Part shown: positions 1-24,737 of the stretch, piece by piece
Position numbering within the stretch: the stretch's first letter is position 1
How the letters are laid out: each line of letters begins with the position of its first letter
From: a virus
Lineage: Duplodnaviria; Caudoviricetes
Virus record (IMG/VR): IMGVR_UViG_3300037419_000414
Location: 1-24,737 of that record
Length of the DNA stretch: 24,737 nucleotides
Reading direction: 5' to 3' (one strand)
Made by a program: the position numbers and the translations under genes
The notes under the pieces: generated by a model
Seen by the model: only the letters and a program-made list of their open reading frames with translations
Databases searched by the model: none
Told to the model about the DNA's origin: nothing

Positions 1-67
1 GAACGCCGAGCGCTGCGAGCAGCGCCGCGACCGGCGTTACAACCCCCTGAACATGATCCTCCACCAT
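1..67 (-). CDS. 5' end of a small membrane protein, possibly a holin (runs off the window)
   Basis: ATG at 67-65, 9 nt downstream of a G8 tract (77-84). Reads MVEDHVQGVVTPVAALLAALGV to the window edge. It is hydrophobic and lies right after the tail fibre, where lysis genes often sit. Confidence 0.45.
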   Translation of the reverse strand, partial: MVEDHVQGVVTPVAALLAALGV

Positions 68-128
68 CCCTTGACGCCCCCCCCAGGACGCGGCCCGTCG
101 GCCGACGCGATACTTCGTTACCCGCCCA

Positions 129-1253
129 TCAAACCCCTAGCGCGATCCAGAAGAACGGCGCCGCCGACGGATCGTTGTTGCAGACCGTAAAGCCCGTCGC
201 GTTGCAGCCGGTGATCCGGCAGTTGTTCGGGTTCGACGTGCCGTTGTGGCCGCCCGAGCCGGAGGCGACGGAGAAAGTCGCGTAAGGCTGCGGGTAGAAG
301 ATCGTCGGCGTCGCGTTGGCGCCGATGTTGGCCGAGCCCCATTGCAGCATGAGCCCGTTGGACAGCTTGACGTAGCCGTTGCCGACAAGGCTTTCGTCGT
401 CGACGGAGAGCGAGGATCCGCCGCCGCTCACGCCCGATGCGTCGATCGTCAGGGTGTTGGCCGTGTCGTCGTAGGACTTGGACAGGCCGCCGGTCGCGTT
501 GATGAACGCGGCGACGATATCCTGCACGTCCTCCGTGGTGAGCCCGGCGCCGCCGGAGCCGCCGCTTGCCGGCGACGTGTTCGTGATCGTGAAGATCCCT
601 GCGGCGTCGTCATAGGCGAGCCCGATTCCGGCGCCGGCGGTGAGCATGTCGGCAACGATATCTTCGACGTCCTCTTGGGTGAGGCCGCCGGATCCCGAGC
701 CGGTGATCCCATCCCACGACTGTTGATCGCCCGACAGCATGACGCAATCGGGCAAGCCGTCGACCAGCGCATCGGCCGCGATCGTCGAGATCGTGATCGT
801 GTTCGCTTCGTCGTTGACGGTGATCTGGATCCCGTTGCCGGCGACCAGCGTCATGCCAAGGATATCGCGGACCCGCTCCTCGGTTACTGCCTGATCCTCG
901 AGCTCTTGGATCTGCATCTCGAGGCGATCGAGCCCTTCCTCATGGCTCTCCGCGGGGAACTCGTCGCCCGGCTCATAGTCGAGAAGCTGCGAGCGGTGCG
1001 TGTGGCGCTGGATCCGCAAGGTCGCGCCGACGGTCCCGGTGCTCGTCTTGGTGATCGAGCCGACGTCGCCGCCGCCGCCGCTCACAATATAGTCGGCGCC
1101 GAGCGTGAGCACGTGGTTGTTGACGTCGCTCGTCCCGTCGATCCGGGTAACGATCAGCTCGTCAGTGTCGAAGAACTGGAACGGAACCGCGTGGATTAGA
1201 GTTGCGCCGTCCTCGATATATTCGACGCGCGGCGTGGCTGTGCCTACCGTCAT
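129..1253 (-). CDS. Short tail fibre protein (T7 gp17-like N-terminal anchor, three internal repeats, gp53-like C-terminal domain)
   Basis: The N-terminus (VPFQFFDTDELIV...LTLGADYIVSG...RIQRHT...HEEGLDRLEMQIQEL) matches the podovirus fibre anchor pattern. The C-terminal GYVKLSNGLMLQWG motif is typical of tail-fibre C-terminal domains. The start abuts the upstream stop (TAAATG). Confidence 0.85.
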   Translation of the reverse strand: MTVGTATPRVEYIEDGATLIHAVPFQFFDTDELIVTRIDGTSDVNNHVLTLGADYIVSGGGGDVGSITKTSTGTVGATLRIQRHTHRSQLLDYEPGDEFPAESHEEGLDRLEMQIQELEDQAVTEERVRDILGMTLVAGNGIQITVNDEANTITISTIAADALVDGLPDCVMLSGDQQSWDGITGSGSGGLTQEDVEDIVADMLTAGAGIGLAYDDAAGIFTITNTSPASGGSGGAGLTTEDVQDIVAAFINATGGLSKSYDDTANTLTIDASGVSGGGSSLSVDDESLVGNGYVKLSNGLMLQWGSANIGANATPTIFYPQPYATFSVASGSGGHNGTSNPNNCRITGCNATGFTVCNNDPSAAPFFWIALGV

Positions 1254-3740
1254 TTATCGGTGCCCCCCCAGGCTGTTGTACCTCGGAGCCCGTTTCGGCG
1301 ACGTCTCGCCGGGCTCCCACCAAAACTCTTGCCCTTGTTGCTTTACTCTCCGCTGTGTCGCCCGCCACGACCTTGCGTAATCGGGATCGATCTCCTTCTG
1401 CATTTGATCCGCTACAAGCCGCTCAAATGCAACCCTCGACCACCAAATCGAATTGCCCGGCGCTTCCTGCTTGAACGCCTTAACGAGATCGCGGCCAGGG
1501 TGAGCCTTTTTGTCGCCGAGCCCGGCGCGGATCAGCGAGAAGCCGGCGCCGCCGATATTGGCGGCCGAGCTCGCCAGCGGCCCCGCGGCCGTTTCGCCGG
1601 GACCGCCGCCGAAGCGGTTTTCCGTCGAGCCGAGAAAGTCGCCGTAAATGCCCCAACCGCCGCCCTGCAGCGTCGCCTTGCCCCAAAACTCGGCGTGCTT
1701 GATCACTGGATCCTTGCCCGTCGGGACCGGCTGCGGATCCTCGCCCTTCGACAGCGCTTTCAATTCCATCGCCGCAGCGCCGCCGAGCGTGGTCAGGATG
1801 AAGAAGGCGGCCGCATAAGCGGCCATGCCGCCCGTCGAGCGCTCGAGCATCCGGCGGCCGTGCGTCATGAGCAGCGTGATCCCGAAGGTTTTGAACAGCA
1901 GAGCCGAGCGCGCCATTTCGCCCCAAAAGGTGCCCTTTGGAGCGATGCTGTTCATGAGCGCGCGGGTGCGAAGATCGGCCGCCGGCACGGCGTAATCGGT
2001 TTCCGTCTGGATCATCTGCAGCAGCCGATCGCCGGCGAGCTGATCTTCGACGTTCTGCGGCAGCAGCCACGCCGCTCCGCGATGCTCCTCGAGCGGCGCC
2101 TTGCGGATAATGTCCCATGTGTCGGCGCCGATCCCGTGCCGCTGCATTGACCGCTGCAGCGCCGGGTTGAGCTCGTCGAAGCGCTTTCCGACTTGGTTCG
2201 TCAGGTGCGACAGGAACTCCATCCCGAACGCCCATCGTCCCGCCTGGGTGTAGGCGGCGAGGCCCGAGACGCGGAGCGTCCCCTCGGCCAAGCGGCGTGC
2301 GACCTCGCCGGTCAGCTCCTCATTCAAGATGCGGTGCTGCGCTGCGGTCATGCGCGACCATTCCTCCGCGATCAGCCCGGCGCGCACCGCGAGCCGCCGG
2401 TCCTCGTCGGACAGCGGGTTAAGGTGCTTCAGATAGCCGCCGAACATTTTCCACGCCGGGAGCCCGTTGAACTTGCGGGTGACTGCCCCGAACGCCGGAT
2501 CCGTCGGCAAGGCCGAGAGGATCGCCGAGCCGAGCTTGGCCGACGTCTCGATCGCGCGGATCGTTCCAAAGCCGAGCGCGATCCGATCGCTCTCCGGGCG
2601 GCCGAGCTCGCCGGTAATCTGCTTGTAGAGCCGCTCGATCTTGGGCGCGTGCGCCTTTGCCCGGTCGATCGCCTTGCCGCCCGGCGACGTGTCGAGCTCG
2701 GCCGACTTGCGGATCGTGTCCTGCAGCCAGCGCACCGTCGCCTTGGGGTTCGGGCCAAGGATCTCCATCAAGGCGATATCCCGGCTCATCGCCTCGATAT
2801 GCCCCATCATCGCGTCGAACGGCGTCCCGGCGCCGAACTGGCGCTGATAGGTCAGCCACGATTCGGCGTCGCGGAAATGCAGGAAGCGGTGCTCGGCGTG
2901 CTGGTTGGCGAGCATCTTTCGGCCGTTGCTTGCGCCCGGCGTGATCGAGCTCCATCCATCCGTGCGGATCTTCTCGAAGGCGTCGCGGAGCGCGATCTCG
3001 AGCGCGGCGTCGGTCATTGGCTCGCCGGTCAGCCGATCGATCATTCGGCCGCGATCGAGCAGCGGCACGATGAAATTGCGCCACTGATCGAAACCGGCGG
3101 CGCGGAGCAGCCTCGAGCTGTGGCTCTGCGGCAATCCCCAATTGTCGAGCTTGCCGATCTGCCCGCCGGCTTCGTTGAAGCGGGCGCGGAGATACTCGGC
3201 CGCGCGGCTCCAAGCGTCGGCGAGCTCGCGCGCATATTCGTTGCGGCTCGAGCCGGGGTTGAACAGCTCGCGCACGATATCCTCGAGCTGCGCCAGGTTG
3301 CGGATCTTGCCGATCACGTTGCGGTGATGATCGGCGAGGATATCGGCGATCATCGCGTGCGCGCGGCCCTTGATCGCGTGCATCCTCGCCCAAACCGTAT
3401 CGTTGTGCCCGGAGCGGCCGTCGAAGCCGAACAGCGCTTCGGCGCCGCGCGGATCGAGCGGACCCTTGCCGGCGGGATCGCCGCCGTTGAACGTCCGCAT
3501 CTTCTCGATCGCGCGCTGTTGCGCCTTGATCTGGCGGATCGTGTTCGCCTTCTTGTGCGCTGCGGCCGCCTCGAGGCGCTCGATCGTCTTTTGCGAGGCG
3601 AGCGCCGCGGCCGTCTCGGGATCGTGCGATCGCTCGTAGAAGCGCCGGAGCTCGGCGTAGAGCTCGAGCGCCTCCTTCGATCGGCCGACGTCGATCTCGC
3701 CCTTGCGCTCGAGATCCGGCAGACAGCGATCGAGGCTCAT
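1254..3740 (-). CDS. Large internal virion/DNA ejection protein (membrane-associated, gp16-like position), 828 aa
   Basis: Last large gene before the fibre, mostly helical, with hydrophobic Gly/Ala-rich C-terminal segments (MAAYAAAFFILTTLGGAAAM; LQGGGWGIYGDFL). Start placed at the ATG at 3740 because of the ATGA overlap with the upstream stop. Confidence 0.75.
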   Translation of the reverse strand: MSLDRCLPDLERKGEIDVGRSKEALELYAELRRFYERSHDPETAAALASQKTIERLEAAAAHKKANTIRQIKAQQRAIEKMRTFNGGDPAGKGPLDPRGAEALFGFDGRSGHNDTVWARMHAIKGRAHAMIADILADHHRNVIGKIRNLAQLEDIVRELFNPGSSRNEYARELADAWSRAAEYLRARFNEAGGQIGKLDNWGLPQSHSSRLLRAAGFDQWRNFIVPLLDRGRMIDRLTGEPMTDAALEIALRDAFEKIRTDGWSSITPGASNGRKMLANQHAEHRFLHFRDAESWLTYQRQFGAGTPFDAMMGHIEAMSRDIALMEILGPNPKATVRWLQDTIRKSAELDTSPGGKAIDRAKAHAPKIERLYKQITGELGRPESDRIALGFGTIRAIETSAKLGSAILSALPTDPAFGAVTRKFNGLPAWKMFGGYLKHLNPLSDEDRRLAVRAGLIAEEWSRMTAAQHRILNEELTGEVARRLAEGTLRVSGLAAYTQAGRWAFGMEFLSHLTNQVGKRFDELNPALQRSMQRHGIGADTWDIIRKAPLEEHRGAAWLLPQNVEDQLAGDRLLQMIQTETDYAVPAADLRTRALMNSIAPKGTFWGEMARSALLFKTFGITLLMTHGRRMLERSTGGMAAYAAAFFILTTLGGAAAMELKALSKGEDPQPVPTGKDPVIKHAEFWGKATLQGGGWGIYGDFLGSTENRFGGGPGETAAGPLASSAANIGGAGFSLIRAGLGDKKAHPGRDLVKAFKQEAPGNSIWWSRVAFERLVADQMQKEIDPDYARSWRATQRRVKQQGQEFWWEPGETSPKRAPRYNSLGGHR

Positions 3741-6700
3741 AGACAATCCTTCATGGCTTTGATCGCCTTGTCGTCGTCCTCGAGATCGGCGAGGAGATCG
3801 GCGGCCGAGATCTCGCCGCCTTCCTCATCGAGCCGGAACGACGGCTGATCGGCATTGTCGAACAGGCCGAGCCCCATCGTGCCGAGCTGCTCCTCGCTCG
3901 AGCGTAGCGGAGCGGCCGCCCCGAGCTCGGTAAGCTGGCGGTTCGTCTCGGCGATCGCCGGATCGGTTTGCGCGCCGAGATCCAGCGCGCGATCGTCGTT
4001 CGCCATAACCGGCTGCAGCGCCAGCTTGGGATTGAGCTCGCCGTCGCGCTCGAGAGCGTAGCCGGCGCCATATTGCCGATCCCACTTGCCGCTGTCCCAA
4101 CCAAGGCCGGCGGCGCTCGACCGATCGGGCCGCGGTTCGCCAAGCCACCCCCTCTTGAAGCCGTCTGTCCAATCGCGCGCGTTGGCTTCGTTCTTTAGGG
4201 AATTGCCGCTTCCATGCGGCGCCTTCTTCGCCTTGGCGAGAGCCGTCGCGGCGAGCGCGTCGAATTGCTCCGGGGTTACTCCCGCCGGGAGCTCCCCCGA
4301 CACGTCGGCCGACGGTGCCTTGTCGAGCTCGCCGAGCGCTTCGCGCACGCCGATCGTGCGCTCGTTGCCGAGCACGCGTATCTCGCGCGGCTTACCCGTC
4401 GCTGCCGCGTAATAGGCTTCGATATAGCCTTGCCGGGGATTGTAGCCGTTCGGCTGAAACCGATCGGCGCCGGCGAGGGCGCGCTCCGCTTCGCTCCGTA
4501 GCTTGGAGAGATCGCCCGCCTTGCCGTCGATCCAGCCACGGACCATCGCCTCGGCGACCCCGCTCTCGCGGTGCGGCATGTCCTCCTTGCCGCGCGCGGT
4601 CATGGACGCGACAGCGTCCTTGAACGGCTTGCTTTTCCAGACGTCGGCGAATTGCTCGGGTGAAACGTCGGTGCTTGCCACGACGGCCGACGCAGCCTCC
4701 GGCTCGAGGTAGCGGGTGAGCGCCTCGGCCATGTGGATGCGATCGATCCGCTCGGACCCCGCAAGATGCGCGATCGCCGCCGCGCGGATCATAAGGGCCG
4801 GGTTTTTGCCGACAAGGAAAGGGTGCTCTTTCGTCACCGCCGCAAGCAGGGCTTCCGCTTCGGCCGTCGGCTTTTGCGAAAGGATCGGCGAAAGGTCAGC
4901 ACCATAAGCCCGGCTGATCTCGCCCTCGCGATCGGCCGCCGTCGACGGCCGCGGATCCGTCGCGCCGTGATACTTCACGCCTTCCTCCGTGAACTGAAAC
5001 CAAACCTCTTGCTCGCCGGCGCCGGCCTTCGCCCTGGCTCCGCTCTTGCGGTACGCGTGGACGTATTCCACTTCCGGGTGCTCGGCGTGGAGCTTGGCAA
5101 ACAGCTTGCGGATCTCGGCGGCGCCGAGCTCGGCGCTATCGTTGACGTCGCCGATGTTGAAGCCCTCGATCGTGTCTCCGTCGAGCGTGTAATTGCCGCC
5201 GACTGCGGTCCCGTCCTCGGCGACGTAGCGGAAGCGGTGATAACCGGGCTCATCGCCGGCGAACGGCTCGATCGTGCGGAGCTCGCCGGGCTTTGCCTTC
5301 TCGAGCTCGGCCGACGCCGCCTTGATCTTCTCGCGCCGGGCGGCGCGCGCTTCGACGTCGGCTTTGAGATCGTGGGTTAGGCTCTCGGCCTGTTGCTTGA
5401 CCGCCGGGCCGTCAGGATCGGAAAATCTCTCGGTAGCGCGCTCGAGCTCGGTTAGGCTCGGCTGTTCCGGATCCCCTGATTGCGAAGGTAATTGCGGACC
5501 TTCTTCGCCAGTGTCGCCCCCGCGTCCTGCTCCATCAACTGCGAGACGACTTGCATCGTCGTTGGCAGCCTCTCCGGCGAGAGCGGCGAGATCGGCTCGG
5601 CGGATTGCTCGGGCGGCTTCGTCGGCGACGTCGGCGAGTTTGCCGCCGGCGGCGAGCTTTGCGGCCGCCTCGTTGAGCGCATCGGCAACGGCGCCGCGAC
5701 TGAACGCGAGCCTTGCGACGATCTCGAGGGCTTGGGCATTGGCCTGGGCTTCCTTCTCGCTTGCCGACTTGGCGATTTTCGAGCCGACCGCCTCGAGCGT
5801 GTCGGCTTCCTTCGCCGCCGTGTTGAACACTAGCTTAGATTTGCGGAGGTTGGCGAGTACCTTCTCGAGCACCTTCGCCCGCTCGAGCATGAGCGAGGTA
5901 ACGTGCGAGTGCGAGCCGAACAGGTCGACTTGCTCCTCTTTGTGAAGCCCGGCTGCGATCCCCTGCCGAACGATGCTCTCGGCTTGCCCGCGGTTTGCCG
6001 GATCGAGCTTGGCGAGAAGGCCGATCATCGCCTCATGCGCCTCGGGCTGATCGGGCAGCAAATGGCCGATCACGGCCGCGAAATCGGCGGGAACGACGTC
6101 GTTATAGACCGCCCCGAACGCCGCGTCGGAAAGCCGCGCGAGCGCCGCTCCGTCGCGCACCAGCGCCGACTTTGGCGGCAGATGCTCGAGCACGTGCGGC
6201 CCGGCGTCGCGAATGACCTTGGCCGCGTCGACGGCCGTCCCGGTGCCCTCGGCGATGTTCTTCAGCGCCGCATAGACCCGCGCATCCTCGGCCGAGATCC
6301 CGTCGGCTTCGCGGAGCACGATCGCATCCATCCGAACCGGCTCGCCAGTTTCGGCTTGGATCCGGCGCGCGAGGCCGTGCCGTTGGTGCCCGTCGGCGAG
6401 GAACGCTCGGCCGTCCTTGTCCTCCCAAACGACGACGCGGCCAGCGTAGAGCGGATTCCACTCCTTCACGCCGCGCAAGCGATCGGTCACTCCGAGCTCG
6501 TCGCCGCCGGCCTTGAACTGGAAGCGGTTCGCGTCGACGGTGATATCGTCGACGTTGAAGCTCCGCGCGTACATCGGCGGCGGTGCGGCCGACGCCGAGC
6601 TCGCCGGCGCTCCGATCACTTGATCGTCGAGCTGCAGCGCGTCGTTGTTGAGCTGTGCGATCAGCGCATCGTCGGCGCCGCTCGCCGGATCCAGCGCGCC

Positions 6701-8725
6701 GGCGTCGCCTCGAGCGGAAACCGACGCGACTTGCCGGCCCATCTTGCCGTGTGCCCAGGCGGCGACTTCGCTCGCCGACTTGCCGCGAAGGAAGGGATTG
6801 CTGTTAAGCACGTCGGCCGAGACGAGCCGCTCGATCGGCGTCGACGCGTCGGCCTTAAGCACGCGAATTGCGTCGCCGCTTCCGAGAAAGTGAGCGAGGT
6901 AGAGATTGCCGTCGTTGACGCCCTCGCCGGCGCGCTGCAGCGCGGCCGCATTATCGCGGGTCAGGCGGTCAAGGAGCCGGGCTTGGACTTCGGGGTTGTT
7001 CTTGAGCTCGCGCGCCGGGTGAGCGCCGGGATCCTGCCCGTAAACCTTGCGGTAATAGTCGCGGAACGTCGGATCGGTGAATTGCGCGGGACCGCTCGCC
7101 GAGCTGTTCGGGTTTTTCGCGTTGACGTCGCCGGTCGCGTTCTCGGCGTGATAGACCTTGCGCTGGAAGCTGGCGATCGCTTCCTCGGGCGCTTGCTGGA
7201 TCTGCGGCCGCCGGGCGGTGGACAAAGCCGCCGGCGGCCGCTCCGTGGCGGCCGCTGGCGAAGCCGCTCCGGATCCTTCACCGCCGGAGACAGAAGGAAA
7301 CTCCGTCGGTTCGGGTGTACGTCGATCCTGTAGATCCTTGATCGCCGCCGCGAGGCCGTTCTCATGCGTCGCGTCGCCGGCGGGACCGGGTTGATAAGGC
7401 GAGCTCTCGCCGACTTCCTGCGCCCGGTTGAGCACGTTCGCGGCCGCCTTCTCGTCGGGAGTGAGCTTGCCTTCGTGCGCGTCGTTGGCGAGCTCGGCGA
7501 GCTCGCGGTTGGACAGGCCGGAAAGTGCTTCGCTCGCCGCCTTCCCTTCGCCGCCCAGGCGGGCCGCCCATTTGGCGCGAACGCCTTCGGGCAGCGACGA
7601 AACCACCTTGCCGACAGTGAGCTTGGCGCCGGCGCCGGCGATGTGCAGCGCGGACCCGAACGCTGCGCCGCCGACTGCGGCGCCGGCGACGTTGAGCGCG
7701 GCGTCGCCGAGCGTGTAGCCCTCGCCGAGCTCGGCGCGGTTGTGCGCGACGATCGGCTGCTGGCCGAGCTCGAGCACGCCGTTGATCAGCGCATCGCGGG
7801 CCGCGATCTGGATCAGCGACTTGCCCTCGCCGCCGGGGATCGCCAGCCCCATCACGTTGACGGGATCGTGGAACGATCCGACGGCCGATCCGGACAGCGC
7901 TGCAGCGAAGCCGGTCAGGCCGCGCGGAGATCTCGCGACTGTCGCCTCGTCGGCCGCTTGGGCTTGGCGTTGCTGCTCGAGGAAATAGGCGTGCAGCCCG
8001 TCGACGCTATCGGGCACGCCTTTGAGGAAATCCGGATCCTTGGCGCGGCGCTTCTTGATCTCGGCGACGATCAGGCTCTCTTGCAGCGCCCGATCGGCGA
8101 GGAAGCTGTTCCCGAACGGCACTTGCTCGCCTTGCCGCGCGGCCGTCGCCAGCCTCGAGGGTTGGCCGGCATTGCCGAAGCGCGCCTGACCGGCGGCGTC
8201 GAGATCCGCGTATTCCGCCGGGTTTTCGCTGTTGGGAAGGCCGAGCGCGCGAAGGATCGGCGCATAGCCCTGGGCGATCATGTGATCGTCGAAGGTGCTC
8301 CCGTCGCGCTGTGCGATCCTCGAGTTGGCGTGGAACAGCTCATTGAACGACGCTGCCGGCTCGATCGGCGCGGCCGTCGGCCGAACCGGCGCCATATCCG
8401 GAAGCTGCTCTTGCGTGTCGGCGATCGTGCCCGTGTCGGCGATCGGCGCGAGCTCGGGCTTGCCCTTCTTCGCGGGCGCGGGCGCGCCCGGCTTGAACTT
8501 GCCGGGAACCGCATGGTGGAGCGCGGCGTCGGGATCGGCCGCCGGGACCGGCGCCGGCGGATCCTCGCCGAGCACGTTCGGCGCGAGCTCCGGCGCCGAC
8601 GGGCCGAGCTCGAGCGGCGGCGGCGCATTGGTCAGCCCGGCGTCATGCGCGTGCTGCCATGCCTCCTGCGGCGTCTCGCCGAGCTCGTCGAGCCGATCGG
8701 CCAGGCCAAAGGAGCGACCGGCCAC
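3737..8725 (-). CDS. Multidomain ejection protein: lysozyme/lytic-transglycosylase-like domain, ParB-like domain and C-terminal cargo domains, 1662 aa
   Basis: Lies in the ejection module. Muralytic motifs HAEN...AKNPNSSASGPAQF...LYLAHFLG (about 6740-7170). ParB-like motif VVVWEDKDGRAFLADGHQR (about 6215-6550). Overlaps both neighbouring genes. Confidence 0.8.
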   Translation of the reverse strand: MAGRSFGLADRLDELGETPQEAWQHAHDAGLTNAPPPLELGPSAPELAPNVLGEDPPAPVPAADPDAALHHAVPGKFKPGAPAPAKKGKPELAPIADTGTIADTQEQLPDMAPVRPTAAPIEPAASFNELFHANSRIAQRDGSTFDDHMIAQGYAPILRALGLPNSENPAEYADLDAAGQARFGNAGQPSRLATAARQGEQVPFGNSFLADRALQESLIVAEIKKRRAKDPDFLKGVPDSVDGLHAYFLEQQRQAQAADEATVARSPRGLTGFAAALSGSAVGSFHDPVNVMGLAIPGGEGKSLIQIAARDALINGVLELGQQPIVAHNRAELGEGYTLGDAALNVAGAAVGGAAFGSALHIAGAGAKLTVGKVVSSLPEGVRAKWAARLGGEGKAASEALSGLSNRELAELANDAHEGKLTPDEKAAANVLNRAQEVGESSPYQPGPAGDATHENGLAAAIKDLQDRRTPEPTEFPSVSGGEGSGAASPAAATERPPAALSTARRPQIQQAPEEAIASFQRKVYHAENATGDVNAKNPNSSASGPAQFTDPTFRDYYRKVYGQDPGAHPARELKNNPEVQARLLDRLTRDNAAALQRAGEGVNDGNLYLAHFLGSGDAIRVLKADASTPIERLVSADVLNSNPFLRGKSASEVAAWAHGKMGRQVASVSARGDAGALDPASGADDALIAQLNNDALQLDDQVIGAPASSASAAPPPMYARSFNVDDITVDANRFQFKAGGDELGVTDRLRGVKEWNPLYAGRVVVWEDKDGRAFLADGHQRHGLARRIQAETGEPVRMDAIVLREADGISAEDARVYAALKNIAEGTGTAVDAAKVIRDAGPHVLEHLPPKSALVRDGAALARLSDAAFGAVYNDVVPADFAAVIGHLLPDQPEAHEAMIGLLAKLDPANRGQAESIVRQGIAAGLHKEEQVDLFGSHSHVTSLMLERAKVLEKVLANLRKSKLVFNTAAKEADTLEAVGSKIAKSASEKEAQANAQALEIVARLAFSRGAVADALNEAAAKLAAGGKLADVADEAARAIRRADLAALAGEAANDDASRLAVDGAGRGGDTGEEGPQLPSQSGDPEQPSLTELERATERFSDPDGPAVKQQAESLTHDLKADVEARAARREKIKAASAELEKAKPGELRTIEPFAGDEPGYHRFRYVAEDGTAVGGNYTLDGDTIEGFNIGDVNDSAELGAAEIRKLFAKLHAEHPEVEYVHAYRKSGARAKAGAGEQEVWFQFTEEGVKYHGATDPRPSTAADREGEISRAYGADLSPILSQKPTAEAEALLAAVTKEHPFLVGKNPALMIRAAAIAHLAGSERIDRIHMAEALTRYLEPEAASAVVASTDVSPEQFADVWKSKPFKDAVASMTARGKEDMPHRESGVAEAMVRGWIDGKAGDLSKLRSEAERALAGADRFQPNGYNPRQGYIEAYYAAATGKPREIRVLGNERTIGVREALGELDKAPSADVSGELPAGVTPEQFDALAATALAKAKKAPHGSGNSLKNEANARDWTDGFKRGWLGEPRPDRSSAAGLGWDSGKWDRQYGAGYALERDGELNPKLALQPVMANDDRALDLGAQTDPAIAETNRQLTELGAAAPLRSSEEQLGTMGLGLFDNADQPSFRLDEEGGEISAADLLADLEDDDKAIKAMKDCL

Positions 8726-10779
8726 TAGCGGAGGTTCCTGATATCGAATTGAAAGGGCTTGCCGTCCTTGGTGACAACATGGCCGCCGTCAGGGCCGAGA
8801 AGCCGATAGACGCCCGGGCTCACCGTCTGCAGCCGGTAGTGCGCGAGCTGCGAGATCTGGCTGTCAGAGAGCGGCGTCAGCTTGCCGTCGCTTCCCATGT
8901 AGTGCGGCTCGCCGCCGCCCGCCTTGACCCAATCCGCCTTGCCCGCGCGGCTCATCCGGGTTTGGAACTCGGCGCGGCCCATGTTCTGCGGGAGCCACAC
9001 GTAATGCCCTTCCCAATTGGCGAAGCCGCCCGTCGCGCTGCCCTGCCCCGCGCTCCCGAGCATCCCGCCGGCGCGCTGCATCGCCTGTTGGAAGGTTCCC
9101 GAAAGATCGTCGCCTGTCGGTTCGTGGTGCCCCCACTCGGCGGCGACGCCGGCGGTGATGTTCTGCGCCGCCCGCCAAAGCGCCGGCTGCATGTCGACCG
9201 GGATCGCTTCCGCGTAGGCCGCGAAGGCATCCTTCATCGCCTGTTGATCGGCTTGGCCGGTCTGCTGATCGGCCGTCGAGCCGAGATGGACGGTCTTTGC
9301 CTCGAGCGCCGCGGAGCCGCGCTTGTAGAGCTCGGCCACGCGCGGGTGCAGCCCGACCATGAGCTCGAGATCCTTGTTGCCCGGCGCGATCTGCTTGACG
9401 ATCTGCATTGCGATTGAGCCGCCGAAGGCGTTGCGGAGCGTCGTCGAAGCGTCGAGCTGCCCCGCCGGTCCCTGCTTGATCCGGTCAGTGAAGATCTTGG
9501 CTTCGTCGTTGGAGAGGTACGGCACATTGACCAGCCCCGAGCTCTGCGCGAACGCGCGCGCCCACGTCACTCGAGCTTGCACCTTGGCCGGATCGGGCTG
9601 TGTGAGATCGCCGAGCTCCGGCGCCGGATCGCCGGCGGCCGCGGCCGCTGCGAACGGATCCGAGTTGAAGCGCGCGATCGCCGGCCCCGCGAACTCCTGC
9701 AGGTTCTTCAGGCGCACTTGCTCGGCCGCAGTCGCCTTGCCGGCGGCGACCTTCGCTTGGAGCTCGTTGAGATCGTGGTGGAGCGTCGCCGGAGTCGCGG
9801 TGCGATACTGGCGATTGACGTCGTTCTGATCCTTGATCACGGCGAGATCCCACTCGTCGCCGCCGAGATCGAATTGCTTCGCCAGCGCCGCCCCCTGGGC
9901 GAGCTGATCGTCGGTCAGGACAACGCCGCTCGAGGCTTGCTTTTTGAGGAGCGAGATCTGTTGCGCGGCCGCGGCTTTCTCGCGGTCATATTGCTGCCGC
10001 TGTTCGGCGTCGCGCCGGCGGACTTCGACGTTGGCCGAGTTGCGGAGCGCGTCGATCTGCTTGGGATCGAGATATTGGTTGAAATCCGGGCTCTCGAGGA
10101 TCCCTTTCTTGCCGGTCTTTGCGTCGCCGATGAGCTCGGTTGGATCCTTGTCGATCTGCCCCTGTGCGTAGGAGTAAACGACTGCCGCCTGTTGCTCCTT
10201 GATCAGCGCGTGCTTCTGATCGTCGGAAAGGCCGGCAGTCGAGCCGATCGTGGCGGCGATCGAGGCGAGTTGGTTGGGGAGCGCGGTCAGCGTCGGATCG
10301 GCCGACTGCGATCGCGCGTAAGTGTCCGTCGCCTCCTTGACGTTGGTCGCAAGGTGATCGACGCGCGTCGCCGCTTCCCAGCCATATTCCCGTGTCGAAA
10401 TCTGATCCTTCAGCGCCGCCCAACGCTGCTGAAAGACTTGGCGGATATGCGGATCCTTGATCGCCCCGAGCGCTTGGTTCGAGCGCTCGTCGATCATCTG
10501 ATCGATCGATTGCGTGTGTCCGGCGCCGCCGGGACCGGCGCTCTCGCGCGCGTCGATCGCCGCCTTGTCGAGCTCCGTCGACGCTTGCGCCAGGGCGACG
10601 CCGGCGGCCGTCGCTTGCATATCGCGATCGAGCTCGCGCCGGCGGTGGATCTCCTGATCGAGCAGCTCGCCGCCATATTCGAGCGCGTTGGCGATCGGCT
10701 GTCCGATCCCGCCGGCGGGAGCTCCGGAAAAGTCAGAGCCGACAGAGGGGTTGAGCTGCGGCTGATAGGGACCGGCCAT
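8725..10779 (-). CDS. Internal virion/ejection protein (gp15-like position), 684 aa
   Basis: Ala/Gln-rich helical protein immediately after the gp14-like gene, with a TAATG overlap. Assigned from size and position. Confidence 0.7.
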   Translation of the reverse strand: MAGPYQPQLNPSVGSDFSGAPAGGIGQPIANALEYGGELLDQEIHRRRELDRDMQATAAGVALAQASTELDKAAIDARESAGPGGAGHTQSIDQMIDERSNQALGAIKDPHIRQVFQQRWAALKDQISTREYGWEAATRVDHLATNVKEATDTYARSQSADPTLTALPNQLASIAATIGSTAGLSDDQKHALIKEQQAAVVYSYAQGQIDKDPTELIGDAKTGKKGILESPDFNQYLDPKQIDALRNSANVEVRRRDAEQRQQYDREKAAAAQQISLLKKQASSGVVLTDDQLAQGAALAKQFDLGGDEWDLAVIKDQNDVNRQYRTATPATLHHDLNELQAKVAAGKATAAEQVRLKNLQEFAGPAIARFNSDPFAAAAAAGDPAPELGDLTQPDPAKVQARVTWARAFAQSSGLVNVPYLSNDEAKIFTDRIKQGPAGQLDASTTLRNAFGGSIAMQIVKQIAPGNKDLELMVGLHPRVAELYKRGSAALEAKTVHLGSTADQQTGQADQQAMKDAFAAYAEAIPVDMQPALWRAAQNITAGVAAEWGHHEPTGDDLSGTFQQAMQRAGGMLGSAGQGSATGGFANWEGHYVWLPQNMGRAEFQTRMSRAGKADWVKAGGGEPHYMGSDGKLTPLSDSQISQLAHYRLQTVSPGVYRLLGPDGGHVVTKDGKPFQFDIRNLR

Positions 10780-11222
10780 TAGAGCCCGCCCCCGCCCGAG
10801 CTCGCCGCCGACGTCCCGCCGCCGCTGTAACCGCTGGCAACGGTGCTCGCGATCGTCTCGACGCCGGAGAGGATCCCGCCGGCAAGCGCCGCGCGGCCCT
10901 CGGCATAGGCCATTGCGCCCTGTTGCTTGAAGCCGGCGGCCGCCATGTTCGCCCGCTGGCGCGAGACTGCGAGATCGAGCTCACGGTTGATCGCGCTCTG
11001 CCGCAGCGCGTCGAGCGCCGAGCCGGTTCCCATCTGGAAGCCCGAGCCGCCTTGCTCGACGAGTTGCTCGCCCATCGCCGCTCGGGCCGCAGCGCGGATC
11101 CGGTCGCGCTCGGCGAGGCCGGCGTTCTGCGCGTTCTGCGCGTTCACGTTCATCACTCGGCGGGTGTATTTCCCGGCGTCATAGGCCGAGATCCCGCCGG
11201 CGAACTGGCCGATCGCCTTCAT
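10779..11222 (-). CDS. Small internal virion/ejection protein (gp14-like)
   Basis: 147 aa, Gly/Ala/Gln-rich, with the QGGSGFQMGTGSALD motif typical of the first podovirus core protein. ATGA overlap with the upstream gene. Confidence 0.75.
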   Translation of the reverse strand: MKAIGQFAGGISAYDAGKYTRRVMNVNAQNAQNAGLAERDRIRAAARAAMGEQLVEQGGSGFQMGTGSALDALRQSAINRELDLAVSRQRANMAAAGFKQQGAMAYAEGRAALAGGILSGVETIASTVASGYSGGGTSAASSGGGGL

Positions 11223-11674
11223 CGGATCCTCTCAAACAAAATGTGGTCTTTGCTTTGCGGGCCGTAGCCACGGAGCACATGGACGGCGGTCAGCCCGACA
11301 AGGTTCGCCCAGGTGATTGCCCGCTCGTCGGAAGCGTCGACGATCGCCTCGAGGCGGGCAAAGCGGCTGTTGGCGAGCTGCTCGCGCGCAAAGCGCGTGA
11401 TCGGCAGATAGTCCTTGCCGAGATTGGCCGAGTGCGACGCCCACACAACCGCGTGCGTCCCGTTGCCGAACAGGTCGCGGAAGCCGGCGATCGAGATGAT
11501 CCTCGAGCCGCGGTGCGCGGTCCACGCGTCGCCGTTCTCGGCGAGATCCTCGCCTTCCTCGAGCGTGTAGGCGGGATGATAGAGGCCGAGCTCGTAATGC
11601 TGGCTCGGCTGCAGCTCGAGGAGCACCGCATCGCCGGCGAGCATCGGCCGAAACTCGAGCGGTTCGGCCGTCAT
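11219..11674 (-). CDS. GNAT-fold protein of the tail/core module (T7 gp13-like position), 151 aa
   Basis: True start is the ATG at 11674 (ATGA overlap with the nozzle stop). RLEAIVDASDERAITWANLVGL...VLRGYGP resembles the GNAT C-terminal motif. It sits between nozzle and core genes. Confidence 0.7.
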   Translation of the reverse strand: MTAEPLEFRPMLAGDAVLLELQPSQHYELGLYHPAYTLEEGEDLAENGDAWTAHRGSRIISIAGFRDLFGNGTHAVVWASHSANLGKDYLPITRFAREQLANSRFARLEAIVDASDERAITWANLVGLTAVHVLRGYGPQSKDHILFERIR

Positions 11675-13947
11675 TGCGACAGCTCCTCGAGCTCGTAAGT
11701 CGGCACTAGCAGCGTGACGATCGACGGGAGCGCATCGTCGCTCACCAGCTCGGGAGCGTCGGAATAGTCGGATCCGCCGCCGCCTACCGCCCTGTTGTCC
11801 GTGTCGCCGTTGAACAGCGGCGCCGGCGTGTTCATGTCGAGCGCGTTCGATCGATCGAACATGCGATCGGGCTCGCCCTTCCGGTTGAAGGCGACGAGCG
11901 AGGCGCTGTCGATCATGCGGGCGAACAGCCGCAGGAGCCGCTTCCGCAAGCCCTGTGCAGTCGGCGTTCCGCGCGCCTCGGCGCGGAGCAGCTTCAACCG
12001 CCCGGCATAGCCGAGCCCGATCGCGACCTTGCTCGCCGCCTTGGGGAGCGTGATCGCGCCGCCGGTTACGGTCAGGTTGTTGATCTCGGCGCCGTCGGCG
12101 AGGATCCGGACTCGCTTCCCCTCGAGATGCTCGAGCCCGGTCGTGAACGTCTGTTGCGGCGCGCCGGAGTAGCTGACGCCCCAATCGACAAAGAAGGCGT
12201 CGGCCATTTCGAGCCCGCCGTCCTCATCCCAAAAGTCGCCGAGCTTCAGGATCGCTTTGTTGCCGTCGAGCTCGGCGAGGATCCACAGATCGTCCGTCGA
12301 GCCGTCGTCGGAAGGGATCGCGACGCCGGCGAGCGCCGTCCCTTGCGCGAGCTCGATCCTCGAGAAGCCCTTAATCTGCTGTTCCGGGTTGTGCGGGTGC
12401 GCGATCAGCGTCCCGTCGTTGCGCCCCGCCCAAAGCATTTCCTCGGGTTCACCCTGCCAGGCGAACCAGTTGATCCCCGAACGGGTGATGTGGCGGGCAA
12501 AGACGTTCGTGTTGACGCCGACGAACCGGCCCTGATCGTAGGAGAAAGTCGCTTCGCGGATCTTGCGGCCGCCGCGCTGCAGGAACAGGACCGACGAGCC
12601 GATCGGGATCGGGAAGGTTGGCGACGAGCCATAGGCAGATTGCGGCTGCGCTTTGAGATTGTCGCTCGAGATCCCGGCGGCCGTGTTGATCTGGCCGACC
12701 ACGATCTCCTCGCTGTGCGTGCCGAGCAGGAGATATTCCTTGTCGGCATGGACCCACGTCGGCGGATCCGAGATCTCGAGCGATCGCCGGAACGCCATAT
12801 CGGCCGAAAAGTCGCCGTCCTCATTGACGGGCAGGAAATTGAAATAATCGCCGACAACCGAGCCGGCGATCTCCACGCCCTTGATGAAGATCAGGCGGCC
12901 GCCCCAAATGGTAACGAGCTGCGGATAGCCCTCGGCGTCGGAAAAGGCGGCGTGCGCCCAATGCCAGCTCGGCGTATCGAGGCCGGGGAACGCGCGGGTG
13001 ACTTTGAGCTCCGCTTCGAGTGAGCTCGTAATCGACTGGATTACGCCAATGCCGAAGCGGTCGTATTGATACTCCCACTTGACGCCGGAGTTTACGCCGT
13101 CGCTCTGGCCCATCGCTGCGGCCTTGGCGCCGTCCCATTCGGCCCCGGTCGTGTGCGTCGGCTCGACGGTGCCGGTGAACTTGGAGCCGCCGAGATCGAC
13201 GCACTTGTAAACCTTGCCGTCGGAACGGACGAGCGCGCCGACGTTGATGTAGGAGCTCGCGTCGTTGACGTAAGTTTTCATCGCCGGCTCCCACGCCGGG
13301 ATTTCCGAAAAGCCGACTACCTCGAAGATGAACGGAGCGCCGACGTGGCCGGGAACGAACAGGTCAAAGGTTGCTGTGACCGTCGCGATCCCGCCAACCG
13401 TGCCGTCGCCCGCCCAGGTGATCGTTTTCGCTTTGTCGGTATTCCAATCCTTAAACGGGCCGTCAGTGAGCGGGATCTTCTCATAGGTGAACGCCTCGGC
13501 GCCGGTGCGCGTGAGCATCGCCGGAGCGTAGCCGGCGGGCGCGCTCGCCGACGGGCCGCGCGCTAGGTACAGCCGGTCATAGCTCTGCTTGCTCGAGATC
13601 CCCGGAGCGTCGGCCGCGGTATAGGGAACCGCGACTTCGTAGGGCACGCCGGCGACGTCGATCCGCCCGCCGTTGGTGAAGAAGCGGACTGCCTTCTCGC
13701 CCCACTCGAGCACATAGGCTTGCGTCGAGTTGAACACGAACCGCGAGAGCCAGGTCGACGTGAGCGCCGCCGCGATGATGTAACGAAAGCCGGGCCGCTT
13801 CGTCGCCGGCCCTTCGACCGTCGACACGTAATTGAGCATCTTCGCGAGCGCGCGATCGTAAATGCCGTCGAGATCCGAGCGGCCTTCCATCCGGCGGCTG
13901 ATCTCGCCGCCGTTGAACGCATAGATCGGCGTCCGGACCCTCGCCAT
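11671..13947 (-). CDS. Tail nozzle / tail tubular protein B (T7 gp12-like), 758 aa
   Basis: Starts MARVRTPIYAFNGGEIS at 13947 (TAATG overlap). The FNGGE, GPATKRPG, GYP...GRL and FLQRGGRKIRE motifs are characteristic of podovirus nozzle beta-propellers. Confidence 0.9.
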   Translation of the reverse strand: MARVRTPIYAFNGGEISRRMEGRSDLDGIYDRALAKMLNYVSTVEGPATKRPGFRYIIAAALTSTWLSRFVFNSTQAYVLEWGEKAVRFFTNGGRIDVAGVPYEVAVPYTAADAPGISSKQSYDRLYLARGPSASAPAGYAPAMLTRTGAEAFTYEKIPLTDGPFKDWNTDKAKTITWAGDGTVGGIATVTATFDLFVPGHVGAPFIFEVVGFSEIPAWEPAMKTYVNDASSYINVGALVRSDGKVYKCVDLGGSKFTGTVEPTHTTGAEWDGAKAAAMGQSDGVNSGVKWEYQYDRFGIGVIQSITSSLEAELKVTRAFPGLDTPSWHWAHAAFSDAEGYPQLVTIWGGRLIFIKGVEIAGSVVGDYFNFLPVNEDGDFSADMAFRRSLEISDPPTWVHADKEYLLLGTHSEEIVVGQINTAAGISSDNLKAQPQSAYGSSPTFPIPIGSSVLFLQRGGRKIREATFSYDQGRFVGVNTNVFARHITRSGINWFAWQGEPEEMLWAGRNDGTLIAHPHNPEQQIKGFSRIELAQGTALAGVAIPSDDGSTDDLWILAELDGNKAILKLGDFWDEDGGLEMADAFFVDWGVSYSGAPQQTFTTGLEHLEGKRVRILADGAEINNLTVTGGAITLPKAASKVAIGLGYAGRLKLLRAEARGTPTAQGLRKRLLRLFARMIDSASLVAFNRKGEPDRMFDRSNALDMNTPAPLFNGDTDNRAVGGGGSDYSDAPELVSDDALPSIVTLLVPTYELEELSQ

Positions 13948-14609
13948 TACGTCCCCGGCGCGCGTTCGACGCCGCGACGCCGGGCGCGGATCCATTCGCC
14001 TTCGACTTGGGCTTGGCGCGGCTTGGTTCGCCGGTTGTTGCGCTTCGCCAGTTTGAGCGCCCGATCGGAGGCGAGCAGGACGCGATCCTTGCGCGCCTTG
14101 TCGGCGCCGAGCGTGTCGCTGATCTGCCACGCGAGGCGGAAGGCGAAGGCTTCGATGAACGCCGGCGACCAGCTCGTAGGATCGGCGATATCGGCGCCGT
14201 CGCGGACGTAGCGGACCGTGATCGGCCCAGCGACGTCGGCGAGGAGCTCTTGCCCGTTCGGGCCGCGCTCGATCGAATAGCGATCTTCCTCTTCCTCGAG
14301 GAAGCAGGGCTCGACGATCTCGACGAGCTCGACGAGATCCGCGGGCAGCGGAAACGCCTTGCGGCCGAGCGCGATCGGCCAATCCTCATCGTCGGCCCGC
14401 TGTGCAATGTCGACGGTGCGGAGAGCGAAGCTCCAATGTGCTTCGGCGAGGACGAACTGGCGGGTTGCTTCCCATGCGCGCTTGACGCTGCGCGCCGGCT
14501 TGCTGTCGTCGTCGGGCGCTTGGATCCGATCGTCCTCGCCCAAATGCCCGAGCGCGATGTTCGCGATCGGGACATAGGTCAGCTTCTCGACTTTACGATC
14601 GTCGGCCAC
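13947..14609 (-). CDS. Head-tail adaptor / tail tubular protein A (T7 gp11-like)
   Basis: Motifs IANIALGHLGE, EAHWSFA, FPLPAD and FIEAFAFRLA. About 220 aa, directly upstream of the nozzle. GTG start with a G8 tract upstream. Confidence 0.88.
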   Translation of the reverse strand: MADDRKVEKLTYVPIANIALGHLGEDDRIQAPDDDSKPARSVKRAWEATRQFVLAEAHWSFALRTVDIAQRADDEDWPIALGRKAFPLPADLVELVEIVEPCFLEEEEDRYSIERGPNGQELLADVAGPITVRYVRDGADIADPTSWSPAFIEAFAFRLAWQISDTLGADKARKDRVLLASDRALKLAKRNNRRTKPRQAQVEGEWIRARRRGVERAPGT

Positions 14610-14636
14610 GCTCGCATCCCCCCCCAGGAATGAGAA

Positions 14637-14721
14637 GCAAACCGGCCCACCTTCTTGATGGGAGAGAGGCTGCGGGCCGGCTTGCCCCTAGAGAGCCGCC
14701 GGCGGTTGGCGCGCCGGCGGC
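14637..14721 (-). terminator. Two intergenic hairpins after the cement gene (possible attenuator or terminator between head and tail genes)
   Basis: GCCGCCGGCG-7nt-CGCCGGCGGC (14695-14721), then GCAAGCCGGCCCGC...GTGGGCCGGTTTGC (14637-14685) followed by TTCTCATT. There is no strong U-tract. Confidence 0.45.
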
Positions 14722-14731
14722 CCTAACGCGA

Positions 14732-15166
14732 TCAGTTGAGCGTGTATTCCGTCTCGACGGCGATGATCGTCCCGTCGTTCGGGAGCGCCGCGACGCCGGT
14801 CGTGACAAACTGCGCTTCGTCGTCGGCGAGCTCGGCCGCAAGATGCGCGGCCTTGGTGTGCTCTACCGGCGTGTCGGCCGTGGTGTACGTCGCCGCGGCG
14901 GCATACTTGGCCGCGTCGGCGTCGGTCCCGATCTCGAGCGTCGTCGTGGCGAGCGTCCCGCTGACCGTAACCCGGTGCCTGACGCCGCGCGCGCCCGCCG
15001 GGATCCCGGCCAGGAGCAGCTTCGATCCGGCAGCGGCCGCGCCGCAGCCGTCGGCGTCGCAGACAAAGGTGTTGACCGAACGGCGAACCGGCGAGCTCAC
15101 CGCATTGCCCGGCGCCTTCGTCGTCGGCAGAGCCGAGCCCGGCGCTTCCTGCGAATTGTAATCCAT
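14732..15166 (-). CDS. Capsid cement/decoration protein (Bbp16-like position)
   Basis: 144 aa, beta-rich and Ala/Thr-rich (LLLAGIPAGAR...TLEIG...KY), directly after the capsid gene. GGGAG RBS. Confidence 0.7.
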   Translation of the reverse strand: MDYNSQEAPGSALPTTKAPGNAVSSPVRRSVNTFVCDADGCGAAAAGSKLLLAGIPAGARGVRHRVTVSGTLATTTLEIGTDADAAKYAAAATYTTADTPVEHTKAAHLAAELADDEAQFVTTGVAALPNDGTIIAVETEYTLN

Positions 15167-15182
15167 GCTTCAAAATCTCCCT

Positions 15183-15314
15183 GATCCGAAACCGTCGGAT
15201 CCTTCGCCGCGTTCGAGGGAGCGGAGCCCCTTGTTCCTGCAAGCGAGCCGCCCGGCCTTCGGGGAACCGGGCGGCTCACCGCCCCTAACGGTGAGCCCGG
15301 AGGCTCACCGCCCC
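15183..15314 (-). other. Cluster of three hairpins between the capsid and cement genes
   Basis: CGGTGAGCC-TCCG-GGCTCACCG (15289-15310); a 13-bp stem with one G-U pair at 15243-15279; GATCCGA-5nt-TCGGATC (15183-15201). Confidence 0.6.
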
Positions 15315-15324
15315 CTTGGCTTCG

Positions 15325-16260
15325 TTAGGCTTCGACGCACTCGATATAGCCGCACCGATTGTTGTCGGTGCGCGAGGCAACCTGCTGGCAGCGCGAATAG
15401 ACCTGCGCCGAAAAGTGCTGCGTCGGCAGCTTGTCGACCGACGTGAACAGCTCTTCCCAAGTCGCCATGACCATTCCATCGGCCGACCAGAACGGCAGCT
15501 TGCGATAGCCGGCGCCGGTCAGCGTCAGCCCCGCATTGTCGTACAGCGGATTGCCGAGCTCGATCTCGGTGATCTCGAAGCCGGCGATCGCGACGATATA
15601 CTTGCCGTCCTCGCTCCACTTCATCTTGATCGCGTCGGCGAAATCCCGGTTCGACGCCTTCGCGTCGAGCGAGAGCTCCTCGATCTGTTCCGACGTCAGG
15701 CCGAGATAGAGCGCCTGATCGAGATTGACGTAGTTGCGGGCGAGGATCCGGCGCGCGCGCCGCACCTTGGCGACGTTCATTCCGCACGCCGCGCCGGTGG
15801 TGCCGTCGGGCTGCAGCGTCGCCGGAACGACGTTGCCCGCCGGGAAGGCGTTGAGCACCGTTCCCTGCTTGCCGGTGATCATGTCGCCGTAGAAGCCGCC
15901 GATAAAGGCGTCGTCCTTGGCGCGCCGAACGGCGCCGGCGTGAGCCATCGTCTCACCGCCCTGCAGATCGACGGCGGTCAGGAGCTTGTCCTCCTGATCG
16001 ACGAGCGTCGCGAGATAGTCGGGATCGGGCTTCGCAACCCAGATGCCGTCCCATCCGGTCGTGTCGTGAACGACCGTACCGTTGCGCTCGGTCTTTTTCC
16101 GCATCTTGTGGTTGGAGATGAGGTTGTCGAGCTTGGTCTTTTCGGCGCCGGCGACGTCGCGCGCGATCGCCTTCGGCGCGAGCTTGGAGGTCTGCTCCTG
16201 CAGCTCCATTCGCATATTCGATTCAAACCGCGTCTGTGCGGTAAAAGTCACGTCACCCAT
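15325..16260 (-). CDS. Major capsid protein (HK97 fold, BPP-1/T7-like podovirus type)
   Basis: 311 aa after the scaffold. Motifs LQEQTSKL, LVDQEDKL, AVRRAKDDAFI and a C-terminal ASRTDNNRCGYIECVE are typical of this capsid family. GGGGGAG RBS. Confidence 0.9.
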   Translation of the reverse strand: MGDVTFTAQTRFESNMRMELQEQTSKLAPKAIARDVAGAEKTKLDNLISNHKMRKKTERNGTVVHDTTGWDGIWVAKPDPDYLATLVDQEDKLLTAVDLQGGETMAHAGAVRRAKDDAFIGGFYGDMITGKQGTVLNAFPAGNVVPATLQPDGTTGAACGMNVAKVRRARRILARNYVNLDQALYLGLTSEQIEELSLDAKASNRDFADAIKMKWSEDGKYIVAIAGFEITEIELGNPLYDNAGLTLTGAGYRKLPFWSADGMVMATWEELFTSVDKLPTQHFSAQVYSRCQQVASRTDNNRCGYIECVEA

Positions 16261-16490
16261 TGCGGGCTCCCCCGGTTCTGTGGTCCGAGGCTCGGAAGGG
16301 TGATTGAGCCGATCGGATCCGATGAAATGGAAAGCCGATCGGCTAGGCGGCCAAGGGCCGGTGCCTCTCTACCGTTTGCGGCACGGTTCGCCGGGTGATC
16401 CCCCCACCTGGGCCGGGTGCGGCGCCCCAATGTGCTCACCGTCGCGAGCGAGGCGGCCGCTAGGCCGGTTCGTTCCACCCCCCCAAGGAA
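16261..16490 (-). promoter_or_regulatory. Long structured 5' leader of the capsid gene (candidate cis-regulatory RNA)
   Basis: Non-coding gap in an otherwise tightly packed operon, with several complementary segments (see findings). Confidence 0.45.
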
Positions 16491-16525
16491 AGAACAGGGC
16501 CGACGATCTCGCGATCGCCGGCCCT
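16485..16525 (-). terminator. Putative intrinsic terminator after the Acb2-like gene
   Basis: AGGGCCGGCGATC-GCGA-GATCGTCGGCCCT: a 13-bp stem with one G-U pair and a GNRA loop, followed by GTTCTTTCCTT. Confidence 0.6.
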
Positions 16526-16531
16526 TGTCAA
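16526..16531 (-). promoter_or_regulatory. Perfect sigma70 -35 hexamer (TTGACA) upstream of the capsid leader
   Basis: TTGACA on the minus strand, preceded by an AT-rich stretch. The -10 position is non-consensus and falls inside the hairpin. Confidence 0.35.
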
Positions 16532-16554
16532 CGGCAAAAATGCAACAGGTGTTG

Positions 16555-16806
16555 CTATGCGGTTACGTGCTTCACCGCCCACATGACCGCTTCCTCGACT
16601 TTCGTCTTGGCGATCGAGAGCTCGCGCGAGTTACCGATCGCCACGATCTTGTCGTGCAGCGCGCCGCCGAGATCCTTGATCTCGCGCATGAGCGCTTTTT
16701 CCTCGTCGGTCAGGATGCGGTAAGCGTGCCGAACGGCGTCGGCCGCATTGTTGACCGTGCGATCGTCGCTCTCGCTGGCGACGTGCGTCGCCCCTTCGTT
16801 GTCCAT
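16555..16806 (-). CDS. acb2: Acb2/Tad1-family helical-hairpin cyclic-nucleotide sponge (putative anti-CBASS protein)
   Basis: YRILTDEEKALMREIKDLG resembles the Acb2 N-terminal YRxLSxEE...MNRVKELG motif. SRELSIAKTKVEEAVMWAVKHV resembles T4 Vs.4/Acb2 IAKTKLKEASMWA and the Tad1 SRE...VEEALMW motif (recalled from memory). Own RBS (AAGGA). Confidence 0.8.
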   Translation of the reverse strand: MDNEGATHVASESDDRTVNNAADAVRHAYRILTDEEKALMREIKDLGGALHDKIVAIGNSRELSIAKTKVEEAVMWAVKHVTA

Positions 16807-16831
16807 CGTTCCTTACTCCCTTCTGTGTGAG

Positions 16832-17896
16832 TTACCCTTTGGCCGCCTGGGCGCGGAAGGTGGCAAGCGCTTCGGTCAGGCGGTTGTACCGCTGGATTGT
16901 GACCGGATCCTTGGCGCGGATCTTCTTCCGCGTCTCGGGATCCGCGACCATCGCATCGATCTGCTTTTTGGCTTCCTCCGCGCTCGAGACGCCGAAGCGT
17001 TCCGACGGGCGGCCGCCGTTGCCGGCAAAGAAATCCTCGCCGGCCATTTGGCCGATCTTGCGGAACAGCTCGAGCGTGCGCTTGGCGCCGAAACCCGCCT
17101 CGATCGCCTTCGCGTCGCCCGTTTTCAGGCCGAGCGCGTCGAGCCCGCGGCGGAACTCCTCCTTGCCCTGCTCGGCCGCCGGTCCCCATTCCTTCAAGGT
17201 CGCGTTGCGCTCCGCGACGTTGTTCGCGCCGTCGGCTTGGATGCTCTCGAGCTGCGCGGCCATGAAGCGCTCGCCGAGCTCTTTGAAGGCGGCCGCCGGA
17301 ATATGGTACTTCGCGGCGATCTCCCTCATCGGATCGATAAAGGCGGTGTCGAGCTCGAAGCCCTTGGCGGCCGCCGGCAGATCGACGGCGTAGCCCGACG
17401 CCTCGAGCGGCGCGCCGACGGCTTCCTTGTAAGCTTTCACTTCCGCCTCGGTTGCGCCGTCGCCGGGCAGCTTGACGCGGCCGCTTTCGCGGAGCGCCTT
17501 CTGATTGTCGCGGGCAAGCTGAACGACGGAATCGAGATCCTTGAGCTTGAGCTTGGCGATCCACTCCTGATTGGAGAGCTCCTTTTCGCCCGGCTTGTCG
17601 GCCGAGAAGCTCTTGGCCCATTCGGGGATCTCGAGCTCGCCGCCTTCGCCCTCGCCCGAGCCGTCGCCGGATCCATCGCCCGAACCGTCGCCCGAACCGT
17701 CGCCGGATCCATCGCCCGAGCCGTCGCCCTCGCCGGATCCGCCGCCGAAAAAGTCCTCATCCTCGTCGCCGGCGCCGGATCCGCCGCCGCCGGCGCCCTC
17801 GCCTTCACCCTCGGGCGCCCTCGCGCGCCAGCTTCTTGCGGCCATAAGCGCGATCGCGCCCGTGCTCGCCAGCAATCCCCCCCTATTCACGACCAT
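16832..17896 (-). CDS. Capsid assembly scaffolding protein
   Basis: Lies between portal/Bbp19-like and capsid genes. Acidic Gly-rich N-terminus, VKLPGD...YKEAVGAP...Y and LKEWG motifs. Start set at the ATG at 17896, which has GGAGG upstream. Confidence 0.85.
   Translation of the reverse strand: MVVNRGGLLASTGAIALMAARSWRARAPEGEGEGAGGGGSGAGDEDEDFFGGGSGEGDGSGDGSGDGSGDGSGDGSGDGSGEGEGGELEIPEWAKSFSADKPGEKELSNQEWIAKLKLKDLDSVVQLARDNQKALRESGRVKLPGDGATEAEVKAYKEAVGAPLEASGYAVDLPAAAKGFELDTAFIDPMREIAAKYHIPAAAFKELGERFMAAQLESIQADGANNVAERNATLKEWGPAAEQGKEEFRRGLDALGLKTGDAKAIEAGFGAKRTLELFRKIGQMAGEDFFAGNGGRPSERFGVSSAEEAKKQIDAMVADPETRKKIRAKDPVTIQRYNRLTEALATFRAQAAKG
17657..17728 (-). repeat. Six tandem 12-bp units encoding (GDGS)6 in the scaffold
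   Basis: The units are GGCGACGGCTCG, GGCGATGGATCC and GGCGACGGTTCG, read directly from the sequence. Confidence 0.95.
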
Positions 17897-18221
17897 TGTC
17901 CACCTCCACAAATGCCCGAACCTCGAGAGGGTCGAGCTCCAAAAAATCGATCAGACGATTGACGACTTCGCGCCGGCCCTCGATCCGCGCCATTGACAGC
18001 GGATCGATGCGGCCGCCGAGATCCCGCAAGAACGAGTGCTGCTTGTGCGTCCCGAGCCGCGCGAACGCGCGGAGATCCGCGATCACTCGCTGCGCCTCGA
18101 TCGTCGCGGTGCCGTCGGCGCCGAGAAAGCACGCCTTGACGCAGCGGCCGAGCTCGATCGCCTTGCGGCGAAGGATGCTGCGGACCTTTTCCTCGAGCTT
18201 TTGCGGGTGCAGCACGGTCAC
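17883..18221 (-). CDS. Bbp19-like head-module protein
   Basis: 112 aa directly after the portal (GTGA overlap), with the family motifs AQRVIADL...F and DP...ARIEGRREV. Confidence 0.75.
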   Translation of the reverse strand: MTVLHPQKLEEKVRSILRRKAIELGRCVKACFLGADGTATIEAQRVIADLRAFARLGTHKQHSFLRDLGGRIDPLSMARIEGRREVVNRLIDFLELDPLEVRAFVEVDNGRE

Positions 18222-19891
18222 AAGCCGCCGCCCTCGCCGAGCTTGGCCGCGATCTCCCGCGTTTTCGCAAGGTTAAGCGCCGCCTGGCTCAATCCCGGCG
18301 CCGCCTCGGCGACCGTCTCGCCTTCCTGCTGCTGTTGCTTCGACTGCCGGCGCGCCTCGAGCTCGTCGTCGCTGTAGAGCATCGACGGCCTGACCCCGAG
18401 CACGTCGCCGGCAACCTTCATGCCCTCGTCGAAATTGATCCGATCGAGCGCCTCTTGGTGCCCGGCGCCGGCGGCCTGGACGCCGATCTCGACGAGCCGG
18501 GTAAAGCCGGTCACTTCATCGGCGCGGGCCATGCGCGACAGCGGATTGGTCATGTAGGCGCGCGGCCGAACGCCCGCCTCGGTAACTTCCGGCGGGAACG
18601 GCGGGATCGCGCCGGCGCGCATCAGGATATCGAGCTCGCGCTCGACTTGCGGCCCAAGCTTCTCGGTTTCGCGGCGACCGGCGAACGGCGCGATCAGAAC
18701 GCCCTCCTTCTGCAGCGTCTCCATGACTTGCGTCGCCGTCATTCGATCGGAGGGATCGGTCAGGAGCCGGAAAAACTCCTCGAGGAACGCGCCCTTGACG
18801 ACTTGGCGCTCCTCCTCGCGGATCTCGGCGCCGATCGGGAGCTGTGCCCCGGTCAAGAGCGGGTGAACTAGCTGCTGCCCCTGATCGTTGACGCCGCCGG
18901 CGGTGAGCCCGCCGGCCTTCGTCGCAACCTTCGTGATATCGGCGTCGTCGGCGTAGAGCAGCGGCGGATCGACGGCCTTGTTGGCGGCGTCGAGGATCGT
19001 TCGCGCCATTGCGTTCAAGCCCTTCACCGTCGCCAGCACCTTCATTGCCGGCGATCGGCCGTAGCAATCGCGCGGCCCGGTAACGTGCCTCGAGACAGGG
19101 ATCGGCATCGAGTTGAAGCCCTTGCGGCTGATCACATGCTTTTCGGCGAGCTCGATGTAGAGGCTCTCGATCGGCTTTCCCTTCGGCCCGAAATAGCCCG
19201 GCTCATACTCGCGGTTGGGCCGAACGACGTGAAGGATCTCGATCTCGTTGTTGCGCTTCTTCGGATCCTCGAAATCGCGCCGCGTTTTGTCGGAAAGGTT
19301 TTCGATCCCGAACTCGGCCGCGGCCGCCTTGATCGTCTGCGTGTAGCAGCGATGAACGGTATCGACGCGGCCGCTGAAATCCTCGTCGATGTAGCACTCG
19401 CTAAGGTGGAGCGTCTTGTAGAACAGCCCGCGGCCGACGTTATCGCCGATCCACATCGGCGACGTGCCATATTTGCCCTCTTGCCGGATATCTTCATGCG
19501 CCTGGGCTTCAAACCCGGTCCACGGCGCATATCGGGCCATGAACAGGACGTCGGTCGCAACCTCGCACCAGCGTTGGACGGCCGCGATCTTCATCAATTC
19601 GCGATCGGGAAAGCCGATCCCGTGCCAGCGCTGTTGCCTCGGGATCGTGACGCCGGCGATCGCCGCCGTGTAGCGATCGAGCCCGTCGAGTGCGGTCACG
19701 TCGAACAGCTCGTCGGCTTCGTTGGTGAACGTCGCTCGGCTCTTATCCCACGCGCCGGCGCCGTGCGGATCGACGAACCGATCGATATCGCGCCAATAGG
19801 GCTCGTAAAATGAGCGCTTCTCTTTCAGCCGCTCATGGTTGGCGAGAACGAGCTGAACCTGTTCGGTATCGAGAAGCGCAATATCAGCCAT
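18218..19891 (-). CDS. Portal (head-to-tail connector; T7 gp8/BPP-1 Bbp21 family)
   Basis: About 557 aa with YGTSPM, YGRSPAM, KAVDPPLL, RMTATQV and NPLSR motifs. The start is most likely the ATG at 19891 after a G6 tract (alternatives are 19897 and 19906). Confidence 0.93.
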   Translation of the reverse strand: MADIALLDTEQVQLVLANHERLKEKRSFYEPYWRDIDRFVDPHGAGAWDKSRATFTNEADELFDVTALDGLDRYTAAIAGVTIPRQQRWHGIGFPDRELMKIAAVQRWCEVATDVLFMARYAPWTGFEAQAHEDIRQEGKYGTSPMWIGDNVGRGLFYKTLHLSECYIDEDFSGRVDTVHRCYTQTIKAAAAEFGIENLSDKTRRDFEDPKKRNNEIEILHVVRPNREYEPGYFGPKGKPIESLYIELAEKHVISRKGFNSMPIPVSRHVTGPRDCYGRSPAMKVLATVKGLNAMARTILDAANKAVDPPLLYADDADITKVATKAGGLTAGGVNDQGQQLVHPLLTGAQLPIGAEIREEERQVVKGAFLEEFFRLLTDPSDRMTATQVMETLQKEGVLIAPFAGRRETEKLGPQVERELDILMRAGAIPPFPPEVTEAGVRPRAYMTNPLSRMARADEVTGFTRLVEIGVQAAGAGHQEALDRINFDEGMKVAGDVLGVRPSMLYSDDELEARRQSKQQQQEGETVAEAAPGLSQAALNLAKTREIAAKLGEGGGL

Positions 19892-19909
19892 GACCATTCC
19901 CCCCATTGC

Positions 19910-19939
19910 GGCGCCGGCGGTGCCCCCACCGCCGGCGCC
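19910..19939. promoter_or_regulatory. Perfect 13-bp hairpin directly upstream of the portal RBS
   Basis: GGCGCCGGCGGTG-4nt-CACCGCCGGCGCC in the intergenic gap, with no U-tract. Confidence 0.6.
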
Positions 19940-19958
19940 TTCCCCTCACGCGACGAAA

Positions 19959-20789
19959 TCAGCCAAAGATCAGCGCCCGGTGAAACCGGCGCTCCTGCCC
20001 GTGCTCAACCACAGGCTGCGGATCGAAGGCGCAATAAGCGACCTGATCGCCGCCGTAGAGCAAGCCCGCGCCGTGAACCTTCACCTTGGCGCCGAGCCCG
20101 CGGATATGGATCGGCGGCTCGACGACAAAGCGCGAGCTGTCGACGCGGGTGAGATCCTTCGCGGCGATCTTGACCGGCTCAAAGTCGACGATCTCAAACT
20201 CGCCGTTGGAAAAGGCGATCTCGAATCCGCCGCCCTCGGCGATGAGCTTCGCGATCGCGACGTCGGTTAGCTGCTTGAACGCCGGGCCGACGTCGCGCGC
20301 CTTCGCGGGCCGCTCGAGCACGGGCTCGGGCTCCGCTTCCGCTGCAGCCGGCGGCTCGGGCGGCGCTTCGCCGGTCCCCTTGCCTTCCTCTGCAAGCTGA
20401 TTGGCGAGCGCGTTCTTCGCGTTCGTCATATCGAGAAGATCTTGCTCGAGCTCGCCGACTTCGGCGGTCAGCTCGACGACGCGCTTGCGGAGCTCCTCAA
20501 CCTCGCCCGGATCCGCGCCGGCGGCGAGCCGCGCCTCGAGATCGGCGACTACGCCGGTCAGGCGCTCGACTTCGGCGGCGAGCCCGCTGGCGCGCGTCTC
20601 GAGATCGGCGACCGTCTTAGCCTGGCCCTTGAGCGCGGCGATCGCGACCTCGATCGGATCCGCGCCCTCGGGGATCGTGATCCCGTTGGCCGTCAAGGCG
20701 ATCGCCAGCGCCGAAACGCCCGCCTCGAGAGCGGCGAGCCGCTTGTTGTTGTCGCGGCCCTTGCCTTCGGCCGACTTTCCTTCTGCCAT
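19959..20789 (-). CDS. Hypothetical protein: N-terminal coiled coil, Pro/Glu linker and beta-rich C-terminal domain
   Basis: 276 aa with a GAGGGGG RBS, heptad repeats (VADLETR...LAAEVERL...VADLEARL) and codon usage like its neighbours. Confidence 0.75.
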   Translation of the reverse strand: MAEGKSAEGKGRDNNKRLAALEAGVSALAIALTANGITIPEGADPIEVAIAALKGQAKTVADLETRASGLAAEVERLTGVVADLEARLAAGADPGEVEELRKRVVELTAEVGELEQDLLDMTNAKNALANQLAEEGKGTGEAPPEPPAAAEAEPEPVLERPAKARDVGPAFKQLTDVAIAKLIAEGGGFEIAFSNGEFEIVDFEPVKIAAKDLTRVDSSRFVVEPPIHIRGLGAKVKVHGAGLLYGGDQVAYCAFDPQPVVEHGQERRFHRALIFG

Positions 20790-20807
20790 TTGTCCCCCCT
20801 CTGTGGG

Positions 20808-21032
20808 TTAGCCGAGTAATGTCTTTGACGTGGCGCCCGCCTCGGCTCCGCTTGCGCCTGTCATTTGATCCGCGGCGCCGCCCCGGCGCCCGAAAAGCTG
20901 ATCCTGCCGGAGCGCCGCGTCGCGCGCGTCGTCTCGAGTGACCGCCGGCGTCGGCGCCGGCGGCTTGGGCAGCTTCGGGATGAGCCCGATCGCCTTCAAT
21001 GGTGCTCCGATCACGCCGCCGAGTGCCTTCAT
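20808..21032 (-). CDS. Small virion assembly protein upstream of the portal (T7 gp6.7/7.3-like position)
   Basis: 74 aa with PKLPKPPAP, RRG and a terminal KTLLG, as commonly seen between terminase and portal in BPP-1-like phages. GGAGG RBS. Confidence 0.7.
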   Translation of the reverse strand: MKALGGVIGAPLKAIGLIPKLPKPPAPTPAVTRDDARDAALRQDQLFGRRGGAADQMTGASGAEAGATSKTLLG

Positions 21033-21034
21033 CG

Positions 21035-22633
21035 CTACCTCCCGCTAAACACGTTGTAATCGCGTTCGACCTTGACCTCGCGCCGGCCCGCGCGATCGCG
21101 GCGCTTCATGCCTGGGTGCGTCGTTCCGTCGAGATCGTCGTCGTTCCCGCCGTACTGCTCGTCGACGCAGCCATATTGGAGCGCGTCCTGCACGTGCGAC
21201 CACATCGTTTTCGCCGGCTGATCCGAGAAGCGCGACATGCCGCCAGCGAGGTTTGAGCGCTGGATCACGTACATGCCTTTGAAGCCCTTCCGGAGCACCT
21301 TGCAGCGCGTCGGACAGATGATGAAACCGGGATCGCCGCCTTCGACGAGCGTCAGCATCGGCGTTCTGACGGCCTGTAGGCGCTTATCGAGGCTGTTGTT
21401 CTTGCATTGCGACTTCTTTACCCGGATCTCGTCGCCGAGCTCCTCGCGGAGCCCCTTCTGAAAGTTTTGCCGCCACGACGGATCCGCGCTGCTGGCGCCC
21501 TCGCCGGCGCCGGCGGCGGGATCGACGCGCACGATCGGGTGAACCGGCACGCCGGGAAACTCATCCTTGACGTAGCGGCCGACGCGGCGGCCGAACGCGG
21601 TCGCGCCGAGCTGCTCGAGCGCGTCATGCTCGCTTTCGGCAAGGTTGACCACTTCGCCCAGGCAACGGATCTGGCCGCGGTGGTCGCGCTGGCGGATCAC
21701 CGCCGCCGGCGTCATTCCGGCGTCGGCCGAGATCTTCAAGGCGACGTCGCGGATCGGCTCGAGCGTTGCCTTCGCGCAATGAACTTCATCGTTATACTCG
21801 GTGAACACGACTTGCCCGTGGCGCGTCGGCCCGAACTCGTTGTCGACCATGCGGCGGACAAGCCACGGCTGCTTGGCGAGTGCGAAAACTTGCTGCGCGT
21901 AATAGCCTTTCGGCAGATTTTCGATGTTCTCGGGCGGCGGATCCTTCGATCGTCCGCCCGGTTGCACGTGAAACCCGACGCCGAACAGCTCGCCGAGCTC
22001 GCGCCGGAGCTCCTCCTCGAGCTCCTTGTCGAGCCCGAGATCCTTCTCGACGAAAACGCCGTAAGTCCAATTCTCGATATCCGGCGCGTTCATATCGAGG
22101 ATCAGGCCGCGCCAGTGGCAACCGCCCTGCGAGGCGCCGGGAAAGCGGCCGACGCGCGTCATGGCGTAGGCGAACACTTCGTAAGCGACGAGATCGCCCT
22201 CATTCAGCCAAATGCCGGTGACTTCCCACCCACGCATGACGTCCTCGGCTTTGTTCTCGCCGATCGCCGCGAAAATGACGGTCAGCTCGACATATTTCCG
22301 CTTGCCGCCCTCGATCACGAGGAAGGTGAGCGTGTGCTCGAACGGCGCTTCGCCGTTCCACTCGCCGAGCTGCTTTGGGAACCAGCGGAACCACGTCGCT
22401 AGGACCGTCTTTTTGAGCTGCGGATAGGTGTCGCGAACGACGCCCCACTTGGCGCGGTAAACCCCGTCGGGACCGGGCTCTTGCCACAGCGCCGACTTGA
22501 CCATTTTCGCGACGCATTTCGTCGTTTTGGCCGAGCCGACCGGACCCATAATGCCCGTGATCAGCTTCTTGTCGTTGAGGAAGCGCTCGCCGACCGGACC
22601 CGTCGGCTTCATGAGCTGCGCGATCGCGTTCAT
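21035..22633 (-). CDS. terL: Terminase large subunit, 532 aa
   Basis: Walker A GPVGSAKT, VVRDTYPQL, Walker B GIWLNE, coupling motif DMNAP, nuclease DAGMTPAAV and SHVQDALQY. Start is the ATG at 22633 (ATGA overlap). Confidence 0.93.
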   Translation of the reverse strand: MNAIAQLMKPTGPVGERFLNDKKLITGIMGPVGSAKTTKCVAKMVKSALWQEPGPDGVYRAKWGVVRDTYPQLKKTVLATWFRWFPKQLGEWNGEAPFEHTLTFLVIEGGKRKYVELTVIFAAIGENKAEDVMRGWEVTGIWLNEGDLVAYEVFAYAMTRVGRFPGASQGGCHWRGLILDMNAPDIENWTYGVFVEKDLGLDKELEEELRRELGELFGVGFHVQPGGRSKDPPPENIENLPKGYYAQQVFALAKQPWLVRRMVDNEFGPTRHGQVVFTEYNDEVHCAKATLEPIRDVALKISADAGMTPAAVIRQRDHRGQIRCLGEVVNLAESEHDALEQLGATAFGRRVGRYVKDEFPGVPVHPIVRVDPAAGAGEGASSADPSWRQNFQKGLREELGDEIRVKKSQCKNNSLDKRLQAVRTPMLTLVEGGDPGFIICPTRCKVLRKGFKGMYVIQRSNLAGGMSRFSDQPAKTMWSHVQDALQYGCVDEQYGGNDDDLDGTTHPGMKRRDRAGRREVKVERDYNVFSGR

Positions 22634-22914
22634 GCGAGCCGCCCCACGCCTTCGTTGCGCTCGATCCACTCGCGAACCTCGCGCGCCGCTTCGACATAGG
22701 CCCGGCTCGGCGTCTTGCTCTGCTCCTGACCGGGCCGGAACGTCGCCCAAATCTTGTTACGGAGGGCGAGCGGCAGCTTGTACCAATGCTCCCTGCAGCC
22801 CCACAGCGCCGGCGGAACCTTCCGCTCGCAACCCGGCCAATGGCAATGGTGCCCGCGCGCCGGCGTCCGGATCCGATCGCGGACGTACTCCGCTTTGCGG
22901 CCGATCGAGCTCAT
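22630..22914 (-). CDS. Small Cys/His (putative zinc-binding) protein, 94 aa
   Basis: MSSIGRKAEY...HHCHWPGC...WGCREHWYKLP. ATGA overlaps at both ends. Confidence 0.7.
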   Translation of the reverse strand: MSSIGRKAEYVRDRIRTPARGHHCHWPGCERKVPPALWGCREHWYKLPLALRNKIWATFRPGQEQSKTPSRAYVEAAREVREWIERNEGVGRLA

Positions 22915-23045
22915 GATCGCGGCTCCGGCCAACTCACGGCGCACTTCGAGCAATACATCGAGCACCAATCGCCCGCGGCCGAGCGCTGCGACGTGTAGCG
23001 GCCATGAAACAGCGCGCACCAAATCGAATTGATCAGCCAGCTCAC
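22911..23045 (-). CDS. 44-aa Cys-rich protein (DUF1660-like zinc ribbon pattern)
   Basis: MSWLINSIWCALFHG...YCSKC. GTGA and ATGA overlaps at the two ends. Confidence 0.6.
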   Translation of the reverse strand: MSWLINSIWCALFHGRYTSQRSAAGDWCSMYCSKCAVSWPEPRS

Positions 23046-23218
23046 GACGGGAGCCCCTTTTGCTGCAGCCGTCGCCGCGCTTGCCGCGACGGCGCGGCGG
23101 CGATCGCGCGCTCGAGCGCCGTGTGGCGGCGCTCCCATTCGCGGCGCCACGCAAAGTCCTCTTCTTCGCGGGTTCGGAACTCCTCGGCGCCGATCGGCCC
23201 TGCCGGCCCGTAACTCAT
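23042..23218 (-). CDS. Hypothetical charged protein, 58 aa
   Basis: MSYGPAGPIGAEEFRTREEEDFAWRREW... with 4-bp stop/start overlaps at both ends. Confidence 0.55.
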   Translation of the reverse strand: MSYGPAGPIGAEEFRTREEEDFAWRREWERRHTALERAIAAAPSRQARRRLQQKGLPS

Positions 23219-23394
23219 GGCCGCCACCCGAGATCGAGCTCCGTCGCTTGCGGGCCGAGCCTGTCGCAGATCTCCTTCATCGCCAAGGATCCCCACGACG
23301 CCGATCGGCCGAGACGCGCTGCGCTCGCCGTGATCGAGAAACCGCGCTCGAGCGCGGAGCAAAAGAGATCCAGCAGCTTTTCACGCTCGCTCAC
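23215..23394 (-). CDS. Small putative helix-turn-helix protein, 59 aa
   Basis: LERGFSITASAARLGRSASWG has HTH spacing. GTGA and ATGA overlaps. Confidence 0.6.
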   Translation of the reverse strand: MSEREKLLDLFCSALERGFSITASAARLGRSASWGSLAMKEICDRLGPQATELDLGWRP

Positions 23395-23492
23395 CTGTGC
23401 CGCCACGGCCAGGCGGCCGTGATCCCGTAGCTGGCGAGCCTCGCGCCCATGATCAGCGCGACGCCGGCGATCGCGAGCTCCGCGCCTCTCAC
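23391..23492 (-). CDS. 33-aa hydrophobic peptide
   Basis: MRGAELAIAGVALIMGARLASYGITAAWPWRHR. It exactly fills the gap, with GTGA overlaps on both sides. Confidence 0.5.
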   Translation of the reverse strand: MRGAELAIAGVALIMGARLASYGITAAWPWRHR

Positions 23493-23752
23493 GTGCGCGT
23501 CTCGCGTGCGCGCGCCGGCGCCGGCGAAGGCCCGAGCTCCGGAGGAAGCCAACAGACGTGCCGGAGCTGCGCTTCGAGCCACAGCAGATGCGGCGAGCTC
23601 GCCCACGTCCAAAGCCCGTGCTCGGGATCCATTTGAGCGAGGATCTCGTAGCCTGAACGATCGGCTGCGCCGCGTTGCGCGCGCTCGAGCGCCGCCCGAC
23701 GCGCCGGCGTCATTTCGTAGGGCTGAACCTCTTTGCGGCGCCGATCAGCCAA
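23489..23752 (-). CDS. Hypothetical protein, 87 aa
   Basis: The TTG start overlaps the end of the GapR gene by 8 bp, and the stop overlaps the next start. Confidence 0.55.
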   Translation of the reverse strand: MADRRRKEVQPYEMTPARRAALERAQRGAADRSGYEILAQMDPEHGLWTWASSPHLLWLEAQLRHVCWLPPELGPSPAPARARETRT

Positions 23753-24011
23753 GGCCGAGCGCCTTTCGGTACGTCTCGAGTAGCGCGTCCCATTCTTGCC
23801 GCTGGTGAGGCTCGAGCCGGCGTAGCTTGATGCACGCCTTCATCGCCTTGGGATCGTACCCGTTGGCCTTCGCCTCGGCGAAAACCCCTTTGAGATCTTC
23901 GTTAAGCGCCGCCACTTCTTCGTGGAGACGCTCGGCGCGCTCGATAAAGAGCCGGAGCTGATCCGCGGCGATCGCCGGGCCGCCGCTGATGGAAACGACG
24001 TTGCCGCTCAA
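23745..24011 (-). CDS. gapR: GapR (DUF2312) nucleoid-associated DNA-binding protein
   Basis: AADQLRLFIERAERLHEE...DLKGVFAEAKANGYDPKAMKACIKLR...LLETYRKALG is close to the DUF2312 consensus. TTGA overlap with the upstream gene. Confidence 0.92.
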   Translation of the reverse strand: MSGNVVSISGGPAIAADQLRLFIERAERLHEEVAALNEDLKGVFAEAKANGYDPKAMKACIKLRRLEPHQRQEWDALLETYRKALGLG

Positions 24012-24385
24012 TGCACCCTCGCCGGCAGTCTGCCGGCGACGCGCGCTCTCCTCGGAAGGTGGATCTTCGAGTCGCGCCGTCGTTCGTGGTGATTGCGCGG
24101 CTGTTGCGGCGGTTCGGCCGCCAGCTCGCGCAACTTATCCACAAAAATCTGCAGATCGGGAGGCGCGGGACCGTCGGCGGCCTTCGCTCCGTACATGGCG
24201 ATCGTTTTGAGCTCGCTCGCAGCGAGCAAAGCCGGCGCCCAATCGGCGGCTAGGCTAGAGAGCCTAGCCGCCGAAGCGCCTAGCCGAACAAACGACGATG
24301 CCGCCAGTTGATCGAGAGCTTCTCGATCACCGGAGATTCGGCTATCCAGCGCGTCAGCAACAAAGCGCGCATCGTCGCGATCCAC
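24008..24385 (-). CDS. Hypothetical protein, 125 aa (first gene of the coupled chain)
   Basis: GTG start with a G7 tract upstream. The stop overlaps the GapR start. Codon usage is less typical than in the structural genes. Confidence 0.45.
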   Translation of the reverse strand: MDRDDARFVADALDSRISGDREALDQLAASSFVRLGASAARLSSLAADWAPALLAASELKTIAMYGAKAADGPAPPDLQIFVDKLRELAAEPPQQPRNHHERRRDSKIHLPRRARVAGRLPARVH

Positions 24386-24439
24386 CTTGACGGATCCCCC
24401 CCACTGATTACCCGTGCCCGTCGGCCCAGGTGAGACGCT

Positions 24440-24470
24440 TTGTTTCCCGCGCGCTGACGGGGTTTGTCAA
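24440..24470 (-). promoter_or_regulatory. Candidate promoter for the late operon
   Basis: TTGACA at 24470-24465, about 80 nt upstream of the first gene. The -10 element is non-consensus. Confidence 0.4.
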
Positions 24471-24545
24471 TCCCCCTGCCCCGTGCCCCGTTCACCGTCC
24501 CCAACTTTCCGCCGTCGCCGATCGGCAGACAGTTTTACGGGGCCG

Positions 24546-24563
24546 CATTTCGGCTCCGAAATG
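24546..24563. promoter_or_regulatory. Perfect dyad CATTTCGG-N2-CCGAAATG (candidate protein-binding site)
   Basis: 8-bp inverted repeat with a 2-nt spacer in non-coding DNA upstream of the candidate promoter. Confidence 0.5.
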
Positions 24564-24700
24564 TGTCGCGTATCGAGCGCTAGGGGGGCCGGGTCCGCGC
24601 GCGTGGCGTTGGGGGGGGGTGCCCCGCCTCGAACGGCAACCCTCCGGCGCTGGCCGTCTCGAATAGGTCTAAGACTTGCCGCCGAGCGGCCGATCCGGCG

Positions 24701-24737
24701 CTAGTCGCCGCTCTGATCCGGCTCCGACTGCGAGACG
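24701..24737 (-). CDS. Possible 3' end of an upstream gene (perhaps the terminase small subunit)
   Basis: Frame reads VSQSEPDQSGD-TAG from the window edge. Too short to identify. Confidence 0.2.
   Translation of the reverse strand, partial: VSQSEPDQSGD

Follow-up and report, generated by a model that had tools for sequence, protein, structure and literature searches.

The locus studied here raises the question of why a protein of a phage particle should contain what looks like the C-terminal domain of the host protein ComM (YifB). The stretch of phage DNA that we analysed (the window) is 24,737 bases long, has a GC content of 66%, and carries on its minus strand genes that Pfam and PHROG scans assign to a terminase, a portal (PF12236), a capsid (PF19821), a tail tube and a tail fibre, together with an internal virion block that begins with a small protein (10779..11222; PHROG 418, E 1.4e-13) and includes proteins of 684, 1662 and 830 amino acids. 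This gene order is presumably that of a T7-like podophage. The 1662-residue protein, P0001 (3737..8725, minus strand), is a multidomain, polyvalent-like protein, and its 830-residue neighbour (1254..3746, minus strand) is a virion structural protein (PHROG 684, E 7e-174). P0001 contains a transglycosylase-like domain (residues 525–698; 6632..7153, minus strand; PHROG 4067, E 4.9e-24) and a conserved region that matches PHROG 10691 (residues 649–1097), and its orthologues bear PF18013, PF01464 or PF05838. Searching with the conserved core as query gave 404 homologues, 120 of which are among the matches listed. Residues 715–850, which had no Pfam or NCBIfam match, may be ParB-like (DdrB-like ParB). 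Proteins of the T7 gp16 type are ejection proteins with a lytic transglycosylase; P0001 shares with them the order portal, capsid, tail tubes, internal virion proteins, tail fibre as well as the transglycosylase, but differs in that its transglycosylase is internal, with the conserved core and then a slot of shuffled cargo behind it, and its location in the virion is putative. An initial annotation of this DNA had called P0001 a virion ejection protein. The virion gene order and the PHROG transglycosylase match agree with this and make P0001 likely to be one, the transglycosylase domain being supporting evidence for a role in cell entry; on the same grounds (synteny and the transglycosylase), a segment carried by P0001 would be expected to enter the cell along with the phage DNA.

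The peptide that drew attention to the locus comprises 65 residues (1275–1339 of P0001; 4903..4709, minus strand). Comparison of P0001 with the related protein P0004 indicated that it is part of a larger unit: the core of P0004 is identical to that of P0001, and exactly residues 1262–1343 are missing. At the DNA level, relative L002 aligns with the window up to position 4925 and resumes at 4697. On the basis of its absence from P0004 we define an 82-codon in-frame cassette, derived from a ComM lid with flanks, at 4697..4942 on the minus strand. The end coordinate originally given for the feature, 4920, lies 17 nucleotides upstream of the first residue of the 65-residue peptide, yet within the cassette. 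A second copy, 44% identical to that in P0001, is present at residues 1129–1207 of P0033, and P0124, a cluster mate of P0033, belongs to the same second carrier lineage. Each of the two copies is intact and keeps the reading frame, and they begin and finish at matching residues; the P0033 copy sits directly after an anchor motif, and the P0001 copy behind another module. In a 48-row tree of the conserved core the two carriers are not sisters and lie on separate branches.

The cassette is found in 1 of the 119 non-self homologues among the matches listed and is absent from all 80 related viral loci examined. Phage tblastn at E 10 identified no third lineage, a search of 1.84 billion representatives returned the cassette itself and P0123 (a repeat-protein artefact), viral contigs yielded the self match only, and metagenome contigs, word-index searches and the ESM Atlas contained no further copies; nor did metagenome contigs yield DNA encoding the second carrier. 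We do not regard the cassette as an assembly artefact, because L001 is 99.96% identical to the window across it, P0001 is recorded on five contigs, and contigs from runs X8, X9 and X10 span it (X8 is possibly a source of the window DNA). No contig joint marking an empty site occurred in four runs, and one low-depth variant contig carries two synonymous changes and one change at the most variable site, which is a weak signal. The GC content at third codon positions (GC3) is 0.77 in the cassette and 0.81 in the rest of the gene, a similarity from which we conclude that the cassette has persisted.

Several searches confirm, at the level of sequence, that the cassette is a derivative of the C-terminal domain of ComM/YifB (Mg_chelatase_C, an AAA+ lid), as the initial annotation had proposed. 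A profile of the two copies run blind against 251 genomes of the order to which G001 belongs matched 207 of them at E values up to 1 (best E 2.6e-7 per genome) through model positions 24–76, and all 30 of the top loci that we fetched were ComM C-termini. HHalign against ComM gave 96.9% (P 1.5e-10) over 55 gapless columns, which, with the genome search, places the three-helix lid core at residues 1284–1338 (4712..4876, minus strand). Conversely, an HMM of 33 ComM C-termini scored the copies at 16.7 and 18.3 bits, values reached by none of 19,441 and 18,293 shuffled sequences, respectively; it aligned without a gap over 56 columns of the second copy, and, when run over 1.2 million residues from related phages, it ranked the cassette copies at the top. 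The resemblance extends to DNA. A profile built from 36 comM 3′ ends found a single significant place in the window, 4716..4792 on the minus strand (35.2 bits and E 1.1e-10 by nhmmer; the alignment has a gap of one codon), which is the best-preserved, 3′ part of the cassette, and blastn of this region matched the comM gene of L133 at 61 of 79 nucleotides. Across 54 positions the cassette shares on average 15–19 identities with host ComMs and at best 21.

Pfam gives a fainter signal. Mg_chelatase_C (PF13335) is the sole family common to both copies, but the match is marginal at 13.7–13.9 bits (E 0.096 and 0.087; 0.046 as the best of two copies) against a curated cut-off of 26, and it covers positions 70–92 of the 94-position model; the cassette thus falls short of PF13335 membership by score and is homologous to the C-terminal three helices of the family. 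NCBIfam YifB did not match the cassette, and PDB sequence searches with it returned nothing significant. The sub-threshold Pfam score is one of the observations that would fit an origin outside ComM, from another AAA+ lid or a histone-like helix pair or by convergence. Structure models bear on the same point. AlphaFold given the two cassette rows only produced a poor model (pLDDT 53) that matched ComM at E 9 and MCM4 at E 6 and had no clear VIA match. With 44 ComM rows added, pLDDT rose to 87 (93–97 in the core), and almost every top VIA match was an AAA+ lid (Z up to 8.8, with an rmsd of 2.0 across 59 residues). This model is partly circular, and in it ComM (Z 6.8) scores no better than other AAA+ lids, some of which rank above it (ORC1 8.8, MCM4 8.7). 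Predicted structures contribute little independent weight to ComM ancestry. A source other than ComM is nevertheless hard to reconcile with 30 of 30 top loci being ComM in genomes that encode many AAA+ proteins, with the make-up of the eight odd genome matches that we fetched (five pieces of ComM and three unrelated loci at 15–17 bits), or with a match to comM in DNA. The initial annotation had also named a histone-fold or generic helical domain as an alternative; such matches were weaker than those to ComM, those to histones in a viral library being short and at E 2 or worse. A match to RP-C/RepC (E 7e-4 to 0.15) is confined to the N-terminal flank of a single copy and was rejected. We consider a non-ComM origin largely refuted and the least probable of the explanations weighed here.

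The cassette retains the helical core of its ComM ancestor more than its surface. Compared with ComM (Legionella PDB 8rxd/8rxt; TIGR00368), it has a homologous three-helix lid with the last helix pair nearly intact, but unlike ComM it has no Lon-like, ATPase or zinc-finger parts, lacks the first half of PF13335 and the long upstream helix, and is fused inside a virion protein. The absence of an ATPase core noted in the initial annotation holds for the whole of P0001: a Pfam scan found no AAA core, and neither a Walker A/B ATPase core nor an N-terminal Lon-like domain was matched by Pfam or PHROG anywhere in the 1662 residues. In 33 ComMs, 17 columns show conservation of 90% or more, and both copies retain six of these: five with small or hydrophobic residues, and the His/Glu in the region of the last helix. 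Neither copy has any of the four invariant arginines, the helix-2 Thr and Asp or the terminal Tyr. A column table likewise bears out the replacement of the SAR and ARTIAD arginines that had been read from the window copy. The SAR arginine maps through PDB 8rxd to Legionella R463, which the available text of PMC11612176 describes as the arginine finger of ComM. At this position P0001 has Gly1306 in the gapless register or Lys1307 in the register favoured by the DNA, and Gly/Lys is found in both copies.

In place of the segment that carries the arginine finger, both copies have a remodelled loop and start of helix 2 with the motif E-x-P-F-L-x-G-K-x-P (residues 1300–1309; 4799..4828, minus strand). 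At 12 positions, mostly within this loop, the copies share a residue that is present in at most 6% of either of two ComM samples (33 and 30 sequences), and we conclude from these shared rarities that one capture was probably followed by remodelling and then by divergence. Identity between the copies is clustered (a run of 10; permutation p 0.005), and the difference in identity between first and second halves reaches p 0.07 only. Inheritance and a structural role could account for the shared motif. Constraint on the cassette is modest: at 44%, its identity between the carriers is the lowest of 12 regions, the others lying at 50–86% with linkers included. A frameshift origin of the loop, raised by a short likeness in a shifted frame, was dropped because the comM DNA profile stops at 4792.

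The surroundings of the cassette suggest that it is mobile and occupies a slot for variable cargo, a point that the initial annotation missed. The variable region of P0001 starts after about residue 1125, and in the 37 of 48 rows where the anchor motif was found it is followed by 95–1082 residues of cargo. In P0001 this comprises, besides the cassette, an upstream module (residues 1145–1258; 4952..5293) present in 16 of 48 orthologues examined, a downstream module (residues 1349–1455; 4361..4681) in 4 of 48, and a last module (residues 1478–1570; 4016..4294) in 3 of 48, all on the minus strand; the first two had no significant family match and the third no family match. Among 30 relatives scanned, the slot contains ART-PolyVal in P0027 and P0042, a Zeta-like domain in P0076 and P0087, a GNAT-like domain in P0044 and, by a weak match in two relatives, a YkuD-like domain, from a family that works on the cell wall. 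Orthologues of P0001 also match PBECR1 and LPD38; P0001 itself had no Pfam match to a named polyvalent domain. These features are those of polyvalent proteins, which in the available text of PMC5512222 are large multidomain phage proteins with variable conflict-type cargo and which, like P0001, lie among virion genes and have a lysozyme-type domain. Multiple unrelated conflict domains in one polypeptide among virion genes are seen here at the level of the family. The words "chelatase" and "AAA" have no occurrences in the main text of PMC5512222, and its supplements, which lay outside our search, may list such a ComM-lid domain. The cassette is a rare derivative, rather than a member, of ComM in a known kind of protein. 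The initial annotation knew of no earlier description of the fusion, and we found neither a ComM-lid fusion nor a phage ComM decoy in the literature searched, most subscription papers and the PMC5512222 supplements lying outside that search.

Where the cassette came from can be narrowed to some degree. The best scores and the DNA match point to a sphingomonad, and a sphingomonad comM gene is thereby suggested as donor; in an unselected sample the corresponding correlation was not significant (rho 0.27, p 0.16, n = 29). Compared with sphingomonad comM, synonymous positions agree in 302 of 643 codon pairs (not independent of each other) where 254.5 are expected, which does not show a recent capture. 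Stand-alone phage genes for short ComM proteins (mini-ComMs), recovered among 64 viral loci and not found in our literature search, could be an alternative donor, one that the initial annotation did not consider. They encode free, motor-less proteins of 160–260 residues with a degenerate P-loop region; like the cassette they are ComM-derived, virus-borne and devoid of the SAR and helix-2 arginines, but they have retained zinc-binding cysteines and end in Tyr-Arg, whereas the cassette is lid-only, has neither feature, and is embedded in a virion protein. A mini-ComM profile scored the two copies at 26.8 and 27.6 bits versus 20.6 and 21.7 for a host ComM profile, and HHalign of the cassette against it gave 95.0%. 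The last 21 residues of the cassette, on the other hand, are closer to host ComM (mean identities 10.2 and 9.4 versus 8.4 and 8.0 for mini-ComMs). In trees of 58 columns the cassette groups with the mini-ComMs L259, L263 and L265, the branches being very long, and a placement beside sphingomonad ComM is not rejected (p-AU 0.60, with 30 of 57 rows in the test). A search of five related phages, run without a positive control, found no mini-ComM.

The initial annotation had suggested that the fragment was picked up near an attachment site, noting that comM is frequently targeted by mobile elements. The latter statement agrees with the available text of PMC11472951 and PMC12378983. A 3′ half of comM lies at, or close to, an end of each of three proviruses, and because such proviruses exist, comM 3′ DNA is available for capture; one of these ends adjoins a gene that we take to encode a large serine recombinase. 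The ejection core and portal of the window phage were not found in the three proviruses in a search in which no positive control matched. Capture at the attachment site of the window phage itself is unsupported by its relatives' genomes: the window is partial (about 18.6 kb short of a 43,324-base contig), and none of the five complete relatives has an integrase or serine recombinase (PF07508 or PF00589). The suggestion that the prophage might lie at comM fares no better, the single chromosomal relative (L086) being located 3.2 Mb away from comM.

What the cassette does can be approached through what it has lost. One proposal in the initial annotation was a decoy for the ComM ring, either poisoning or recruiting it, in which an arginine-less lid would dock on the ATPase core of ComM, or of a related protein, and stall it. 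The specific replacement of arginine finger R463 and a predicted fold that is an AAA+ lid would fit such a role. According to the available text of PMC11612176, however, the Mg-chelatase domains ring the exterior of the ComM hexamer, make no contact with each other, and are closely linked each to its own ATPase domain; given this tethering, a free lid would have to displace the tethered one. The proposal is weakened further by the loss of the invariant helix-2 Arg-Thr-x-x-Asp, of the terminal Tyr-Arg and of the long upstream helix, with 6 of 17 columns kept, and by the cassette being the least conserved of the 12 regions between carriers. We regard it as very unlikely.

A second partner to consider is DprA, on whose winged helix the Mg-chelatase domain of ComM docks in the available text of bioRxiv 10.1101/2024.10.21.619469. 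An injected lid could occupy this winged helix and thereby block the loading of ComM onto incoming DNA or tether DprA to phage DNA. The cassette derives from exactly the ComM domain that DprA binds in that source, both proteins are present in the likely host group (PF17782 in 37 of 41 class-level genomes, PF13335 in 59 of 61), DprA and ComM process phage-delivered GTA DNA in Rhodobacter in the available text of PMC12378983, and motor-less stand-alone mini-ComMs occur in phages. Against this, neither copy has the terminal Tyr-Arg, which host ComMs and the 12 viral short ComM ORFs that were aligned preserve without exception or almost so; acidic residues follow the place where it is lost, while the helix of alphaproteobacterial DprA is itself acidic; and the end of helix 1 is remodelled. 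Going by Legionella numbering, L455 and R497 of the V. cholerae interface would fall at these two changed sites. A DprA decoy is therefore improbable in our estimation, although less so than a ring poison. A broader form of the idea, in which a DprA mimic made from the ComM lid is a phage weapon in two formats (free mini-ComMs after infection and an injected virion lid), we likewise think unlikely, if marginally less so. If it were true, the injected lid would intercept DprA–ComM at entry and so counter recombination in natural transformation and with GTAs, and a DprA decoy would represent a testable protein-level phage attack on the recombination of incoming DNA.

The cassette might instead do little. 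A small, stable, host-derived domain that folds and does not block ejection could be tolerated in a permissive slot as a passenger or spacer. Consistent with this possibility, the cassette is rare (two lineages) and dispensable (absent in P0004), its identity is the lowest of the 12 regions between carriers, the ComM residues that it retains are mostly core positions, and proviruses with comM 3′ halves supply DNA from a gene that is frequently hit by mobile elements (available text of PMC11472951 and PMC12378983). A mere passenger accounts less readily for two intact, in-frame copies whose boundaries coincide and which have in common a new motif with a 10-residue run of identity, for the presence of the cassette in two separate lineages and slots, and for a GC3 (0.77) near that of the gene (0.81), with the persistence that this implies. 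We view the passenger explanation as possible, albeit doubtful.

Starting from the ComM ancestry, the clean insertion, the two carriers on separate branches, the residue losses and the shared new motif, we tentatively favour, at somewhat short of an even chance, the view that the cassette is a mobile module derived from the ComM lid that has lost its catalytic arginine and been repurposed as a non-enzymatic binding module that would enter the cell with phage DNA. Conflict-type cargo in the slot of relatives speaks for this view; the restriction to two known lineages, the lowest identity of the 12 regions, the poor two-row model and the weak YkuD-like (cell-wall) matches in two relatives speak against it. 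The binding module is favoured over a decoy because a mimic should keep the surface that it mimics, whereas the cassette has lost Tyr-Arg and the helix-2 residues, and because the copies share both the core of the fold and the new loop. Under this proposal a comM 3′ end would have been captured once, either directly from host DNA or through a phage mini-ComM; the arginine-finger surface would then have been remodelled into the shared motif with retention of the three-helix core; and the cassette would have spread among related phages through recombination in the cargo slot. Delivered at infection as part of the transglycosylase-bearing protein, the module would use its new surface to bind a partner that is there when the DNA enters; this would be a host or defence protein, not ComM or DprA. 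A binding module useful on some hosts only would give rise to the patchy distribution.

Many polyvalent cargo domains have no known origin; here the empty site is visible in a near-identical phage, and the origin of one such domain comes into view as a captured host AAA+ lid that was stripped, resurfaced and shuffled. The cassette also links a virion protein to ComM, the product of a host gene repeatedly disrupted by mobile elements, and to the phage mini-ComMs. With two lineages only, we consider the present weight of these findings moderate. As to the host, a GapR-like gene in the window (Pfam), P0001 homologues that include ones named Erythrobacter and Novosphingobium, and genome matches of which 6 of 11 are titled Alphaproteobacteria or genera within it make an alphaproteobacterium likely. 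No RNA dataset among the matches listed contains words sampled from the window, and 35–100% of the sampled words are contained in 11 soil or rhizosphere runs, 8 of which are possibly sources of the window DNA.

ComM-derived sequence is also found in viral genes encoding short stand-alone proteins, here called mini-ComMs, with open reading frames at L259:2135–2656, L263:2165–2665, and L265:2153–2665 and further ones at loci L255, L246, L252, L251, L256, and L258. The proteins encoded at these nine loci are approximately 160–230 aa long and retain the zinc cysteines and the lid, together with a degenerate P-loop region. Three proviruses carry a sphingomonad-type 3′ half of comM at or near the provirus end (at L201:1933–4087, and at the ends of L200 and L202), and in one of the three the comM piece adjoins a 547-aa gene that is serine-recombinase-like. 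Two 715-aa open frames (L244:545–2689 and L245:545–2689) end with the C-terminus of ComM; they contain four Cys pairs, a pattern search found no Walker A motif in either, and they may represent a fusion at an insertion site. Comparison of the predicted structure of the ComM-lid-derived cassette with BFVD gave weak matches to A0A6J5L2Z5, a 478-aa phage 'ATP-dependent protease' that is possibly a full ComM (E 1.6), and to A0A6J5LA71, an 802-aa DdrB-like protein that might hold a related cassette (E 4.8).

The cassette-bearing 1662-aa protein (P0001) contains three more shuffled cargo modules, encoded on the minus strand at window positions 4952–5293, 4361–4681, and 4016–4294, none of which has a significant family match. 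The first may be GNAT-like, and the other two carry Gly-Trp/Gly-Tyr pairs that may resemble those of ribosome modulation factor folds. A conserved core stretch (6176–6583, minus strand), unmatched in Pfam and NCBIfam scans, presumably contains a ParB-like motif and is possibly a DdrB-like ParB of polyvalent proteins. Within the cargo slot of two homologues we found weak matches to YkuD L,D-transpeptidase (P0014, residues 1328–1462; P0030, residues 1585–1707). The C-terminus of P0124, the cluster mate of P0033 in the second cassette lineage, reads on into the following gene in the wrong frame, likely reflecting a sequencing frameshift.

Elsewhere in the window, also on the minus strand, are genes for a GapR-like DNA-binding protein (23745–24011; PF10073, E 3e-29) and a likely scaffold protein (16832–17911), in which a run of Gly-Ser-Gly-Asp repeats lies close to the N-terminus. 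A minus-strand gene for an Acb2/Tad1 hairpin protein (16555–16806; PF24729, E 1.5e-18), a family of anti-defence nucleotide sponges, separates the likely scaffold gene from the capsid gene.
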